Part shown: one piece after another, positions 1 to 64,000 of the stretch
Layout: each line of letters starts with the position of its first letter
How positions within the stretch are numbered: the first letter of the stretch is position 1
IMG/VR virus record: IMGVR_UViG_3300034691_000049
Location: 1 to 64,000 of that record
DNA length: 64,000 nt
Direction: 5' to 3' (one strand)
Source of the DNA: a virus
The notes under the pieces: generated by a model
Told to the model about the DNA's origin: nothing
What the model saw: only the letters and a program-made list of their open reading frames with translations
The model's database searches: none
Position numbers and translations under genes: made by a program

Positions 1-336
1 CACCATGGTGTAGGCATCGTTCCGCAGGTTGGGGTCAATCAGGTTGGTGGCCAGGCAGCCGGCCAGGCACCGAGTGACCACGGACATGATGGACATGCCC
101 GAGCAGGTGGCATCAAGGCCAACCATGTGACCAATTGCTTCACCGCGGCAAGCGCGGTACAGGGCATTGACAGCTTTCAAGTACAGCGGACGTTCTTTCT
201 TACTGGTTTCGAGGTACGGCAGACGGTTGAAGTTATCCTTTACCCATTGAACGCGTTGTTCGAACAGTTTCTTGTCCATGTCAGCTTGGTTAGCAATATC
301 AACACAGATCCACTCAAAGCTTGTATATTCACGCAT
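1..336 (-). CDS. N4-like RNA polymerase II subunit 2 (RNAP2), 5' part, runs off the window
   Basis: Hand translation from ATG 336 gives MREYTSFEWICVDIAN...GHMVGLDATCSGMSIM, with the T7-type motif A DxxCSG. It lies two ORFs downstream of RNAP1 and is absent from the ORF track because it is truncated. Confidence 0.9.
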   Translation of the reverse strand, partial: MREYTSFEWICVDIANQADMDKKLFEQRVQWVKDNFNRLPYLETSKKERPLYLKAVNALYRACRGEAIGHMVGLDATCSGMSIMSVVTRCLAGCLATNLIDPNLRNDAYTMV

Positions 337-357
337 GGATTACTCTCCAGTTAGGAA

Positions 358-630
358 TTAATTTAGAATCATGTCGGCAAAAATCATTTCTTGCCCTGAT
401 GGATTATCATTGAACGGGACACAGCTAATGGCAACACTTGTGCTGCCATTGGACTGGAACATTTTTCTTGCTGCCCAACAACGACCTTTATCTACAAAGC
501 AGATGTAACACAGGTCTAACCCCTCGACATGATGTTTAGATAGGTGAAATTGGGAACTGTCAGCGTTATTGCTGATGTTGGGGATAACATCAGCATCCGT
601 AGGCTTATGCCTGATGAACAGGCGAGCCAT
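358..630 (-). CDS. hypothetical protein between RNAP1 and RNAP2
   Basis: 90-aa ORF coupled to the upstream ORF. Its tail (QEMIFADMILN) weakly resembles the early-array motif. Confidence 0.6.
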   Translation of the reverse strand: MARLFIRHKPTDADVIPNISNNADSSQFHLSKHHVEGLDLCYICFVDKGRCWAARKMFQSNGSTSVAISCVPFNDNPSGQEMIFADMILN

Positions 631-1046
631 TACATAGGTTCTTCTGGTTCGATGTAATCGTCACGCTGGCGCTTACGTTTGATGTAACCTTCCTCGTTGA
701 GAACGAAGTCGCCGATTTCGTAGATATTCAACAGTTCTTCACGCGAAAGCGCCGAAGTATTACCCATATCGGTAATAACTCCATAAACTTTCCCGGAAGT
801 GCCAATGTCATAAATCATGCCATTGCCACGCTGACGCCCGTTCTTGGTGTACAACTGCGCAAAGAGCACAGGCTCTTGTGCAATGTTCCATGCCGAAGCC
901 CAATCAGGGAGCGGTCCCATTTCAGTCTCGTACTGATCCAACGCTTTGCGTGCCAAATCAACGACTTCATCTTGTTTTGCGTTCTGCGGGCTGACCATGT
1001 CAGCCAACGAGCGTAAGGCAAGGTACAACATACGATCAGTTTGCAT
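630..1046 (-). CDS. hypothetical protein
   Basis: Likely start is MQTDRML at 1046, preceded by a GAGGA SD. Confidence 0.65.
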   Translation of the reverse strand: MQTDRMLYLALRSLADMVSPQNAKQDEVVDLARKALDQYETEMGPLPDWASAWNIAQEPVLFAQLYTKNGRQRGNGMIYDIGTSGKVYGVITDMGNTSALSREELLNIYEIGDFVLNEEGYIKRKRQRDDYIEPEEPM

Positions 1047-1145
1047 AATTGAATCCTCGGAAGGTGCCGCACTTAGTGAACCGCATGTTTCCCACACGGC
1101 GAGGTGTCTTGACCTCTTTTACATCTGGTTTAGCAGGTTTCTGTT

Positions 1146-2075
1146 TCACAACTGGAACTCAGCAGGAATGTCGGTAACGACTTGTTTATGCGCAAACTCA
1201 AGCATGGCCTTCTTATAAGGCGCACCCTGAGTCGATATGTGATAACCGTTGGCGTAGATACGCCCTCTTTTATCGTACTTGTGATGCAAGTAGAACTTGT
1301 TGCCTTGACCTGCCATAAGCAGGTAGAACTCATGCGATTGGCGCTTCTGATTCAACCACATGGTTTGTTTCTCAGGAGAATCCAGCTCACTGTTGGGCAT
1401 TTCCTCAACTGTGCTCAGGAACTCCAGATCCAGCGATAGTGCGACTGAATTCTTCGAATCCAGTACATCAAGGCACACGTCGTCGTTGTGGTGACCTTTA
1501 TTCAAGATCACCGAGTCCTGTCCAATAGTCAGGTACGGCGTGTCCTTGTTGTGACGCAGCTTCTTCGGTGGATGCACCAGAGGCGGCAGATAGGCGCAGT
1601 TGGCGATGTACTCTTCCAACTGAAGGGACAGGGTGATGTTGCTGATGATGTTCCAGCTACCGAATCGGTTGGCCTGGGTCAGGTCAAACAGATCGGTATC
1701 ACACAGTACTGCGGTGATTTCCGCAATGGTGGTGATGCTGGACTTCTTGTCGTCCCAGCCGAGGGTGCCGGCCATGCGGGCTGTGAAGCTGGTGAACAGT
1801 TCTTCATGCTGGCAGTAGGCCGAAGCCACAACGATATCAATGACCAGCTCACGCAGGTCCATGCCGCGCAAGCCAGAGATGCGAATGTTCTTCGACTCGT
1901 AGCTGAAGGTCTGGCCGACCCACTCAGTGAGCAGGTCAACGCCCTTATCCAGCAGTGGAATCACGTCTGCATCCGCAAGGACGTAGTCACGCATGTACTT
2001 GTCGATATGGTGACGGGCAAAACGGTATTCGTTTGCACGTTGTATATCGTCGGTAAGCATAAGGGTAGGTTTCAC
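1146..2075 (-). CDS. N4-like RNA polymerase II subunit 1 (RNAP1)
   Basis: 309 aa with FYLHHKYDKRGRIYANGYHISTQG, the T7-family DxRGRxY motif, and an AGGAG SD. Confidence 0.92.
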   Translation of the reverse strand: MKPTLMLTDDIQRANEYRFARHHIDKYMRDYVLADADVIPLLDKGVDLLTEWVGQTFSYESKNIRISGLRGMDLRELVIDIVVASAYCQHEELFTSFTARMAGTLGWDDKKSSITTIAEITAVLCDTDLFDLTQANRFGSWNIISNITLSLQLEEYIANCAYLPPLVHPPKKLRHNKDTPYLTIGQDSVILNKGHHNDDVCLDVLDSKNSVALSLDLEFLSTVEEMPNSELDSPEKQTMWLNQKRQSHEFYLLMAGQGNKFYLHHKYDKRGRIYANGYHISTQGAPYKKAMLEFAHKQVVTDIPAEFQL

Positions 2076-2085
2076 GGATAAACTC

Positions 2086-2322
2086 CTAGTTTACAAGCAT
2101 TGCAGCAAGTTTGATCTCTTCCGGTGTATCTTTAGGGTCAGCTTGGCATCTAAGCCCGTTACCCCCCAAATAGTACAGATCGCCGTTTGGCTCTAACGTG
2201 TAGATAACTGAAGCAGTGCAACCACTTAGTTGAGTCATACGCTGTAACGTAACCCAACGACCTGCTTGCTCAATTTCTAACTTTCCGCGGAACATATATA
2301 GGATGGTGCGCATCTCTTCCAT
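2086..2322 (-). CDS. small early protein, C-terminal-motif family
   Basis: Ends DTPEEIKLAAMLVN. Confidence 0.75.
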   Translation of the reverse strand: MEEMRTILYMFRGKLEIEQAGRWVTLQRMTQLSGCTASVIYTLEPNGDLYYLGGNGLRCQADPKDTPEEIKLAAMLVN

Positions 2323-2329
2323 AATTCAC

Positions 2330-2593
2330 CTATTCTGTGCAGAGATGCACGACTTGAACACATTCAGGAAGACTATCTACCGAAATTGGCAGTAACTGGT
2401 TAAAGTAACTGATTCTAGAGTTGTCACGAGTACCTCTTTGAAGCATACGCCATTGAACCCCTTGAGGTTCGACAAAGCGGACATAAACCTCGCCCATGGG
2501 AAATCTGCTGCCTAAATGCATAGCAGTTGAGTCTTCAGCCTCCAAAATCATACGAATGTTGTCGTTTATTACGTTAACGGTGAGTGCCATCAC
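2330..2593 (-). CDS. small early protein, C-terminal-motif family
   Basis: Ends SLPECVQVVHLCTE. Confidence 0.7.
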   Translation of the reverse strand: MMALTVNVINDNIRMILEAEDSTAMHLGSRFPMGEVYVRFVEPQGVQWRMLQRGTRDNSRISYFNQLLPISVDSLPECVQVVHLCTE

Positions 2594-2901
2594 TAACCTC
2601 GCACAAATTCCAGCATTTTGATCGGCTCAGGTAGGGTCATGGCAGCAGACCATGCAATACCGTTTGGACTATCCAAACCCCAACGGGATTGATCGTCCCA
2701 GTAGAAATAGTTGTAGTACCAGTCCAACCCGGGATCTATAGTCTTTTTGTAGGGGTTCATTCTAACACGCCCGCAAAACACGCAACCTGGGCGGTACTGG
2801 TAAAACTTACCCCAATGAGGCTTCGAGTCTGCTTCCACAGTCTCGAAAACCTCAAGGATTACATCTTTGGTTTCGTTGAGGATCACCCAAACGGTCTTCA
2901 T
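2593..2901 (-). CDS. small early protein, C-terminal-motif family
   Basis: Ends TLPEPIKMLEFVRG; start overlaps the upstream stop. Confidence 0.7.
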   Translation of the reverse strand: MKTVWVILNETKDVILEVFETVEADSKPHWGKFYQYRPGCVFCGRVRMNPYKKTIDPGLDWYYNYFYWDDQSRWGLDSPNGIAWSAAMTLPEPIKMLEFVRG

Positions 2902-3191
2902 GGCGCCACCATCTGCATCATGAGGATTACGTCAGGAACTGATGCCAAACCCACGTCATTGAACTTATACCGCTGGTTTGAGTAACAATATTCACCCTTG
3001 TACCAACTGCCGAAATCATCTTGTAGATAAACCACACAGAATGGATCATCTTTTCGTGCTCCTTCGCATACTTGCAGAATCTCGCTAGAGAGAAGCCTTG
3101 TAGTCACACAAGGCACTGTATTTACTATGTAATACACAACACCAACCGTTAACCCGGAAATTCCCGGGGCTTGGAAGTTCCAGTTTTTCAT
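2898..3191 (-). CDS. small early protein, C-terminal-motif family
   Basis: Ends SVPDVILMMQMVAP; ATGA overlap. Confidence 0.7.
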   Translation of the reverse strand: MKNWNFQAPGISGLTVGVVYYIVNTVPCVTTRLLSSEILQVCEGARKDDPFCVVYLQDDFGSWYKGEYCYSNQRYKFNDVGLASVPDVILMMQMVAP

Positions 3192-3442
3192 TCGAGCATC
3201 ATCCTCGTAAGTTTTACTATGTCAGGCACAAAATCAGGCTTTAACCACTCTTTGATCTGCACACGCCAGTACAGCCACACTTCCCGGTTATCTGTTGTCA
3301 TGTACCAGTGATACAGCGTGATTTCTGGATTCACTTCAGCCGTTGCAAACATGTGAAGTCCAATACCTAAAAGTATGTCGGACTCATCCGTCATAATCAC
3401 AGAATCTTGCACTTTGTTATAAGCAAAGGTAAATAGGCTCAT
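3188..3442 (-). CDS. small early protein, C-terminal-motif family
   Basis: Ends FVPDIVKLTRMMLE; ATGA overlap. Confidence 0.75.
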   Translation of the reverse strand: MSLFTFAYNKVQDSVIMTDESDILLGIGLHMFATAEVNPEITLYHWYMTTDNREVWLYWRVQIKEWLKPDFVPDIVKLTRMMLE

Positions 3443-3657
3443 AACAGCATCATCATGGCTAGTTTTACCACTTCAGGTATGTCTTCATCCTTTATTGGGT
3501 GATACCCCTGAGTTTCTGGGGTCCAGCAGGACCACCAAACGCTGTTGTTGTATGCATAAACGTCCATATCGTCACGAAGGTACGGAATGTTCAATATCTG
3601 AACATCCAGCACCAGTTCTTCAGTGTTACGGCACCAACCTACTTTCTTTGTGCTCAT
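3439..3657 (-). CDS. small early protein, C-terminal-motif family
   Basis: Ends DIPEVVKLAMMMLL; ATGA overlap. Confidence 0.75.
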   Translation of the reverse strand: MSTKKVGWCRNTEELVLDVQILNIPYLRDDMDVYAYNNSVWWSCWTPETQGYHPIKDEDIPEVVKLAMMMLL

Positions 3658-3881
3658 GTCAGTAACATGTGCGCAAGACGCACAGCCTCCGGCACTTCAG
3701 TTGTGGTTATAGGACTGCCAATGAGAATATCAATGTCAGTACCGAGGCGGTATGCGTACCAGCGATCCGGCACTTTGATGCCGTACACTGGACGGTATAC
3801 CGACCGTGTTTCAATGAACGTGTCCGCGATGAGGACCACCTCTTTATCGACGGTGTCGTAGACCGCGAAGAACACGGTCAT
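3654..3881 (-). CDS. small early protein, C-terminal-motif family
   Basis: Ends EVPEAVRLAHMLLT; ATGA overlap. Confidence 0.75.
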   Translation of the reverse strand: MTVFFAVYDTVDKEVVLIADTFIETRSVYRPVYGIKVPDRWYAYRLGTDIDILIGSPITTTEVPEAVRLAHMLLT

Positions 3882-4150
3882 TCGGACACCATGACAGCCA
3901 GCCGCACCATTTCAGGTACGTCAGCTTCCTGTTTATACAGACATTCCCCCGGGCACCGGGTCAACGACCATTGCAGGGAAGTGCGCCAAGGGTAGAAGGT
4001 GTAGACCCAGAACGTGTCAAACAAACCACAGCTCACCTTACCGCCATCGACCACCTGCCCAGTTGAGTAGTCCCACAGGATTTTGACAGGTACTGCGGGC
4101 GCCTGATCCGGGACATTAAATGGATCATCCCAAGGCATGGACGCCTTCAT
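3878..4150 (-). CDS. small early protein, C-terminal-motif family
   Basis: Ends DVPEMVRLAVMVSE; ATGA overlap. Confidence 0.75.
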   Translation of the reverse strand: MKASMPWDDPFNVPDQAPAVPVKILWDYSTGQVVDGGKVSCGLFDTFWVYTFYPWRTSLQWSLTRCPGECLYKQEADVPEMVRLAVMVSE

Positions 4151-4587
4151 GGTACTGGCTTCCAGACTTGGATGTTGCTCGGCAAGCGCTCGATAAGGCT
4201 ATTGAGCATCCATTCCGGTTGATCATACCCGGGCCACTCCAATGCAAAGACCTTGTCGGGGTTAGCCTGGGCCAACGTAGCCAATCGCAGCAGTGCCCCG
4301 GAGATCAAACCAAGGTTGATGCCGTTGCGGGGAGAGATCATGTGCTGTAAGATGCCAACCTTGCCAGAGCAACGCAGATAGAACTCGCCACCATCCCCGC
4401 ACGTCTCCTTGATCCACGCTCCCATCTTCGCCTTTAGGGTAGGGTATTTAAGACCCAACACCCCGGCGAGACCATTGAGCATAATAAGCTCTCCAGTCTC
4501 CACCCGAAGCTTACTTCCCACACAAATGATGAAATGATCGACTTGGTCGAAGACATCCATCATATCCCCATGTTTAATCACGTTCAT
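4147..4587 (-). CDS. divergent macrodomain-like (ADP-ribose-binding fold) protein
   Basis: N-terminus IKHGDMMD...GELIMLNGLAGVLGLKYP echoes the GDhh...MGxGhA...YP macrodomain pattern; 146 aa. Confidence 0.5.
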   Translation of the reverse strand: MNVIKHGDMMDVFDQVDHFIICVGSKLRVETGELIMLNGLAGVLGLKYPTLKAKMGAWIKETCGDGGEFYLRCSGKVGILQHMISPRNGINLGLISGALLRLATLAQANPDKVFALEWPGYDQPEWMLNSLIERLPSNIQVWKPVP

Positions 4588-4835
4588 CGCATAATCTCCG
4601 CAGTTCGTACGATTTCAGGAACACTATTGAGCAATTCAGGCTCCCAGCGTGCATAAGCAATGCCAGCGGTAGGGATTGAGTACCAATCCCCATCACGAGC
4701 ACGCCACCACAAGTGGCAACCTTCATATGTAGCAACAACCTTGTGCATATCAGCAATAGACCAATTGGCTTGGTCTACGAGGATGCCATCGACGTAATCA
4801 CCGTCTCGGGTGACGTGGTACATGAGCATTGCCAT
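4584..4835 (-). CDS. small early protein, C-terminal-motif family
   Basis: Ends SVPEIVRTAEIMR. Confidence 0.75.
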   Translation of the reverse strand: MAMLMYHVTRDGDYVDGILVDQANWSIADMHKVVATYEGCHLWWRARDGDWYSIPTAGIAYARWEPELLNSVPEIVRTAEIMR

Positions 4836-4839
4836 AGTT

Positions 4840-5109
4840 TTAACCCCCTTGAATTAGATGAGCCATTATCACCACATCAGGTGGTATTGCAGGCTCCCAA
4901 ATGGCGCTGCGTATGGTATTGGTGTCCATATAGGCCCAACCAAACATAACGCGGCACCACACCCGACAATCAGGGTAATCTTTGGCAGCACTCCTATAAC
5001 TGTAGGTATCCGGCGAATCTAACTGGATAACTCCAACAATTTCCCCATTTTGCTCTACGAACCAGACGGGAGTTACGCCTTTCGGTAGGTGAGCAGAGTC
5101 AACTTGCAC
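4840..5109 (-). CDS. small early protein, C-terminal-motif family
   Basis: Ends IPPDVVIMAHLIQGG. Confidence 0.7.
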   Translation of the reverse strand: MQVDSAHLPKGVTPVWFVEQNGEIVGVIQLDSPDTYSYRSAAKDYPDCRVWCRVMFGWAYMDTNTIRSAIWEPAIPPDVVIMAHLIQGG

Positions 5110-5473
5110 ACATCATTGCCACCTGAGCTTCAGGTGGCACCTCATCGTGCTGCACCGTCATAAGCGACGGACGTTTGTACAAAGTGCCCACGTTGGCATT
5201 CTTCCAGCGAATTTCACGCCAAACACGGTCAACACTGGGACGATAGAACATCACCCGGCATTTACCATGAGTTTGGAATGCTTTCTTTGCGTAGTACGCA
5301 GCATCGAACTTGGTACGTTCTTCAATTTGCAGAACGTCGCCATCACGGAATACTGCGCACAGAACTGGCTCAGCAATGTGAGCACGCTTCACTACGTTGT
5401 TATTAATGTTCATTGGGTCTTCAACCTCACCGAAAGACAGCATGTTTGTATAGTTTCTAGGTTTTCGGCTCAT
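5099..5473 (-). CDS. early protein, C-terminal-motif family
   Basis: Likely start is MSRKPRN at 5473 (GGAGG SD, ATGA overlap); ends EVPPEAQVAMMCAS. Confidence 0.7.
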   Translation of the reverse strand: MSRKPRNYTNMLSFGEVEDPMNINNNVVKRAHIAEPVLCAVFRDGDVLQIEERTKFDAAYYAKKAFQTHGKCRVMFYRPSVDRVWREIRWKNANVGTLYKRPSLMTVQHDEVPPEAQVAMMCAS

Positions 5474-5781
5474 ACAGCCTCCAAGATACCCAGAGTGTTC
5501 ATGACATGTGTCATTTTGCCCTCTTGCCACACACCAGCCCGATGAACACGGAACAACGCGAAGGCATTGAGAAATTCCTGCATCTCTTGCAAAGAATCAG
5601 CAACGTGAGTGACGCGCTGCATCCCTATACCGTTGGAATTCTTCAAATCCAACGAAAGCTGCATAAAGGAGATATCAGGTACAACTTCGCTGTGTTTCTG
5701 GCTTACACTCAGCTCATTCAGCACTAGCGAAATGAAGCCGAAGCACATCAACACAAAGAGCACATTAAGAGCTAACTGCAC
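5470..5781 (-). CDS. hypothetical membrane-anchored protein
   Basis: N-terminal hydrophobic helix LALNVLFVLMCFGFISLVL. Confidence 0.6.
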   Translation of the reverse strand: MQLALNVLFVLMCFGFISLVLNELSVSQKHSEVVPDISFMQLSLDLKNSNGIGMQRVTHVADSLQEMQEFLNAFALFRVHRAGVWQEGKMTHVMNTLGILEAV

Positions 5782-5783
5782 GA

Positions 5784-6428
5784 TCAGTTTCCTTTCTTAG
5801 CAGCAACGAGGTAAAGACGGCCAGTCTCTTCGATAATGGCCTGTTTGATTGACTTACGTACGCTTGGCAGCGCAACTTTGTCGTCCAGCACATTAAGCAC
5901 GGCTTCACGGTGAAGCTGACGCTTGCCGTTTGCGCGAAACAGCTCATGGCTCAGACCATCGATAGTTGCAGCCTGATTGTCGATAGACTTCTGCATCAGC
6001 TTCTGCATTTGCTTACGGCCCATCTTGGCGCCCTTGCGGACACCAGCCGTGTGCAGATTCTTAGCTTTCTGGTTTATGGTGGGGTCAATAGCTTGGTCTG
6101 CGACATGCAGCATCATGATTGCCAGCATCATGCCGGGATTGCCACCATGTTTGCTGAAGTCCCAGATACCAAGGGCAGACATGACCTTTACCAACGCATC
6201 ACGGTACTCATCAGAGAACTCCCAGCGATCTTTGTACAAAGTCGCCTGACTCTTCGCATCAGTCAGCAGTTCACGCCATTTAGCGTCACACGCTTGCAGA
6301 TGTTCACGTTGCAGCGCGTTACCCAGCAGTTGCTGACTTTCACAGCGGGCATAGCCCAACATTGCACCTACAATGAGGCACAACAGCGCACCAATGGTGC
6401 CGTAGATGAGTACAGTAGTCATTTCCAT
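5784..6428 (-). CDS. hypothetical membrane-anchored helical protein
   Basis: 214 aa with an N-terminal TM segment and a GGAG SD. Confidence 0.7.
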   Translation of the reverse strand: MEMTTVLIYGTIGALLCLIVGAMLGYARCESQQLLGNALQREHLQACDAKWRELLTDAKSQATLYKDRWEFSDEYRDALVKVMSALGIWDFSKHGGNPGMMLAIMMLHVADQAIDPTINQKAKNLHTAGVRKGAKMGRKQMQKLMQKSIDNQAATIDGLSHELFRANGKRQLHREAVLNVLDDKVALPSVRKSIKQAIIEETGRLYLVAAKKGN

Positions 6429-6431
6429 GGT

Positions 6432-6527
6432 TTACGCTCCGTAAGTTACATAAATGTTCAGAAGAATGTAGGCAAATGCCAAGATGCAAGAATACTTGCA
6501 GAATTTTGCACAGATGTGCTTTACCAC
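6432..6527 (-). CDS. 31-aa hydrophobic peptide (below ORF-track cutoff)
   Basis: GTG start with GGAG SD; MVKHICAKFCKYSCILAFAYILLNIYVTYGA*; fills the gap between its neighbours. Confidence 0.55.
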   Translation of the reverse strand: MVKHICAKFCKYSCILAFAYILLNIYVTYGA

Positions 6528-6805
6528 GGGTTATTACTCCGAGGGCCACAGTTTGGTTGAGGTTTCGCCTTATGATGGCGCTTTAGCTGATTACGCGAAG
6601 GACGTATCTCTCTATAGGGCCAGCCATGCGTGACCATGTCCACCTTATCGTCATGCAAACGAATCTCGTACATGATGGTGCCGGTCAGCAAAGCGTTGGC
6701 CAAGGCCAGCTTCATACGCAGGTTTAGCTTAGGGGAGCCACGCAGTGACGGCCCCAAGCCTAGAATCGTGGCGTTATACATACCAGGCGGTAACTTATCT
6801 GTCAT
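6521..6805 (-). CDS. hypothetical basic protein
   Basis: Likely start is MTDKLPPG at 6805, downstream of a terminator. Confidence 0.6.
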   Translation of the reverse strand: MTDKLPPGMYNATILGLGPSLRGSPKLNLRMKLALANALLTGTIMYEIRLHDDKVDMVTHGWPYREIRPSRNQLKRHHKAKPQPNCGPRSNNPW

Positions 6806-6817
6806 GGTTTCGCTCTC

Positions 6818-6853
6818 AAAAATGAGGGCCACCACCCCAATGGGATGATGGCC
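6818..6853 (-). terminator. rho-independent terminator after the gp2-like gene
   Basis: Minus strand GGCCATCATCCC-ATT-GGGGTGGTGGCC followed by a T-run. Confidence 0.65.
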
Positions 6854-6859
6854 GTCGGC

Positions 6860-7201
6860 TTACACCAGATCCAGCATCGATTCTTCGTCGGTGCGAGTTG
6901 GGTTGAAGCTGAATTCCAGCTTCTTGGTGAACTCACTGAGACGACGCGCTTTTTCAGCGACCAGTTCATCGGCGTTCAGCTTTTCATCGCCCGGGCGAGT
7001 GCAGCCGAGGTAAGCAGCGATCTGTTCGTGAGTCTTGTTGCCTTCCAGCAGGCGGACAGCGTCAACACGAATCGGATTGCCTTTGGCAGTCGGCAGATTC
7101 AGGTTGATGAAACCGAGGGTTTTCTTGGCAGCACCACCGCCTTCAGCACGAGCAGGAGCAGCAGAAGTGTTCGAGGTAGAGCCTTTACGTTCAACAGCCA
7201 T
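6860..7201 (-). CDS. N4 gp2-like ssDNA-binding activator of middle transcription (Drc-like)
   Basis: MAVERKG...KKTLGFINLNLPT...KKLEFSFNP with an acidic tail. It has its own hairpin promoter upstream and a terminator downstream, as for N4 gp2. Confidence 0.7.
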   Translation of the reverse strand: MAVERKGSTSNTSAAPARAEGGGAAKKTLGFINLNLPTAKGNPIRVDAVRLLEGNKTHEQIAAYLGCTRPGDEKLNADELVAEKARRLSEFTKKLEFSFNPTRTDEESMLDLV

Positions 7202-7250
7202 GGGAAATACTCCAGAATAACGGATAAGTGAGATTGATTGGCAGACATTG

Positions 7251-7270
7251 CCTTTACAGGGCCGAAGGCC
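7251..7270 (-). promoter_or_regulatory. vRNAP-type hairpin early promoter (P3)
   Basis: Template (+) strand CCTTTACAG-GGCC-GAA-GGCC, matching the two copies at 10.6-10.7 kb. Confidence 0.75.
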
Positions 7271-7280
7271 GCTTTTGATG

Positions 7281-7541
7281 TTACTTTGGTACATCCAACG
7301 ACACATTTACGGTAATGCCGGCATAAATTGCAGCAACGTACATGGTATCGAACGAAACACGCCATTCTTCGCCACGATTGATGAAACCGACGATGTTGGT
7401 GCTAACACCAAGAATCTCGCTCGCAACCTTCTGAGTCCACGCGTTTACCTTAATTTGCTTGCGCAACTCCTTGGCAATCAGTTCCTTCATGTGACCCAAG
7501 GATTGTTTCGCGAAGCAATTGGAGCTTTGAGCCTGTTTCAT
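7281..7541 (-). CDS. XRE-type helix-turn-helix protein
   Basis: WTQKVASEILGVSTNIVGFINRG fits the HTH pattern. Confidence 0.7.
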   Translation of the reverse strand: MKQAQSSNCFAKQSLGHMKELIAKELRKQIKVNAWTQKVASEILGVSTNIVGFINRGEEWRVSFDTMYVAAIYAGITVNVSLDVPK

Positions 7542-7644
7542 AGATACCTCTGGTTTAGGCTACCGCCGGCCCTCTATGAGGGCACATAGCGGTATGGTTT
7601 TCATCGCCGAAAAGGGCAATTACTGCATTGTTGATATATCGGTT

Positions 7645-7938
7645 TCAGAACTCGAACAATTGCGACTTGATGCCGTTGGCCACGTACGCATTGTGGGAGT
7701 TCTCCGCTTCACGACGCATAGCGTCACGGCTGCCGCAACCACTGCGCACAAAGGCCGAGACCAGCTTAGGTTTCACGATCAACACGCTATTAATAGCGTT
7801 CTCCTGCAATTTAGCTGCAACCAGCTCACAGGATTCACCCTTACGAATGACCGCAGTCATATCGGTGTAAGAGTTGGTGCATTCAACACTGCCGGTGGCA
7901 GTGCTTATGACACAAGCAGTAAAGAATGCAAAGATCAT
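7645..7938 (-). CDS. putative exported Cys-containing protein (paralog of 8139-8447)
   Basis: Hydrophobic N-terminus and four Cys with spacing similar to 8139-8447. Confidence 0.6.
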   Translation of the reverse strand: MIFAFFTACVISTATGSVECTNSYTDMTAVIRKGESCELVAAKLQENAINSVLIVKPKLVSAFVRSGCGSRDAMRREAENSHNAYVANGIKSQLFEF

Positions 7939-7950
7939 GGTTGTTTATCC

Positions 7951-8142
7951 TTATGAGTTAAGCATACGCAGCATCTTGCGGCGTTGCTGACGACGTTGTT
8001 TAGAGTTACCCACAAAAGATGGGTAATACACGACCGAGTCAGTACCATCTACAATAGCCCAATGGTTATGACGATTTACGTCCCGCAGTATCAGGAAAGG
8101 CGGGCACTTCTTACGTTGTATGTACTTGACGACGTAGTTCAT
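7951..8142 (-). CDS. hypothetical basic protein
   Basis: 63 aa, Arg-rich C-terminus, ATGA overlap. Confidence 0.55.
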   Translation of the reverse strand: MNYVVKYIQRKKCPPFLILRDVNRHNHWAIVDGTDSVVYYPSFVGNSKQRRQQRRKMLRMLNS

Positions 8143-8447
8143 GGATATTTATCCAAATTACGGATGGCGTACATAACTCCACCATCACTGTAAGTTTTCA
8201 TGACTCGCTCGATGACAGCATCGCGGTGAGCCGCAGTTGAATAACAATTGTGCGAACCCTTCTCCAATCGGATTACACCGGCTTGTTTCTTGAGTTCGTT
8301 GTTGAGTTTGTATCGGACATTGTCCATGGCGACATAACAGTTGGCATCAGTGAACGCCATGAACTTGTCATAGGTGTTAACGATACAAACTGTACCGCCA
8401 TCGACAACAGTGGCACATACGAGCGCCACAGTTGCGAAGAAGGGCAT
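8139..8447 (-). CDS. putative exported Cys-containing protein (paralog of 7645-7938)
   Basis: AAGGAG SD, hydrophobic N-terminus, four Cys. Confidence 0.65.
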   Translation of the reverse strand: MPFFATVALVCATVVDGGTVCIVNTYDKFMAFTDANCYVAMDNVRYKLNNELKKQAGVIRLEKGSHNCYSTAAHRDAVIERVMKTYSDGGVMYAIRNLDKYP

Positions 8448-8457
8448 GAGTTACTCC

Positions 8458-8586
8458 TTAAATGTCGTCTTCGGCTTGCGCATCGAAGTAACCTTGTTGC
8501 CAGTCGGCACACTTGGTTGGGTCGAACTCTTCGTCGAGTTCATATGCGTCGTAGCCTTCATCGTAAGCGAGAATGTTCTTTGGCAT
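8458..8586 (-). CDS. 42-aa acidic protein, Rmf/CrpP-like pattern (below ORF-track cutoff)
   Basis: AGGAG SD; MPKNILAYDEGYDAYELDEEFDPTKCADWQQGYFDAQAEDDI*. Confidence 0.7.
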   Translation of the reverse strand: MPKNILAYDEGYDAYELDEEFDPTKCADWQQGYFDAQAEDDI

Positions 8587-8615
8587 GGGATATAACTCCT
8601 AAAGTAAGTACGAGA

Positions 8616-8912
8616 TTACTGGCCTTCTTGTTCCCACTTCGCTGCCAGGGACAGCCAGAAGTCCATGCGCTGATCTGTAGTTGGGCGAGGCAGCTCAAGA
8701 TTATTAATGAAGTGATTGTTCAAGGTGCCCCAAGGTTGGGTCACCTCACTGATCATGTCACGCACGCGCTGAACTTGCTGAGGGTTGTTTGGGTACATGT
8801 GCTTGAGTGCAACACACAAGAACTCTGAGTGATTATCCCCGCATCGGCCATCATCAGGCGTGTAGTGCGCAGAGAGCGCAGTATCAATGATCATTTGACT
8901 TGGTTTAAGCAC
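8616..8912 (-). CDS. hypothetical protein
   Basis: 98 aa, AGGAG SD. Confidence 0.65.
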   Translation of the reverse strand: MLKPSQMIIDTALSAHYTPDDGRCGDNHSEFLCVALKHMYPNNPQQVQRVRDMISEVTQPWGTLNNHFINNLELPRPTTDQRMDFWLSLAAKWEQEGQ

Positions 8913-8922
8913 GGTGCAGCTC

Positions 8923-9264
8923 CTATTGTTCGAGAATGAATGTACGCACAGCGTTTACATCATCAAGGGTCACAACTTCCCAACCCTTGTCATGAATGAC
9001 AGCCAATATGGCATCTGGCTTGCTGCCGTATGGTGTGAGCATCATGGTAACTTTAGCTAGGGCACCCGCAGCAGTATCAGGGTCCAAGCGGTAATCAGGG
9101 GAATCACGTAGTTGAGTGAGCGCCTCGATAGCGTCAGTGCGAATGGTGGTATCCACCAAGGATTCTATGTGCTCTTTGATTAGGGAATACTGATCACCCG
9201 TAACAAGCCGCCTCAACGCAGCATTACGAAGGCAGGCTTGAAGTGCAATGATTAACTCTTTCAT
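8923..9264 (-). CDS. hypothetical protein
   Basis: 113 aa, AAGGAG SD. Confidence 0.7.
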   Translation of the reverse strand: MKELIIALQACLRNAALRRLVTGDQYSLIKEHIESLVDTTIRTDAIEALTQLRDSPDYRLDPDTAAGALAKVTMMLTPYGSKPDAILAVIHDKGWEVVTLDDVNAVRTFILEQ

Positions 9265-9275
9265 GGATGAACTCC

Positions 9276-9566
9276 TTACTTAGCTGGTTTGGGTGCAACA
9301 TAAACAGAGTGCATGACATTACGCGTGTTACCCGTAGTGTCAGACATAAGGAAGTCAATGTAGCTGTCGCACTGCGCTTGATCAGCACAATCATGCACCA
9401 AAGAACGATGCACACCTACATAAGGCACGACGGTGAACTTGATCTTGCAAGGGAACTGAATGACACGCTTGATGCACTGAGTGCACAGCAAATCATCATT
9501 CACCTTCTCAGCAGCCTCATTGGAACAACCAACAGTGGTGCAATACATAGTAGACAGGAAGCCCAC
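9276..9566 (-). CDS. hypothetical Zn-finger-like protein
   Basis: CTTVGC...CTQC Cys pairs. Confidence 0.6.
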   Translation of the reverse strand: MGFLSTMYCTTVGCSNEAAEKVNDDLLCTQCIKRVIQFPCKIKFTVVPYVGVHRSLVHDCADQAQCDSYIDFLMSDTTGNTRNVMHSVYVAPKPAK

Positions 9567-9619
9567 GGGAATACCCCTAAATGACGAATGGAAATACCTT
9601 AACAGGCCCGAATGGGCAG

Positions 9620-9847
9620 CTATTCAAGCATTGCAGCAAGTTTTATGACATCAGGGACATCATCTGCATTAAGGCGTTGAGCACTGCCAGTGAGATGGTC
9701 AAGTTTGATACAGTACCAGCCGTTTATTGGGTTATACCAATAATAAGCAAGCCCCTCGTGTAACCGCATCGCTTGAACCACATCCTCCTGCAAAGGCAGG
9801 GTCTCGAACGCTTTGACACCATTATCAGGGAGCAGCATGAATTCCAT
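9620..9847 (-). CDS. small early protein, C-terminal-motif family (outlier copy)
   Basis: Likely start is MEFMLLP at 9847 (GAGG SD); ends DVPDVIKLAAMLE. Confidence 0.7.
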   Translation of the reverse strand: MEFMLLPDNGVKAFETLPLQEDVVQAMRLHEGLAYYWYNPINGWYCIKLDHLTGSAQRLNADDVPDVIKLAAMLE

Positions 9848-10140
9848 AACGAAAGCCTCACATGAATACCGCCACAGCACCGATAGGTGACAGGTACACA
9901 TAGGTATGACGAAAGGGGATGAAAGGATATAGGAAAGGGGAAACCTTATCTCAACTGAACCCAAACTCACTGAGTTACCTCCTAAACCTCCCCTATTTCT
10001 CCCCCTATGGGGAATGGGTGGTGATATCCACTCTGACGAGTGGGAATCTGACTCATTGAAGGGGAAAGGACTCTTCCGAACCAACTGTCTAAAGGGGAAA
10101 GGGATGTGTGATGTTGATGTGTGCTTTGTGTGTGCTCTTG

Positions 10141-10172
10141 AAAAAAGATGCCTCACCTCCGAAGAGGTAAGG
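10141..10172 (-). terminator. rho-independent terminator after the first early gene
   Basis: Minus strand CCTTACCTC-TTCG-GAGGTGAGG followed by CATCTTTTTT (UUCG tetraloop). Confidence 0.8.
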
Positions 10173-10276
10173 ACTTGGTGAAGATGTTGTGCAAGTACCA
10201 GCCAATGACGATCAAAGACCAGACTAAGCACGAAGAGAGAGCAAGAGAGGTTTCAAAGGTCATGGATGGTTACCAG

Positions 10277-10570
10277 TTAAGCAGCGACGGCGTCAGCCTC
10301 GACTTGCAGGGCTTTCAGCTTGGCATTGAGGTCAGAAGCAGACAGAGCAGACTCAGCAGCACGAATGCGTTGATTGATGTCGTATTTGCCACGGAGAGCG
10401 TCGAGTTTCTCGTTACGTTCCAGAGTAGCGATTTCATTGAAGCCTTCAGCAGCACCCTCAACCCAGGAGGCAGAGTGGACAGCGGCATTGGACAACTTGG
10501 TACCAGCAGTGAACAGGTTGGTCAACATCAGGAAGAACTGAGCAGCCATAGCAAAGAACTGAGCAAACAT
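10277..10570 (-). CDS. first early gene (N4 gp1 position)
   Basis: Directly downstream of two hairpin promoters; GGAGA SD; 97-aa helical protein. Confidence 0.75.
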   Translation of the reverse strand: MFAQFFAMAAQFFLMLTNLFTAGTKLSNAAVHSASWVEGAAEGFNEIATLERNEKLDALRGKYDINQRIRAAESALSASDLNAKLKALQVEADAVAA

Positions 10571-10612
10571 GGTGTATCTCCAATCGATTGGTAAGGATGA
10601 GCACCGAAGTAC

Positions 10613-10632
10613 CCATCACATAGCCGAAGGCT
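10613..10632 (-). promoter_or_regulatory. vRNAP-type hairpin early promoter (P2)
   Basis: Template strand CCATCACAT-AGCC-GAA-GGCT. Confidence 0.7.
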
Positions 10633-10722
10633 TAGAGTAGAACATCCTCTACGTAGTGAATGACAAGCAAGACACACATAGCTGAGATCATAGGTAAGGT
10701 CCATGAAAGGTACAGGATTGTA

Positions 10723-10743
10723 CCGTAACAGGGCCGCAGGCCC
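10723..10743 (-). promoter_or_regulatory. vRNAP-type hairpin early promoter (P1)
   Basis: Template strand CCGTAACA-GGGCC-GCA-GGCCC. Confidence 0.7.
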
Positions 10744-10892
10744 GTATGCACACCCTAGGGTGGGTGGGTCATTGAGGAAAGTGGATTGTAATCAGACCCG
10801 GGGGGGTAGAAACGGAATAGGGGGTTGTTGTTACAAATGCCCTGAATCAACCTGTCTATAATATTTTTTCACCCTACTGCGTACTGCGACCA

Positions 10893-11240
10893 ATGGTATC
10901 TATGCCATACTCCCCTATATCTCAACGATGGGTGGCTTCCATGACTGTTCAGCGTTTCACTCGGCGGGATCGTCCCTTCCAGTACATAGCTGCACGTTTG
11001 GGCGGCCCATTCGATCCCTTGCCTTATTGGTTTCAGGTTTTGGAACGAAACGGTACACTAAGGTACGATAGCGAGTACAATGTCGAAGTTCGCGTGATAA
11101 CGGGTGCTTGGCAGACTGTCTCGCAGGGTGATTGGGTGGTTCTACAGCGCGGCGGTGAGTCTGACCTTGCTGGTTTCGATAAGGCCAACGTTTGGCTGGT
11201 AGAGCACGAAGACTTCATAAAATTATGGGAGAAGGTATGA
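10893..11240 (+). CDS. hypothetical protein (GDW-type beta-barrel phage family); likely start 10941
   Basis: QTVSQGDWVV...VEHEDFIKLWEKV resembles the widespread GD(Y/W)hh...F..TYE phage family. Confidence 0.6.
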   Translation: MVSMPYSPISQRWVASMTVQRFTRRDRPFQYIAARLGGPFDPLPYWFQVLERNGTLRYDSEYNVEVRVITGAWQTVSQGDWVVLQRGGESDLAGFDKANVWLVEHEDFIKLWEKV

Positions 11241-11482
11241 GCTTGCAGCGTAATGATCCAATGGACGAATTTAAGGACGTAACACCGGTGACTGTCCGCA
11301 ATGCTGCACTGTTGGTGCGCCAAGCCGCGCTTGTTGAAGCCTCTGCGGTGTTGGCCCTGGAAGACTTGAAGGGTCAAGTAAAGGCGGCTCAGGGTGTCGC
11401 AGAAGATGCTCACTATCTACATAAAGCTGCGCTGCACCGCTTGAGTATCTCGGCCATGCAGCCGAACGGTGGCGAAGCATGA
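11237..11482 (+). CDS. hypothetical coiled-coil protein
   Basis: Likely start MSLQRND, ATGA overlap with the previous ORF. Confidence 0.6.
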   Translation: MSLQRNDPMDEFKDVTPVTVRNAALLVRQAALVEASAVLALEDLKGQVKAAQGVAEDAHYLHKAALHRLSISAMQPNGGEA

Positions 11483-11694
11483 ACCTCGAAGATCTGAAGG
11501 AAGGTGACGTAGTTGCTGCGGTATGTGCAGGATGTGCGCAAACGCACGCATGGGATATTGTTCGCCCAGTAAGTTCCTTGCATGTGACCATGCAGCGAGG
11601 CTGGCACCCTGGGTTTTGTACTTGTGCGCGACAGACCACGTCTGTGGATAATGTTGTCTGTGTGCTTGCTGAATTTGCAGGGTTGAAACTATGA
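11479..11694 (+). CDS. hypothetical Zn-finger-like protein
   Basis: CAGC and CTCA pairs; coupled on both sides. Confidence 0.55.
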   Translation: MNLEDLKEGDVVAAVCAGCAQTHAWDIVRPVSSLHVTMQRGWHPGFCTCARQTTSVDNVVCVLAEFAGLKL

Positions 11695-12374
11695 CTGACT
11701 TGCTGACACCGGAAGAGTTCAAGATGGTGCTCCCGGCACAGTTCCGGGGTAATGTGACGCAAGAGGTGATGGACGGGGTCAATGCGTTGTTGGCTGACCC
11801 GAACCTGGCGGAAGCGTACCGTGAACGCATGATTGGGCACACGTCTGTGCTGCGCGAAGGGAAGTTCAAGCTTGAGAGTTATCTCGGTGCCGTGAAGTAC
11901 GTCACGCAGAAGATGATGAACAAGAGCAACCTGGATGCGTACATTGCTACGTTCCCGGCAAAATATCAGGACTTTGTTGCCCGGGGCGTGAGTCAGAAGG
12001 ACATCAGCTCTTACGTGTCGGCGTTCAACAAGTCGAAGCTGGTGAACCTGATCATGGAGCAGGCTTTGATCCCGGCGTGGGTTGGGAATCAGGACATGTA
12101 CCAGCAGGCGTTGAATGCACAGTTTGACCTGGGTATGAACGCGTCGAGTGAGAAGGTGCGCGTGGAGGCGCTTAACAGCGTGCTGGGGCAACTCAAGCAG
12201 CCGGAGAAGACCAAGATCACGCTGGATATCAGCGAGGAAGTAGGCGACACCATGGCGGCTGTGCGTAAGCAGATGCAAGACCTGGCGGATCAGCAACGCA
12301 ATCATATTGCGGGTGGGTTCGGTAATGCCAAAGAGGTCGCGGCTCAGCGGCTCCCGTTTGAGGTACAACAGTGA
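11691..12374 (+). CDS. N4 gp69-like protein (putative terminase small subunit)
   Basis: 227 aa upstream of TerL; YLGAVKYVTQK and SEKVRVEALNSVL are typical of N4-like phages. Confidence 0.7.
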   Translation: MTDLLTPEEFKMVLPAQFRGNVTQEVMDGVNALLADPNLAEAYRERMIGHTSVLREGKFKLESYLGAVKYVTQKMMNKSNLDAYIATFPAKYQDFVARGVSQKDISSYVSAFNKSKLVNLIMEQALIPAWVGNQDMYQQALNAQFDLGMNASSEKVRVEALNSVLGQLKQPEKTKITLDISEEVGDTMAAVRKQMQDLADQQRNHIAGGFGNAKEVAAQRLPFEVQQ

Positions 12375-12832
12375 TGGGCGTATTAGACAAGGCAGTGCCA
12401 GGGTTCTCCAGCATCTTCCCTGACCGCGAGGACCAAACGCCACAGCTTGGGATCTTGGGCCAATGGGGAACGCAGCAGGATAACGCGATCCGCAACTTTG
12501 GGACGCAGATCCAGAGCCCGGGTGTGTCGCCAGACACGAAGCTGAACTTCGAGAAGCGCATCCTCAAGCCGGGTTCGTACCCGACGATTGATAATGGTGA
12601 CGGTTCCGTGTCCACGCACCGCATGGCCTACGGCGGTGTCGATAATGGGTTTGTGGCGTACCCAACTATCGTGCAGAAGCCCGACGGTAAGCTGGTGCAG
12701 TTGGGTGACGATGAAGCTTTCAACTTCGCCATGAAGAACCGTGAGTACCGGATGTTCGACAAGGAAAGCGATGCAGCTTCCTACGCCGAGGGTGGGTACA
12801 AGAAGTTCTGGGGCCTGGGTGAAAAGAAATGA
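12371..12832 (+). CDS. hypothetical protein inserted between TerS-like and TerL
   Basis: 153 aa, Cys-free, NGDGSVSTH...YPTIV...EAFNFA...FDKESDAASYA. Confidence 0.7.
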   Translation: MMGVLDKAVPGFSSIFPDREDQTPQLGILGQWGTQQDNAIRNFGTQIQSPGVSPDTKLNFEKRILKPGSYPTIDNGDGSVSTHRMAYGGVDNGFVAYPTIVQKPDGKLVQLGDDEAFNFAMKNREYRMFDKESDAASYAEGGYKKFWGLGEKK

Positions 12833-14478
12833 TCCTGCCTGTTGATGAAGTGTACCAATCTGTTGATGGTTGGCTTGATGGGGTCGATTACACGATGGAC
12901 CCGGGCTATATCCCTTCACAGTTCGCACTTGAGTTCGTAACCTTCATCAAGCTGGTAAATGGTGGCGTTGGTGAAGAGAACGAGACGCCTGTGCTCCACT
13001 TGCACATGCTTGATGAGATTGAGTTCATCGAGTACGACGAGAAGGGTGAAGTCAACCGATTCCCCCGTATTGCCAACATGGTGTTCCGTGGTGCGGCAAA
13101 GACCACCCTGATGGGCGAGTACCTGTTCCTTTACATCGGTATGTACGGGGGCCTGCCAAACTTCGGGCGTATTGAGCTGGCGCTGTACGTTTCCGACTCC
13201 ATGGAGAACGGCGTGAAGAACATGCGCAAGAACTTGGAGTTCCGGTATGAGAACAGCGACTTCCTCAAGAAGTACATGCCAGCCAAGGGACCGGACAACC
13301 CGGTGGGCACTGAGTTCACGGATATCCGCTGGAAGTTTGTGAACCTCGACGGCAACGTGTTTATCGTCAAAGGTTACGGCGCCAAGACCGGTGTGCGGGG
13401 TTCCAAGGAAATGGGTAAGCGGCCGCGGCTTGCAGTGCTCGATGACTTGATTTCCGATGATGATGCACGTTCGCCGACGGTAATCGCCGCAGTAGAAGAC
13501 ACAATCTACAAAGCGGTCGATCACGCACTGCATCCACAACGAAACATGATCATCTGGTCGGGTACACCCTTCAACGCGAAAGATCCGCTGTATAAAGCGG
13601 TTGAGTCTGGCGCTTGGCGCGTCAACGTGTATCCGGTGTGCAATCAGTACCCGTGTGCAGAAGAAGACTTCGTTGGCGCCTGGCCTGACCGTTTCCCGTA
13701 CAGCTTTGTGAAGAAGAAGTTCGACACGGCCATGAAGGTGGGCAAGGTTGACACTTTCAACCAAGAGCTGATGCTTCGCATCATGTCCGACGAAGATCGC
13801 CTGATTCAGGATGGTGAGATCAGTTGGTATCGCAAAAAGAACGTGATGCAGTTCAAATCTAACTTCAACTTCTACATCACGACCGACTTCGCCACATCCG
13901 AGAAACAAGCGGCGGACTTCAGCGTGATCAGCGTGTGGGCGTACAACTACAACGGTGACTGGTACTGGGTGGATGGCATCTGCAAACGGCAGGACATGTC
14001 AGCCAACTTGATTGATCTTTTTGAACTGGTTTCGAAGTGGCGCCCTATGGGTGTTGGCATTGAAGTCTCTGGTCAGCAATCTGGTTTCATTCCTTGGATT
14101 CAGGACATGATGATCCAGAAGAACATCTTCTTTGTCATGACTTCGGAGAACAACAGCACTAAGCCGGGTATTCGGCCGAACACCAACAAGATGCAGCGAT
14201 TCAACACAGTTGTTCCATTGTTCAAGCTTCACAAGATCTATTTCCCGGAAGAGGATAAGACCGGGTCCGTTATGATGGAAATGGTCAACGAGTTGAGCCT
14301 TGCGTCGTCAAGCGGGTTCCGGTCGAAGAAGGATGACTTTATCGACACAATCTCGATGCTTTCTGTCATGCGGCCTGTTGCCCCAACCTCGCAAGAGGTA
14401 GAGCAGCGCGAAGGTGGTGGAATGTGGGATGATGACTACGCCCCGACTCCGGGGGCACTGGCCAACTACTTAGCGTGA
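12829..14478 (+). CDS. terL: terminase large subunit
   Basis: Walker A-like FRGAAKTT, Walker B LAVLDD, and nuclease motifs TTDFA and DDFIDTISML. Confidence 0.95.
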   Translation: MILPVDEVYQSVDGWLDGVDYTMDPGYIPSQFALEFVTFIKLVNGGVGEENETPVLHLHMLDEIEFIEYDEKGEVNRFPRIANMVFRGAAKTTLMGEYLFLYIGMYGGLPNFGRIELALYVSDSMENGVKNMRKNLEFRYENSDFLKKYMPAKGPDNPVGTEFTDIRWKFVNLDGNVFIVKGYGAKTGVRGSKEMGKRPRLAVLDDLISDDDARSPTVIAAVEDTIYKAVDHALHPQRNMIIWSGTPFNAKDPLYKAVESGAWRVNVYPVCNQYPCAEEDFVGAWPDRFPYSFVKKKFDTAMKVGKVDTFNQELMLRIMSDEDRLIQDGEISWYRKKNVMQFKSNFNFYITTDFATSEKQAADFSVISVWAYNYNGDWYWVDGICKRQDMSANLIDLFELVSKWRPMGVGIEVSGQQSGFIPWIQDMMIQKNIFFVMTSENNSTKPGIRPNTNKMQRFNTVVPLFKLHKIYFPEEDKTGSVMMEMVNELSLASSSGFRSKKDDFIDTISMLSVMRPVAPTSQEVEQREGGGMWDDDYAPTPGALANYLA

Positions 14479-14485
14479 GGCAACA

Positions 14486-15151
14486 ATGAAATTGAACTAC
14501 ATCTTCAGCCAACTGGAAACCAGTGAGCTGAAACAACTGAACTGCATCGACCCGGTCACGGGAAAGATCAAAGCTGATCAGCACCAGGGCATTGTCGATG
14601 TGATGAACCAAGGGATGGTTGATCTGCATACGCGCTTTGATCTGAAGATCGGCAAGGTCACAGTGCCTATCGATTCGGCCGTCGAGCTGTACGACATGAC
14701 CAAGTTCGATCCCCAGGTGCGTGGCCGCTTTCTGCAACTGCATAAAGTGACCGATGAGCGGGGGTGTGATCTGCGCGTCAACGACTTCAGCCAACGTGGC
14801 CTCAACTTCCGCAGCCAGTTCATCTTTGAGGTGCCTGAGCATTTGCGTACGGTGCACCCGTTGCGCCAAGCCGTTATCTTGTACCGGTCACTGCCGACAA
14901 AGATCGGGGACTGTTACGGTGATATCGACCCGGAAATGATCGAGGTTGAACTGCCGGTGGCCTATGTCTGGGCGCTGTGCCTGTATGTAGCCAGCCGCTT
15001 GCACACACCCGTCGGTTTGCAGGACGGAACCTACCGGGTGAATGCATTCCTTGGGCTGTTCCAGGCAGAATGCAAACGGTTGGAAGAAGTCGGTATGGAT
15101 ATGGACTTCCAGCAAGATGTAAACCATCTCCGAAAAGGGGGTTGGGCGTAA
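14486..15151 (+). CDS. N4 gp67-like virion/head-completion protein
   Basis: 221 aa immediately after TerL; N4 synteny; ends KGGWA. Confidence 0.7.
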   Translation: MKLNYIFSQLETSELKQLNCIDPVTGKIKADQHQGIVDVMNQGMVDLHTRFDLKIGKVTVPIDSAVELYDMTKFDPQVRGRFLQLHKVTDERGCDLRVNDFSQRGLNFRSQFIFEVPEHLRTVHPLRQAVILYRSLPTKIGDCYGDIDPEMIEVELPVAYVWALCLYVASRLHTPVGLQDGTYRVNAFLGLFQAECKRLEEVGMDMDFQQDVNHLRKGGWA

Positions 15152-15154
15152 ATG

Positions 15155-15186
15155 AAAAAAGGAGCCGATTGGCTCCTTTCTTTTTG
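15155..15186. terminator. bidirectional terminator between convergent genes
   Basis: AAAAAAGGAGCC-GATT-GGCTCCTTTCTTTTT. Confidence 0.85.
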
Positions 15187-15242
15187 AATAGGTGGCGGGA
15201 TTGCTCTCCCGCCTGTTCGCACGCTTTAACAACGGCGCAGAA

Positions 15243-15722
15243 TTACAGAATTTGCCAATCTTCAGCAAGGCAGTCGTTGATGCTCGGCACCCAGGTGCTT
15301 ACGGTATCATTGACGTTCTTGATTGCAAAGTAAGCGTTGTACGGCACAGGAGCGTCAGCAAAATACTCAAGTGCCGCTCCAGTGCGGGCCGGGTAAGAAC
15401 CTGGCGGCACATAGTAAATAAACATGCCCTTCCCGTTCCAGCCTGCGCGAGCTACGCGGGAGCCCAGCTTCAATGCTTCGATAGCGATGCCAAAGGTTAG
15501 ACCTTCAGTTTTACGGTATGCATTGTCGAATTGTTCCTTTGGCGACCAACTAATGTAGCCGACATGGGCTGAATGGTTGGGGGCACCGCCGTCGGTGTAC
15601 TCGACAAGATAACCGGCGTCCTCGCCGTTCTCATCTGCCGGAAGCTCCCAACCACGGTACACATTGTAAGTGCCCCGGGTCATCGCGGATGCTTTAACGA
15701 CTTTCGTCCCGATATACATCAT
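15243..15722 (-). CDS. DUF2829/Tad2-like anti-defence sponge protein with an extra N-terminal domain
   Basis: TFGIAIEALKLGSRVARAGWNGKGMF...WVPSINDCLAEDW is the DUF2829 signature. The N-terminal domain is YIGTK...GYLVEY...YISWSPKEQF. Start overlaps the dut stop. Confidence 0.8.
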   Translation of the reverse strand: MMYIGTKVVKASAMTRGTYNVYRGWELPADENGEDAGYLVEYTDGGAPNHSAHVGYISWSPKEQFDNAYRKTEGLTFGIAIEALKLGSRVARAGWNGKGMFIYYVPPGSYPARTGAALEYFADAPVPYNAYFAIKNVNDTVSTWVPSINDCLAEDWQIL

Positions 15723-16144
15723 TTGCCGGTACTCCCGAAACCACCAGCACCGCGGGCGCTGGAATTGGTGAACTGATCCACGAACTGCAAAGCAGGCGTG
15801 GCAACTGGAACAACAATGAACTGAAACATGCGCTCGCCTGCCGCCCACTGAATAACATCACCCGGACGACCTTGAATGTTCACCTTCCATTCACCTTCGT
15901 AGTCGCTGTCGATTACGCCCACCGTATTGCCCAAACGAATGCCTTGTTTCACACCGGCACTCGAACGTGGCAGAATCAGCGCAACATGGCCGACCGGAAC
16001 CTTGGCGGCGAAGCCAAGACCGTGAAGTCCTGCGGAACCGCTCAAGTTGCTGCCACTTGCAGGCATGTACAGGTCATAACCTGCTGCACCTTCAGTTCCG
16101 CGGGTTGGTGCGATCAAATCCGGGTGTAGTTTAACGATTTCCAC
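15719..16144 (-). CDS. dut: trimeric dUTPase
   Basis: Motifs AGYDL, PRSS, GVIDSDYEG and RGAGGFGSTG. Confidence 0.95.
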   Translation of the reverse strand: MEIVKLHPDLIAPTRGTEGAAGYDLYMPASGSNLSGSAGLHGLGFAAKVPVGHVALILPRSSAGVKQGIRLGNTVGVIDSDYEGEWKVNIQGRPGDVIQWAAGERMFQFIVVPVATPALQFVDQFTNSSARGAGGFGSTGK

Positions 16145-16150
16145 TATGAT
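16141..16150 (+). promoter_or_regulatory. candidate late promoter -10 (CCACTATGAT) for the portal operon
   Basis: TATGAT about 30 nt upstream of the portal start; near-identical CCACTATTAT upstream of the holin. Confidence 0.45.
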
Positions 16151-16174
16151 GCTTCCTTTACTGGTTTAGGAGAC

Positions 16175-18334
16175 GTGCCCATGGCACAGGATGAACAACA
16201 ACCGCTCGTTACAAAGAACGAGCATAGCCTAACTGATTGGGCAAAAGAACCCACTCTTGCTGAGCTGAAGCTTGACGTTGATGGGTCGAAGAACTCCCAT
16301 GACGCACAAGTCCAGCAAATTGACTTGTGGCTGGACTATCTCCACACCAAAGGTAAAGGCGCAGCACCAAAAGTCGCAAACAAGTCCACTGTTCAGCCAA
16401 AGACGATCCGTCAACAGGCAGAATGGCGCTATGCCTCACTGTCTGAACCGTTCCTGTCCTCGCCTGACATCTTCGAACTGAAGCCGGTGACCTGGGAAGA
16501 TCGCGGTGCCGCTATTCAAAACGGGATCTTGCTGAATAACCAGCTCAATACCCGCATTGATAAGCAGCACCTGGTCGATACCATGGTGCGATGCGCCGTG
16601 GATACCGGTGTGGCCTTCCTGAAGGTGGGCTGGAAGCGCGAAACCAAGAAGAAAAAGCGCATGGTTCCGCAGTACGAGCTGACGCAGAATCCAGAATACC
16701 TGGAAATCATGCAGCAACTCGACCAACTCAAGCAGGAATCCCCTTCGCAATACTACGAAGTGGATGAAGGCTACCGTCTTGCCCATGAAGCGTACGAAAC
16801 GGACGGAATCCCATATGCCCCATACCAAAATGGCATGATTGAGGAAGAATACGAGGACGTTTTAGCGAACCATCCTACTTTGGAAGTGGTTTCGCACAAG
16901 AATGTCATCGTCGATCCTTCTTGCAACGGTGTGTTGGAGAATGCCGGGTTCGTGGTCCACAAATTCCTCTCCAGTCACTCGGAGTTGTTGAAGGACGGGC
17001 GCTACAAGAACCTCGACAAGATCAACGCCGACAAGTCGAACCCGCTATCCGAACCCGATTACTCGGTGAATGCGAAAGACAAGACGTTCAACTTCGCAGA
17101 CAAGGCGCGAACCAAGTTCGTCGTGTACGAATACTGGGGTTTCCGTGATGTTCATGGCAAAGGTGAGCTGACTGCCTTTGTTGCGGCCTGGGCCGGTGGT
17201 GTTCTGATCCGTATGGAAGAGAACCCGTTCCCGGATGGGCAGATTCCTTTCGTGGCGGTCCCGTACTTGCCCGTATTCGAGTCCGTTTACGGTGAAAGCG
17301 ACGGTTCGTTGCTGATCGAGAATCAGAAAACGATCGGTGCTGTACAGCGTGGGATGATTGACGTGCTCGCGAAGTCCGCCAACGGGCAGACCGGTATTGC
17401 AAAGGGCGCGCTCGATGCAGTGAACCAACGCAAATTCGAAGAAGGGCGGGACTACCAGTTCAACCCGGGCAACGATCCGCGTTCGGCAATCCACACCCAC
17501 ACTTTCCAAGAGCTGCCGACCTCTGCCTGGCAGATGGTGCAGAGTCAGAACCAACAAGCGGAGGCCATGACCGGGGTTCAGGCTTTCTCTGCTGGTTTGA
17601 CGGGGGCTTCGTTGGGCGATACCGCAACTGGTGTGCGTGGTGCACTGGATGCTGCGTCCAAACGGGAAATGGGCATCCTTCGTCGCATGGCTTCCGGTGT
17701 TGTGAAGGCCGGCCGCAAGATCATCGCAATGAACGCGGTGTTTCTGGATGACCGTGAGGTTATTCGGGTCACCAACGAAGCATTCGTTGAAATTCGCCGT
17801 GATGACCTACCCGGTAACTTCGATATCTCGCTGACGATCTCGACCGCAGAAGAAGACAACGCGAAAGCGTCTGAGCTGTCGTTTATGTTGCAAACCGTCG
17901 GCCCTAACGCCGGTTGGGAAGTAACAGCGATGATTCTTTCCGACATCGCACGTCTGCGCAAAATGCCAGATTTGGCGAAACGGATTAAGGATTACCAGCC
18001 GCAGCCCGATCCAATCGCGCAACAGAAAGCTCAACTGGAACTTGCCTTGCTGCAAGCGCAGATTGTTACCGAGCAAGCGCGTGCTGCACAGTTCGGCGCC
18101 AATGCTCAACTGCACCAGGTCAAACAAGGCACCGAGGTGGCTAAGTCCAACGCACTCAATGCGAGCGCAGACAAAACTAACCTCGACTTCTTGGAACAAG
18201 AGTCCGGTGTGCACCAAGAGCGCAACTTGCAGGCACTTGACCGTCAAGCTGAAGGTCAGGCACGATTGCAAGCAGTGCAGTCACTTATTCGGCAGCAAGA
18301 GCCGAGTCAGATGAATAAGCCTGGCGCTCAGTAA
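16175..18334 (+). CDS. portal protein (N4 gp59-like)
   Basis: 719 aa; LTDWAKEPTL, EWRYASLSEPFL and YEYWG are N4 portal features; synteny. Confidence 0.92.
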   Translation: MPMAQDEQQPLVTKNEHSLTDWAKEPTLAELKLDVDGSKNSHDAQVQQIDLWLDYLHTKGKGAAPKVANKSTVQPKTIRQQAEWRYASLSEPFLSSPDIFELKPVTWEDRGAAIQNGILLNNQLNTRIDKQHLVDTMVRCAVDTGVAFLKVGWKRETKKKKRMVPQYELTQNPEYLEIMQQLDQLKQESPSQYYEVDEGYRLAHEAYETDGIPYAPYQNGMIEEEYEDVLANHPTLEVVSHKNVIVDPSCNGVLENAGFVVHKFLSSHSELLKDGRYKNLDKINADKSNPLSEPDYSVNAKDKTFNFADKARTKFVVYEYWGFRDVHGKGELTAFVAAWAGGVLIRMEENPFPDGQIPFVAVPYLPVFESVYGESDGSLLIENQKTIGAVQRGMIDVLAKSANGQTGIAKGALDAVNQRKFEEGRDYQFNPGNDPRSAIHTHTFQELPTSAWQMVQSQNQQAEAMTGVQAFSAGLTGASLGDTATGVRGALDAASKREMGILRRMASGVVKAGRKIIAMNAVFLDDREVIRVTNEAFVEIRRDDLPGNFDISLTISTAEEDNAKASELSFMLQTVGPNAGWEVTAMILSDIARLRKMPDLAKRIKDYQPQPDPIAQQKAQLELALLQAQIVTEQARAAQFGANAQLHQVKQGTEVAKSNALNASADKTNLDFLEQESGVHQERNLQALDRQAEGQARLQAVQSLIRQQEPSQMNKPGAQ

Positions 18335-18398
18335 AAACAATCAGTAATATGCGGGACTTCTCACGAAGTCCCCTCTAATACCCCAAGGAGCAACCCAA

Positions 18399-18740
18399 AT
18401 GGGCAATGCCATTAAAGAAATTGAAGTAACCATCGAACAGTGCAAAGAAGTCCTCGAACGAGGCAAAGCTCTCGACCGTCTGCTCGAACACCCCGACTTC
18501 ACCACCATCATCATGAAAGATTACATGGAGCGCGAAGCGCACCGTCTAACTCTGTTGCTGGCCGACCCTGCCTGTGAAACTCCACAGGGCCGCGAGAATG
18601 TAGTGCGTGACCTGTCTGCCATTGCACAGTTGAACGCTTACTTCCGCACTGTACGTAAAGCGGGCGAAATTGCTCAACGTACCCTGACCGAACATCAAGA
18701 GTTGCTGCAAGAAGAACTCGTTCGCGATCTGGAGGCGTAA
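18399..18740 (+). CDS. N4 gp58-like protein
   Basis: LDRLLEHPDF..IIM..Y pattern; lies between portal and scaffold. Confidence 0.7.
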   Translation: MGNAIKEIEVTIEQCKEVLERGKALDRLLEHPDFTTIIMKDYMEREAHRLTLLLADPACETPQGRENVVRDLSAIAQLNAYFRTVRKAGEIAQRTLTEHQELLQEELVRDLEA

Positions 18741-18743
18741 GCC

Positions 18744-19925
18744 ATGTCTGACTTTCTGACGATGTCCGATGCTGACTTCATGGCGCAAGGCGCCAATAAG
18801 TTGGCCGAAGTACAAGCCACTGCGGCGGAAACTTCCACCGAAGTCAACGAGGAAACTTCCAATGCTGAAGCCCAGCTTGCCGCCGATGCACTTGCCGCGG
18901 GCGCAGAGACTGGAACTACTGCTACGGATGTTGCCGCGGAAACTGACGAAGAAGGCGAAACGGAGGGCACTGGGACTGAAGAAGAAGAAGGCGGCGCAAT
19001 CACTGACGCAGTTAACGAAACTGCTGAAGGCGAGCCAGAACTGGGGGCTGATGGCAAGCCTGTAACCAAGCCGGCTGCCCCGAAGGTAGAACCTGAAGCT
19101 TCCACTACTGGTTTGCCTGAAGGCACTGAACGCATCTTCGAAACCTTCCGTGCGAACGGCCGCGACATGAAAGTGAAGTCTGTTGACGAAGCAATTCGTC
19201 TTATGCAGATGGGCGCTAACTATTCGCAGAAACAAGCAGCCAACAAGAAGAACTTGGCGTATGTGAAAGTTCTTGAACAAAATGGCATGCTTGACCATGA
19301 AAAGTTGGCGTTTGCTGTTGACTTGATGGCCGGAAAGCCCGAAGCTATCGGCAAGTTGCTGAAAGACTCGAAGATTGACGTACACGACATCGACGAAGAC
19401 AAAGTTGCAGCTTACCGCGCAGAATCTCGCGCACCAAGCGAAGCAATTATGGACCTCGACGCAGTCGTCTCGGAAATCCAAGGTACTGAACACTTCGACC
19501 GACTTGTCGGTGAAATGAAAGGTTGGGATCAAAAGTCCCAAGCTTTGATCGGAAGCCACCCTGAGTCGCTGCGACAGCTCACTCAGCAAATGGAATCCGG
19601 CGTTTATGACAAAGTCATGGACGAAGTGAATCGGCAACAAGTTTTGGGCAGTCTGAATGGTGTACCCCTGATGCAGGCGTATAACCAGATTGGCCAGGAA
19701 ATGGCACAAGCCGGTGCGTTCAACGCTCCAGCCGTTGCACCGAAAGGCCCGGTTACCAAGCTGGTCACTCCGGGCAAGAAAGCTACTACAGCCACACAGG
19801 CTGATGATGCACGCCGTCGCGCTGCTGCCCCATCGAAGGGTGTAACGACAGCAACAGAAGAAACCAAGCAACCTGCGTTCCTCAGCATGAGTGACGCAGA
19901 ATTCTTGAAACAATCCAAGCCGTAA
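18744..19925 (+). CDS. N4 gp57-like scaffold protein
   Basis: Acidic low-complexity N-terminus, FRANGR...LMQMGANY, and a repeated MSDADF/MSDAEF at both ends. Confidence 0.75.
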   Translation: MSDFLTMSDADFMAQGANKLAEVQATAAETSTEVNEETSNAEAQLAADALAAGAETGTTATDVAAETDEEGETEGTGTEEEEGGAITDAVNETAEGEPELGADGKPVTKPAAPKVEPEASTTGLPEGTERIFETFRANGRDMKVKSVDEAIRLMQMGANYSQKQAANKKNLAYVKVLEQNGMLDHEKLAFAVDLMAGKPEAIGKLLKDSKIDVHDIDEDKVAAYRAESRAPSEAIMDLDAVVSEIQGTEHFDRLVGEMKGWDQKSQALIGSHPESLRQLTQQMESGVYDKVMDEVNRQQVLGSLNGVPLMQAYNQIGQEMAQAGAFNAPAVAPKGPVTKLVTPGKKATTATQADDARRRAAAPSKGVTTATEETKQPAFLSMSDAEFLKQSKP

Positions 19926-19940
19926 TAAGGAAACCCGACG

Positions 19941-21131
19941 ATGGCAGCTCCAAACACCTACAAGCCAGCTTCTTATAACGCCCCACCGGGCACTCCGTCT
20001 TCGATTGGTCCACAGGCCTACGAAGAGTACCACCAGAAGCAAGCGCTGATCGAAGCACGCCGTGAACAGTTCTTCACCCAACTGGCCGACGTTACCGTCA
20101 TGCCGAAGAACATGGGCAAGAAGATCACCAAGTTCCACTACATCCCGCTGCTCGACGACCGCAACATCAACGACCAGGGCATCGACGCCAATGGCGCGAC
20201 CATTGCCAACGGTAACCTGTACGGTTCCAGCAAAGACATCGGTGTTATCACCGGTAAGCTGCCAGCCCTGACCGAACACGGTGGCCGCGTTAACCGCGTC
20301 GGCTTCACCCGTATCGAGCTGGAAGGCACCCTGGAAAAGTTCGGTTTCTACGAAGAGTTCACCCAGGAATCCCTGGACTTCGACTCCGACGAAGAACTGG
20401 ACATGCACATCACCCGTGAAATGGTGAACGGCGCCCACCAGATGTCCGAAGCTGCATTGCAGATCGACATTCTGAACGCTGCCGGTGTGATCCGTTACGC
20501 TGGTGACGCAACCTCGAAAGCCACCATCGGCAAAGACGACCTGGTCAGCTACGACGACCTGCTGCGTCTGGGCATTCAACTCACCAACAACCGTACTCCG
20601 CGCACCATCACGCAGATCAACGGCACCCGCCTGACCGACACCCGCACCATCCCGGGCGCCCGTCCTCTGCACTGCGGCTCCGAGCTGATCCCGACGCTGA
20701 AAGGCATGAAGGACATGCATGGTAACCCGGCCTTCATCTCCGTCGAGAAGTACGCGGCTGGCGGTGAAACCCTGATCGGCGAGATCGGCCAGATCGATGA
20801 GTTCCGTATCATCATCGTGCCGGAAATGGTGAAGTGGGCTGGCGCCGGTGCAACTATCGAAGCTGGCGATGCTTCCAACCACGATAACGGCACCAAGTAC
20901 GACGTGTTCCCAATGCTCTGCATCGGCGATGGCTCCTTCACCACCATTGGTTTCCAAACCGATGGTAAATCGGTGAAGTTCAAGATCATCAAGAAAATGC
21001 CGGGTGTTGAAACCGCTGACCGCCTGGACCCGTACGGCGAGATGGGCTTCATGGCCATCAAGTGGTACTACGGCTTCATGACCCTGCGCTCTGAGCGTAT
21101 CGGTCTGATCCTGACCGTAGCCCGCCTGTAA
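19941..21131 (+). CDS. major capsid protein (N4 gp56-like)
   Basis: 396 aa; [25 protein letters not shown] and DPYGEMGF; strong codon bias. Confidence 0.95.
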
Positions 21132-21148
21132 CGGCAACGTAAACCACT

Positions 21149-21171
21149 AGGGGAGCTTCGGCTCCCCTTTT
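21149..21171 (+). terminator. terminator after the major capsid gene
   Basis: AGGGGAGC-TTCG-GCTCCCCT-TTT. Confidence 0.9.
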
Positions 21172-21206
21172 GGGTATAACCCACATCGTTTCATTGGAGA
21201 AACGCA

Positions 21207-21887
21207 ATGTCTGAAGTAAATCTGGAAAACGCCACCAAAGAACAATTGCTGACTGCTGCTGAAAAGCTCGGTCTGGCTATCGACGGTCGTCTGGGTGTGG
21301 ACAAGATCCGCGAAGAAATCGCTGCCGAACTGGAAGTCCGTAAAGAAGCGGACATTCGCGCAGCCGCAAATGCTCAACGTATCGCTGAAGAAGAAGCTGC
21401 CGCGAAAGAAGCGCCAGTCGAAGATGAAATCAAGTCTCCGGTCGAAGTCACCAAAATGCCTTCGCTCGCTGATGCGATGTTGACCAAAGAAGTGGCTGAT
21501 GCCGGCCCGGAAACCGAAGGCCAGAAAAAGAACCGTCTGCGTCGTGAAGCGATGGCCCTGGTCCGCGTTCGCGTCTCCTGCATGGACCCGCAGAAGAAAA
21601 ACCTGAAGGGCGAGCTGATCTGCGTATCGAACAAAAACTTCGGCACAGTCCAGCGCTTCATCCCTTTCAACCGTGAATGGCACATCGAGAAGGTGCTCTA
21701 CGACATCTTGCTCGACAAAGAGTACATGGTGTTCGACCGCGAGAAGACTGGCCGTGCTGGTATCGAAGTCGTCACCCCGCGCAACGTCCCGGCGTTCAAC
21801 ATCCAGGTTCTGCCACCGCTGAGCAAGGGCGAGTTGAAAGACCTGGCCCAGCGTCAAGCAATGGCCGACGGCACTCGCCAGGAGTAA
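21207..21887 (+). CDS. N4 gp55-like protein
   Basis: LVRVRVSCMDPQK...LPPLSKGELKDLAQRQA; synteny. Confidence 0.75.
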   Translation: MSEVNLENATKEQLLTAAEKLGLAIDGRLGVDKIREEIAAELEVRKEADIRAAANAQRIAEEEAAAKEAPVEDEIKSPVEVTKMPSLADAMLTKEVADAGPETEGQKKNRLRREAMALVRVRVSCMDPQKKNLKGELICVSNKNFGTVQRFIPFNREWHIEKVLYDILLDKEYMVFDREKTGRAGIEVVTPRNVPAFNIQVLPPLSKGELKDLAQRQAMADGTRQE

Positions 21888-21893
21888 TGGCAC

Positions 21894-22634
21894 ATGGCGA
21901 ATACCCCAACCACAATCACCCTTGCGGACCTGACACAGGCCAAGGTTGACGGTTCTGGGGCATTCGACACGTTGATGCGTTCCATGGTCAGTCACCTCGA
22001 ACTGGAGTTCAATAAAGGACGCCTTCGAGGGGCTGACTACGCACAGGTCTACCTGAATGCACTGACCCCGGTATTGCAAAATTCCGTGGTCTTTTTGCTT
22101 CAGAAGGACGAAGCGGCGAACAAAGCAGCATTGGTCGATGCCCAGGTACGTTTGACCGAAGTTCAGATCCTCTTGGCTGAAGCCGAGCTGGAACGTGAGC
22201 TGATCAACAAGGAACTGGTACAGGCCCAGGTCGATAAGCTTAAAGCTGAAACCATCAACGTTAAGCAGCAACTGAACAACCTGTTGGCTGAAGAATGCGT
22301 ACTCAAGTCGCAGTTCGACATCAACAAGTCGCAGAACCTGCAAGTCGTAGCTCAAACCAGCCTGGTTAACCAGAAGGTTGCAACCGAGAAGGCGCAGACC
22401 TCCGGCGTAGGCATTGAGCCAACTTCGGTCATTGGTAAGCAAATCTCGCTCTATGACGCTCAAGCTAAAGGCTTCGTGCGTGATGCAGAGCAGAAAGCTG
22501 CCAAGATCATGATCGACTCGTGGAACGTACGTCGAACCACAGACGTTGGCACCGTCGCAGATGCGACCAACCAACTTAGCGATCCAAACGTGGGTCGAGC
22601 AGTCACCGCGCTGCTTGCAGGCGTCGGTGTCTAA
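21894..22634 (+). CDS. N4 gp54-like structural protein
   Basis: GSGAFDTLM...GRLRGADYAQVY; synteny. Confidence 0.75.
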   Translation: MANTPTTITLADLTQAKVDGSGAFDTLMRSMVSHLELEFNKGRLRGADYAQVYLNALTPVLQNSVVFLLQKDEAANKAALVDAQVRLTEVQILLAEAELERELINKELVQAQVDKLKAETINVKQQLNNLLAEECVLKSQFDINKSQNLQVVAQTSLVNQKVATEKAQTSGVGIEPTSVIGKQISLYDAQAKGFVRDAEQKAAKIMIDSWNVRRTTDVGTVADATNQLSDPNVGRAVTALLAGVGV

Positions 22635-22650
22635 ACCGGCATGATAGGAT

Positions 22651-22678
22651 AGGGGAACTTCGGTTCCCCTTTTCTTTT
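22651..22678 (+). terminator. rho-independent terminator
   Basis: AGGGGAAC-TTCG-GTTCCCCT-TTTCTTTT. Confidence 0.9.
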
Positions 22679-22688
22679 GGAGTAATTC

Positions 22689-24977
22689 ATGGGGCTTTTC
22701 AGCAGCAAGACCACTTACACAGTGAACGTCACAGTTCAGCCTGTGTTTGAGGAAGATCAGATCCCAACGAGCGCACTTAATGGGCTCATTAAAGGGATCA
22801 TGCAAGAACAGGACATTGTCCCGTCAATGCTCGATGAAATCTCGCAATGTATGGGCATTCGTGCCATTACTGCGATGTACAACACGCAGAAGAAAGGTTA
22901 CGACGTGGGCATCCCGTCGGCGCAGGTTGCGACCTACATTCAAGCAAAAGCTGAAGTAATTAGTGCGATTGAAGCCAACATTGGCCGTAAGATCAATGTT
23001 GAGTATTACTACATGGGGCCACTGAACTCCATGCACTTCGGCTGGCAGTATTGTCACGACGCCTTGGGCTATGTGCCCAGTACTAACGAACTGCCGGGGC
23101 TCACTGCCTCTACTGGTTTCAAGTGCTACCTCTCGGACATGAAGGCGACGTATCTGCGCGAAGACTTCGACTGGATGCTGAAGACGAACGATACCGGCAT
23201 GCTTACGCAACTGGGACCGTCTCCGCGCTCTGGCTATCGGCCGTCGGCCCCATTCAACACACTGAGTGGCATGGGCCAGTATGCGGAACAGCCGGCGTAC
23301 GAAGTCAGCGACGTTTCTACCGAGGACTATGTGACGATCCAATACGAGTTCCAAGATGCCAATGGCACCTTTGTAACCCGGGGCATCACTGCATCCATGG
23401 CGGCGTTCGACAACACCGCAGACTTCCACATGTGCCGGTACACCGACTCCATGGGGAAGACTGGGTTCTTCACCTATCTGCACGGTTCCGGTACTTACCC
23501 GGCAATCGACCAGGCATACGCCCTGGAGCACAGCCAGTTCGGTTCCTACTTCCCTTGGGCGTACTTCCGCTTGCAAGGTGAGGACGCCTATGAGGTCGAA
23601 ACCCAGCAAAGCATGGAGCAGATGCACGCATGGTGTGAGCAACTGGGGGTCAGTTACGACCAACTGCATGATGGGGTGCATTCGGACCCGGATGTAGACG
23701 ATGTAGAGCAAAGCCTGCTGCTTATGGCTATCTCGCCGGGGAATAAGCACCCAGCGTGCCGGGAATACCTATTCAAGCACTTTGGTGCACTGCACTCCAA
23801 CGCGTTGCCGCAAGTGCAGTTAGACCCGACTCTTGAGGGCAAACTCAACGCATTCACGTCGTCGCCGTCGCAAATGCAGCATATTCAGGACAATCGCTTT
23901 GCGATGTCGTTTCAATTCAGCGGTATCTCTCGGCGTCGTGTTCCTGGAAGCATCGGGCGCAAAGGCTCCTACGATTCGCACTTTGGTATCCTGAGTCAGG
24001 ACAGCCAGAACTACTTGACCCAAACGCCTATCGGCACCGGGGTAGATAACGCATTTCTGGAACAACCGGGTTGGATCTACCAACACCAGGTGACGGACAC
24101 GGTCTACGAAGAGATCATCGTCTACGGTCTGCGGGTGAACTATGAGGTCCACCGCAAGAAAGGGTTTGCCGCAGGCAATCAAGACCCTGAATTGCTGATC
24201 CCGCTCGACCGGGCCATCGTGGAAACAATGTCTGTGCCGGCCCGGGAACAACTGCTGTGCCGTGCACTGACAATGCTGGTCAACACGCTGATTGTGTACA
24301 AGGCGCCTTGGTATACCTCTACTGGTTTCAAGATCGTCTTGTTGGTAATTGCCGTGGTCGTCACGATCATTTCGGGGGGTACAGCGTGGCAAGCCATCGT
24401 TGCAGCTTACGGTGTAGGGATCGGGGCACTTGCCTTGGTGATCCTCACGATCATCGTTAAAGCTGTGGTTATCAGCTATGGCGTGAAGCTGTTCGCCAAA
24501 ATGGTGGGGCCTCGCCTCGCATTGGTGATTGCGGTAGTGGCCGTGATTTATGGCAACAGTTCTGCACTGCAATCTGCATCTGCTACCTGGGCACAGAACC
24601 TTATTGCCGTCGGCACCTCACTTGTAAAAGAAGCGGGGGCACTCAGCCAACAACAGATCGCAGCCGGCATCAAAGATCTTGTGGAGGACGCCGAAGCGTT
24701 TTCTACCTGGGCAGAAGACCAAATGGATGGGCTAAGTGATAAGATGCTGGCCTTGGGCTTAAAACCGGAAATTGTCGGGCTAAGCGCATTCGATGTGGTA
24801 AAAATGGGGCCTCAGCTTGTTCTTGGTGAGAGTCCGTCGAGTTACTTCGACCGAACTGTGCATTCTGGCAACATCGGCACACTGTCGTTTGATATGACAG
24901 AATCCTACGTTGCTATGCAAACTATGCTCCCAACATTCAATCAAACGCAGGAGAATTTCAACTATGGCGGGGACTAA
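22689..24977 (+). CDS. N4 gp53-like virion protein with C-terminal TM helices
   Basis: MGLFSSK start; hydrophobic stretches after PWYTSTGFK. Confidence 0.75.
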   Translation: MGLFSSKTTYTVNVTVQPVFEEDQIPTSALNGLIKGIMQEQDIVPSMLDEISQCMGIRAITAMYNTQKKGYDVGIPSAQVATYIQAKAEVISAIEANIGRKINVEYYYMGPLNSMHFGWQYCHDALGYVPSTNELPGLTASTGFKCYLSDMKATYLREDFDWMLKTNDTGMLTQLGPSPRSGYRPSAPFNTLSGMGQYAEQPAYEVSDVSTEDYVTIQYEFQDANGTFVTRGITASMAAFDNTADFHMCRYTDSMGKTGFFTYLHGSGTYPAIDQAYALEHSQFGSYFPWAYFRLQGEDAYEVETQQSMEQMHAWCEQLGVSYDQLHDGVHSDPDVDDVEQSLLLMAISPGNKHPACREYLFKHFGALHSNALPQVQLDPTLEGKLNAFTSSPSQMQHIQDNRFAMSFQFSGISRRRVPGSIGRKGSYDSHFGILSQDSQNYLTQTPIGTGVDNAFLEQPGWIYQHQVTDTVYEEIIVYGLRVNYEVHRKKGFAAGNQDPELLIPLDRAIVETMSVPAREQLLCRALTMLVNTLIVYKAPWYTSTGFKIVLLVIAVVVTIISGGTAWQAIVAAYGVGIGALALVILTIIVKAVVISYGVKLFAKMVGPRLALVIAVVAVIYGNSSALQSASATWAQNLIAVGTSLVKEAGALSQQQIAAGIKDLVEDAEAFSTWAEDQMDGLSDKMLALGLKPEIVGLSAFDVVKMGPQLVLGESPSSYFDRTVHSGNIGTLSFDMTESYVAMQTMLPTFNQTQENFNYGGD

Positions 24978-25440
24978 CTATTTGCCCTTCGACTTCGACC
25001 TGAGCAGCATCTTCGGAGGCACCACAGGCGCACCAAACAACGGGGCCAATACCAGCCTTGTGAACTTTCCTGGCTTCGGTGGTGGCGGTTCTGCTGGTGC
25101 TCCTGTTGCGGGTGCTGGCAATTCGGGTTTGCTGGGCAATCTCTTCAGCAAGCAGTCTATGTTTGGGGGCACTGACCCGAACAGCGGCATTTCTACCGGA
25201 GGCTGGGCACCGGTGGCACTTGGTGCAGGTCAGGCAATTTTCGGCGCGTTGCAGGGCAATAAAGCAATGGGCCTGGCCGAGAAGCAATTCAAGGAAGGCC
25301 AACGCCAGTTTGACCTGAACTTCGGGGCACAGCGTCAAACTATCAACACGCAGTTGGAAGATCGCCAACGTGCGCGGGTAGCTTCGAACGCCAACGCTTA
25401 CGAAAACACTGCCGACTACCTGAAGAAGAATAAGGTGTAA
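24964..25440 (+). CDS. N4 gp52-like ejection/structural protein
   Basis: Gly-rich, likely start MAGTNY; NTQLEDRQRAR motif. Confidence 0.75.
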   Translation: MAGTNYLPFDFDLSSIFGGTTGAPNNGANTSLVNFPGFGGGGSAGAPVAGAGNSGLLGNLFSKQSMFGGTDPNSGISTGGWAPVALGAGQAIFGALQGNKAMGLAEKQFKEGQRQFDLNFGAQRQTINTQLEDRQRARVASNANAYENTADYLKKNKV

Positions 25441-25442
25441 TC

Positions 25443-26720
25443 ATGGCCGATCCGATTACTTGGCGTAACGTTGGCGGGGGTGGCGGGAGTAATCCCGCTG
25501 CTTTGCTCGCTCTCGGTCAAAATCAGGTAAACCAAGGGTTCAATGCCTTGGGCACCCTGTTTCAAAACGAATCCCGCTTGCAGCAGAAGAATGCACTGCA
25601 AGTGCGGGACAACAACACGGCTCAGTACCTTGATTCGGTCGCAGCCGCTGGAGGTGTGGATGCTCTGCAAGATCCCGCAAAGCGAGCTGAACTCGAAGCT
25701 ACTCGGGCCGGGTTCGGTGCTGCAATCGATCGCAACGCCACTCGGGATGCAATCGACAATCGAGTCAAAGGATTGCAACAGCAAACCTTGGTGGCGAACC
25801 AATATGCGGACCAGGCGACGGAGCGCGAACAACGAGGCGTAATCGACAAAGGTTTGGAACTGGCCCAAGCCGGCGATGCAGCAGGTGTGCAAAAACTGCT
25901 GGCCGATACTCAGTTTCTGGATGAAGGCAAGGTCGCCAACAACCTCATGGGGATCTTGGATGCCCGGACCCGCCGTCAGTATGCCGCCGAGGACCAAAGC
26001 CGTCAGAACCGCGCTGAAGGCCGTCAGATCGCCCAATTCCAGGAGAACATGGCAGCATCTACGGAAAACCGTCTGTATCAACGCGGAGCACGCCAGGACG
26101 CCGAGGATCAACGTACCTATCGTCAAGGTGCCAAGGTTCTCGACGATGCAGCCGAGCAAGCCAAAGGGATCTTGAATAGCAAGCTGTCTGGTAACGAATG
26201 GGCCAGCACTTCTACCGATCCAACGAAAGACACCCAGGTCATCTTGAAGGCTGCCGGTGGATTGGATAAATTTTCGTCTTGGCTTAACACAGACAAAACG
26301 GACTTCGCGCAGGTACAGAGCGGCATTACTGATTTGCTCACCACGGGTATCGATGTAGAAGGGGAGAACTACAAAGTTCCCCCTGCAATCCTGCAACAGG
26401 TATTGCTTTCGAACAGCAACCGCCTGAACGTCTCTGATAACCCTATGAACGATATCCGTAATGATCTGCGCAATAGCCTATCGGGTAATGCAGGTGCAGC
26501 AAACCGTGCAAAGGTCCGCGAAGCGCAGGATATTCGGGCTAAAGCGGGCAATGTGATGAACACACTTAAACGGGCGAAAACTCAACTCGGGTCTAGCTCT
26601 AAGCTCGATACTTCTGGTATTGTGCAGGCACTCGCTGAGTTGGCAGGAAAAGAACCGGTCAAGTCGTCAACGAGTGGCCCAGACCTCCTGCCTTCCGCAG
26701 ACGAGGATCTTAAATACTGA
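25443..26720 (+). CDS. N4 gp51-like ejection protein
   Basis: PITWRNV N-terminus; no Cys seen; immediately upstream of vRNAP. Confidence 0.7.
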   Translation: MADPITWRNVGGGGGSNPAALLALGQNQVNQGFNALGTLFQNESRLQQKNALQVRDNNTAQYLDSVAAAGGVDALQDPAKRAELEATRAGFGAAIDRNATRDAIDNRVKGLQQQTLVANQYADQATEREQRGVIDKGLELAQAGDAAGVQKLLADTQFLDEGKVANNLMGILDARTRRQYAAEDQSRQNRAEGRQIAQFQENMAASTENRLYQRGARQDAEDQRTYRQGAKVLDDAAEQAKGILNSKLSGNEWASTSTDPTKDTQVILKAAGGLDKFSSWLNTDKTDFAQVQSGITDLLTTGIDVEGENYKVPPAILQQVLLSNSNRLNVSDNPMNDIRNDLRNSLSGNAGAANRAKVREAQDIRAKAGNVMNTLKRAKTQLGSSSKLDTSGIVQALAELAGKEPVKSSTSGPDLLPSADEDLKY

Positions 26721-26734
26721 TAGGAGAGACAATT

Positions 26735-29700
26735 ATGGCAAACGGCGACGAGAACAACGGTTTCGACCAACTGTTCCCTGCCGGCCTGCCTGCCGCAAAA
26801 ACAGGGGGCTTCCGCCCCCTTTTTGATTTGTCTGCAAAGGCTGATCAAGTTGCGGCAGCTTCTGTTGAAAAGAAGCAAGCTCTCGTCAATAAGCTGGGTT
26901 ACGACGTTGAAGATACCGTGGGCGCTGCGATTAACTTCGGTGCGTCCTTTGTGTCGGGGGCTAGCCGTTTGGCTGGCAACCTCACAACCCTGCCTATTGA
27001 TGCGATCTCTGGTTTGGCCCAAGGCTCTGTTCCTGAAGAACAGGTTCAAGCATACAACCGACTGCAAACTGGCCAAGCGTCTGACGCTGACCGGGCATTG
27101 CTCGATCAAACTGCACCGCTCGACGATGGCGTACCTCAAACTTACCTGCAACGCCTGCAAGGCACGCAAGGTCTGCAAGAAGTAGCGCAGAACGTCGATG
27201 ATTTCTTCAATATTGACAGCATCGTCGATCAAACCAACCGTGAGCGTCTGAGCCGGGATCTCAAAGAGAACACCGGTGATGGCGTCAACCGTCTGCGTTA
27301 TGCGGCGGAAGCGTTCAAGATTGGTCACTATAAAGACGCGCTGACTGAAGGCTTCGGTGGTCTCGATTCGACCTTGAGCGAGGCGTTGAAAACTGCGGCA
27401 AGCAGTCCAGTTGCTACCGCCGAATACGTGGTAGAGAACATTCCACAACTGCTGGCTGCGGCCTACAGCGCCCCCGTGATGGCTGCATCGAACGCCGGTT
27501 ACGGTTATGACGCCTACCGTGAAGGTGTGCGTCAATACTTCGACCAGAACAACGGCCAACTGCCGAACGCCAATGAGCGTGCGAAGATGGGCCTGTTTGC
27601 TGCATCCGCGGCCCTGGCTGAACAAGTTGGTGACGCCTCCATGCTGCGCGGCTTCCGTGCGGCGGGTACTGGCACTAGCTCCAAGGCCATGGCTGCGGCT
27701 GCGGGAATTGTTGGTGCAATGACACGCGAAGGCGTGACTGAGGGCTATCAAACCTACGCCGAATCCAAAGCCAAACTGGAAGACGCATCTTTGGAAGAAA
27801 TCGTCGAAGGCGCTACCATTGGTGCGCTTGTTGGCGGTAACTTCCACGGTGCTGTAGAACTGGGCCACCTTGGCGGTCCTAAACAAGATCCGGCCGCTCG
27901 TGCCGCATCTACTGAAGCATTTACCAATGCTGTTGAATCTGGTGACGTTTCGTCGCTGGCTGATGCAACCTCGCCGACTTACAACCCGGTTCGTGCTGTT
28001 GAAGCACTGCACCAGTTGAACTTGACGCCGGGTGCTGATGTTGACGCAAACCTTGCTAAAGCTGACGAAATTCAGCAAAACGTGACGGCTGATGTGTCGT
28101 CGATTCAGGCTCGCCTGGACAACACCTCCCCGGAGGCTGTTGCCCGTATTGGTGCCATTGTTGATCAGCTTGAGGCCGCTGGTGCAGACCAAGCCCAAAT
28201 CGCTGAAATGCGTGACATTCATGAGGCTGTATCGAGTTACACCCCAGCACAACGCAAAGCTGACCAAGCCCGCCTTACCGAACTGGAAAGCCAGTTGGGT
28301 CAGATTTATTCGGCATCCGAGCGCTTGCGCGTAGATTCCAGCCCTGAGCAGGCTGAAGTCGAGGCCATCGCTACCCAAGCACAGACAGGCGATACCCAGG
28401 CGGCTGACCGTCTGCTAACCCTGACCATGATCAACCCTGATTCCGTGGACACCCAGATTGCCGAGTCTCTTGCACAGAGCGAAGCACTGTCTGAGCCGCA
28501 ACGTACTGCCATGCGCCTTTTCAGCGAGGCTCAGGTGGCAACCAACGCCCTGAAAGGCCTTACTGGCGTACGTTCGGACATTGCCACTGGTGGCGACGGT
28601 TTCAAAGGTATCTCGCAATATCGCAATGCAATCCGCATGGCCCTGGCCAATGGCAACGAAGACGCAGCCCGCTCGCAAGTCGATGGCATCCGCGCATTCG
28701 CTGACAGTCGTGTGTCGAAACTGAACGCTATCACCACTGCCTTCAAGCAAGTGAAGGGCACTGATAATTCGATCAACATCGTGCGTAATGAGCAAGGCGA
28801 ATGGGGTCCAACTGACCTGAAGGGCTCTGCCCTGAAGAAAGCTGGTGGTCTGGTAGTTGACGCACGTTCTTTCAAGCTACGCGACGGTGTAGCTGCGGAA
28901 GCTGACGCTTTGACGAAAACTGCTGCTGCAATGGAAGCTCTGGTAAATGCTGCTCCATCTCCTGTTTCGGCGCCGGTTGTGCAACCGACTGCCGCAGTAC
29001 AGGGTGAAGTTACCCCGGCAACTCCTGAAGTTGCAGCCACGCCGACTGTTGACCCTGCACCGGTAGCTCCGGTAGCAGACAAGGCACCTACGTCCGCTGT
29101 AACTGAAGAAGCTGCGGTCACACCAGAAGAAGCCCCGAAAGCGGCCGAGTCGGCACCTGCAAATGTAGGGCAGCTCACTGTAATCGGCGAGCGAACTGGT
29201 GCGGCGGTAACTGCCGACAACTACCGTTCTGTCAATCTGGTTTCGGAGCTGTTTGAACAACAGGCCGGCAACGAGACTGATGCAAGCGTTCGCCCGCTGG
29301 TAGCTGTCAAAGACTTCGCTTCTGCGATCCGTGCAGGCGAAGTGCAGGCCAAGGACTTTATCGACCAGAAAGGTGACCTGACTGGCCCGCAAACCCAAGC
29401 CCTCAACGCTTTCTTTAACTTCGCGCAATTCTCTGCGCAAGCGATCCGCAACCAATTTAAGGTGACGGAATCTCGCGCTAAACGCCCGGACTTCTTCTAC
29501 CGGGACATGGCGCAGTTCCTCCAGAACGCGGATGGGCAAATTGATGAGAACGTGGCGACTGCCGTCTCTTTTGGCATGTTCTCTTGGGCTAACGAAAACG
29601 CAACTCAACTGCGTAACTCCGACGAGGCAATCAACGCTATTCTGTTGAACGAACTCGATTCTGAGATCTCGTCTGCTGCATACAAAGAACTGTCGCTGAT

Positions 29701-32700
29701 CGGTACGCGTGAATCCGTGGTTGCCTCGCAACTCGGTGGCCGTATCGTTCAAGCGATGGGTCTGCGTGTCACTCAGCAAGGCACTGCCGCTGAACTGAGC
29801 AAGCTGGAAGCTTCTATCGGTACGCGAGCAATCGCTGCCATGGAGAAGCTGGGCATCGTTGAGCGCGTACAGCTCTCGGACGTGAAACTCCAAGCGCTGA
29901 TGGACTCCAATGAAAAAGGCGATCCACGCGTCAAGCACACCTTCGTCCGGGTTAAATCGGAAGAGGTGAACGGTAAGCGTGAAGCCAGCCCAATCACCAA
30001 GCGTATCCGCGAGCGCAACGTCGGCTCACAGTCCGTGGTGAACAAGCTGATGTCGGTGCAAGCTGCTGGCATTGAGCCGAGCTACACCCCGATCAAATTC
30101 GACCAGGCATTCGCCAAACGCACCGGACAAGAAGTGCCTAAAGGCCTGGCCACGATCCTGAATAAAGAAGGCGCCAAACCCCACGTCGTTCGTCAGAACA
30201 TGTGGCACGTCTGGGGCAAGTTGAGCAAGCAGGCGTTGTACGAGATGGGCGGCGTGGTCTCCACGACTGACAACCCTACTCACGTTGAGAACCTGGATTC
30301 CCGCCGTGCAAAGAATGACGGTCTGATTCAGCAAGTCGATAACCTCGACACCTTCATCAACGCAATGTCGGCCGATCCAAGCACCAACGGCCTGGAACAG
30401 GAAATGTTCTTCGGGCGCTCGGTCTGGAAGCCTCAACGTGTTGGTTTGACCGCAAACGTGGTGAACCCGCAGACTTCGAAGATCCACCGTCACATGCTGG
30501 CCATGAAAAGCTGGAATGCGTCCATTGACTTAGCTGATGCTGCGTCGATGAACAACTTCAAGCTGCGTGTGCTGGAAGCGTTCGGCAAGAAGACCGAAGC
30601 GACCAATACCCCTGTTGTTCTGGCTGGCTACGATGCTGTTGTGTCGAACCCGGCAATTCAAGCAGGTGTTGACGCTTTGGTTGATGTGCTGCGCGATACT
30701 GGTGAAACCAATGAAAATGCAATCGTTGCTGCGGTAAAAGCTGGCGGCGAGAACTTCCATTCGTTCGACGCATTGGTAGCCCTGGCTGAGCAGCGCATTG
30801 CTGAACAAGACGGTAAGCCTGCGTTCGAAACCAGCATGATGGGTGAAGTCGATGGTGTGACCAACGGTCCTATGCTGTCCCTGCTGATGCTGGGCGCAAA
30901 AGGCTTTGAAACCATGAACCAAGGTGGGTTCTTCCAACTGGATAGCCCGTTCACTCAGTTCAATGACTTCCACGGAGTTGATGGCAACCTCGACCTCTAT
31001 GAGTCGAACATTGCTGGCGCTTTGAACCGTCTGCAAGGCCGTAACGTCAACATGCTGCAAGCAATGCAGACCATCACCGGTCAACTGCAAACTGCCGAAG
31101 GCAACGTGACCTCTAAAGGCCGTAACATCATCAAGAAGCCGCTGACTGCGTTGATGTTCGGGTCCAACCCGAAAACTGCGGTAGAAGGCATGGCTGACGG
31201 CTTCGTTGAAGCGATCTACAGCCGTATCGAAGATGCTGCTGCAAAGCGTGATGATGCTGCCATTACTGAGCTGTTCACCGCGGTCAATACCTTGCTTCGT
31301 TCGCCAAAGGCTGCACTGGATGCGAAGATGGGTTATGCCCGGGCACTTGAGACCAAACTGAATGATCAGCAAAAAGCGGCCCTGAAGAAGTCGTTCTATG
31401 AGCTGCTGGGCAAGCCGACTGAAGATGCACTGGCTGACAACTACGCGACCTTCATTGCTCGCCGTAACGTGATCAACCAGACCGCACAACTCTCGTTTGA
31501 CCTGTTCAACGCAGTGCGTGACGGTGTAACCGAGTTCGTTGAGCAGTCGAGCCCTGAAGTTGCACGTAACAATAGTGGTGAGGCGATTCGCACCTTGACC
31601 AAAGAGCAACTGGCACAAGTCCAGGAGCTGATGGGCGATATGGCGCCAATCCTGCAAACTGCTATGTCTCAGGCGGCAAAGCAACGCGAAGCTGGCATGT
31701 ACATGGCGAAGTCGCAGCGTAAGCTGGATTCCTCGCTGCCGTACGAGCAAGAAGTCGCATTCGGTGAATTGGTTAACACCATCGCACCGGACGGCCAAAT
31801 GCAGGGCATCGGTTCGTCTCGTGTCTCGTCTTCGCGTACCGAAGACATTGACCCGGGCGTAATGCCGTTCATTACCTCGATTCACTCCAGCGACTCCAAC
31901 ATATCGCACACTGCTATTGGTGATAATGATGTGTTGAACGTGCACGATGCTCACGGCGTTGGTTTGAATGACATCGCCACAGCGGGCCAGCGGCTGAACA
32001 AAGCCACCTTTGATACCCTGCTGAACTACTCCTCGCCGACGGCTATGGCCAACATGCTGGATGAAGTGCTGGCCGGTGTGTCCAAAGTGATGCAGAACCC
32101 GGAACTGGCAGCACTGATTCAGCCAAAGCTGCGCGAGAAGATGATTCAGCGCACTGAGAAGAAGCGCGGCGGCATTGCTGAGCAACTGACCGCTATCCGT
32201 GAAACTGCCAAGCAGGCAGACACTGACAAGCTGAAAATGATGGCCGAGTTGAAGGCTATTGGTCAGTACGCCACAGAAGGTGGTTCGTACCTGGTGAATG
32301 ACGCAGACCGTGAAGCTGCATCCAAGAAATTGGGTGAAGTGGGAAGTTCGTTCAACGAAGCTGCTGAATCGGTTGCTGAAATGCTGGACGTTGCCGCTGC
32401 TGTCGATCCTGCTGTGTATCAGCCAGGTCAAACAGCCGTGCTGTCCAACACCTCGGTTACCACACTGGCGCCGGCCACTTCCCTCAATACTCTGGCTTCG
32501 CTTGAGCAAACTGAGGCGGTGGCCAAGGTCATTGATTCCATGGTTTCGGGTAACCGGACTTTGGCTGATGCTGTGCAGGTTCTGCCTGAGCATCAAGCTG
32601 CCGAAGTGATCAACGCTGTCAATGGTGCATCTGAAGCGAAACTGTCGGTATGGGGCCAACTGGGCTCGCCGGTAGTGCAATCTGACGTGAATCTGGTGGA

Positions 32701-35700
32701 ACTGCTGGAAGGTAACAACCTGACCGCACACAACCTGATCGACTCGATGGTTGCCTACGTACAAGACCCGTTCCAACGCACTGTGTTGCAGATGGCCAAG
32801 AAAGGTATCCCGGCCAACCTGCCAGTGAACTATGTCACCTCCGAGACCGGCCCTGAAGGCGCGTTCGGTGAAGGCGTGGATAAATCCCGTGGTTGGTATG
32901 CACAGCGTAACAACACCGAAGCTTTGTTCGTGAAGTCGCCTGAATTCGTTGAATCGGGTATCACCCCGGAAATGCTGACCCACGAACTGGTTCATGCTGC
33001 CCTGGCGAACCTCGTTGATGCCCATGAAGGTAAGAACACTGCCGTCGGCCGTGCTGTTGCTGATCTGGAGGCCATCCGCACCAAAGCTGCCGAGTTCATC
33101 GACAACAACGGCGCACTGTCGGCCCAGTTCCGCAATGCCACTGCAAACGTGCATGAACTGCTGGCATGGGGCCTGACCAACAAGGCATTCCAACGTGACG
33201 TGCTGTCGCAGATTCAAGTTGAGCAGAAAAACGCCGGCTTGCTGTCTGGCCTGCGCAAGTTCATCAACAGCTTGACCACCATGCTGTTCGGCACCAATAA
33301 AGTGTCGGAAAACAATGGTATGGCCAACCTAGTGGCGAATGCTGCTGGCCTGTTCCAGGAAGCGGCCGCTGTACGCGACTCCCGCTCGGCAAGCACCCAC
33401 AAGTACGAAGATGCTGTGGATCACATCAATGCCATGACTGCTGAGCAAGTGTTTGATGCACTGGCTTCGGTGTCGGGCACCCAAACTGACCCACGCCACA
33501 CTGAGTACCTGAAGAACCTGCTGAACGAGACAGTTGACCCGATCTACGGCCCTTACGGTGCATTCAAAGAACAAGCAGCGGCTAACCGTGCATTCACCCC
33601 AATGGATGTATTCCTGAAGGCTGTACAGACCGGCAAACTGCCATTCAGCTCGGAAGCGACCACCAATGCATTCATCCTGTCGCAACAGGAAGCGTTTGTA
33701 CTGGAATCGGTTCAAGCTACTGTGGCTTTCGCCATGGACCAAAAGGAAACCTTGTTTGCACGCCAAGGGCTGGAAAACCTGTTCAAGGAAGCGCGAGCTA
33801 CCCTGAAACCGGCCAACTTCCACAAAGGTGTCTGGGCTACCGCAAGCCAGAATGAAAAGGATATCGCCCAAGCGAAGTTCGACTTCATCTTCCGTCCACA
33901 GGCTGCAATCACCAGCAAAAACGCATACCTGTCGCGCTTTGCTGCACTGGGCCTGGCATCGGCTGAAGTCCGCAACGTAATGGCGTTCTCGACTGCGAAC
34001 TTGGACGTTCCGTTGAAAAGCCTGCCATGGGCAAGCCGCCTGACTGAAATCTTCCGTCGGATCATGACTCGCCTGTCTTCGCTGGCGACTAAGACCACCC
34101 CGGGCCAAGCTGGCAACCAAGCGCTGAGCGCCCTGGTAGAGCAGATGGTGGACATCGAAGCCAAGCGTAAAGCTCGCTTCGGCCAAGACAAACTGGGATC
34201 CCTCGACCAAATCGAGACTGTCCTGTCGGCTGCCGGTGAAAAGGTTCGCGAGAAGGCGGATGCCTTCGGCCAATCGAAGTTCTTCCGTCAATCCCGTATC
34301 CCGGGTGTCCCATTCGTGGGTGCGGCGATCTCGACTGTTGCAGGCGACCGTCTGGATGCAGTACTGGACCGGATCACTGTGACCCGAGACCATTACTTCA
34401 AAACCCGTCAGGGCCTGATGATCGGTATCGTGAGCGAGTGGCGTGGTGTCTACGACTCCCGCCGTCTGGCTGCCGAACTGTTCAAAGGGGCCAAGGCCAT
34501 CGAGCAAGAACGCAAGGCTGTGATTGAAAACACTGCCAGCGCGGTCAACGGTGCCTTCGTAAACCAAGGCCAGGATCTGACCCAGGACCAGCGTGATGCG
34601 CTGACCAAAGTCTTCCTGCGTACCAACGCCCAAGCAATTGCTGCGGTGAAAGGTGTGTCGGGCCTGCGTGACCTGATGGAAGATCCGGCTCAGATGGCAG
34701 CGTACCGCGCCGATCTGGAAGCCCAGGTCAAAGCCATCACCGGCAACTCGCAGTACATGATCAGCCAGGCCAAAGACTTGGCTCACCACAAGGTAATTGG
34801 TGGCGCGACCTCGGCCAACCTGATGCTGTCCACCGGCAACATTGCGGCGATGTACGGCACCAAAAAGGCTGGGCAGGATGCTCATCTTGTTGCTGGTTTG
34901 ACGCCGTTGCTGGAGCAGTTGGTGGGTGTCTATGGCCTGCAATATTCGGGTGACGTGGATGTCAACAATGCCAAGCAGGTACTGCGCACCGAGATGAACC
35001 GTCAAGACGGTGGCAACGGTGTGGAATACATGCTGAAGCTGCACACAGGCCTCCAGGAGAAAGCCCGGAAGGATCTGTTCGCCGGTACTGAAGCACTACA
35101 ACAAACCGGTTACGTTGCCGAGATTCACGACAACAAGATCGAAGTGTTGCTGGTCTCTCAGGCAGACGTGGCAGCTCACCTGCGGGCCGGTTACGAGGTA
35201 GGCACCCGTCTGCAAATGGACCCTAACGTCAAGGCACTGCAAGGCGGTTCCCGTGTCCTGATGACCCGTCGAGGCTCTGGCCAGAACGCATTGCTGACTG
35301 GCGCCCTGTCGTTTACCGGGATGAACTCGAAAGGTTCCAGCCCGATCACCGAAGCGCTGAACATGATGCAAGGTACGCAGACCACGTCTGCCGCCGTGCG
35401 CCAGCAGATTGCGGCGGCCAAAGCCGGTGCGATTACCGACTTGTTCAACCGTGGCCCAAATTACGACCCACGGAATGCACAATCTGGGCACATGGCCCCC
35501 ACCCTGGCACCTGACGGCCGCATAGCTGACTACCGTCACCTGATGGTCGAACACAACCGCGATGTCCTACTGGACCGCGATAATTCGATGGATCAGGTGA
35601 TGGGAGTCATGGCCGGTCAGATTACTGACAAGGTGTCGTCTGCTTCGCAGAATGCTGATGTGGTTCGGTCGATGTACGACCAGTATCGTGCTGATTACAC

Positions 35701-36883
35701 CTCGCGGCCGGCTTCGTACCTGCGCGTGGCTGCTGATAGCAATGATGCAACCTTGGCTGAGGCATATCGCCTGCTGCCGGAGAGCACCAAGAAAGAAATC
35801 AAGAAAGTCTGGAAAGAAGAGGCGATGTACGTCCCTGCTGACCAAATCGACCTGATTTTTGGCTATCGGAAATTTAGCCTGACCAACGCATTCGCTGCGC
35901 TACCGACTGACCGTAACTTGTTCGAAAAGACCCTTGTTGGGATCACTTCGGCCATGTTCGGTGAGAAAGCTGCACTGCGGGTTGGTCAAGCTGAAGACAT
36001 CATCCAGGCGCTGGTCAAAGAGATGAAAGACATCCTCGTTGTGAAGAACGTGCTGACCTTGGCAGGCAACATCATGTCCAACATGACTTTGCTGGCTTGG
36101 GAAGGTGTTCCACTGCAAAAGGCTGTCGCTTCGCACGCAATCGCAATCAAAAGTGCTCTCGATTACCGTAAGGATTCGAAACGCTTGATGCAGTTGCAGC
36201 AATCGGTTGATATCGGTTATTACGCCGACGTTGCCGGTGCTGAAGCTGAAATGGTTGAGTTGCGGGATCGTTTGGCGCGTAACCCGATCAAACCGCTGAT
36301 TGATGCCGGCCTTATGCCGACAATCGTAGAAGACGTTGAAGTTGACGATGATCGTTACACCTACAAGGCTCAACTGGAGCGTAAGGTAGAACGGTTCACT
36401 TCTAAGGTGCCAGCATGGATGCGTACTGTCGGTCGTCAGGTCTACATGACTCACGATACCGCCACGTACAAATTCTTGAGCCAATCTACTCAATTGTCTG
36501 ACTTGGTTGCACGTTATGCGCTCTTTGAGCACGCAACTACTCGCAAGAAAGATCCTTTGAGCAAAGCTGACGCATTGCGTCTGGCTGAGGACAGTTTCGT
36601 AAACTACGACCTGCCTTCGCACCGTACCCTGCAATATCTGAACGATATGGGTATTGTGATGTTCACCAAGTATTACTTGCGAATCCAGAAGGTGATTATG
36701 CGCTTGGTGCGGGAACGCCCAGCACGCGGGCTGATCTTGGCCACACTGGAACATTTCATCTCTGGTTTGCAGTCTGTGATGGATTCTAGCTGGGTTGACA
36801 AGATCGGTAACAATCCACTGCAAGACAGCGCACTTGGTTACCTGGGTTCGTTGAAGGAGTTGCCTGCAATCAAACTTTTGTAA
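26735..36883 (+). CDS. virion-encapsidated RNA polymerase (N4 gp50-like)
   Basis: 3382 aa, no Cys seen on reading. Motif A EVDGVTNG, motif B RNIIKKPLTALMFG, motif C LNVHDA. Confidence 0.95.
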   Translation: MANGDENNGFDQLFPAGLPAAKTGGFRPLFDLSAKADQVAAASVEKKQALVNKLGYDVEDTVGAAINFGASFVSGASRLAGNLTTLPIDAISGLAQGSVPEEQVQAYNRLQTGQASDADRALLDQTAPLDDGVPQTYLQRLQGTQGLQEVAQNVDDFFNIDSIVDQTNRERLSRDLKENTGDGVNRLRYAAEAFKIGHYKDALTEGFGGLDSTLSEALKTAASSPVATAEYVVENIPQLLAAAYSAPVMAASNAGYGYDAYREGVRQYFDQNNGQLPNANERAKMGLFAASAALAEQVGDASMLRGFRAAGTGTSSKAMAAAAGIVGAMTREGVTEGYQTYAESKAKLEDASLEEIVEGATIGALVGGNFHGAVELGHLGGPKQDPAARAASTEAFTNAVESGDVSSLADATSPTYNPVRAVEALHQLNLTPGADVDANLAKADEIQQNVTADVSSIQARLDNTSPEAVARIGAIVDQLEAAGADQAQIAEMRDIHEAVSSYTPAQRKADQARLTELESQLGQIYSASERLRVDSSPEQAEVEAIATQAQTGDTQAADRLLTLTMINPDSVDTQIAESLAQSEALSEPQRTAMRLFSEAQVATNALKGLTGVRSDIATGGDGFKGISQYRNAIRMALANGNEDAARSQVDGIRAFADSRVSKLNAITTAFKQVKGTDNSINIVRNEQGEWGPTDLKGSALKKAGGLVVDARSFKLRDGVAAEADALTKTAAAMEALVNAAPSPVSAPVVQPTAAVQGEVTPATPEVAATPTVDPAPVAPVADKAPTSAVTEEAAVTPEEAPKAAESAPANVGQLTVIGERTGAAVTADNYRSVNLVSELFEQQAGNETDASVRPLVAVKDFASAIRAGEVQAKDFIDQKGDLTGPQTQALNAFFNFAQFSAQAIRNQFKVTESRAKRPDFFYRDMAQFLQNADGQIDENVATAVSFGMFSWANENATQLRNSDEAINAILLNELDSEISSAAYKELSLIGTRESVVASQLGGRIVQAMGLRVTQQGTAAELSKLEASIGTRAIAAMEKLGIVERVQLSDVKLQALMDSNEKGDPRVKHTFVRVKSEEVNGKREASPITKRIRERNVGSQSVVNKLMSVQAAGIEPSYTPIKFDQAFAKRTGQEVPKGLATILNKEGAKPHVVRQNMWHVWGKLSKQALYEMGGVVSTTDNPTHVENLDSRRAKNDGLIQQVDNLDTFINAMSADPSTNGLEQEMFFGRSVWKPQRVGLTANVVNPQTSKIHRHMLAMKSWNASIDLADAASMNNFKLRVLEAFGKKTEATNTPVVLAGYDAVVSNPAIQAGVDALVDVLRDTGETNENAIVAAVKAGGENFHSFDALVALAEQRIAEQDGKPAFETSMMGEVDGVTNGPMLSLLMLGAKGFETMNQGGFFQLDSPFTQFNDFHGVDGNLDLYESNIAGALNRLQGRNVNMLQAMQTITGQLQTAEGNVTSKGRNIIKKPLTALMFGSNPKTAVEGMADGFVEAIYSRIEDAAAKRDDAAITELFTAVNTLLRSPKAALDAKMGYARALETKLNDQQKAALKKSFYELLGKPTEDALADNYATFIARRNVINQTAQLSFDLFNAVRDGVTEFVEQSSPEVARNNSGEAIRTLTKEQLAQVQELMGDMAPILQTAMSQAAKQREAGMYMAKSQRKLDSSLPYEQEVAFGELVNTIAPDGQMQGIGSSRVSSSRTEDIDPGVMPFITSIHSSDSNISHTAIGDNDVLNVHDAHGVGLNDIATAGQRLNKATFDTLLNYSSPTAMANMLDEVLAGVSKVMQNPELAALIQPKLREKMIQRTEKKRGGIAEQLTAIRETAKQADTDKLKMMAELKAIGQYATEGGSYLVNDADREAASKKLGEVGSSFNEAAESVAEMLDVAAAVDPAVYQPGQTAVLSNTSVTTLAPATSLNTLASLEQTEAVAKVIDSMVSGNRTLADAVQVLPEHQAAEVINAVNGASEAKLSVWGQLGSPVVQSDVNLVELLEGNNLTAHNLIDSMVAYVQDPFQRTVLQMAKKGIPANLPVNYVTSETGPEGAFGEGVDKSRGWYAQRNNTEALFVKSPEFVESGITPEMLTHELVHAALANLVDAHEGKNTAVGRAVADLEAIRTKAAEFIDNNGALSAQFRNATANVHELLAWGLTNKAFQRDVLSQIQVEQKNAGLLSGLRKFINSLTTMLFGTNKVSENNGMANLVANAAGLFQEAAAVRDSRSASTHKYEDAVDHINAMTAEQVFDALASVSGTQTDPRHTEYLKNLLNETVDPIYGPYGAFKEQAAANRAFTPMDVFLKAVQTGKLPFSSEATTNAFILSQQEAFVLESVQATVAFAMDQKETLFARQGLENLFKEARATLKPANFHKGVWATASQNEKDIAQAKFDFIFRPQAAITSKNAYLSRFAALGLASAEVRNVMAFSTANLDVPLKSLPWASRLTEIFRRIMTRLSSLATKTTPGQAGNQALSALVEQMVDIEAKRKARFGQDKLGSLDQIETVLSAAGEKVREKADAFGQSKFFRQSRIPGVPFVGAAISTVAGDRLDAVLDRITVTRDHYFKTRQGLMIGIVSEWRGVYDSRRLAAELFKGAKAIEQERKAVIENTASAVNGAFVNQGQDLTQDQRDALTKVFLRTNAQAIAAVKGVSGLRDLMEDPAQMAAYRADLEAQVKAITGNSQYMISQAKDLAHHKVIGGATSANLMLSTGNIAAMYGTKKAGQDAHLVAGLTPLLEQLVGVYGLQYSGDVDVNNAKQVLRTEMNRQDGGNGVEYMLKLHTGLQEKARKDLFAGTEALQQTGYVAEIHDNKIEVLLVSQADVAAHLRAGYEVGTRLQMDPNVKALQGGSRVLMTRRGSGQNALLTGALSFTGMNSKGSSPITEALNMMQGTQTTSAAVRQQIAAAKAGAITDLFNRGPNYDPRNAQSGHMAPTLAPDGRIADYRHLMVEHNRDVLLDRDNSMDQVMGVMAGQITDKVSSASQNADVVRSMYDQYRADYTSRPASYLRVAADSNDATLAEAYRLLPESTKKEIKKVWKEEAMYVPADQIDLIFGYRKFSLTNAFAALPTDRNLFEKTLVGITSAMFGEKAALRVGQAEDIIQALVKEMKDILVVKNVLTLAGNIMSNMTLLAWEGVPLQKAVASHAIAIKSALDYRKDSKRLMQLQQSVDIGYYADVAGAEAEMVELRDRLARNPIKPLIDAGLMPTIVEDVEVDDDRYTYKAQLERKVERFTSKVPAWMRTVGRQVYMTHDTATYKFLSQSTQLSDLVARYALFEHATTRKKDPLSKADALRLAEDSFVNYDLPSHRTLQYLNDMGIVMFTKYYLRIQKVIMRLVRERPARGLILATLEHFISGLQSVMDSSWVDKIGNNPLQDSALGYLGSLKELPAIKLL

Positions 36884-36888
36884 ATAGA

Positions 36889-36962
36889 TGGAACGCGGGG
36901 GGAGACGAACCCCCGTTCTCTCGCTTGTTAGCAAGGTGTCCTACCATTAGACGACGCATCCC
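36889..36962 (-). tRNA. atypical tRNA-like gene (anticodon undetermined)
   Basis: Acceptor GGATGCG/CGCGTTC, D arm GTCT-AATGGTA-GGAC and T arm GGGGG-TTCGTCT-CCCCC. The anticodon arm does not give a 7-nt loop. Confidence 0.6.
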
Positions 36963-36970
36963 ATAACTGA

Positions 36971-37041
36971 TGGAGGTGGCAGGAATCGAACCTGCGTCAA
37001 ACGCTTAGAAGGCGCCTGCTCTACCATTGAGCTACACCCCC
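36971..37041 (-). tRNA. tRNA-Arg(UCU)
   Basis: GGGGGTGTAGCTCAATGGTAGAGCAGGCGC-CTTCTAA-GCGTTTGACGCAGGTTCGATTCCTGCCACCTCCA; canonical cloverleaf. Confidence 0.9.
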
Positions 37042-37042
37042 A

Positions 37043-37072
37043 CAAAAAACCCCCTACTTTGGGGGTTTTTTA
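37043..37072. terminator. bidirectional terminator-like hairpin
   Basis: AAAAACCCCC-TACTTT-GGGGGTTTTTT. Confidence 0.75.
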
Positions 37073-37263
37073 TTGCATGACTGCCAGAACTCTTTGATTC
37101 CGGCCCAAACCAGCACACCAATGAAGAAGATCACGCATAAGACGGCTAACAAGAAGCCAATGATCTTAATTGCGTAACCAAACACAATGAATGACGTGAT
37201 TAGGGCAAGCAGCGCGCCAATGCTGAAGCAAATCTTCAACAGGCGCAGACCTGCCCGGATCAA
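37054..37263 (-). CDS. small two-TM membrane protein
   Basis: 69 aa, two hydrophobic helices, basic tail. Confidence 0.65.
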   Translation of the reverse strand: MIRAGLRLLKICFSIGALLALITSFIVFGYAIKIIGFLLAVLCVIFFIGVLVWAGIKEFWQSCNKKPPK

Positions 37264-37598
37264 TGCTTAGTCGGGCCAATTACAACAACCCGGCCAATAG
37301 CCGCACCATTGATGTACATGATGCCATCGTCGCTGATGGTGAAGCCCTGGGGCAGTTTAGAGCCAGATTTCTTTCCCGGTTCAGCTTTTTCAGGCTCAGC
37401 AGGGGTTTCGGCAGGTTCGGTGTTATACCTGCCGGACGGCACATCGCTCTTGACGCTACTGAACAGCTCAGCGGCGGCAACAGCCAATGTCTTCGATTCA
37501 TTGTGCTGGTTGATGTCGTAGAGGTCTTTTGCTGCACTCGCGAGCAAACTGGCTGCTTGTGCCGCTGCAAGCAGATCACGGTTACATTGTTCACACAT
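37260..37598 (-). CDS. hypothetical protein
   Basis: Likely start is MCEQCNR at 37598, with an AAGGA SD. Confidence 0.7.
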   Translation of the reverse strand: MCEQCNRDLLAAAQAASLLASAAKDLYDINQHNESKTLAVAAAELFSSVKSDVPSGRYNTEPAETPAEPEKAEPGKKSGSKLPQGFTISDDGIMYINGAAIGRVVVIGPTKH

Positions 37599-37611
37599 AA
37601 TGCATTCCTTC

Positions 37612-38570
37612 TGTTGGTGGGTGTTCTGGAAGTACATCTACCGCGGCTTCCCATGGCAACACTCACTACTGAGTGGCAGATGTACCACCAGAACACCATC
37701 TAAGTGCAAACCTCTCTTACGAGTCAGCTTGCGGAGATAATGTTCCGGGCGAGTAACCATCTCACAACTTTATAGGTTATTAGCCACAAACTTGCTTGTT
37801 CGTGTACAACTGACTTCGGCTGAAGTTATGTTGAGATTTAAATTCATTATTCCCCTGCCCGTCAGGTCAGAGGTACGCTAATACGGCTAACTTGCACGCT
37901 CGCGTAACCACATTTCTGTTTTTACCAAATTCAGCACTTACTCGTACTGTTAGGTACAGCGGCGGATCTTTTTAATACCCTAGGGGGTATTGGGGAACAC
38001 ACCGGCGTAACAGACCACTTCCAGTTACAAATGGTCGTTATCCCTCCCGGTATGCTCCCCAATACCACCGTAAACGGCGATATTGGGTTCGATCTTATGT
38101 TCGAACAGACATACCGACTCTATGCTCGTCGGGTCAGCAGCCCCTGCCCGGGACAAGGGTTCAAATGAGATTGGTGATGTCGGTAGTCACGGTCGGTCAT
38201 CACAAGCGCGTGAACGCTCAGCTTTACCTTCAATCTCAACCTGGGTGGCAGCATGATCGGTGCTACACCTGATCAGCTTCAGCTCTCATCCCACAGTTAG
38301 GATGACTTTCGCACAGCGCTATGAGGCTGATGCCTTGCTGCCAAATTAGGTGGCACTTCAGCTTTGTTTCTGTACCTGCCGTCGCGACGGCGTTTCTGAT
38401 GTCCAGAAGAAGTGCCATAAATTTCGGCTCGTTGTTTTCCAAACAGTTTTCGCGGTAACAAACGTCGTTCTGTTCGCCAACTTCAGTTGGTTTTGCTGTT
38501 CAGTACCGATCACAGCATTATCCGATCTGTATTTACAGGAGCACGAATGACACAGGCCCCTCCTGCCTTT
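37612..38570 (-). ncRNA. candidate large, highly structured non-coding RNA
   Basis: About 950 nt with no credible ORF and many nested helices: 37620-37629/37688-37697, 37986-38005/38047-38066, 38166-38173/38231-38238, 38247-38253/38336-38342, 38351-38359/38409-38417. Plus-strand A/C oppositions become G.U pairs on the minus strand. Confidence 0.65.
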
Positions 38571-38571
38571 T

Positions 38572-39042
38572 TTATACCGGTATATGGTCCGGGGTCGCAT
38601 TAACACCGATCTCGGGAGGCCGAGACGATGTTGCTACGATCTTGCTTCGCATTTCACGGCCACGGGCTGAGCCCTTATCCCATTCCATGCGATTGAAGTC
38701 GTCACCTTCAGGGAAGGCATTGACCAGTTGTTCTGGGTCCGGGACAGTCAGTGCCTGTTCCAAACCAAGGTTGTAAGCTGCCGTCGTGACCGACGGTACT
38801 GGGTCCGGCGAAGTGCCAGTCAGTTCGTACTGGGTCATGTACCCCACATAGGAGACATTGATCAGCACAGCCGCTTCGCCTAATTTGCGCTGCTCTTTCG
38901 CAGCATTCAAGATCGGGATCGACAGACTGCGCTTGTCAGACCAGACGTATGCACTGGCCGGCATGTAACTACCGACCTGTGCGACTGACCATACCGCAAG
39001 AAACCAGTGACGCTTGATGCTGCTGGGGTCTGCCTTGGCCAT
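38572..39042 (-). CDS. hypothetical protein
   Basis: 156 aa with GAGG SD; C-terminal AYNLG...NAFP...EWDKG is Rmf-like. Confidence 0.7.
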   Translation of the reverse strand: MAKADPSSIKRHWFLAVWSVAQVGSYMPASAYVWSDKRSLSIPILNAAKEQRKLGEAAVLINVSYVGYMTQYELTGTSPDPVPSVTTAAYNLGLEQALTVPDPEQLVNAFPEGDDFNRMEWDKGSARGREMRSKIVATSSRPPEIGVNATPDHIPV

Positions 39043-39085
39043 GTTCTACCTCTGGTTTGCCCTGGTTGCCCAGGGCGTTGCCTGA

Positions 39086-39463
39086 TCAGTCGAACAGGTT
39101 GTCGTCTTCGCCAGCGGCAGCAGGGACTTCAGCCAGGGCTTCAGTCGTGGTAGTCACAGGGACTTCCGCCGCTGCTTCGGCAACCTGCGCAGCTTCGCTT
39201 ACAGCCCCGGCTGGTGCAGTGTCCGGGACTTCGGCAAGCGGTGCAGAGGTGGTCACGGTTTCGGTCGCGTCGGATTTCGACTTTGGGGCAACCGGCGCTT
39301 CCGGCTTCGGGTCGGTGTCCAGGGTGCAGATCAGCTCTTTGGTGCCGCGCTTGAAGCTGAAATCGACGGAAGCTTTGCCCGGTTCGAAGGCAGTCATGCC
39401 TTTATTGCGCAGGTCGTTGATCAGGGCAGTTTCGAGGTCAGCGTGGGTCAGAATCAGTTGCAT
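39086..39463 (-). CDS. N4 gp46-like protein with an acidic low-complexity tail
   Basis: MQLILTHADLETAL...; ends EDDNLFD. Confidence 0.65.
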   Translation of the reverse strand: MQLILTHADLETALINDLRNKGMTAFEPGKASVDFSFKRGTKELICTLDTDPKPEAPVAPKSKSDATETVTTSAPLAEVPDTAPAGAVSEAAQVAEAAAEVPVTTTTEALAEVPAAAGEDDNLFD

Positions 39464-40023
39464 AATGCGGTTCCTTTATGGAATTGAATGAGTTGTTTGT
39501 ACTGGTCTGTGAGCAGACCCGCATAAATCGCGCCGATGGCGTCAGCCATGTGTTCGGCGTCACCGAGCAGGATTTCTCCTTTCGGTTTCCGGGGCCAGGG
39601 GGCTTCCGGGTGTTTTGCCACAGCCCAAGCGATCATTTGCTTTTTGGTTGCCGTTCGGCTGCCAACAGTCGCAAGTTTGACCTCATTGGGCGTTACTTCA
39701 AAAAATTGTGATTTGGCGCGTAGACCGCCCAAAACCCCAATGCAGATGCCAGAACAGAGCGAGGCGCGGGCGCTTTGACTACCTTGCGGAATCTCGGCGA
39801 AGTTTAAGCTCGCTGCCATGAAAGGAGCCACGCCCTCATATAACTGGTTTGCCGTGCGCAGATCTTGTGAATTCTGCCGCACCTGCTTTCCTTCGAGCGA
39901 TTCAGACCGCACAACCCGGAGAGTCTTGATGGTCACGATACCTGTGTCGGTATCTATCATACCGCCAGCTATGCCCCAATTCCGTGAGGAAGGGTCATGG
40001 CCGGCGACAGATAACCGAGCCAT
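39454..40023 (-). CDS. RuvC-like Holliday junction resolvase
   Basis: GHDPSSRNWG, FAEIPQGSQ, ATKKQMI and EHMADA are RNase-H-fold catalytic motifs. Confidence 0.85.
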   Translation of the reverse strand: MARLSVAGHDPSSRNWGIAGGMIDTDTGIVTIKTLRVVRSESLEGKQVRQNSQDLRTANQLYEGVAPFMAASLNFAEIPQGSQSARASLCSGICIGVLGGLRAKSQFFEVTPNEVKLATVGSRTATKKQMIAWAVAKHPEAPWPRKPKGEILLGDAEHMADAIGAIYAGLLTDQYKQLIQFHKGTALCN

Positions 40024-40574
40024 TACACACCAGCGCGAGCAAGGCGGCGTTGGAGCACTTCGACGTAGGACTTCATCAGCCCGTGTTGTTCGCGAAGGTC
40101 AGCAACCTCGTCATCTGACAGATTCAAGCTGGAAAGTTCGCCGCCGTCCAGTTTTGCTAGGAATTCAGACAAACCCATCAGACGAGCGGCAACCTGGAAC
40201 ATCTCGGTGATAACGCGCTGCACATGGTCAGGAAGTTCGCGCTGTTCCTGAGTCAGTGGGCGATTACCCCGGTGGATGTCCTCAGCCAGCATGAAGCCGG
40301 CCAGCGGCCACAGTTGGTCACGTGCATCGCGCATTGCCAGTTGTTTGCCCAGTGCTTCGTCGTAATTCTCCGGGCATACACTGCCCAGGTTCTTACCGAC
40401 GACGGTGAGGCCGTTGTGCAAGGTCAGGATGCAAAGCAGGATCGAAGGTTCGATCTTGATCAGCTCCGTGGACTTGATCATGGCGTCCAAAGCAGCCGGT
40501 GTAACACGCGGGGCATTGGTGAGGCCTTTGGCTTGAATCTGGGACTCAAGCGCTTGTTCGGCGGGTGAAGACAT
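40023..40574 (-). CDS. N4 gp49/Sf6 gp66-family domain fused to a crAss001_48-like helical domain
   Basis: APRVTP...LCILTLHNGLTVVG...PENYDEALG...QLWPLAGF, followed by HVQRVITE...REQHGLMKSYVEVLQRR. Confidence 0.75.
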   Translation of the reverse strand: MSSPAEQALESQIQAKGLTNAPRVTPAALDAMIKSTELIKIEPSILLCILTLHNGLTVVGKNLGSVCPENYDEALGKQLAMRDARDQLWPLAGFMLAEDIHRGNRPLTQEQRELPDHVQRVITEMFQVAARLMGLSEFLAKLDGGELSSLNLSDDEVADLREQHGLMKSYVEVLQRRLARAGV

Positions 40575-40619
40575 GGACAGCTCCTGAAATGGGGCCGGTT
40601 ACCCGACCCAGGGTGGTGT

Positions 40620-41405
40620 TCAGTCGAACAACGAATCAACTTCGGCGCCGGACGCGTCAGTTGGGGTGCCAGCAGGACCGGCGCCGCCAGCTTCAGGCAC
40701 GAGGCCTTCTTTCTTGACTTTGTCGATCACTTTGCCTTTGTTGGCTTCGACCCACTTGTCGTAGAAGTCGGCCGTCGGCGCGGCGCCGGACTGTTTGGCC
40801 TGGCGCAGTTCAGCGATGGTGCACTTGTTGTCGGCGAAGAAGATCTTGCCGATTTCGTTGCTGAAGCGGGTGATCGGGGCACCGGTTGCATCGCAGACCG
40901 GTACATAGTCGTTGCCGACTTTCTTCGTCTTGTTCTCTTCGACCTTCAGCAGGCCCAGGATGAACTGTTTACCGATCAGCTCGACCGCCATTGGCACTTC
41001 AGTCGGCACGTCGGTTTTGGTATCGAAGTTGCGCAACTTGACGATTTTGGTCTCGAAGTTCAGCGCGTTCAGTTCTTTCTTGGCGCAGAACATCGAGATG
41101 GCGTTCATGTTGTTGAAGCCGGGCAGGTAGGACTTCTTGCCGTCACGTTCGTAGTACGGCTTGTTGCCCTTGGCATCGCCGGAGGTGACCCACTCGGTGA
41201 ACTTGTGTTTACGTCCGTCGGCACCCTGGACTTCCAGAGTCATGGAACCGGCGCCGCCTTTGGACTTACCGGCGAAGGCCGACAGGATGGTCACCAGATA
41301 CGCATCGGTTTCCCAGGTGAAACTGCCGCCGAGGCGGTCACTGTCGGTTTCGATTTGTTCGTTGGTGGTGTTAGCGGTGTTGGCAAAAGGGTTGAGACTG
41401 CTCAT
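40620..41405 (-). CDS. ssb: N4-type single-stranded DNA-binding protein
   Basis: DSDRLGG, WVTSG...YYERDGKKSYLPGF and C-terminal SLFD; 261 aa. Confidence 0.85.
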   Translation of the reverse strand: MSSLNPFANTANTTNEQIETDSDRLGGSFTWETDAYLVTILSAFAGKSKGGAGSMTLEVQGADGRKHKFTEWVTSGDAKGNKPYYERDGKKSYLPGFNNMNAISMFCAKKELNALNFETKIVKLRNFDTKTDVPTEVPMAVELIGKQFILGLLKVEENKTKKVGNDYVPVCDATGAPITRFSNEIGKIFFADNKCTIAELRQAKQSGAAPTADFYDKWVEANKGKVIDKVKKEGLVPEAGGAGPAGTPTDASGAEVDSLFD

Positions 41406-41449
41406 CGTGTTGCTCCAAATTTAAGGGAAGGTGAATGAATATCGCAATA

Positions 41450-41466
41450 GCCCCCGGAGGGGGCCA
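41450..41466 (-). terminator. GC hairpin between the AAA and ssb genes
   Basis: GCCCCC-GGA-GGGGGC; T-tail is weak. Confidence 0.4.
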
Positions 41467-42180
41467 CTAGACGTAATATTCGTCCATACGGTCAATGACA
41501 TTCTGGATGTCGTTATCGATGAAAACTTCGTTGTCGGCCCACATCAGCATAGGACCGCGGATGCGCGTATTAAGCGTATCCTTCGTGACCTCGGTCTGAT
41601 AGACGTGCTTGAAGCCAACGGCACGTTCTTTGTCGGTGATCTTCAGCAGCGGGCTGCCTTCGACCAGGTCGGAGATCTTCACCTTCTGGCACATGAGCAC
41701 CAGCGAGAAATAGGCTTCGATGCCTTGGTTCTTCAGCGAACCGGCGACCGGGATGGCAGTTTCCATCACCATCGCAGTTTCGTTGTAGGTATCGAGCGTG
41801 TGCGCGAGGAAGATAACTTTCTTGGTGGACTTGGCCACGTCAACCTGCATGGTTGACTTGAAGAACTCGGCAAAGTTGCCCCACGCAGCGCGACCATCGG
41901 CCGCAGGCTTGACGTACTGGCTGATGTACATATCGAGCCAGAAGGTCAACGTGTCAATGACGATGACTTTGATGTTGTCGTGTTTTTCAGCCCAGGCGAA
42001 AGCTTCTTTCACTTGGTTTGGGTTCGTCACGGTTCGCTGCACAAACTTCGCAGGGAACGGCAGACGCTTGCCAGCTTCGCAGTTCAAATACAGAACTGAT
42101 TCAGGGTCGCGCAGATTTCGCAGGGAAGCAGACTTGCCGCTGCCCGATTTGCCGCAAATGAGCGCCAAATGTTCATTCAT
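41467..42180 (-). CDS. AAA ATPase (N4 gp44/Sak4-like)
   Basis: Walker A GKSGSGKS and Walker B IVIDT. Confidence 0.85.
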   Translation of the reverse strand: MNEHLALICGKSGSGKSASLRNLRDPESVLYLNCEAGKRLPFPAKFVQRTVTNPNQVKEAFAWAEKHDNIKVIVIDTLTFWLDMYISQYVKPAADGRAAWGNFAEFFKSTMQVDVAKSTKKVIFLAHTLDTYNETAMVMETAIPVAGSLKNQGIEAYFSLVLMCQKVKISDLVEGSPLLKITDKERAVGFKHVYQTEVTKDTLNTRIRGPMLMWADNEVFIDNDIQNVIDRMDEYYV

Positions 42181-42235
42181 GGGAATACTCCAGAAAAGAG
42201 ATCACAAAAGCCCCGGGACGGGGCCAGTGTGAAGG

Positions 42236-44392
42236 TTATGGGCGTGCCGCGAGTTCTTTGCCGACAGTGACCATGATTGAACCGAGAATCTCGGCTTCGG
42301 ATAACTTGTCTGCCAACTTATCGTTGAGAGACGTAACGTGGTCCTTGATTTCGGCCCAGTTCTTCCCGGCCTCGATCAACAGACGGGCATAGCGATGCAA
42401 CATGACGTTGCGGTTGCCATCGCCCGTGTTGTTGATGATCCAGCGTTCCAGATTGTCCATTTGCTGTTGGCTGCCCAACCGCTGAAGACGTTCTTCGTTT
42501 TTACTGGTTTTCGGGATGAAAGGCAGGACATCGAACAGCTCGCCATCAACTTGCTCGAAGTTGGCGTTATGCGACATCCATTTCTTGCTTCGGTGGGTAC
42601 ACGATTCATCCACTTCAAACGGCAGAGATTCCAGCACGTTCTTCATGAATTCCTTGTATTCCTTCGCATCCATCTGCAACACGTAGTTCGTGGGCAGAAC
42701 GATACGAAACCGGTTTGCATCTTCGGTGTGGCGCTTGGTCGTGTAGTAAATCGCGGCGTAGTCTTTCATGAGCATCTTGGCCGTAGCCAAGTTCATGGTT
42801 CCGTCGATATCCAGCACGATCATGTTGAAGCCGGGAATACAAGTGTCCTCGGTGCGGTGCCCGCCGTGAACGTGGTGGTTCAGCCAGTGCAGATCGGTTC
42901 CGGTAACCAGACGTTCCAATTGAGTCCACGGAGCTGTCTTGTTTGCGTAACCATGCGCCGGATGTTCACCGGCACCGCCGCGAGCATACGACACCACCAT
43001 TTTGGTCAGGTCAGTGACCTTCAGCTTCTCGCCACGCAGGAATTCAATCCCGTCGGTGAAAGCTTTCTTGATGATGACGTTGTTCTTGTAGCCCCAGGCG
43101 ATTGCCATCTTGACCATGTCCGAGCGCGCTGCCTGGCTGCCCTTGTAATAAGGCAAGTCCTGCATCAGGTCCGGTTCGGTCACTTCCGTGCCACAGTTCC
43201 CCAGATAATTCGCCAACTTAACGTAGGGGCGTTCACGAGACAGCAGAAGCTCGAAAGCCTTGCCGCTTTCTTCAGCAAGCTTTACTGCTTGGTAGAAATG
43301 CGTTTCCGTCAGCTCAGGCGAGCCGTCGATGAACGCATATGCACCAGCAGCCTTCAAAGCCTTGAAGTAGCGGTGAGAAATTTCCGCTTTGCGTTGTTCT
43401 TCGTGTTCTGGCAGGGAATCTGCAAAACGCTCGCAGTCGATCTTGTACTGGATCACCAGCAAGCTGGTTTCCTTGGTCATCGTCAACACGGTGCCCATGT
43501 TGTGCGAATCGGCCAAGTAGCCCAACTTTTCGCTGAAGGAATCGACAAACGTGGACGAAACTTTGTTCGTCATACGGTCATAGATCTCTTCGGCAGACAG
43601 CGTCAGATCGCGGGTGCTTTCTTTGCCGTAGCTGAAGAAACAGCGGCGAGCGTAGCCGGTATCGAGCAATGAAATCAGCTCGTCTTCCGTCTTGCCACCA
43701 TCGAGCAGTTTCGACGGTGTACCGAACATCATGAGGTTCGTCGGCGTGTTGCCGTCGATTTCCTCGTGACGTACGTTTTCGGCTGTCACTTTGGTGATCT
43801 TCTGACGAATGCCACCCATGTCGAACAGTTCCAGCAGTGTTGTGAGCACTTCGGCACTACCTGACAGGTTGGAACCAATTTCGTCGATGATCAAGTTCAC
43901 CGAGCCGCCGTCGGCGAGCAACAGCTTGTGACGCATCTGCTTTACAGCGGCAGGTGTGCCAGAGTCGAAGCTATAAACCAGAGGACCAAGGGAAGCGAAT
44001 TCCTTCTTGATCTTTTCCAGCTCAAAGTCGTAATCCGTCGAATCCCGACTGGATCGCTTGAGTGCGATCTTTGCAAGATTCGGTTCTGCGGTGAACGGAA
44101 AGTTTTCCAGGAAACGACTGCGGAATTGGTTGGTAATTTCCTTTTCCAGAATGTTCGTCGAGAAACCTTTACCGGCACCGGAGGTGGCGAGGTTCAGGGC
44201 GTACATGTTGACTGGAATGTCACCGCGATCATGAGTGCGGATCACTACCCGCATTTGTGAGGCGATCATGCACAAGTGGAACGTCGTCAGCACGCGGAAG
44301 AACAAATGGTTCGAACTCTGTGTCTTTTCACACAGAATCCGTACCACGTCTTCCACGTCGGGGTTATGCGACATGTCTTCGACAGCTTTCAT
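42236..44392 (-). CDS. N4 gp43-like DNA primase
   Basis: 718 aa; P-loop ATSGAGKG, AEP-like VLDID...YTTKRH...RFRIVLP, and PriCT-like GNRN. Confidence 0.85.
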   Translation of the reverse strand: MKAVEDMSHNPDVEDVVRILCEKTQSSNHLFFRVLTTFHLCMIASQMRVVIRTHDRGDIPVNMYALNLATSGAGKGFSTNILEKEITNQFRSRFLENFPFTAEPNLAKIALKRSSRDSTDYDFELEKIKKEFASLGPLVYSFDSGTPAAVKQMRHKLLLADGGSVNLIIDEIGSNLSGSAEVLTTLLELFDMGGIRQKITKVTAENVRHEEIDGNTPTNLMMFGTPSKLLDGGKTEDELISLLDTGYARRCFFSYGKESTRDLTLSAEEIYDRMTNKVSSTFVDSFSEKLGYLADSHNMGTVLTMTKETSLLVIQYKIDCERFADSLPEHEEQRKAEISHRYFKALKAAGAYAFIDGSPELTETHFYQAVKLAEESGKAFELLLSRERPYVKLANYLGNCGTEVTEPDLMQDLPYYKGSQAARSDMVKMAIAWGYKNNVIIKKAFTDGIEFLRGEKLKVTDLTKMVVSYARGGAGEHPAHGYANKTAPWTQLERLVTGTDLHWLNHHVHGGHRTEDTCIPGFNMIVLDIDGTMNLATAKMLMKDYAAIYYTTKRHTEDANRFRIVLPTNYVLQMDAKEYKEFMKNVLESLPFEVDESCTHRSKKWMSHNANFEQVDGELFDVLPFIPKTSKNEERLQRLGSQQQMDNLERWIINNTGDGNRNVMLHRYARLLIEAGKNWAEIKDHVTSLNDKLADKLSEAEILGSIMVTVGKELAARP

Positions 44393-44410
44393 TGATATCT
44401 CCGTATTCGG

Positions 44411-45424
44411 CTACAGAACCAGATCGCCGCACGCAATGAGCGCGTCTTTCTGTTTGCACGCAAGGAATGCGTTGCAATATTTGCAGCCGGTGACACCGCC
44501 GCGTTTGGTGACTACTACGCCACCTTTTGTGGCGACCAGGAGATCAGCATCCGCTTTGTTGTCAAAGTTTTTGGTGGATCGGGCACCCGGCTCGCTTGCT
44601 TTCGCCGCTTTGGCAAAATAGCGATAGGTGTCCGGCTTGCGCCACAGTTCCTTGTCGGAGCAGGGTGGCATATCTTCTTCCGGCGCATGCTCAAGGTCAA
44701 TGAGCTGCTGCACTTTGCCTTCGACGTAGACCTGGGTCTCTTCGAGGGTCAAGAGCTGCAATTTGCGCGTATGCATGCGGGCTGGTGGGTAATTGTCCGG
44801 GTTCATGTTGCGATCCCGGCCATTCCAGTCAGTGAACTGAAAAGTGAGGTTCATCCACGGCTTCGTTACCTTTTCTGGATTCAGCCAGCGGTACATGCTG
44901 CCTTGCAGGATGTAGGCCTCGAAGTCAGCCATCAGGTACTTGTAGACCGAGGTATTTTTCAAATCCTCGACCGCGCCGTCACCGATGAAGTCAAACTTAC
45001 CGGAGACCTTGATGCCGAGAACAACTTTGCTGCTGCGGATTTCCGTGTAGACCGGAATGATGCCACCGGCCGCGACTTCTTCTTCGGACGGGTTGACCCG
45101 GACCTTACGGGCCACTCCAGGCGGATGACCCAGAGCAATCAGGGTGTCTGCCAGCTTGGGCGACTTCCATGCTGCCTCGAAGGCGTCATGGATGGCGGTG
45201 CCGTTACTGCTCGGGATCATGTCCGCAACGTCCGTAGACATCATCCCAGGCGGTACACGGCGGGCCAAGATCACTTGCTTCACTGGTTTCAGCAGTGTGG
45301 TGACCGACAGGCCGGCTTCTTCTCGGTCATACGTTTCATGTGCGAGGTAAACCTGCGCGAACAGCGACAAACCAGTGTTATTGGTGAACTTCATGTTTGT
45401 TGCTCCGGTTGTTCGGCCAGCCAC
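44411..45424 (-). CDS. PD-(D/E)XK exonuclease (N4 gp42-like)
   Basis: SGKFDFIGDGAVEDLK and a C-terminal Cys cluster (C...CKYC...C). Confidence 0.8.
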   Translation of the reverse strand: MAGRTTGATNMKFTNNTGLSLFAQVYLAHETYDREEAGLSVTTLLKPVKQVILARRVPPGMMSTDVADMIPSSNGTAIHDAFEAAWKSPKLADTLIALGHPPGVARKVRVNPSEEEVAAGGIIPVYTEIRSSKVVLGIKVSGKFDFIGDGAVEDLKNTSVYKYLMADFEAYILQGSMYRWLNPEKVTKPWMNLTFQFTDWNGRDRNMNPDNYPPARMHTRKLQLLTLEETQVYVEGKVQQLIDLEHAPEEDMPPCSDKELWRKPDTYRYFAKAAKASEPGARSTKNFDNKADADLLVATKGGVVVTKRGGVTGCKYCNAFLACKQKDALIACGDLVL

Positions 45425-45786
45425 GCCCCGAGGGTGCGGTGAGCCTCCTTGAGGTCGTGGTAGACGGACTTGCCGCCAGTTCGTGTGCCAGGCACCAGAA
45501 GCTTCTTGCGTGCGTGATACAGGCGCGAGGAAGGCAATGGGAACAGGTCATCCACCCGATAGGTGTCGATGGCCCGCCAATGATCAGGCAAAGGTTTCCA
45601 GTAAGCCGGGAAATCCAGGGCCATTTGCTCAGCTTCAGTATCTTCACCGCGTACGGTGCCGTAATGAGGAACAAGTCGCCCCATGTTGTTCACAGTGTAA
45701 AGCTGCCCCCCTTTAATAGGGTCGCAATTTACGTCGTGGATGTATTGGTTGGGTTTAACAAGGGGAGTTCGCGTAGGAGTATTCAT
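45391..45786 (-). CDS. DUF3310-related protein
   Basis: IDTYRV...HARKKLLVPGTRTGGKSVYHDLKEA. Confidence 0.55.
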   Translation of the reverse strand: MNTPTRTPLVKPNQYIHDVNCDPIKGGQLYTVNNMGRLVPHYGTVRGEDTEAEQMALDFPAYWKPLPDHWRAIDTYRVDDLFPLPSSRLYHARKKLLVPGTRTGGKSVYHDLKEAHRTLGAWLAEQPEQQT

Positions 45787-46234
45787 GCGTATTTATTGGC
45801 CTCTCAAGCCAGCCGTTGTCGATAATTTGATCAACCTCCATGCCATTGCCAAAACCGCAACGTGTCAGGTGGAAGATCGCCAGTTTGGCCGCAGCCATGT
45901 ACTTGCGGGCCTGACGGTCCTCAATATTCATGACGACCATGATCAGCTCAGTGCTGATTCGTTTATTGCGTGAGAGCAAACCATACAGCCGAGGGGCTGA
46001 TAGGTTCCTGTCACTGCCTTGATCTAACGCGGCGATACCAGTGATGACATCATCAACGGCGGCGTTGTAGTACATAGAGGGTAGCTGCGAGAGGGCGTCC
46101 TGATGTGGGTTGGCTACCCAGCGTGTGCGTGGACCCCCAATGGCCATTTTATCAGTTTGATAATCACGAATCTTGTCTGTCCGTGGTTTTCCCAGGCATC
46201 CCCACAGGGTAGGGAAGTCGTCAATGTGGGGCAT
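45755..46234 (-). CDS. hypothetical protein with a possible C-terminal HTH
   Basis: AAGGA SD; ISTELIMVVMNIEDRQARKYMAA. Confidence 0.6.
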   Translation of the reverse strand: MPHIDDFPTLWGCLGKPRTDKIRDYQTDKMAIGGPRTRWVANPHQDALSQLPSMYYNAAVDDVITGIAALDQGSDRNLSAPRLYGLLSRNKRISTELIMVVMNIEDRQARKYMAAAKLAIFHLTRCGFGNGMEVDQIIDNGWLERPINTHEYSYANSPC

Positions 46235-46488
46235 GCAGCGTCCTTAAAAACTGGTGGTTAAAAAATGATCAGTAAACGGCCCCGTTATATAAGAGGGGGC
46301 TCACCTCCCCCGTCGGCGCCTAATGCGCAAGTGCTCCCGGAGGGAGCCCATCCCCTCAACACCCAACCCCACACCCGGGCACGACCTGACGCGTCCGCGC
46401 CCAATCGAGTGAGCGAAGCGAACGAGTGCCGGGATGCGGAAAGCGGAAGGGAGTGACCAGAAATTGAACAAAAAATAAACAGACAAAG

Positions 46489-46514
46489 AAAAACCCCCAG
46501 AAAATGGGGGTTTT
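46489..46514. terminator. terminator-like hairpin in the divergent intergenic region
   Basis: AAAACCCCC-AGAAAAT-GGGGGTTTT. Confidence 0.55.
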
Positions 46515-46734
46515 GGTCTTGAGCACGAATTAACCAATAATTTGTGTGAGGTTCTGCTGACTGACCGGTTGCGATAGTAATTGTGAGATAGATCTACGTC
46601 AAGTGTCGCAAACCCCTGTCGTCTTTCCCATCGCTGTCCTCGTCCGCTGCGCGAACTCGGTTGCGTGGGACGACGACTGGTGTTTGCTAGGGAAAAGGGG
46701 TGTAGAATCGGCTGATTCATGATAAGGGGGCTTT

Positions 46735-48018
46735 ATGAGCCAAGTTTGCTTGGTCACCGAGTCCGGTGACTATGTTTGCGGTACAGGGGACTGGACCGGG
46801 CCAAAGCCTGGAGATCCCAACACATCTGACCTATTGCTGCATGCAGTTCCTGCATTCGGCGGTGTGGATGTCACATGGACGTGGCCAGACACATTTCCCG
46901 AGGCTGTTGCGTACACCACGATTTATCGGGGTACAACTGAAGATTTCAACGCAGCTACGGTGCTTGTCGCAGCCGCTTCGGGCAACTTCTACTACGACCG
47001 TATCGAACGCACCGTTGTAACCCAGTTTTTCTACTGGATCATAGTTCACTCGATTTATGGCACACCATCTCGGCTTATCGGCCCTGCCTGGGCAAATGCG
47101 AAGCCCCGCATTGAAGAAATGATCGAGGATCTCACCGGACAGATCGATAATGGTGTTTTGGCGCCTGCGCTGAAAAATGAGATTGCGCGTATCGAGCTGA
47201 ACCATTTAAACATCACCCAGGAGATGTTGGATCGCCAAGGCGAAGATGACGCACTCGCGGCCCAAATCACTGTCGTAGGTGCACATTCCGATGGCACCCG
47301 GGCACTTCTCCAACAAGAGGTGCTGGCTCGTACCGATCAGGGCTCTGCTTTCGTTTCCACAGTGAACACGTTATGGGCTGAAGTGAACGGCAATATCGCC
47401 GCTATTCAGGTACAACAGACCGCACTGGTCAACGATTTACAGGCACTTGCGCAACAAGTCACCAATCTGGAAACCCAGGTCGGCGAGGATCTTGCACAAG
47501 TGCTTCAGACCATGCAGACCAAGATTGACATAGTGGACGGTAAAGTTGTCTCTATTGGGGCACTTTGGACCGCACAGGTAAACGTCAATGGTTTGATTGG
47601 CGGTTTTGGTGTTTACAACGATGGGCGCATTGTTGAGGCCGGTTTTGATGTCGATCGGTTCTGGGTAGGGCGCACTGGCACCAATAAGCGCAAACCCTTC
47701 ATCATCGAGAACGATGTGACGTACATCGACGATGCCGCGATCAATAAGCTCACTTTTAGCAAGCTTCGCGATGAGTCTGGCAGCTTCATTGTTGCCAATG
47801 GCAAAGTGAAGGCTCAGTACCTCGAAGTTGATACCCTGACCGTAAACCAGGCCATGTCGAACAACTTTGTGTGGAATACGTCGGGTTGGGCTTTCCTGCG
47901 AGACGGCACAGTTCAAATTAACGGGTCTGGTGGCCAAGGCCGCATGATCATGTCTCAGTCGCTGATCCAGATCTATGATCAGTACAATCGACTGCGCGTT
48001 CGCATGGGACTTTGGTAA
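46735..48018 (+). CDS. tail protein resembling the C-terminal half of lambda J (FN3-like + coiled coil + DUF1983-like)
   Basis: VDVTWTWP...FFYWI, a heptad region, and GALWTAQVNVNGLIGGFG...VDRFWVG...PFIIEND. Confidence 0.75.
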   Translation: MSQVCLVTESGDYVCGTGDWTGPKPGDPNTSDLLLHAVPAFGGVDVTWTWPDTFPEAVAYTTIYRGTTEDFNAATVLVAAASGNFYYDRIERTVVTQFFYWIIVHSIYGTPSRLIGPAWANAKPRIEEMIEDLTGQIDNGVLAPALKNEIARIELNHLNITQEMLDRQGEDDALAAQITVVGAHSDGTRALLQQEVLARTDQGSAFVSTVNTLWAEVNGNIAAIQVQQTALVNDLQALAQQVTNLETQVGEDLAQVLQTMQTKIDIVDGKVVSIGALWTAQVNVNGLIGGFGVYNDGRIVEAGFDVDRFWVGRTGTNKRKPFIIENDVTYIDDAAINKLTFSKLRDESGSFIVANGKVKAQYLEVDTLTVNQAMSNNFVWNTSGWAFLRDGTVQINGSGGQGRMIMSQSLIQIYDQYNRLRVRMGLW

Positions 48019-48326
48019 TGTCTGCTGATCTTGAGTGTTACGACGAAAACGGCTTTGCTACCCTGACAGCTTCAACGCTGTTCGGGCGCACGCTGGGCAC
48101 ATTCAATACCGGCACCGCAAACGGTTCCCTTTACTTTGCTGGTTTGACTTCTGCCGGTGCCACGCCTTGGATGATGTCCATGCCTGTGAGCAGCGAGTTT
48201 GTTTCGTGCCTCCCAACCTTCACCATCGCCAATGACGTGGTGTCCTGGACGTTTACTGACTTTTACGGCCCGGGCAACGTACTTGCGGTTCGCCACGGCT
48301 GTTCTTGCATCGTAGGAACTAACTGA
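48012..48326 (+). CDS. tail-associated small protein
   Basis: LECYDENG...; typical gene following J-like genes. Confidence 0.6.
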   Translation: MVMSADLECYDENGFATLTASTLFGRTLGTFNTGTANGSLYFAGLTSAGATPWMMSMPVSSEFVSCLPTFTIANDVVSWTFTDFYGPGNVLAVRHGCSCIVGTN

Positions 48327-48982
48327 TGTTTGAACTGTGGAAAGATGACATGTCTCGCGTGCGTTTGGATGAAAATTCCCAAGCCGCGAGTTATTTGGGC
48401 GCTTACTGGATAGATCGCACTGCGTGGACCTTGTATCCCGACGTAACGTACCCATACGGGTATGGTTCGGTGGGTATTCACCCAAGCACCACTTTTGTGA
48501 TGTTCGGCACCACTGACGGACAAACTGTGGCAATTGAGTCCATGGGTGGAAGCGTCCTTAACTTGGTGGCAACTGGGCGTGCGGGAATGTGGGTTTACTG
48601 TTTCGGTGCCCGTAACGTTACCGGTTCCAACTCTGGTTTGCAGTTACTCGACGCCGCGGGCAATATCACTTTCGACGCGCAAGCCAAGTGGATGCGACTG
48701 TCCGGTGTGATCAACTCGCCGGCCTTTAATACCGACTATGGCTGGCCTGCGGGTGTAGCCACAGTTGCTGTAGGAATGTCCCACCGTGGTAACTGGATTC
48801 AGCAGAATCAGATCGGGCAGCAACGGGCGTTCCTGGTATTGAATTATGGGCTCCGGGTCAGTACCGGTTTAGCGGCAATCTCCGGCGTAGCTCGACAGGG
48901 GCCTCAAAGTGCCAGCCCACCGCCAACAACACCTCGACCGGCAATAGGGAACCTCATCTTTGCGGACGTAACACGCTATTGA
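48326..48982 (+). CDS. tail-associated protein
   Basis: SGLQLLDAAGNITFD motif typical of J-accessory proteins. Confidence 0.6.
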   Translation: MFELWKDDMSRVRLDENSQAASYLGAYWIDRTAWTLYPDVTYPYGYGSVGIHPSTTFVMFGTTDGQTVAIESMGGSVLNLVATGRAGMWVYCFGARNVTGSNSGLQLLDAAGNITFDAQAKWMRLSGVINSPAFNTDYGWPAGVATVAVGMSHRGNWIQQNQIGQQRAFLVLNYGLRVSTGLAAISGVARQGPQSASPPPTTPRPAIGNLIFADVTRY

Positions 48983-48994
48983 TGATAAAGTTCG

Positions 48995-49024
48995 AACCAC
49001 CGCCCACGTTAGGGCGGTTTTTCT
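48995..49024 (+). terminator. terminator
   Basis: ACCGCCC-ACGTTA-GGGCGGT-TTTT. Confidence 0.7.
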
Positions 49025-49037
49025 TAGGAGACAGCCA

Positions 49038-51494
49038 ATGACTGCTGTTTTGTTCAAGTTTTCGCACCCTGACGGGACTCCGGTGGCTGATGCCCCGTTT
49101 CTTGTCACAACACGAAAACCGAGCTTCGATGAGACGCTTCGCAATGGCATTCAGGTGCCTGGCGACGTTGCAGGTGTAACTGACGCACAAGGCGAGGCAA
49201 CTCTCGAATTGATGGCAGGCTTCGCCACGTATTACCTGTTGATGGATAATCCCGGGGCTGTCCCGAGCGAAGATGGTTGCACTGCTGGTTTGCGCTACCG
49301 TTTCGTGGTCACCGAGTCGGATGTCCCGTTGCGGGTGGAAGACTTGATCGTCACCACACCAACGTTCTCCCGTCCGTGGGACGAAACGGCACTGCAAATC
49401 ATCATTGACGCCAAAACCTCTTCCCAGGCATCGGCTACTCATGCCAAAGCCTCTGAAGTGGCTGCTGCGGGTTCCGCTACTCAAGCAGGTCTGCATGAAC
49501 AGGCTGCCTCGGGCTTTGCTGACGCCTCCGAAGCCTCTTCGGTTGCCTCGGCTAACTCGGCCACGGCCGCTGGCCTGTCGCAGGTTGCTGCCAAGCTTTC
49601 CGAGGACAACTCGAAGCTGTCGGAAAATGCATCCCGTGCCAGTGAACTGTCGGCCGCAGCCTCGGCTGACTTCGCTGCCTCGGTGATCACTGACGCCCAG
49701 GCACAGGTTGACGAAGCCACTCGCCAAGCTGGTTTGGCTGGTGATGCGCGTGATGCGGCTGAACTGTCCGCTACCCATGCCAGCGACAGCGCTGCTGCTA
49801 CCGCGGCTGATGTGCTCACCACGGCTGCCAACGTTCAGACGACCCAGACCAACAAGCTGGCAACTGCTGCCGACGTGCAGGCTGTAACCACCCTGAAAGG
49901 CGAAACCTCTGACCTGAAAGATCAGGCCGGCATTGCCCGGGATGAGGCTGTAGCAGCGGCCCAGCAAGCTTCAGGCGCCTTTACCGATGGCGGTCTGGTC
50001 AACCTTTCGACTGGTGCGTACCCGGCCAAGCCGTCGGTCTCGACCATCTGGCGTGTATCGGTCGGCGGTACTGTGACCAGCACCCCGGAAGGCACGATCA
50101 AGTACGTCGCAGGTGACAACCTGGTCTACTCGAAAACGGCCAACGTCTTCTATAAGACGGACAACAGCCAGACAGTGACCTCGGTAGCCGGCCGCATCGG
50201 TGATGTGGTGGTGACGGCTGCTGACGTAGGCCTACCTAACGTCAACAACACTGCGGACATGGACAAGCCTGTGAGCAATGCTCAACGGACTGAGTTCAAT
50301 GCCCGGACTGTGACGACCAGTAACCTGGATACGACGGCAAACCGCTTGGTGAAAGTCGGCGACTACGGTGAAAACGGCGGTGTGCCAATCTCCCGCATCG
50401 TAACCGATGATGCCAACGCTTTGTCTGTGGCCGGTACTTATGCCTTCACCAATGGTGGTGTAAACGTCCCGGAAGCGGCTTACATCAAGCACATCACGGG
50501 AACGGCCACCGGCTACGCCAAACAACTGGCGTACGGCATTTTGACGGATAAACAGTATGTTCGAACGCAGAAAGCTGGCGTTTGGACTGCCTGGACTTCC
50601 TCGGTGGAGATTGTCGATGCATTGAACAGCACCGACCCAAATAAAGCACTGTCTGCCAAACAAGGCAAAGTGCTCTACGATTTGCTGCAAGCCAACAACG
50701 TCACGGCGGTTCGTTACACTTACAACCTCACTGCGGGCCAAACAGCTATCACCGGCGCCGACCTTGCAGGCAAAACTCTGGTGTATACACCGGGTGCCTT
50801 GCTGATGGTGGAACTGAATGGTTTCCCTATCTGGATTGCCAATGACTACACAGCCAGCAATGGTTCGCTGATTACCTTGTTGCAAGGTGTCGAAGCGGCC
50901 AGTGAAGTTGCCGTTACAGTCTTTGGTTCGTTTTCGGTAGCTGATCACTACACAAAGGCTGAGGACGATGCGCTGCTCGCGGTTAAAGCTTCCGCGGCCA
51001 CAGTGGCAACTATTCAGTCCACTTATAACAAATTAACGCTCGATATTACGCAAATCGCTACTAGTGGCGTAAATAAAGATTTTGTTATTCCTTCTAACGC
51101 GAAACGGGTAACATTATTTTTTAATGGTTTGAGCGGATCTGGCAGCGCAGCTATCATTGCACAACTGGGTGCTGGTAGTGTTCAAAGTACCGGGTATGTC
51201 TGCGCCAATACTGTTATTTTGAACAGTAGCTCGACAGTAACTCAAGGATCTACCGGGGTTATTTTTGGTGGTACAGCAGGGGCCAACACTGTTTATGGCA
51301 GCATAACTTTTACTCACATGGGGAATAATACGTGGGTGTGCACAGGCACTGTCAATTATAGTAACGTGGCAGCCACTGGCTTTATCTGTGGTGCAGTAAC
51401 TTTGACCGGCACTCTTGATCGCCTTCGTGTTACCACAGCTAACGGCACAGACACATTTGATGCCGGTGCTGTTAACGTACTCGTTGAAGTTTAA
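49038..51494 (+). CDS. tail fiber protein
   Basis: Ala/Ser-rich coiled coil, VTSVAGRIGDVVVTAADVGL, NTADMDKPVS and ALSAKQGKVL fiber repeats. Confidence 0.9.
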   Translation: MTAVLFKFSHPDGTPVADAPFLVTTRKPSFDETLRNGIQVPGDVAGVTDAQGEATLELMAGFATYYLLMDNPGAVPSEDGCTAGLRYRFVVTESDVPLRVEDLIVTTPTFSRPWDETALQIIIDAKTSSQASATHAKASEVAAAGSATQAGLHEQAASGFADASEASSVASANSATAAGLSQVAAKLSEDNSKLSENASRASELSAAASADFAASVITDAQAQVDEATRQAGLAGDARDAAELSATHASDSAAATAADVLTTAANVQTTQTNKLATAADVQAVTTLKGETSDLKDQAGIARDEAVAAAQQASGAFTDGGLVNLSTGAYPAKPSVSTIWRVSVGGTVTSTPEGTIKYVAGDNLVYSKTANVFYKTDNSQTVTSVAGRIGDVVVTAADVGLPNVNNTADMDKPVSNAQRTEFNARTVTTSNLDTTANRLVKVGDYGENGGVPISRIVTDDANALSVAGTYAFTNGGVNVPEAAYIKHITGTATGYAKQLAYGILTDKQYVRTQKAGVWTAWTSSVEIVDALNSTDPNKALSAKQGKVLYDLLQANNVTAVRYTYNLTAGQTAITGADLAGKTLVYTPGALLMVELNGFPIWIANDYTASNGSLITLLQGVEAASEVAVTVFGSFSVADHYTKAEDDALLAVKASAATVATIQSTYNKLTLDITQIATSGVNKDFVIPSNAKRVTLFFNGLSGSGSAAIIAQLGAGSVQSTGYVCANTVILNSSSTVTQGSTGVIFGGTAGANTVYGSITFTHMGNNTWVCTGTVNYSNVAATGFICGAVTLTGTLDRLRVTTANGTDTFDAGAVNVLVEV

Positions 51495-51532
51495 TTAATA
51501 GCTGCCCGAGAAGGGCAGCCAGGGGGTTTCAA

Positions 51533-52024
51533 ATGGCTTCAACAATTTCGCGGATTCTCTCGCAATTGCGCTTTCCGCTTCCGGTAAGCTTAGGGGGTAC
51601 AGGCAAGACTTCTATGGGTGCGGGGGCTGTAGGTACTGTTTCGCAGGCCGCAGGAATAGCCACTGGGGCTATCTTGCAAAGTGTCACCACGGTTGTTGGT
51701 AGCCAAACTAACAGCTATACCAAGTATGCAGACGGACGTCTTATTTGCACTAGTGTCATTAACTATAACGGTTTAGGTACAACCGTAGCTTGGGGGTCAT
51801 TATTTATTGGTGGTTTGGCCGCAGCTCAGGATTATCCTGTACCGTTTATTACAGTACCGGCTGTAACGCAAACCTTCCAATCTAACGGGGTGAGTCTCAT
51901 GGCGTCACCCCTATTGAGTACTGCTACACAATGGGGTGGTTGCTACCCTGTAGGTGCTTATAGTACAGGTGGTAGTACTTACACGGCTGAGCTTCATCGA
52001 ACCGCTATTGGCCGTTGGTACTAA
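51533..52024 (+). CDS. short tail fiber/receptor-binding accessory protein
   Basis: LPVSLGGTG, YTKYADGRLIC and AIGRWY are fiber-tip-type motifs. Confidence 0.75.
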   Translation: MASTISRILSQLRFPLPVSLGGTGKTSMGAGAVGTVSQAAGIATGAILQSVTTVVGSQTNSYTKYADGRLICTSVINYNGLGTTVAWGSLFIGGLAAAQDYPVPFITVPAVTQTFQSNGVSLMASPLLSTATQWGGCYPVGAYSTGGSTYTAELHRTAIGRWY

Positions 52025-52122
52025 TTCAAGGAATAACACATGAAACTCAGTGAAGTCCGTAACAAGTTTAAATACCGAGTGTATGTCCGCGGTTATTACT
52101 TCAAACGATAAGGAGCGATACC

Positions 52123-52620
52123 ATGATGCTGACCGAAGTGCGCAACAAGATCTTTCCGAAAGCGTTTAAATTGCTTCCGGCTTCCATGAACTCGCCGGCT
52201 GCCCAGGTGATCCTTCTCACTATTGGTTTGCAGGAATCGCGGTTCGAGTTCCGGCGCCAATTGGGCAATGGGCCGGCCCGGGGCTTCTGGCAATTCGAGA
52301 AAGGCAATGCCACTTCTCGCGGCGGTGTTTGGGGTGTGGCCAACCACGCCAAGACGGCCGAGACCCTGAAATTTGTGTGTCAGGCTCAGGGCGTGCCCTT
52401 TGATGTTGACGCCATCTGGGCTGCGCTGGAGACCGATGATGTGCTGGCCTGCTGTGTGGCCCGTCTGCTGATGTACACCGACGCAGCCAAGCTGCCTGCG
52501 GTAACGGACGCCGACGGTGCCTGGGAGATGTACGCAAAACGTACCTGGCGCCCGGGCAAACCACATCCTGAGACCTGGGCCGCATTTCATGCACAAGCCC
52601 GTACAGAAGTGGGGGTTTAA
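52123..52620 (+). CDS. endolysin (lysozyme-like fold)
   Basis: IGLQESR...RQLGNGPARGFWQFE...WRPGKPH; upstream of the spanins. Confidence 0.8.
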   Translation: MMLTEVRNKIFPKAFKLLPASMNSPAAQVILLTIGLQESRFEFRRQLGNGPARGFWQFEKGNATSRGGVWGVANHAKTAETLKFVCQAQGVPFDVDAIWAALETDDVLACCVARLLMYTDAAKLPAVTDADGAWEMYAKRTWRPGKPHPETWAAFHAQARTEVGV

Positions 52621-53127
52621 ATGATCAAGGCCTTCCTCGGCGAGCACTGGATTGCTATAGTGCTCGTCGTCGGGGCCTTGGGTGTTGGATTCGCCCAAGG
52701 CACCAGTTACAGCGAAAAGGGCTGGCTAGTCCGTTGGGAATCACGCAATGCGGAAGAATCGACGGCCAAGGCAGCATTCGAACTCAAGCAACGTGAAACA
52801 GAACGAGGTTTACGCGATGATCTCGCAACTCAACTTGAAGTCAACGATAGACAACGTATTGAAAGCCAGCGCAATAAACTTGACGCTGATGTTGCTCTTA
52901 ACAGCATGCACGGCGAACTCGGCGCCCTACAGCTACGTCTTCAGCGAGCCAGTAACGCTTCCGGCAATTCCAGCGCAGTTTCGTCAGTTACCCGCGCCGC
53001 AATGGTGCTCTCCGACTTGTTTGCAGGCTGTAGCACAGAGCGACAAGAACTCGCGGGAGCGTTTGACGAATCTCGCAACCGAGCCTTAAAAGTTGAACAA
53101 ATGTACAACAAAGCACGGGGCCAATAG
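52621..53127 (+). CDS. i-spanin (Rz-like)
   Basis: N-terminal TM, coiled coil and a C-terminal Cys. Confidence 0.8.
   Translation: MIKAFLGEHWIAIVLVVGALGVGFAQGTSYSEKGWLVRWESRNAEESTAKAAFELKQRETERGLRDDLATQLEVNDRQRIESQRNKLDADVALNSMHGELGALQLRLQRASNASGNSSAVSSVTRAAMVLSDLFAGCSTERQELAGAFDESRNRALKVEQMYNKARGQ
52817..53089 (+). CDS. o-spanin (Rz1-like lipoprotein) embedded in the +1 frame of Rz
   Basis: Lipobox LLTAC, Pro-rich mature region, CSPTC; GAGG SD before ATG 52817. Confidence 0.8.
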   Translation: MISQLNLKSTIDNVLKASAINLTLMLLLTACTANSAPYSYVFSEPVTLPAIPAQFRQLPAPQWCSPTCLQAVAQSDKNSRERLTNLATEP

Positions 53128-53142
53128 GCCCCGCTTCTTTTT
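53116..53142 (+). terminator. terminator after the lysis genes
   Basis: CGGGGCC-AATA-GGCCCCG-CTTCTTTTT. Confidence 0.75.
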
Positions 53143-53423
53143 CAGCCGATAACGTTATCAGCGTCAAGTTCGTTCTCTTCGCAGTATTCCCGTACGATCC
53201 CGTCCGGGTCATGCCCCAACTCCAGAGCCAGATCGTGAAGCGCAACGTAAGCAGTCATGGTGTCACCACGCCCGCACGATACGACCTTCACACCTTCAAT
53301 GATGTCCGACTCGTCTGCCAGGGATTTGGTGAAGGGGCCGGCAAACATCCCGGTGAAGTTCTCTTCGTTGGTGATCTCAAAGACCACAGTGAAGTATTTC
53401 TTTACTGGTTTGTCGTTACTCAC
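53142..53423 (-). CDS. hypothetical acidic protein
   Basis: Likely GTG start at 53423 overlapping the upstream ORF end. Confidence 0.55.
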   Translation of the reverse strand: MSNDKPVKKYFTVVFEITNEENFTGMFAGPFTKSLADESDIIEGVKVVSCGRGDTMTAYVALHDLALELGHDPDGIVREYCEENELDADNVIG

Positions 53424-53667
53424 CGTAACCCCCAACTTTCGCTTCTTTTGCCAATTGAGTGGCCAGAATCGCCTGATTCTGGAGTTCTTCGTGGTCAGTG
53501 TTGCCATGGGCAACCATATCGACTAATTCTTGCAGTACATCGCACTGCGCGGGAATATGGCCATCGGCCGAGGTCACAACTTCGTACGTCTTACCATTAA
53601 TGGTTACTTCACGCGGGTGAACCTGAAGGCCGTCGGTTAGGATTACCAATGTCTGAAATGTGGTCAT
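53416..53667 (-). CDS. hypothetical protein
   Basis: Likely start MTTFQTL, ATGA overlap. Confidence 0.55.
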   Translation of the reverse strand: MTTFQTLVILTDGLQVHPREVTINGKTYEVVTSADGHIPAQCDVLQELVDMVAHGNTDHEELQNQAILATQLAKEAKVGGYGE

Positions 53668-54047
53668 GCAAACACCTTGATGAGGTACATGGCAACTCCG
53701 CAGGCTGCTGCGAGCTGAACGCCGAAGTTGAGATTGTAGAGCGCACGCACTGCGCGTTCTGGCTGATAACGGTCCCACTCTTGTACCGTCATGACGTAAT
53801 GTTTGTCTGAAGGCTTGGCCAAGCGGTAAGTGCCCGCATTCAAACCATTACCCAGGCCACGGACGGCAGGCATAAGACTACAGCCTTGAACGTAACCGTC
53901 AGCGTGTGGGTTATTCACCAACAGGATGTCACCGACGGCTTGAGACTGTTTACCTTCAGCGCCCTTGTGGGTGTAGTAGGCAATCTCGGTGGCGATAACG
54001 ATATCACCATGAAGCAAACCCAGCGGGTTCTTACGGTCTCGTGCCAT
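53664..54047 (-). CDS. hypothetical protein with a C-terminal TM
   Basis: 127-aa ORF. Confidence 0.6.
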   Translation of the reverse strand: MARDRKNPLGLLHGDIVIATEIAYYTHKGAEGKQSQAVGDILLVNNPHADGYVQGCSLMPAVRGLGNGLNAGTYRLAKPSDKHYVMTVQEWDRYQPERAVRALYNLNFGVQLAAACGVAMYLIKVFA

Positions 54048-54061
54048 GGGAATATGCTCGT

Positions 54062-54086
54062 AAAAAAGCCCCGCAGAGCGAGGCTT
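54062..54086 (-). terminator. terminator after the holin
   Basis: Minus strand AAGCCTCGC-TCT-GCGGGGCTT-TTTT. Confidence 0.75.
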
Positions 54087-54095
54087 GGTGGTTGA

Positions 54096-54419
54096 TTATT
54101 CAGAGGCCGGATTATCGACCCCCCATCGTTTGCCTAGCACTCCCTCGACAATCGAGAAGAGTTTACCGCCGTAGTGCGCGGCGATGGACGTTGCGATTGG
54201 TTGGGTGAACCAAACGGGCACACCGTCGGCAATGAGTGGGTACATGTCCCAAACAAGCCAGCCAGCCAACACCGCACCGGTTAATTGTGCCGAGAGCCAC
54301 AACAGCGAGAATTTCTGGCCCTTTGCCAAGGCAGAAGCCACGGACAGGAAGCCAGAAAGAAGGCTGAGGACTACAGCGAAAATCGTGCCGGTGACGGCAG
54401 GATCTTGTTTCCATGGCAT
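54096..54419 (-). CDS. putative holin (three TM segments)
   Basis: 107 aa from MPWKQDP, three hydrophobic helices, charged tail, GGAGA SD. Confidence 0.65.
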   Translation of the reverse strand: MPWKQDPAVTGTIFAVVLSLLSGFLSVASALAKGQKFSLLWLSAQLTGAVLAGWLVWDMYPLIADGVPVWFTQPIATSIAAHYGGKLFSIVEGVLGKRWGVDNPASE

Positions 54420-54425
54420 AGCAAA

Positions 54426-54485
54426 TCTCCGGTCAAATAGCCTTAATCTGGCCAGGGCACATAATAGTGGCAATTTGACCGGAGA
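54426..54485 (-). promoter_or_regulatory. 13-bp inverted repeat sequestering the holin SD
   Basis: TCTCCGGTCAAAT (54426-54438) / ATTTGACCGGAGA (54473-54485). Confidence 0.65.
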
Positions 54486-54492
54486 GATATAC

Positions 54493-55014
54493 TCAGCCCA
54501 GGAGAACCTGACGAATTACAGCGATGCGGTTAAACAGCACGGTGTATAGCGGATGCTGTCCAAGGAAACGTTCATTTACTTGGTTTACCCACATCGGGCC
54601 GTAGATTGCGTTCATCAAGTCGTTATTCAACGCCTGAAGACCATTTACGTCGGAGATAGGGTCGAACTCTTTGGTTCGTGCCATCAGCAACACTTTTTGA
54701 TCAGCGTCGAGGTGGTCCATTTTCTCGATGTCACCGATCACGGTAAACGTGAGGGTTTTCGGGTCAACCTTACGGAACAAGGTTCCGAAGGGGTCGAGAC
54801 AACCGACAATGTAATGATCGCTCGCAGCAAGGAAGAATTCCCGCGTACTCAGCGATCCCATGCTGTTCCAGTAGCAGGTAGAAGTTTGGCCGTGCCCAAT
54901 GACAACAAGGCGGCCTTTGCCAGGCGCTTCATCGACCAACGACACAGTAATAACGTCACCAGTGGTTTCGTCTTCAATACGCATGTCTTCGGTCTTGCGG
55001 GAAGTTACTTTCAT
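54493..55014 (-). CDS. hypothetical protein
   Basis: 173 aa; GKGRLVV...CYWNSMG...REFF pattern seen in phage hypotheticals. Confidence 0.7.
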   Translation of the reverse strand: MKVTSRKTEDMRIEDETTGDVITVSLVDEAPGKGRLVVIGHGQTSTCYWNSMGSLSTREFFLAASDHYIVGCLDPFGTLFRKVDPKTLTFTVIGDIEKMDHLDADQKVLLMARTKEFDPISDVNGLQALNNDLMNAIYGPMWVNQVNERFLGQHPLYTVLFNRIAVIRQVLLG

Positions 55015-55175
55015 GGTTTACAGCTCCAACAGGGCGTCGGCCACCGCCTGGATGATAGTGATGCTCTCTTCGGGCATCTGGCCGGTAGCAATGCTAACAG
55101 CCTGTGCCCGGGAAGTGAGCGGGAAGAACTCCGGGTGCTGCTCTTTAATGGCGGCAGCGACCTCTTCTGGCTCGC

Positions 55176-55397
55176 TCATTTCACTTCTTCGAACGACGAC
55201 GTGACGCTTTGGGCTCGGACTTGGTCGAAGACAACGGCGTTGCTGTGAGCTGCTTTGATATCTTCGCAGGTGTCTTCGCTGTCGCTTTGGTCGTTGAAAC
55301 GTCCGAAGATTTCACCCTTGGCTTCTTCGTAGCTAGGGTTGTTTTCCGGGTCGATGTCGATGATGGTTTCGATGGTGGTGATGAGGCGGACTTGCAT
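55176..55397 (-). CDS. hypothetical acidic protein
   Basis: 73 aa, AGGAGG SD. Confidence 0.6.
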   Translation of the reverse strand: MQVRLITTIETIIDIDPENNPSYEEAKGEIFGRFNDQSDSEDTCEDIKAAHSNAVVFDQVRAQSVTSSFEEVK

Positions 55398-55647
55398 AGA
55401 ACCTCCTGGTACAACAATTTGTGAAGCGCTTTGCGCTTCTTGAGCGGGATCTCCAGCGTGTCCTTACGGAACGCTGTCCATTCTTCGAGGGAAACCTGTT
55501 CCCAGTTGCCCGGGACCGGCAGGGAATCCATGTCCCAGCTCCGCACGCAGCGGCTGGCACGATGAACGAAGAAATACCGGCCGTTGACCGGTGCGTTACC
55601 GAACTTGCCGGGTGAGTGCAGAGACTTGGCCATGTTGTTTCCTTGGT

Positions 55648-55902
55648 TTAGAAGGCTATGCTTTTCAGCGCAGCCAGTTTCTTTTCGGTGGACGCGATCT
55701 TGCGTTTCACCATGTCGTTTGCCCGCTCTTTGGCGGCCTCTTCAGTGAGGTGCCAGTCGTTACCGTGGGCATATTGGTCGTAAAAAGTACCGGGCCGACG
55801 GTAGGAGACAAAAGACCCATCTTTGGAGAGGGTGCCGGTCACCGTCATGATGCCTTTAGTGAGCGCGTAGCGCGTCACCCAAACTATTTGCTGTTCTGCC
55901 AT
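55648..55902 (-). CDS. hypothetical protein
   Basis: VWVTRYALTKGI...WHLTEEAA...SIAF; common phage family pattern. Confidence 0.7.
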   Translation of the reverse strand: MAEQQIVWVTRYALTKGIMTVTGTLSKDGSFVSYRRPGTFYDQYAHGNDWHLTEEAAKERANDMVKRKIASTEKKLAALKSIAF

Positions 55903-55904
55903 GG

Positions 55905-56426
55905 TTACTCCGAATCGATGGCGCCGACGGGTTCGTCGGCTTGGGATTGATATTTACCTTTATAAAAGGCAGGTTCTTGGACCTCGTGGAACATCACCTG
56001 CGCGATGCCCGCGCCGGCCGGGATGATCAGCTCACTTTCGCCGTGGTAGACCAGCTCAAGCGTCAGGAAGCCCTTCCAACCCGGTTCGATGACTGTGTTG
56101 AACACCGACAGCCCACGGCGAGCCCAAGTGGACTTGTCATGGACAATCCCTGTGAGGAAGGGGGGCATGTTGAACTCTTCCATGGCCGAGGCCAGGGCGA
56201 AGCGTCCCGGTTCGTAGATTTCACCGTCAACTGAGACAAAAGGCACCTTTAGGTAGCCATACTGGGGCTTGTCTACATGTTTGAAGTGGATATCCTGCTT
56301 GATGCGGATGTCATAACCCGCTTCACCCAGCCCGTAGGACGTACCGCCCGGGCCGGTGAGCTTCTTGCCGTGCATATCAACGATAGGTCGGGCTGTCAGC
56401 AGGTAACTGCGATTGACGACCGTCAT
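55905..56426 (-). CDS. dcd: dCTP deaminase
   Basis: GYDIR, HDKSTWARRG, VIEPGWKGFLTLEL and YKGKYQ. Confidence 0.9.
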   Translation of the reverse strand: MTVVNRSYLLTARPIVDMHGKKLTGPGGTSYGLGEAGYDIRIKQDIHFKHVDKPQYGYLKVPFVSVDGEIYEPGRFALASAMEEFNMPPFLTGIVHDKSTWARRGLSVFNTVIEPGWKGFLTLELVYHGESELIIPAGAGIAQVMFHEVQEPAFYKGKYQSQADEPVGAIDSE

Positions 56427-56581
56427 ACCACGTCCTCGAACGTGATAACGATTTCGCGGTTGGGAATAGCCGCTGCCAGGGCAGTTTCCATTGCAACACG
56501 CAAATCGGTGTCGGTGTCTTCAGTTTGCTCGTCATTGGGGACGGCAACTGTCACAACGTAAACATAGGTGCTATTACTCAC
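56423..56581 (-). CDS. 52-aa hypothetical protein (below ORF-track cutoff)
   Basis: GTG start with AGGAG SD; MSNSTYVYVVTVAVPND...; stop overlaps the dcd start. Confidence 0.55.
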   Translation of the reverse strand: MSNSTYVYVVTVAVPNDEQTEDTDTDLRVAMETALAAAIPNREIVITFEDVV

Positions 56582-56757
56582 TTGGTTTGCTCCTTTTCAA
56601 AGCAAGGGACGCACTTAGCGCCGTACATGGGACCACCGTGGCCACGAATACCGTGACCGCACTGCGAACACGAGACAACACACGCAGTGGCGATTGTTCC
56701 GGGTTTCAGGTGGTGAATTGGTTTGCCTTCTTTGGTATAGCCGAGAATTTCGCTCAT
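56578..56757 (-). CDS. 59-aa Zn-finger-like protein (below ORF-track cutoff)
   Basis: MSEILGYTKEG...CSQC...CVPC. Confidence 0.55.
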   Translation of the reverse strand: MSEILGYTKEGKPIHHLKPGTIATACVVSCSQCGHGIRGHGGPMYGAKCVPCFEKEQTK

Positions 56758-56800
56758 ACGAACGGCCTCACGTAGACGTAATAAAACCAGACAGATGCGA

Positions 56801-56974
56801 TCACGGAATGTCGTGCTCCGCTTCGCATTCGATTTGCGCTACTGCTGGGAAGCCGTGCTGCTGAAGTTTGTCGTTAAGACAGCCTTCGACCAGCTCAGCG
56901 TACTCATATTCCAGCAACTCGTCGATTTGCCCTTCAGGGATGTACAAAGTACACATGACGATGACTTGTTTCAT
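56801..56974 (-). CDS. 57-aa acidic protein (below ORF-track cutoff)
   Basis: MKQVIVMCTLYIPEG...; ATGA overlap with the polymerase stop; AGGAGG SD. Confidence 0.55.
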   Translation of the reverse strand: MKQVIVMCTLYIPEGQIDELLEYEYAELVEGCLNDKLQQHGFPAVAQIECEAEHDIP

Positions 56975-59604
56975 GCAGCCTCCTTTTTACGAATTTTGAC
57001 CATATGTGCTTTGCACACGGCCTTAATGGTAGGAATGTCGGCATTAACCGGCAATGTCACTGGGGTAGCCCAGTTCGGATAAAACAAGTCGAGTGCAGCG
57101 CCGATCTTGACCTTGTCGTGGTGCAACTCGGGCAGATCCTGCCAAGACATTTCTTCGATCAACGCATTGTTCGCAAACTCCACCACAGCCGGATCATTTC
57201 GGATCAGGAGGTAGATGGCGTCGTGAATCAACGCAACTGGTTTGATGTCGTAGCGGAATGGGCTTGCATGCACACGTTTCATGAACGCAGCCGCCGCACG
57301 GTTGTTCAACAAGCCATACGACTGACCCATTGCGTTGCCCGCGGTACGACCTTCGGCTGCCACCTCTTTCGGGGTACAGTCCAGGCCCAGGTACGACCGG
57401 CCGAGCATTGGAGTGCGCAGACGCAAGCCAAATGCCACAGTGACGTAGCCGTCACGGGTCGCTTGAACCAAACGGTCCATGATGTACTCGGTCGAGGCCT
57501 TGTACAGATCGTGGAAGTTCGCTTCGATCCGTTTCGCTTTCTCTTCTGACCAACCAAGGTTTTTCATCAGAGTGGCGAACGTTCCCTGATAAGTCAGGGC
57601 GAAAGTTGGTGCTTTCGACTCTTGACGCAGGTCCGGGTACTTCTTGGCGATGCTGTTGATCGAATCAACCGAAGTTGGGTCAATGTCTGGCATTTGGTCC
57701 ATGAAGTATGCATAGGCACGCAGACAGTGACCATCGTAGCCGTCGAGGTAAACCTTCAGCTTGTTTGGGTCTTTCGTCGTCAGTGCAGAGATGTAATCCT
57801 CCAGACTGTTGAAGTCAGCACCCGCGAAGATCCAACCCAACGGACCCATGAACATTTCTTTAATCAGCTTGCCGTAAGCGGAGCCAGCCGGCAGGTTTTG
57901 CATGTTTGGGTCGGATGAAGACAGCCGGCCTGATACAGTGCCGCCGATGTTGAACACGCCGTGCAGATAACGCATGCCGTCGGCTTTGAGGATGCCATTC
58001 TCGAAAGCAGGCATAAACGCCTGGAGAATCTTGGTCACTGCTGAATAGTCGATTAACGCTTGCAGCAGAACCTTATACGGTGCTGCCTTTTCATGCTCGA
58101 TCAACTGGGCAATGATTTTGCCGCCACTGGCCGGTGCCTTGGTAGGCGTGCGGGCAATGATCGGCAAACCCATCAAGTCATACAGGAGCTTCTGCAATTG
58201 CAGCGGGGAACCTGGGTTGAACACCGTATCTGCAAACTTCTCCAGCGGGTGCTGTTTCGTCTTCAGTTTAGCGTTCGCCGTCTCCATCGCCGCAGTTTGC
58301 AGGATGAAGTTTAGCTTCGAGGTCAGAGGATCATCTTGGATGATGCGCAGATAACCTTCTTGCAGCTTCTCCAGTTTTTCTTTGGTTTCGATGATCTTCT
58401 TCGGGTCCATCGGCAGTCCCACCAACTCAACGTTGATGATCAGCTTCATGGAGTCCTTCATCAGGCCGTTGTACAGATCAAGCTGCTGATCACGCACCAC
58501 GACAGGCATGTGCTTGTCATAGGTGTAATTCGTGGCCATGCAGTCTACGCCGTTGTACCGGAGTAGATTCGGCAACGGGATTTTACGGATGTCCTTGATG
58601 TCGTCCTCGGCATAGTTGCCGGTGAACTCTTGCGACTGGTATTTCAGGCCCAGGGTGTTACCCGAGCACGAGTTGACCGACAGGTAACTCAGGATCTTTG
58701 TGCAATCGAGATTGCTGCACATGATGTCCAAACCTTCCAGGCAGCTCTTGTAATCCAGAGGATCACGCATCCAGAGGTTGTAAATCAGGTGCTTTACGTC
58801 AAACGTTGCACTGTGGAACCGTTTTGCGCCTATGTACTTCTTGAGGAAGTCCTTGAGTATTTGACGTACCTCTTCGTTGTCCCGACGGTAGTGGTAGTTA
58901 CCATCATCATCCTTTTCCCCTAAATCGTTGAGATCTACAGGGAAAGCAATGAAGTCGTGGTGGGTCCAGGCCAAAGCAAACGTGGCAATACCACATTCGT
59001 CCAATCGAAGGCTGTAGCCCTCAATGTCCATCGCCAGATGCGGGAACTTGTGCAGTTCCATCAAAGCGTTACGGATTTGGTCCGGGGTCTTCGGGTAGAA
59101 CTCCGAATGGATGATTTGATCGCCTGGCGGGACGTAGTTGCCTTTATAGACGCTGCATAGCGCATCAAGGCCCTGATCCAGGTGGGCTTTCTTATCCGGG
59201 GCAAACACCAGCACCTGGTAGTTCACGCCCAACACAACTTGCATGTGTTCGTACCCGGGCACCGCACAGGGCAGCGAATAACCGAGGTGAACCTCTGCCT
59301 TTTTCTGTCCGGTCAGGTACTTAAAATACGTACCGTCGGTGCAGTAGATGTATTTGACGTGGGCCTTCTCCAATACTTTCAGCAAATTGGCTGAATAGGA
59401 CTTCACTTGCGCCGCTGACACCTTTTTTGCACTTTCGTACGAAAGGGTGAAGGCGATGCAGTCTTCCTGCGGAATGCCCCGGTCTTTGAGCGGTTGAATG
59501 TAGTTCTTGTGAATCAGTGCCTGATCAAACGTGTATTGTTTCATCAGGACGGCCACTGGGTAGTGACCGCTTTCGTTCTTCTGAAAGAAGAGATGATGGC
59601 GCAC
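56971..59604 (-). CDS. family A DNA polymerase (N4-type)
   Basis: Exo I MDIEG, SGRLSSSDPNMQN, motif A DFNSLE, motif B RQESKAPTFALTYQG, motif C IHDA. Confidence 0.95.
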   Translation of the reverse strand: MRHHLFFQKNESGHYPVAVLMKQYTFDQALIHKNYIQPLKDRGIPQEDCIAFTLSYESAKKVSAAQVKSYSANLLKVLEKAHVKYIYCTDGTYFKYLTGQKKAEVHLGYSLPCAVPGYEHMQVVLGVNYQVLVFAPDKKAHLDQGLDALCSVYKGNYVPPGDQIIHSEFYPKTPDQIRNALMELHKFPHLAMDIEGYSLRLDECGIATFALAWTHHDFIAFPVDLNDLGEKDDDGNYHYRRDNEEVRQILKDFLKKYIGAKRFHSATFDVKHLIYNLWMRDPLDYKSCLEGLDIMCSNLDCTKILSYLSVNSCSGNTLGLKYQSQEFTGNYAEDDIKDIRKIPLPNLLRYNGVDCMATNYTYDKHMPVVVRDQQLDLYNGLMKDSMKLIINVELVGLPMDPKKIIETKEKLEKLQEGYLRIIQDDPLTSKLNFILQTAAMETANAKLKTKQHPLEKFADTVFNPGSPLQLQKLLYDLMGLPIIARTPTKAPASGGKIIAQLIEHEKAAPYKVLLQALIDYSAVTKILQAFMPAFENGILKADGMRYLHGVFNIGGTVSGRLSSSDPNMQNLPAGSAYGKLIKEMFMGPLGWIFAGADFNSLEDYISALTTKDPNKLKVYLDGYDGHCLRAYAYFMDQMPDIDPTSVDSINSIAKKYPDLRQESKAPTFALTYQGTFATLMKNLGWSEEKAKRIEANFHDLYKASTEYIMDRLVQATRDGYVTVAFGLRLRTPMLGRSYLGLDCTPKEVAAEGRTAGNAMGQSYGLLNNRAAAAFMKRVHASPFRYDIKPVALIHDAIYLLIRNDPAVVEFANNALIEEMSWQDLPELHHDKVKIGAALDLFYPNWATPVTLPVNADIPTIKAVCKAHMVKIRKKEAA

Positions 59605-60128
59605 TAGCTATCTCCTTGGATTAGATTTGTCATTAAGCGCACTTTGAGCGCGTCCAATGATCGCTCGCCGATGCCCATTTCGTGCGCGGCGTCGTCCATG
59701 TCAACATCGGCCAAATTAATGCCTTCTATTGCCAGAACTTGCTGGAACGGGTAACGCAATGCCGTCGGCAAGCGCTGAAAGAGAACTTCAGCATCATCCG
59801 AGGAGTTCAGCCACTTTTGAATGTAGCCGGCCACCAATGGACGTTCTTCTCGTTCGATCAGAAACTGTTCGTCGATAATCTTGTCCATTGCCGGCTGAAG
59901 GCTTTCAAACAGCCTAGGGATGTTCTGTGGGGGCTTTGCATACCTGGATTGCGTGTGGAACTTGTTGCGGTACATAAAGCCCCAATACTGGACACCAACC
60001 AAAGCGTCGTTCTCCGCGATAAGCTCGGTGAGCTTCCGTTTGTGGCGTTCCTCTACCGGGCCATACACATACGCAAGCAAGGCCTCACGCACTTTCAGTT
60101 TGAACGTCGCTTGTGCTCGGCGGTCCAT
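59604..60128 (-). CDS. conserved N4-like protein between helicase and polymerase
   Basis: Likely start MDRRAQ at 60128, overlapping the helicase stop. Confidence 0.65.
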   Translation of the reverse strand: MDRRAQATFKLKVREALLAYVYGPVEERHKRKLTELIAENDALVGVQYWGFMYRNKFHTQSRYAKPPQNIPRLFESLQPAMDKIIDEQFLIEREERPLVAGYIQKWLNSSDDAEVLFQRLPTALRYPFQQVLAIEGINLADVDMDDAAHEMGIGERSLDALKVRLMTNLIQGDS

Positions 60129-61378
60129 TATTTTCTCCGTAAATCTCCGGTCAGAATGATTCGGCTCCGGCCCCGGCTCAGTGCCACATACAAGATGCGG
60201 GCAAGCTGTTCCAGTGTCCGGCATTTGGAACAAATGTCGTTGAGGTCGATCATGACAATGTCATAGGTCGAGCCCTGGGACTTGTTGACGGTCTGTGCGA
60301 ACGAAGGACGCAGATCGATCCAAGTGTCGAGGATGATCTTCATCGCGTGGTAGTCGTCCTCACGGACAGCCTCAGCATGGGCCTTGTCCTTCTGCCCGCG
60401 GTGCTTGGGCATGAAGTAGTAGCTGCCTTTGCCGCGCAATAGCAGTTGGTAACCCTCCACGAAGTATTCCTTGGTCAGTTCCACTTCTTCAAGCGTGACC
60501 TCTTCGTTGGCGTTGCATTTACTGCCGTTGTTTTGCACGGCTTCGTTGACCAGCATACGCTGACCTACTTGCGGCACAGTGGTGCCCAGCACCTTCTTCG
60601 ACAAGAAGTTGTTGTAGCGGGTGACGCAGTCGTTGGTGTAGGCGAGAATCTTCACCTGCTTGTCACGTTCCTCGGTAAACAAGCGATACGCTTCGGCATT
60701 GAACTCTTCCTGGGACAACCGATCGATTACGCCCGGGGTGAGCGGAAACTTCGACCAACTGCCTTCCATTACGGCAGCACGTAGGTTGCCCATCAGTGTT
60801 TGCAACACACCGCCTTCGAAGCGGACCAAATCGGTCAGTTCGATCTCGCACGCGTTCAAATTGAACGCAGGCATGACATCGCTTTCGATAGGCGTGAGTT
60901 GCGCCGGATCGCCGATAAACACCAGCTTGCAGCGCTTGGTTTGTTGAAGGATCTTGCGCAGCAATACATCATCGATAAAGCTGGCTTCGTCTATGAACAC
61001 CAGTGAGTTTTCCAGGCCATCGCCGTACTCGACCAAGGTTTTCTTCTTGGTCTTGTAGTCGGTGGACAAGCGCAGCTCACAGGCACTGTGAATGGTCTTG
61101 ACCTCTTGGGCGTAACCAACAGCCAGAGCAAAGGCCTCGGCTGCTTGGTTGGTCGTTGCGGTCAACACGATTTCTGGCGGACGGTATTCGGGCGCACATA
61201 GCTTGGCCATGGCATCCATTTGCGGAAGATCTTCCAACAACCGGCGCACGAGCGTCGTTTTGCCGGTGCCGCTGTATCCCTTGAGCACCATCACCGTCTG
61301 GGCCGGGTCCAGGTAAAAGCTCAGGAATTTATCGTAACCACGCTCCTGACTCGGAGTTAAATCAAAATGGTTCATCAT
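60128..61378 (-). CDS. SF1B (Dda/RecD-like) DNA helicase
   Basis: GYSGTGKT, FIDEAS, GDPAQL, TVNKSQGSTY and YVALSR. Confidence 0.92.
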   Translation of the reverse strand: MMNHFDLTPSQERGYDKFLSFYLDPAQTVMVLKGYSGTGKTTLVRRLLEDLPQMDAMAKLCAPEYRPPEIVLTATTNQAAEAFALAVGYAQEVKTIHSACELRLSTDYKTKKKTLVEYGDGLENSLVFIDEASFIDDVLLRKILQQTKRCKLVFIGDPAQLTPIESDVMPAFNLNACEIELTDLVRFEGGVLQTLMGNLRAAVMEGSWSKFPLTPGVIDRLSQEEFNAEAYRLFTEERDKQVKILAYTNDCVTRYNNFLSKKVLGTTVPQVGQRMLVNEAVQNNGSKCNANEEVTLEEVELTKEYFVEGYQLLLRGKGSYYFMPKHRGQKDKAHAEAVREDDYHAMKIILDTWIDLRPSFAQTVNKSQGSTYDIVMIDLNDICSKCRTLEQLARILYVALSRGRSRIILTGDLRRK

Positions 61379-62555
61379 CGACATCAAACCGAATTGTGGT
61401 GCCGAAGTCGCAGTGGAACATGTCCTTGGAATATCCATGGATCATCCACATGACCGGGCACCCGGGGTTGAAGGAAGGATGGCTATATTCACCATCCGTG
61501 AAGACGCAAAGCGCCGTCGGCTTGTTGAGCTTCGCCCACTCCATCAGCGGCTCGATGCAAGTACCGCCACGACCACGCAGCTCAAGATTGGCCATGTCGC
61601 GGACAGTCTTCAACCGGTGCACCGATTTGATCTCGCAGGTGAACTGCACCAACGTTATCCGTTCTGGTTTAAGGTTGCGAATCACAGCCATCAGCTCACT
61701 GACGTAGCGCTTGATGTCTTTATCGCTGACCGAACTCGACATGTCGAATGCGAACGCGATGTGTCCCAGCTTTTTGCCTTGCAGCCCGGGCATCAACATC
61801 GGGTAGAACCGGCGATTGAGCTTCTGCCAACTGTAATTGGACTTGTCGATGGCGTTGAAGAACTTACGCAAATGCGCAGCCATCGGCAGTTTCGGTTTCA
61901 GCAGGCTATCCAGAAAGACCTGCACGTCGGCCGGGACCGAGCCAGCAGCCTGACCACCTTTCATTTGGGCAGCAACAGCCGCCGAAGTGATGTTGGCTTT
62001 GACTGCCTGCTTGACTTGATTGGGGTCCAGCCCGGGTTCAGACATGCCTGGCTGACGCAGATCGTTCATCGGCGTACCGTCACCAGGTTTGCTGCCACTG
62101 CCGCCACCATCAGGCTCTGGGTTTTCCTGCAACAGCCGGTAGACCTGAAGCGTGTTCATGCCCCGGTACTGCACGTCGTAGCACCAGTTGACCAAAGGCT
62201 CAAAGCCGGCCTGTACCAGGAAGTCGTTGATGACGTAGTCAGCCGCCCGGTTAAAGCGCATGTGGTTCTCTGGGGAGATCCCGTGAACCTTGGCCAGCTC
62301 CATGTGATCGAGCGCCGCGTGCATCGCCTCGTGGGCAATCAGCGTGGGTCGTTGCTTACGCGTCAGCCCCAGGAAGAAGCCAGTGTTATAGAAGATGGCC
62401 AGCCCGTCAGTAGCCGCGGTCTGATTGTCCGGGCCGTCATCCACGATCTGTTTCATCATCAGGGCCAGGGTGGTCACAAAAGTGGCCGCGGGCATTTGCA
62501 TCAGGTCCAGTCGTGCCTTGGTGACAGCCTTCCAAAACTCAGTATTTTGTTCCAT
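61362..62555 (-). CDS. HExxH metallopeptidase-like + vWA-like protein (DUF2201 type)
   Basis: TAATDG, AHEAMH, AADYVIN, DMSSSV MIDAS-like, GRGGT and FTDG. Confidence 0.85.
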   Translation of the reverse strand: MEQNTEFWKAVTKARLDLMQMPAATFVTTLALMMKQIVDDGPDNQTAATDGLAIFYNTGFFLGLTRKQRPTLIAHEAMHAALDHMELAKVHGISPENHMRFNRAADYVINDFLVQAGFEPLVNWCYDVQYRGMNTLQVYRLLQENPEPDGGGSGSKPGDGTPMNDLRQPGMSEPGLDPNQVKQAVKANITSAAVAAQMKGGQAAGSVPADVQVFLDSLLKPKLPMAAHLRKFFNAIDKSNYSWQKLNRRFYPMLMPGLQGKKLGHIAFAFDMSSSVSDKDIKRYVSELMAVIRNLKPERITLVQFTCEIKSVHRLKTVRDMANLELRGRGGTCIEPLMEWAKLNKPTALCVFTDGEYSHPSFNPGCPVMWMIHGYSKDMFHCDFGTTIRFDVDDEPF

Positions 62556-62579
62556 TGGTTTGCCTCCAAGGCAGAATGG

Positions 62580-63011
62580 TTATTGAGAGAGCAGATTGCG
62601 CAGTTTGTGCATTTGCCCGTTTGCTTCGCGATCATCCCACGATTCCTGTCCGCAGCAGACGTGACAGATGCGATATCGTGTTACATCGTCCATATCACGG
62701 GGAAGGTAACGTTCATAGACTGCGGCTAGCCCTGGGTCAGGCACCAAATTGCTGTGCATAATGGTGCCATCATGCCCATATCGGAATTGTCCGCGCTGGT
62801 TAGCAGACAATGAGCCCTTTACCGGGAAACATGCGTAATTAAACGAGATTCCTGCTGCCCATAAGGCATCCCTCACAGGACCGCCTTGCACAGAAACTAG
62901 AAGCACCATCATGTCGCCACATGACCAGATTCTGGGCATTTTGCGAATGTTGAGTGCTTCCAGCACGGCCACGCAGTCATCCGGTTTGAAACCAATAGCT
63001 GTAGTGGCCAT
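62580..63011 (-). CDS. hypothetical protein
   Basis: Likely start MATTAIG at 63011. Confidence 0.6.
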   Translation of the reverse strand: MATTAIGFKPDDCVAVLEALNIRKMPRIWSCGDMMVLLVSVQGGPVRDALWAAGISFNYACFPVKGSLSANQRGQFRYGHDGTIMHSNLVPDPGLAAVYERYLPRDMDDVTRYRICHVCCGQESWDDREANGQMHKLRNLLSQ

Positions 63012-63039
63012 GTTGTAACCCCACTTTATATTGAAGGGA

Positions 63040-64000
63040 TCAGCCGACGAAGTCTTTGGCATTGGCCTTCATCCAAGCGGAAACCGCAGGATCGCCCAAT
63101 ACCGCCATGCCTTGACGGCGAGTGATGTTGCGCATGGTCACGATTTGGAACTCGGACGGAATCCGTTCGATGTATTCCATCATCACCTTGGCGTTGTCCT
63201 TGTCGAACCAGTCGCCCAGGGCGCCGGTCAATGCGTACAGCGGACCCGGCTCGTGAGAGCCCGGGACCAGCGCAGTTTTCGGGTTGACCAGGATGTCGGA
63301 TTTCTTCGGCAGACCTGCACGCATGCTGGCGAAGGCTACGAACTCGGTAGCAATTGCGTTGATGCAGCCGGCAATCGGTACTTGTTTGTTCAATGGGTTG
63401 CCTTTCCAGACATCCAGCAGCTTGTTCACGAAAGTCCACGAACGTGGGCACGCAAACGGTTGATCCGGGTTTTGGCTGTCGAAGGTGTAGAACGCCGCTG
63501 GGCGCCATTCCAGGTACGAAGTGATCAGGGAACGGACGTTGTTGCCTTTTTGCGCCCACTTCATCCAGTGATTCATGTCGGCAGTGACCGATAGGTTGAT
63601 CAGCCGGGAGATCAGTGCCGTGGACATTGGGACTGTCACAGCCTGGTCGTCGTCGTGGTTACCGGCCGCACAGATGTGCGCCAGCGGATGAAGATCGCGC
63701 TGCCCAACCTTCCGGTCGAGGAAGAACTTGTAACTGGCCGCTTGGACCATTTCCGGCGCCGAAGTCAACTCGTCGCAGAACACCAGCCAGCCAGAATACT
63801 GCTGACCGGTTTTTGGGTTGATTGGCAGCTCGTCGGTGTCGAGCGGGAAGTTTTCCAGCGGGTAGTAGCGAGCCACACCTTTGACCATGTCCAGGCCGGG
63901 GAAACCGTTCATATCGGTCGGGTCGAAGCCGGCGAAGCGGTTGTCGATCAGTAGCAGGTTCATTTCGTCAGCAATTTCACTGATGACGGCGGATTTGGTA
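63040..64000 (-). CDS. MoxR-like AAA+ ATPase, 5'-truncated by the window edge
   Basis: Frame stays open to 64000 (TKSAVISEIADEM...); Walker B VFCDE, AAGN, ALISR and PRSW; partner of the vWA gene. Confidence 0.85.
   Translation of the reverse strand, partial: TKSAVISEIADEMNLLLIDNRFAGFDPTDMNGFPGLDMVKGVARYYPLENFPLDTDELPINPKTGQQYSGWLVFCDELTSAPEMVQAASYKFFLDRKVGQRDLHPLAHICAAGNHDDDQAVTVPMSTALISRLINLSVTADMNHWMKWAQKGNNVRSLITSYLEWRPAAFYTFDSQNPDQPFACPRSWTFVNKLLDVWKGNPLNKQVPIAGCINAIATEFVAFASMRAGLPKKSDILVNPKTALVPGSHEPGPLYALTGALGDWFDKDNAKVMMEYIERIPSEFQIVTMRNITRRQGMAVLGDPAVSAWMKANAKDFVG

What the first reader, a model, noticed from the sequence alone, without database searches (positions are those of the whole stretch)
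2086..5473. Array of ~11 divergent early proteins sharing only a C-terminal hP(E/D)xh(K/R)hAxM tail, plus a 12th copy at 9620-9847
Seen in sequence: the tails are TPEEIKLAAML, LPECVQVVHL, LPEPIKMLEF, VPDVILMMQM, VPDIVKLTRMM, IPEVVKLAMMM, VPEAVRLAHML, VPEMVRLAVMV, VPEIVRTAEIM, PPDVVIMAHL, PPEAQVAMM and (9620) VPDVIKLAAML. Each lies within ~15 aa of the stop and usually follows a W/Y-rich beta-like segment. The bodies share little recognisable identity, and most genes are chained by ATGA overlaps, suggesting stoichiometric co-translation. Inference: this is a diversified paralog family with variable target-binding bodies and a constant amphipathic tail that docks on a common partner (a phage scaffold, host protease/adaptor, or each other). 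It could be a modular host-takeover or anti-defence toolkit placed just before RNAP II. I know of no characterised function for it.
Basis: partly seen in the sequence, partly recalled or inferred. Interest (0 to 1): 0.85.

Follow-up and report, generated by a model that had tools for sequence, protein, structure and literature searches.

The report
Expanded early-protein family in N4-like phage
An N4-like Pseudomonas phage carries twelve copies of a small, previously undescribed early protein that share one predicted mini-fold and a conserved C-terminal helix, and what they do is unknown but is probably directed at the host.

Summary
Twelve minus-strand ORFs (11 between 2086 and 5473, one at 9620-9847) end in hP(E/D)xh(K/R)hAxM. 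No other ORF of the 72.8-kb genome does (12 of 576). Third codon positions vary, so selection acts on the protein. The window is a Shizishanvirus-like N4-type phage. Seven related viral contigs, one of them equal in length to phCDa, carry 9-14 copies each, falling into about 13 ortholog groups under purifying selection.

By sequence the bodies are indeed barely related once the tail is removed. But two distant members fold with AlphaFold2 into the same ββαβββα topology, with the tail as the last helix (pLDDT 91 and 86). Independently built BFVD models of phCDa paralogs match. So this looks like one small domain, not unrelated bodies carrying a portable tail.

There is no hit in Pfam, PHROGs or PDB sequences, and no Foldseek PDB hit at E<=0.001. 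Only 94 of 1.84 billion representative proteins match.

Function is not shown. My best inference is a diversified host-takeover or anti-defence set, co-translated in the early operon beside a macro-like gene and RNAP II. A shared docking role for the tail is untested.

The parts
2086..2322 (-). Family member 1 (78 aa), tail TPEEIKLAAML. Its stop lies 10 nt before the RNAP small-subunit start.
   Evidence: left-out-subfamily profile E=2.2e-4
2330..2593 (-). Family member 2 (87 aa, GTG start), tail LPECVQVVHL
   Evidence: E=0.0019
2593..2901 (-). Family member 3 (102 aa), tail LPEPIKMLEF. This is the weakest member by sequence.
   Evidence: E=0.072, level with the best non-family ORF; one ortholog in each of the 8 genomes
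2898..3191 (-). Family member 4 (97 aa), tail VPDVILMMQM. AlphaFold2 model 2.
   Evidence: pLDDT 85.5, ββαβββα; E=5.7e-5
3188..3442 (-). Family member 5 (84 aa), tail VPDIVKLTRMM
   Evidence: E=5e-7
3439..3657 (-). Family member 6 (72 aa, the shortest), tail IPEVVKLAMMM
   Evidence: E=4.5e-10; one ortholog in each of the 8 genomes
3654..3881 (-). Family member 7 (75 aa), tail VPEAVRLAHML
   Evidence: E=2.7e-7
3878..4150 (-). Family member 8 (90 aa), tail VPEMVRLAVMV
   Evidence: E=7.7e-6
4147..4587 (-). Embedded non-member (146 aa), macro-domain-like, with ATGA overlaps on both sides. It holds the same position in the six relatives checked.
   Evidence: phrog_335 'phosphatase' 1.4e-6; no Pfam hit; ESM Atlas structure TM 0.82 to a Macro (PF01661) cluster; orthologs in L003-L005 and L007-L009
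4584..4835 (-). Family member 9 (83 aa), tail VPEIVRTAEIM
   Evidence: E=3.6e-5
4840..5109 (-). Family member 10 (89 aa, GTG start uncertain), tail PPDVVIMAHL
   Evidence: E=2.8e-6
5099..5473 (-). Family member 11 (124 aa from the ATG at 5473; domain from about 5413), tail VPPEAQVAMM. It is the only basic member (pI 9.3 for the 104-aa form).
   Evidence: E=1.9e-7
9620..9847 (-). Family member 12 (75 aa), tail VPDVIKLAAML. It belongs to the largest subfamily and is the second ORF of the early region. AlphaFold2 model 1.
   Evidence: pLDDT 90.9, pTM 0.78; E=1.3e-8
1146..2075 (-). Context: RNAP II small-subunit gene immediately downstream of the array
   Evidence: 86-95% aa identity to the homologs in L003-L009; phCDa gp49 is annotated 'RNA polymerase small subunit'

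Best explanation
This is a lineage-specific, anciently expanded family of small (about 70-125 aa) soluble early proteins of Shizishanvirus-type N4-like Pseudomonas phages.

All copies appear to be one compact domain with the order β-hairpin, helix, three strands, C-terminal helix. The conserved 'tail' is that last helix. It has a Pro at its start, an acidic residue next, a K/R one turn later, and a broad hydrophobic face. A near-invariant Trp on strand 4 is the only other strongly conserved residue; that the two pack together in the core is inferred. The loops and the linker before the tail evolve fast.

The genes lie in the early operon ahead of the RNAP II genes. They are mostly chained by ATGA stop-start overlaps, often without a Shine-Dalgarno site, so they are probably made together by translational coupling.

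I infer that each of the roughly 13 subfamilies uses its own diverged surface to bind a different host (or phage) target during takeover or counter-defence.

Shown: the family, its restriction to this clade, protein-level purifying selection, the predicted common fold, and the operon layout. Inferred: early expression, coupling, any binding, and the takeover or anti-defence role.
For: Family and motif:
- 12 of 576 ORFs carry the motif, all in this region.
- The leave-out profiles recover 9 of 12 (tail only) and 11 of 12 (full length).

Protein-level constraint:
- Third codon positions are variable.
- Rough dN/dS is 0.02-0.5 for ortholog pairs with an estimable dS.

Conservation in relatives:
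- 9-14 copies in each of 7 related IMG/VR contigs, one of them apparently phCDa itself.
- The tree resolves ortholog groups with one member per genome, plus tandem duplications of the 9620-type copy.

Common fold:
- AF2 of 9620-9847 gives pLDDT 90.9 and pTM 0.78 with E2-5 E11-14 H20-29 E34-39 E43-48 E57-59 H66-74.
- AF2 of 2898-3191 gives pLDDT 85.5 and pTM 0.77 with the same order of elements.
- BFVD returns 5 phCDa proteins among the top 8 hits, TMq 0.56-0.89.

Conservation profile: W44 4.6 bits, P65 4.4 bits, seven tail positions 2.0-2.5 bits, and 91-100% hydrophobic at tail positions 64, 68, 70, 71, 73 and 74.

No fusions: all 94 database relatives are 71-129 aa.

Context:
- An embedded macro-like gene, a PHROG 'toxin/host takeover' gene at 6860-7306, and RNAP II downstream.
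- Sigma-70-like promoters are depleted, 3 found against 13.4 expected.

Coupling: 8 of 13 junctions are ATGA, and anti-SD duplex energies run from +1.5 to -4.9 kcal/mol for five chained genes.

Turnover: only 2 subfamilies are present once in all 8 genomes.
Against: - No functional evidence of any kind exists. No known family, solved structure or literature links the fold to binding or to defence.
- Both AF2 runs used alignments of the whole family, so fold identity is partly built in. The independent BFVD models cover only about 4 subfamilies.
- I could not inspect coordinates, so burial of the tail helix is inferred from pLDDT and hydrophobic periodicity only.
- Without the tail, sequence homology of the bodies is not demonstrable.
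- The tail is more conserved than any other core element, including its exposed acidic and basic positions. A purely structural role does not fully explain that.
- Other early ORFs evolve just as fast, so the rapid divergence is not special to this family. The crude dN/dS gives no sign of positive selection, and dS is saturated.
Confidence: 0.55

Rival explanations
1. The C-terminal helix, perhaps together with the invariant Trp, is a shared docking surface that brings every paralog to one common partner. That partner could be a host hub such as a protease or adaptor, or a phage protein such as the macro-like enzyme encoded inside the array. The diverged bodies would select different cargos or targets.
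For: The tail is the most conserved element both between subfamilies and within them. Within-group identity is about 0.83 for the tail against about 0.68 for the body. The solvent-facing E/D(+1) and K/R(+4) carry 2.3-2.5 bits, while the other helix carries 0.4-1.1 bits. The hydrophobic arc of the helix is wide; about 220 degrees is my own helical-wheel reckoning frequencies. The Pro sits 11-12 residues from the C-terminus in 166 of 181 sequences. The macro-like gene is co-located and ATGA-coupled in the window and holds the same place in six relatives.
Against: AF2 places the tail as an ordered helix of a compact domain, with block-mean pLDDT 84-96 and pTM 0.77-0.78 in monomer models. The P-E/D...K/R pattern is also what a helix N-cap plus an i/i+3 salt bridge would give (general knowledge). 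The tail is not found on any other fold or larger protein. No partner has been identified.
Confidence: 0.2
2. The paralogs assemble with each other through the tail helices into homo- or hetero-oligomers, and co-translation supplies the subunits together.
For: ATGA-coupled translation with weak SD sites; the wide hydrophobic face of the tail helix.
Against: Subfamily content differs between closely related genomes. Only 2 subfamilies occur once in all 8, the 9620-type ranges from 0 to 3 copies, and there are whole-subfamily gains and losses. That is hard to square with a fixed hetero-complex.
Confidence: 0.1
3. They are accessory factors of the phage transcription machinery, cofactors or modulators of RNAP II or of the virion RNAP. 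They would be placed before the RNAP II genes for that reason.
For: Position immediately upstream of the RNAP II small subunit. N4-type RNAP II is known to need a small phage cofactor (recalled knowledge of N4 gp2, not checked here).
Against: A dozen paralogs are not needed for one polymerase. No homolog was found in any other phage record by tblastn with the 9620-type member; only phCDa was hit, among 50,697 records. One member lies 4 kb away, near the start of the early region.
Confidence: 0.07
4. A largely neutral or selfish tandem expansion of a dispensable ORFan, with no individual functions.
For: Fast divergence and copy-number turnover. The family is confined to one small clade.
Against: Ortholog groups are retained one per genome across phages whose RNAP is only 86-87% identical. 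dN/dS is below 1 throughout, and one pair is 98% identical in protein at dS 0.66. Reading frames are intact, with a single truncated copy seen in one relative.
Confidence: 0.05
5. The tail is conserved because the DNA or RNA beneath it is a signal, such as a ribosome-binding or coupling element for the next gene, or a promoter.
For: Each tail lies directly before the next start codon.
Against: Third codon positions are nearly free while first and second positions are fixed. Most chained genes have no SD match in that stretch. Copies not followed by an overlapping gene (2086-2322, 9620-9847) have the same tail.
Confidence: 0.03

Closest known systems
Hypothetical proteins of Pseudomonas phage phCDa (13 ORFs of the record NC_048003 that match the tail profile)
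   Same: True homologs. They have the same tail, the same array position before the RNAP small subunit and the same subfamilies. Five BFVD models of phCDa proteins match the window model at TMq 0.56-0.89.
   Different: In the part of the record I read, the ORFs under the match are annotated only as 'hypothetical protein'. In the passages I read, the two papers that name phCDa (PMC7650795, PMC12943162) say nothing about these genes. Orthologs are 34-66% identical to the window's copies.
Clusters of small early host-takeover or anti-defence ORFans in lytic phages (the N4 early region, T7 class I genes, the SPO1 host-takeover module). Recalled, not tested here.
   Same: Small early-operon genes of unknown family, fast evolving, tightly packed and next to the phage's own transcription genes.
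   Different: Those clusters are, as far as I recall, made of mutually unrelated proteins. Here about 12% of the phage's genes are one family with one predicted fold. No sequence relative was found in other phage records or in PHROGs (0 of 88).
T4 internal proteins with a shared capsid-targeting sequence (recalled)
   Same: Diverse small proteins carrying one short, constant terminal peptide.
   Different: In T4 the peptide is N-terminal, the genes are late and the proteins are packaged. Here the motif is C-terminal, is a predicted helix of the domain, and the genes sit in the early operon.
Poxvirus ankyrin/PRANC (F-box-like) multigene families (recalled)
   Same: A viral multigene family with variable target-binding parts and a constant C-terminal element.
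   Different: No homology. PRANC is a separate domain that binds a known host ligase. Here no partner is known and the tail appears to be part of the single domain.

Membership tests
The paralog family itself (working definition) | C-terminal helix hP(E/D)xh(K/R)hAxMh, with the Pro 11-14 residues from the end | tested here: met
   12 of 12 window copies; 94 of 94 database relatives; the Pro is 11-12 residues from the C-terminus in 166 of 181 sequences
The paralog family itself (working definition) | Detectable by a profile built only from other subfamilies | tested here: met
   11 of 12 at E<=0.002 and above every non-family ORF; 2593-2901 is borderline at E=0.072
The paralog family itself (working definition) | Common ββαβββα fold | tested here: inconclusive
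   Modelled for 2 of 12 copies with family-wide alignments. BFVD models of 5 phCDa proteins agree. The other subfamilies were not modelled and no coordinates were inspected.
Any Pfam-A or PHROGs family | Significant profile match | tested here: not met
   0 of 88 members at E<=0.001 in each library. For the 12 window copies, no PHROG hit at E<=0.01 and only two chance-level Pfam hits well under their cut-offs: AAA_assoc (E=0.15) and Sarcoglycan_2 (E=0.018). NCBIfam gave 0 for the 3 copies tried.
Any solved structure | Sequence or fold match in the PDB | tested here: not met
   Profile against PDB sequences: best E=1.6. Foldseek: 0 hits at E<=0.001 for both models, best TMq about 0.42.
T4-type internal proteins (capsid-targeting sequence) | Shared peptide at the N-terminus of late, packaged proteins (recalled definition) | tested here: not met
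   The motif is C-terminal and the genes lie in the early operon upstream of RNAP II. Packaging is not testable here.
Mimic of the FtsZ C-terminal conserved peptide | The tail resembles the FtsZ C-terminal peptide, which binds partners as a strand plus helix (PMC4835091, passages) | tested here: not met
   A position matrix from 171 family tails gave only negative scores on E. coli FtsZ. The correctly registered C-terminal window was not among FtsZ's five best 10-mers, all <= -0.39 bits.
ssrA-like C-terminal degron | The protein ends in L-A-A (recalled definition) | tested here: not met
   0 of 12 copies end that way. The last two residues are VN, TE, RG, AP, LE, LL, LT, SE, MR, GG, AS and LE.
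Early proteins shared across N4-like phages | Homologs in N4 or other Schitoviridae genera | tested here: not met
   tblastn of the 9620-type copy against 50,697 phage records hit only the two phCDa records. Only one member was searched this way.

The most novel reading that the evidence does not exclude
The family is a phage-encoded adaptor set built on a new mini-fold. The invariant Trp and the C-terminal helix would form one common docking surface for a single shared partner. Candidates are the macro-domain-like enzyme translated from the middle of the array, or a host hub such as a protease. The fast-evolving loops of each of the roughly 13 subfamilies would pick different host targets. 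That would make it a bacterial-virus counterpart of the F-box/PRANC adaptor families of eukaryotic viruses.
Probability: 0.12. Interest if true: 0.85.

Novelty: new variant of a known kind. Interest (0 to 1): 0.55.

Why it matters
About one gene in eight of this phage belongs to a single family that no database describes, and its predicted fold matches no solved structure at Foldseek E<=0.001. Such a large, anciently maintained expansion in a 73-kb lytic phage implies a repeated need, most plausibly dealing with many host factors or defences.

If individual targets can be found, the family would give a compact (72-100 aa) natural binder scaffold. It would also open a way into the host-takeover biology of N4-like phages of soil and food-plant Pseudomonas.

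The practical limits are that the family is confined to one small clade and that nothing yet points to a specific function.

Tried and rejected
- **Homodimer prediction.** Complex prediction on two copies of 9620-9847 with alignment A2 gave no answer. I do not count it for or against binding.
- **FtsZ C-terminal peptide mimicry.** I recalled a resemblance and then tested it with a tail matrix on E. coli FtsZ. The result was negative.
- **ssrA-like degron.** Rejected on the actual C-termini.
- **DNA-level explanation of the tail.** Rejected by codon-position analysis.
- **The search for related loci with the 12-copy alignment.** It failed because no stretch was conserved enough. I used the RNAP small subunit as an anchor instead.
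- **Looking for the divergent relative P0089.** Nothing turned up in GTDB genomes or IMG/VR.
- **A degenerate DNA pattern for the 9620-type tail.** It found only 3 IMG/VR contigs.
- **ESM Atlas for the 9620 copy.** It gave nothing usable; the Atlas's own model has pLDDT 0.53.
- **The 146-aa embedded protein against the PDB.** Neither the single sequence nor the profile gave a hit.
- **Positive selection.** Nei-Gojobori dN/dS gave no sign of it, but dS is saturated, so the estimates are crude.
- **Not available or not used.** Supplementary files of papers were not consulted. Sequencing-run tools were not used.

Full report
**What the window is.** The window is the first 64 kb of a 72,809-bp virus record that CheckV rates 99% complete. 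Its nearest isolate is Pseudomonas phage phCDa (Schitoviridae, Shizishanvirus; host P. fluorescens), at about 79% nucleotide identity over 16% of the first 10.5 kb.

The finding lies on the minus strand, in the block of small genes that runs down to the gene at 1146-2075. The phCDa counterpart of that gene is annotated as the RNA polymerase small subunit. Sigma-70-like promoters are scarce in the first 11 kb: 3 found against 13.4±4.5 in shuffles. That fits a phage that uses its own polymerases.

**The observation.** All twelve quoted tails are present. Eleven genes lie between 2086 and 5473 and one lies at 9620-9847. A 146-aa gene (4147-4587) that lacks the tail interrupts the array.

A tail regex, written after seeing the tails, hits 12 of 576 ORFs of 40 aa or more in six frames of the whole genome, and only these. 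I ran three non-circular tests against all 672 genome ORFs of 35 aa or more:
- A profile of the last 20 residues of eleven copies ranks the twelfth first among untrained ORFs in 9 of 12 cases.
- A full-length profile built from 117-167 sequences of other subfamilies recovers 11 of 12 window copies at E<=0.002, while the best non-family ORF scores E=0.024-0.94. The exception is 2593-2901 at E=0.072.
- When the tail is cut off, only 4 of 12 bodies beat the best unrelated ORF, with a best E of 0.0018.

Pairwise BLAST matches are also mostly limited to the tail and the 20-40 residues before it.

In the tail, first and second codon positions are fixed while third positions carry 0.04-0.6 bits (0.96 at the Pro codon). 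The constraint is therefore on the protein.

**Relatives.** Using the RNAP small subunit as an anchor, I fetched seven IMG/VR loci, in addition to the phCDa record. Each holds 9-14 family ORFs on the RNAP strand at the same two places.

A tree of 88 members resolves clades with one member per genome, several with SH-aLRT support of 96-99. It also shows tandem duplications of the 9620-type copy, which occurs in 0-3 copies by the 40% identity grouping, with further divergent tandem copies in L005. At 40% identity, each of the twelve window copies falls in its own group. Only two subfamilies are present exactly once in all eight genomes, and the window lacks one subfamily that five relatives have.

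Orthologs from phages whose RNAP subunit is 94-95% identical are mostly only 44-78% identical, with dN 0.16-0.67 against 0.03 for the RNAP. One exception is a pair at 98% identity. Rough dN/dS is 0.02-0.5, and dS is saturated. Non-family early ORFs diverge about as fast.

**Spread.** A profile search of 1.84 billion representative proteins found 94 hits at E<=0.001. All are 71-129 aa, match the profile nearly end to end, and carry the tail. There are no fusions to other domains.

The ten clusters I looked up come from metagenome assemblies, on contigs of up to about 74.6 kb. None carries a usable name. tblastn of the 9620-type member against 50,697 phage records hit only phCDa. A degenerate DNA pattern for the canonical tail hit 3 IMG/VR contigs.

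**Fold.** AlphaFold2 on 9620-9847 with the 88-sequence family alignment gave pLDDT 90.9 and pTM 0.78. The elements are strand 2-5, strand 11-14, helix 20-29, strands 34-39, 43-48 and 57-59, and helix 66-74, which is the tail.

The very different copy 2898-3191 is 16% identical to it. With a 150-sequence alignment it gave pLDDT 85.5 and pTM 0.77, with the same order of elements and the tail as helix 87-95.

Both runs used family-wide alignments, so they are not independent of the assumption of homology. The BFVD models were built separately.

Foldseek found no PDB chain at E<=0.001 for either model, with a best TMq of about 0.42. A profile search of PDB sequences gave a best E of 1.6. Pfam and PHROGs gave 0 of 88 members each.

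**What the tail looks like in this light.** Over the 88-sequence alignment, the most informative columns are Trp44 (4.6 bits, 97%), Pro65 (4.4 bits, 100%) and seven tail positions (2.0-2.5 bits). Tail positions 64, 68, 70, 71, 73 and 74 are 91-100% hydrophobic. In 171 tails, position +1 is E/D in 84% and +4 is K/R in 77%.

A Pro and an acidic residue at the helix start, a basic residue one turn on, and a hydrophobic face fit a capped amphipathic helix packed on the sheet. This reading is inference from general helix rules, because I could not inspect coordinates.

The tail is nevertheless more conserved than any other element, within ortholog groups as well as between them. Its polar positions are much more conserved than those of helix 1. 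A shared functional surface therefore remains possible.

**Operon layout.** From the gene at 5470-5781 down to the RNAP gene, 8 of 13 junctions are ATGA overlaps. Five of the chained genes have poor anti-SD pairing, from +1.5 to -4.9 kcal/mol. Translational coupling is a reasonable inference. Strict stoichiometry in a fixed complex is not, given the turnover.

Eleven of the twelve proteins are mildly acidic (pI 4.5-5.75) and one is basic (pI 9.3). GRAVY scores run from -0.41 to +0.35.

**Context genes.** The embedded 146-aa protein matches phrog_335 'phosphatase' (1.4e-6). In the ESM Atlas it matches viral clusters partly labelled Macro/Appr-1-p processing, with structure TM 0.81-0.91 and PF01661 named for one row. 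Pfam itself gives no hit.

The gene at 6860-7306 matches a PHROG filed under host takeover and labelled 'toxin' (2.3e-10). These neighbours fit a takeover or counter-defence operon, but they do not show what the family does.

It is a real, diversified, selected paralog family of early proteins with no known relatives. The evidence favours one small domain whose last helix is the 'tail', rather than unrelated bodies sharing a portable peptide. The function is unknown. I rate a diversified set of host-directed binders as most likely (0.55 for the whole statement) and a common-partner docking role for the tail as the main rival (0.2).

I found no description of the family in print. Searches for 'Shizishanvirus' (1 paper), 'phCDa' (23 papers, 10 listed, one of them on phages), and for Schitoviridae, early proteins and paralogs returned nothing on these genes in the listings and passages I read. 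Supplements were not consulted.

Noticed in passing
window 4147-4587 (-): A 146-aa macro-domain-like protein sits inside the array with ATGA overlaps on both sides. It holds the same position in six relatives. Its homologs (34 clusters at 90% identity) occur on contigs of up to about 78 kb and carry no Pfam domain in the precomputed table.
   Followed up: partly
window 7251-7270, 9597-9616, 10613-10632, 10723-10742: Four copies of a 20-nt element containing a GGCC-3nt-GGCC mini-hairpin followed by CTGT(T/A)A(C/A)GG on the minus strand. They lie in or near intergenic spots of the early region and may be virion-RNAP early promoters. This was not tested.
   Followed up: no
window 6853-6827 (-) and 10172-10151 (-): Two strong terminator-like hairpins with T-runs (12 and 9 pairs). 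One follows the gene 6860-7306. The other follows the first early ORF (10277-10570), about 300 nt before the 9620-type copy.
   Followed up: no
window 6860-7306 (-) and 7281-7541 (-): One early ORF matches phrog_6271 ('toxin', host-takeover category, 2.3e-10). Its overlapping upstream neighbour has a weak HTH match (phrog_2339, 1.8e-4; Pfam HTH_37 below cut-off).
   Followed up: no
L006 7340-7471 (+): A 43-aa ORF holding only the C-terminal part, tail included, of the 4584-type subfamily. The ortholog in L007 is 112 aa. It is a truncated or frameshifted copy, or an assembly error.
   Followed up: no
L003, L004 8938-9276 and L008 9176-9514 (+): Orthologs of 2593-2901 run 13 residues past the tail and overlap the next gene. 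This is one of the few cases where the tail is not at the very C-terminus.
   Followed up: no
window 4584-4835 vs L004 7046-7297: This ortholog pair is 98% identical in protein at dS of about 0.66 (dN/dS 0.02), far tighter than the other subfamilies for the same genome pair. Orthologs in L007 and L009 carry an extra N-terminal stretch of about 30 aa that looks like another β-hairpin.
   Followed up: no
window 1-11000: Sigma-70-like promoter matches are depleted (3 against 13.4±4.5 expected). Terminator-like hairpins are enriched (19 against 9.0±3.2).
   Followed up: no

What the first reader, a model, noticed from the sequence alone, without database searches (positions are those of the whole stretch)
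37612..38570. Candidate giant (~950 nt) ornate non-coding RNA upstream of the tRNAs
Seen: the longest stretch without a credible ORF in a gene-dense genome, tiled by nested multibranch helices. Domain 1: GGTGTTCTGG/CCAGAACACC (37620/37688) enclosing GTACATCT/AGATGTAC and CACTCA/TGAGTG. Domain 2: long-range GTGCAA/TTGCAC (37704/37892) and ACCTCT/AGAGGT (37710/37869) enclosing ATCTCA/TGAGAT, with AGTCAG/CTGACT as a possible pseudoknot. Domain 3: a 20-bp helix 37986-38005/38047-38066 whose only two plus-strand mismatches are A/C, i.e. G.U pairs on the minus strand, extended by TAAC/GTTA and GACCA/TGGTC. Further domains: TGAGATTG/CAATCTCA enclosing GTGATG/CATCAC; GGCAGCA/TGCTGCC enclosing TGATC-GGTG/CACC-GATCA and TCATCC/GGATGA; TGGCACTTC/GAAGTGCCA; CAGGAG/CTCCTG. 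The strand implied by the wobble pairs matches the flanking genes and tRNAs. Established: giant phage RNAs such as GOLLD and ROOL are of comparable size and often lie near tRNA genes. I cannot assign this one to a known class, and I am not aware of such an RNA in N4-like phages.
Basis: partly seen in the sequence, partly recalled or inferred. Interest (0 to 1): 0.88.

Follow-up and report, generated by a model that had tools for sequence, protein, structure and literature searches.

The report
Modular structured RNA island, N4-like phage
A gene-free kilobase in a Pseudomonas N4-like phage encodes a string of conserved folded RNA modules of unknown function that match no catalogued RNA family, and it looks more like a cluster of RNA elements than one giant RNA.

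Summary
Window 37599-38571 is non-coding. It is the longest ORF-free stretch of the window, and 97 of 105 indels against relatives are not multiples of three. It folds far better than shuffles on both strands.

Ten related IMG/VR contigs and phage phCDa keep an ORF-free gap at the same position.

The 3' 570 nt form about 17 local helices. Of 119 pairs, 40 carry compensatory changes, against 24.1±2.7 in shuffles. Wobble pairs and alignment-fold energy favour the minus strand, the strand of the flanking genes.

The 5' 400 nt are a mosaic of self-contained modules that differ between relatives.

Rfam gives nothing here, so it is not GOLLD or ROOL.

The syntenic gap of phage LUZ7 is a published hotspot of small RNAs (PMC9163698).

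Best reading: a modular structured-RNA island with two candidate conformational switches. Expression and function are untested.

This scan found the same family earlier in two related genomes.

The parts
37599..38571 (-). Whole ORF-free structured-RNA island, between the stop of the 156-aa gene (38572-39042) and the start codon of the 112-aa gene (37260-37598)
38420..38571 (-). Module M1: four or five hairpins (CAGGAG/CUCCUG, GCUGU/ACAGC, CCAAC/GUUGG and others). Shared with L003, L008, L002, L005 and L011; replaced by other sequence in L009, L004, L006 and phCDa
   Evidence: 38 pairs, 5 compensatory, 6 sequences
38352..38416 (-). 'CAGAAAC' module. Covarying closing helix P1 and hairpin P2, with conserved junction strands ..CAGAAAC / AGGUACAGAAACAA... 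Free-standing here; sits in the apex of the long helix in L008, L009, L005 and L011
   Evidence: (15 pairs, 8 compensatory)
38236..38334 (-). Module M3: four-way junction closed by UGGCAGCA/UGCUGCCA. Shared only with L003
   Evidence: 2 sequences, so no test of covariation
38166..38228 (-). Module M4: hairpin UGAGAUUG/CAAUCUCA with inner GUGAUG/CAUCAC. Near-identical in 4 phages. Absent as a clean 80-nt deletion in a metagenomic relative
   Evidence: (joint 38165 to 38246 in run X20)
38079..38115 (-). 37-nt segment GGUAUGUCUGUUCGAACAUAAGAUCGAACCCAAUAUC containing hairpin GUUCGA/UCGAAC. Identical in the 9 sequences of alignment A2; L011 differs at 2 positions
37974..38087 (-). Four-segment alternative-pairing element. 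A 38079-38087, B 38058-38066, C 37986-37995, D 37974-37980. Either three hairpins (A:B, distal helix, C:D) or one 20-bp helix (B:C plus distal helix, 37986-38005/38047-38066) with a variable apex
   Evidence: both forms within 0.2-5 kcal/mol in 9 of 10 sequences, 9 kcal/mol in phCDa, helices 6 and 7
37698..37973 (-). Domain 2: a run of local covarying hairpins, including GCAAGCU..GGUUUGC with a GUAA or UUCG cap, GUGAG/CUCGC, and hairpins with RAGUNA loops
   Evidence: helices 8-14
37739..37748 (-). Segment X (CCGGAACAUU). It can pair with Y (37688-37697), the 5' strand of the outer helix of domain 1, instead of Z (37620-37629)
   Evidence: 10 pairs, 99% paired; column 544 covaries with both partners
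37620..37697 (-). Domain 1: 10-bp outer helix plus 11-bp inner helix carrying two small hairpins and the invariant loop GCCAUGGGAAGC. It ends 8 nt upstream of the AAGGAA ribosome site (37606-37611) of the next gene
   Evidence: L026 keeps the pairing with a different inner-helix sequence
36890..37042 (-). Downstream on the same strand: tRNA-Arg(TCT) 36969-37042 and a second tRNA-like gene 36890-36961

Best explanation
Window 37599-38571 is a non-coding island of structured RNA, read from the minus strand like the genes on both sides.

It has two parts.
- A conserved 3' core of about 570 nt (38166 down to 37599). It is a chain of about 17 local helices. It includes a near-invariant 37-nt hairpin segment, two sets of mutually exclusive pairings (candidate conformational switches), and a 21-bp bipartite helix that ends just before the ribosome-binding site of the next gene.
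- A 5' part of about 400 nt assembled from self-contained modules that relatives carry in different combinations and positions.

I read it as a multi-module precursor rather than one closed giant RNA.
- It is transcribed with the downstream small genes and tRNAs.
- Its long helices (about 20 bp, the size of RNase III substrates) and acceptor-like closing stems serve as processing and stability elements, so that several discrete small structured RNAs are released.
- The 3' domain acts in cis on the next gene.

Shown: absence of coding, conservation, covariation, strand and modularity.
Inferred: transcription, processing into several RNAs, any switch behaviour and every function.
For: NON-CODING
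- 97 of 105 indels against the window are not multiples of 3, and no stop-free frame is shared by all relatives.
- No conserved ORF in the homologous intervals of 8 loci.

CONSERVED
- Same synteny (vRNAP, small membrane gene, small gene, GAP, 156-aa gene, RuvC-like gp46-like gene) in L002-L009 and L011 and in L026.
- Parts of the gap are more conserved than the flanking proteins, which are 38% and 57.5% identical to those of phCDa.

STRUCTURE
- 119 pairs, 96.8% of cells paired against 88.6±0.5 in shuffles.
- 40 compensatory pairs against 24.1±2.7 (0 of 500 shuffles as high) and 3-9 in slid controls.
- Domain 1 and the CAGAAAC module each pass on their own.
- Hairpin caps alternate between GUAA and UUCG.

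STRAND
- Alignment-fold energy -141.0 on the minus strand against -116.0 on the plus strand.
- In the 77 pairs predicted on both strands: 23 G.U against 5 A.C cells.
- Helix 14 needs two invariant G.U pairs.

MODULES RATHER THAN ONE RNA
- No supported long-range helix.
- Modules are present, absent or relocated.
- M4 is missing as a clean 80-nt skip, and M2-M3 are replaced by 144 other letters, in contigs of relatives.
- A real tRNA-Arg sits inside the homologous gap of L026.

PRECEDENT
- The syntenic gap of LUZ7 (orf69|orf70) is a late 'transcription hotspot' giving sRNA1-3, mostly under 250 nt, one apparently made by processing (PMC9163698, passages; synteny).
- Syntenic gaps of other N4-like lineages also fold unusually well: LUZ7 z -8.8, L057 -7.3, L028 -5.1. 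Coding controls gave -0.9, -2.8 and -0.9 (14 shuffles each).
Against: - No transcript data. The RNA-library contigs that hold parts of the stretch also run into the flanking genes, come from relatives, and may be DNA.
- No sigma-70-like promoter and no minus-strand intrinsic terminator was found in 36700-39300 by the simple scan. Discrete transcription units as in LUZ7 are therefore not visible here.
- The covariance model of domain 1 does not detect the LUZ7 gap (4.1 bits, E 1.4). The LUZ7 parallel is therefore positional and architectural only.
- Three of six other syntenic gaps tested are not clearly structured (z -2.5, -1.9, -1.6).
- A chain of local helices does not exclude tertiary contacts or pseudoknots that would make the 570-nt core one folded unit. 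With about 10 related sequences such contacts could not be tested.
- The sequences are related, so the shuffle controls overstate significance. The slid controls are the fairer comparison.
Confidence: 0.6

Rival explanations
1. One large ornate RNA. The 570-nt core, or the whole 970 nt, folds as a single unit of a new class. It would be comparable in size and phage/tRNA association to GOLLD or ROOL, with swappable peripheral modules, and would act in trans.
For: - Size, density of helices and strong folding z-scores.
- The core is kept as a block, in the same order, in 10 sequences.
- A long scaffold helix carries variable apical inserts, which is typical of large RNAs.
- Invariant single-stranded segments could make tertiary contacts. 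The AGUC/GACU candidate is invariant.
- tRNA genes lie nearby.
Against: - No helix closes the whole or joins distant domains.
- No match to GOLLD, ROOL or any other of 4227 Rfam models at E up to 10.
- The 5' third is mosaic.
- A tRNA is embedded in L026.
- The LUZ7 precedent gives small RNAs (PMC9163698).
Confidence: 0.2
2. A DNA-level element: a replication origin, a cluster of the DNA-hairpin promoters that N4-like vRNAP and RNAPII use, or a recombination hotspot. The hairpins would be selected in DNA.
For: - N4-like early promoters are DNA hairpins, and so are LUZ7 middle promoters (GC-rich stem of at least 6 bp, loop of 3-4 nt, start about 15 nt downstream) (PMC9163698).
- GCCGTCGCGACGGC (38378-38391) resembles that description.
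- Plus- and minus-strand z-scores are equal.
- The 37-nt near-invariant block could be a protein-binding site.
- The mosaic pattern implies frequent recombination here.
Against: - Helices of 10-20 bp in branched arrangements with conserved loops are unlike the short promoter hairpins.
- G.U pairs are asymmetric towards the sense strand, and some helices need G.U (helix 14).
- GNRA and UUCG caps are features of RNA.
- Both covariance models score the minus strand far above the plus strand: 92.6 against 18.4 bits and 130.7 against 40.2 bits.
Confidence: 0.08
3. Decaying remnants of former genes or of a tRNA array, with no present function.
For: - The locus between the gp46-like gene and vRNAP varies widely in length among N4-like phages: 64 to 3586 nt in the 47 of 58 loci listed where a vRNAP frame was found.
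- phCDa and L005 carry T-arm-like hairpins that are not recognised as tRNAs.
- AAGCTGA, frequent in the coding DNA of this phage, also recurs here.
Against: - Compensatory changes maintain pairing.
- Blocks inside the gap are more conserved than the neighbouring proteins.
- No tRNA model hit in the gap at E up to 10.
Confidence: 0.05
4. Several unannotated small protein genes.
For: ORFs of 40-82 codons exist in the gap. One frame (…VIGTEQQNQLKLA…) is shared by sequences that are about 90% identical in M1.
Against: - 97 of 105 indels shift the frame.
- No frame is open in all relatives.
- The differences inside that M1 frame are compensatory for an RNA hairpin (GCUGU/ACAGC becomes GGUGU/ACACC).
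Confidence: 0.02

Closest known systems
LUZ7 orf69|orf70 intergenic small-RNA hotspot (sRNA1-3; Putzeys et al. 2022, PMC9163698; passages read)
   Same: - Same genomic position in an N4-like Pseudomonas phage: after the gp46-like gene plus two genes, and before two or three small genes and the convergent vRNAP gene.
- ORF-free and very strongly folded (z -8.8).
- Ends in a multibranch hairpin with a 12-bp closing helix directly before the ribosome site of the next gene.
   Different: - LUZ7's gap is about 400 nt, against 973 nt here.
- It shows a sigma-70-like promoter and terminator hairpins by eye (my reading). None was found here.
- No detectable sequence or structure homology.
- The LUZ7 RNAs were seen experimentally. 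Nothing is known about expression here.
GOLLD (RF01998) and ROOL (RF03087), large ornate RNAs often found in phages near tRNAs
   Same: Size range, phage context, tRNA genes nearby, and a conserved part next to a variable part. The family properties are recalled, not tested.
   Different: No covariance-model match at E up to 10, nor in 6 relatives at E up to 1. No long-range architecture was detected.
Stable RNAs co-encoded with phage tRNA clusters (T4 species 1 and 2 RNAs; recalled, no call)
   Same: Structured non-coding RNAs of unknown function on the tRNA strand of a lytic phage, expected to be cut from a common precursor.
   Different: No sequence relation was tested. Here two protein genes lie between the island and the tRNAs, and the island is much larger.
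Phage T7 intercistronic RNase III processing hairpins (recalled, no call)
   Same: Bipartite helices of about 20 bp with an internal loop, placed just upstream of a ribosome site in a phage that uses T7-like RNA polymerases (domain 1; long helix).
   Different: T7 sites are single hairpins of about 50-60 nt. Here there are about 17 helices over 570 nt plus modules, and cleavage is untested.
Leader-type attenuators and riboswitch expression platforms (four-segment 1:2/3:4 against 2:3 pairing)
   Same: Segments A, B, C and D can form A:B plus C:D, or B:C, with near-equal energy in 9 of 10 sequences. C:D covaries (sequences printed).
   Different: The 3:4-like hairpin is followed by A-rich sequence, not U-rich, so it is not an intrinsic terminator. 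No leader peptide or known aptamer is present.

Membership tests
GOLLD / ROOL (Rfam RF01998, RF03087) | Match to the family covariance model | tested here: not met
   cmscan of 36500-39500 against all 4227 Rfam models at E up to 10. Neither family is listed. Six relatives' loci at E up to 1: none.
GOLLD / ROOL | A single RNA of about 600-800 nt that forms multimeric assemblies | not testable with these tools
   Needs transcript mapping and cryo-EM.
tRNA, tmRNA, RNase P RNA, group I/II introns, OLE, 6S and other Rfam families | Match to the family covariance model inside 37599-38571 | tested here: not met
   The only matches in the gap are three miRNA-hairpin models at E 4.7-7.7, far below their gathering scores. 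ARAGORN finds nothing in the gap.
LUZ7-type intergenic sRNA hotspot of N4-like phages | ORF-free gap at the syntenic position (gp46-like gene, two genes, gap, small genes, convergent vRNAP) | tested here: met
   (RuvC-like/gp46-like protein at 39454-40023)
LUZ7-type intergenic sRNA hotspot of N4-like phages | Homology of sequence or structure to the LUZ7 gap | tested here: not met
   Model R2: no hit in L014 or L075 with default filters. With filters off: 4.1 bits, E 1.4. nhmmer with A3: no hit.
LUZ7-type intergenic sRNA hotspot of N4-like phages | Abundant small RNAs (under 250 nt) made late in infection | not testable with these tools
   Only contigs of relatives in RNA libraries were available, and they show no transcript ends.
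RNase III processing site (T7-like) | Helix of about two turns (about 20 bp) with an internal loop, between cistrons | tested here: met
   Domain 1 has 10 + 11 bp separated by a 2x2 internal loop and ends 8 nt before the ribosome site. The long helix is 20 bp.
RNase III processing site (T7-like) | Cleavage by host RNase III | not testable with these tools
   Needs an experiment.
Transcription attenuator / riboswitch expression platform | Mutually exclusive conserved pairings | tested here: met
   A:B/C:D against B:C. X:Y against Y:Z, with one column covarying in both pairings.
Transcription attenuator / riboswitch expression platform | Intrinsic terminator (hairpin plus U-run), or a sequestered ribosome site, in one of the two forms | tested here: not met
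   No minus-strand terminator-like site in the gap. C:D is followed by AAAAAG. I found no pairing of the ribosome site with either freed strand (inspection).
N4-like DNA-hairpin promoters | Short GC-rich stem (at least 4-6 bp) with a 3-4 nt loop, start site 13-15 nt downstream (PMC9163698) | tested here: inconclusive
   GCCGTCGCGACGGC (38378-38391) fits loosely: 5 bp with a 4-nt loop, or 6 bp with a 2-nt loop. However, it is P2 of a covarying RNA module with conserved flanks. The other helices are too long and too branched.

The most novel reading that the evidence does not exclude
The conserved ~570-nt core, with its exchangeable peripheral modules, is one large trans-acting RNA of a new class. 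It would be a phage 'RNA machine' with two built-in conformational switches and a near-invariant 37-nt recognition segment. It would be made late in infection and would act on a host or phage component, for example as a decoy against an RNA- or tRNA-targeting defence, or as a regulator of the takeover of the host. The shuffling of modules would then reflect an arms race.
Probability: 0.15. Interest if true: 0.85.

Novelty: new variant of a known kind. Interest (0 to 1): 0.62.

Why it matters
N4-like phages are a large and well-studied family, with three RNA polymerases and hairpin promoters. Their non-coding RNAs are almost unknown. The only report I found is an uncharacterised small-RNA hotspot in LUZ7.

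This work shows four things about the same locus in another genus.
- It holds about a kilobase of RNA structure kept by selection.
- It contains a reusable 65-nt module with conserved junctions.
- It contains a 37-nt near-invariant segment.
- It contains two candidate switches.

That gives concrete, testable elements for a phage whose close relative, phCDa, is a cultured isolate. It also suggests that a structured-RNA island at this position may recur across Schitoviridae: 3 of 6 other lineages tested fold unusually well there. If the RNAs act in trans, they would add to the few known RNA-based phage functions.

Tried and rejected
REJECTED OR LEFT OPEN AFTER TESTING
- Homology to LUZ7's gap: not found.
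- More family members:
  - The metagenome scan with a 22-mer gave one bacterial contig (L012). It shares only the short motif, in the leader of an ibpA-like gene.
  - The genome scan with the 20-mer hairpin gave one Amycolatopsis hit, taken as chance.
  - A looser gapped pattern gave 117 or more chance hits. nhmmer recognised only L172, which is the L026 contig.
- Copies of the CAGAAAC module outside the clade: none in 78 sources (836,833 bases). I left out of that search the loci the model was built from (L002, L003, L005, L006, L008, L009, L011), their duplicate fetches (L015, L017, L018, L021, L022, L024, L027) and L001 and L010.
- Expression: four runs were laid (X5 and X24 RNA, X20 probably DNA, X4 DNA). 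All were contigs of relatives. Parts of the gap are held, but so are flanking genes, and no ends or strands can be read. No conclusion on transcription.
- Rsm/CsrA sponge idea: the GGA motifs in loops are not conserved (inspection). Dropped.
- K-turn reading of CUGA/UGAUGA in M4: the bulge has 4 nt instead of 3, and the other AAGCUGA sites do not fit. Dropped.
- AAGCUGA enrichment: the heptamer is over-represented in the whole window (34 against 9.2 expected). Its four copies in the gap are therefore weaker evidence than they look.
- Neighbouring proteins give no functional hint.
- ORF-based survey of gaps in 58 N4-like loci: spurious ORFs hide known gaps, so I used only the distances.
- Literature on an N4 origin of replication: the search and passages of PMC4496689 gave no location.
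They bear on the LUZ7 comparison.
Full report
CONTEXT

The window is most of a 72.8-kb virus record. It belongs to an N4-like phage whose closest named relative is Pseudomonas phage phCDa (Schitoviridae, Shizishanvirus).

The 3382-aa virion RNA polymerase gene runs on the plus strand to 36883. Converging on it from the right, all on the minus strand, are:
- a gp49-type gene (40023-40574);
- a RuvC-like 'gp46-like' gene (39454-40023);
- genes of 125 and 156 aa (the latter at 38572-39042);
- the stretch in question;
- a 112-aa gene (37260-37598; the start is taken from the phCDa annotation and an AAGGAA site);
- a 69-aa membrane protein gene;
- tRNA-Arg(TCT) at 36969-37042;
- a second tRNA-like gene at 36890-36961.

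The gap between genes is therefore 37599-38571, 973 nt.

IS IT NON-CODING?

- It contains the longest stretch of the window without any ORF of 60 aa or more on either strand: 646 nt, against 298 nt for the next.
- In an alignment of the 3' 570 nt with nine relatives, 97 of 105 indels against the window are not multiples of three. No stop-free frame is shared by all sequences on either strand.
- The one frame that looks conserved in module M1 differs between clades by changes that are compensatory for an RNA hairpin.

RELATIVES

- Exact-motif scans of IMG/VR found eight contigs with a 28-mer and one more with a 19-mer. One of them is phCDa itself.
- All have the same gene order around an ORF-poor interval of roughly 0.85-1.06 kb. 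Four of them carry two extra ORFs (148 and 67 aa) upstream of it.
- A profile scan with the gp46-like protein returned 80 N4-like loci. Among these, nhmmer found the RNA only in the known contigs and in L026/L027, whose gp46-like protein is 72% identical.
- In L026 the gap is 770 nt. It holds a normal tRNA-Arg(TCT), followed by recognisable homologues of the last two domains.
- Blocks inside the gap are far better conserved than the flanking proteins, which are 38% and 57.5% identical to phCDa's. A 37-nt segment (38079-38115) is identical in the nine sequences of alignment A2 and differs at two positions in L011.

STRUCTURE OF THE 3' CORE

- The whole gap folds at -349.8 kcal/mol (z -5.8) on the minus strand and -320.5 (z -6.3) on the plus strand.
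- On the ten-sequence alignment of 38166-37600, RNAalifold predicts 119 pairs in 17 helices.
- Counted independently, 96.8% of cells are paired, against 88.6±0.5 in shuffles. 40 pairs show compensatory changes, against 24.1±2.7 (0 of 500 shuffles as high). Sliding the partners by 1-3 columns leaves 3-9 such pairs and 37-44% pairing.
- The structure was derived from the same alignment and the sequences are related, so these numbers lean in its favour. The margin over the slid controls is nevertheless large.
- Domain 1 (37620-37697) was tested on its own alignment including L026. It has 27 pairs, 96.7% paired, 5 compensatory pairs, and three different Watson-Crick pairs at one position. L026 keeps a 13-bp inner helix with a wholly different sequence.
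- Hairpin caps switch between GUAA and UUCG.

- Domain 1, the 20-bp helix with its two minus-strand G.U pairs, the closing helix of the module at 38352-38416 and the CAGGAG/CUCCUG hairpin are all confirmed.
- The helices of M3 and M4 exist but cannot be tested, because there is too little variation.
- The long-range closure proposed for domain 2 is not supported: 73.8% paired against 73.1% in shuffles. Competing local hairpins covary instead.
- A scan of all column pairs for conserved helices spanning more than 60 columns found only parts of the long helix, one alternative pairing (below) and one weak candidate with broken cells.

STRAND

- The alignment folds better as minus-strand RNA (-141.0 against -116.0 kcal/mol).
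- In the 77 pairs predicted on both strands there are 23 G.U cells against 5 A.C cells.
- Helix 14 contains two invariant G.U pairs beside covarying pairs.
- The covariance models of the two best-defined elements score the minus strand at 92.6 and 130.7 bits, and the plus strand at 18.4 and 40.2 bits.
- This is the strand of the flanking genes and of the tRNAs.

MODULARITY OF THE 5' PART

From 38571 to 38167 the window has four modules.
- M1 (38420-38571) is shared with five relatives and replaced in four others.
- M3 is shared only with L003.
- M4 is about 98% identical in four phages whose neighbouring modules differ. It is missing as a clean 80-nt skip in a contig of a relative. Another relative has 144 other letters in place of M2-M3.
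- M2, the 'CAGAAAC' module (38352-38416), has a closing helix and a hairpin that covary strongly: 8 of 15 pairs compensatory, and 24 cells against 8.1±2.2 in shuffles. They lie around two conserved junction strands.
  - It stands alone in the window, L003, L006 and L002.
  - It sits in the apex of the long helix in L008, L009, L005 and L011.
  - It is absent from L004, phCDa and L026.
  - Its model finds no further copy in 78 sources of other N4-like phages.

ALTERNATIVE PAIRINGS

- Segments A (38079-38087), B (38058-38066), C (37986-37995) and D (37974-37980) can form three neighbouring hairpins (A:B, the distal helix, C:D) or one long helix (B:C plus the distal helix).
  - With either form enforced, the energies differ by 0.2-5 kcal/mol in nine of ten sequences, and by 9 kcal/mol in phCDa.
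  - The C:D hairpin forms in all ten with different sequences.
- Segment X (37739-37748) can pair with the 5' strand Y of the outer helix of domain 1, in place of Z. X:Y is 99% paired. The one column of Y that varies covaries with both X and Z.
- These are candidate switches. Nothing shows that they switch. The C:D hairpin is not followed by a U-run.

KNOWN FAMILIES

- Rfam (4227 models) at E up to 10 reports in the gap only three miRNA-hairpin matches far below threshold. Six relatives' loci give nothing in the gap. It is therefore not GOLLD, ROOL, tmRNA, RNase P RNA, an intron, OLE or any other curated family.
- The nearest published thing is positional. In LUZ7 the gap between orf69 and orf70 lies at the same place in the gene order. 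It is described as an intergenic transcription hotspot late in infection, with three abundant candidates sRNA1-3, mostly under 250 nt. Two share a start site, and one probably arises by processing (PMC9163698, passages read).
- That gap folds at z -8.8. The syntenic gaps of L057 and L028 fold at -7.3 and -5.1. Three others fold at -2.5, -1.9 and -1.6. Coding controls give -0.9, -2.8 and -0.9 (14 shuffles, so rough).
- I could show no homology between the LUZ7 gap and this RNA.
- Full-text searches for LUZ7 with sRNA, for Schitoviridae with structured RNA, and for N4-like with non-coding RNA found no description of this RNA.

INTERPRETATION

What is shown: a non-coding, minus-strand, selection-maintained set of RNA structures, with a conserved ordered core and a mosaic periphery.

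What I infer:
- It is transcribed with its neighbours and the tRNAs.
- Its helices of about 20 bp and its closed modules are processing and stability units that yield several small RNAs, as in LUZ7.
- The last domain acts in cis on the next gene.

I give this 0.6. A single large RNA of a new class remains possible (0.2), because tertiary contacts cannot be tested with ten related sequences. A DNA-level role (0.08), decay (0.05) and small ORFs (0.02) are disfavoured by the wobble asymmetry, the covariation and the frame-breaking indels.

EARLIER NOTES OF THIS SCAN

Two follow-ups on related genomes (e1-6035562, e1-6035574) describe the same family and the same LUZ7 comparison. I reached these points before reading them. 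They are not independent evidence.

Noticed in passing
L026:7951-8026: In a relative (gp46-like protein 72% identical) tRNA-Arg(TCT) lies inside the homologous ORF-free gap, upstream of the conserved RNA domains. In the window the same tRNA lies downstream of two protein genes. tRNAs and RNA modules seem to move within this locus.
   Followed up: partly
L007 (phCDa) about 1960-1990 and L005, minus-sense 5' part of the gap (alignment A2, columns 440-655): phCDa has a T-arm-like hairpin followed by an acceptor-like strand ending in CCA (GGGGGUUCGAUUCCCUC GGCAUCC G CCA). L005 has CCAAGUUCGAUUCUUGG. Neither ARAGORN nor Rfam calls a tRNA or tmRNA there. In phCDa a possible 5' partner strand lies about 500 nt upstream. 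I found it by eye, and a chance match is plausible.
   Followed up: partly
L012:5002-5023: A bacterial metagenome contig (gyrB, ibpA-like small heat-shock gene) carries the same 22-mer hairpin, with similar flanks (AGUCGGU..AUGU), in the long leader of the ibpA-like gene behind a sigma-32-like promoter. It may be chance (one hit in the collection).
   Followed up: partly
L011:968-1714: Group I intron model match (41.6 bits, gathering score 50, E 2.6e-7) with a ~490-nt insert, in another part of a related phage genome.
   Followed up: no
window 36890-36961: The second tRNA-like gene scores 37.1 bits with the Rfam tRNA model but is not called by ARAGORN. Its anticodon loop is irregular.
   Followed up: no
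window 37051-37075: A terminator-like hairpin with a T-run on the plus strand lies between the 69-aa gene and tRNA-Arg. A plus-strand vRNAP transcript ending there would run antisense across both tRNAs.
   Followed up: no
window, whole: The heptamer AAGCTGA occurs 34 times against 9.2±2.9 expected, mostly on the coding strand.
   Followed up: partly
L008, L004, L006, L005, L011, L026 (for example L008:3933-4580): Two extra ORFs (148 aa, starting MFGKFAGKLFRGAKK, and a 67-aa membrane protein) lie between the 156-aa gene and the RNA island in several relatives. They are absent from the window, L003 and phCDa. In L009 only the last codons of the 67-aa ORF remain at the 5' edge of the gap.
   Followed up: no
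window 38556-38600 (minus sense) and homologous places: The island begins with a small hairpin over the upstream stop codon, followed by UAUAAAAA (window, L008, L002, L009). This could be a -10-like or phage-polymerase start element.
   Followed up: no
L014:14645-15042 (LUZ7), L057:7044-7641, L028:7701-8257: ORF-poor gaps at the syntenic position in other N4-like lineages fold much better than shuffles (z -8.8, -7.3, -5.1), without detectable homology to this RNA.
   Followed up: partly
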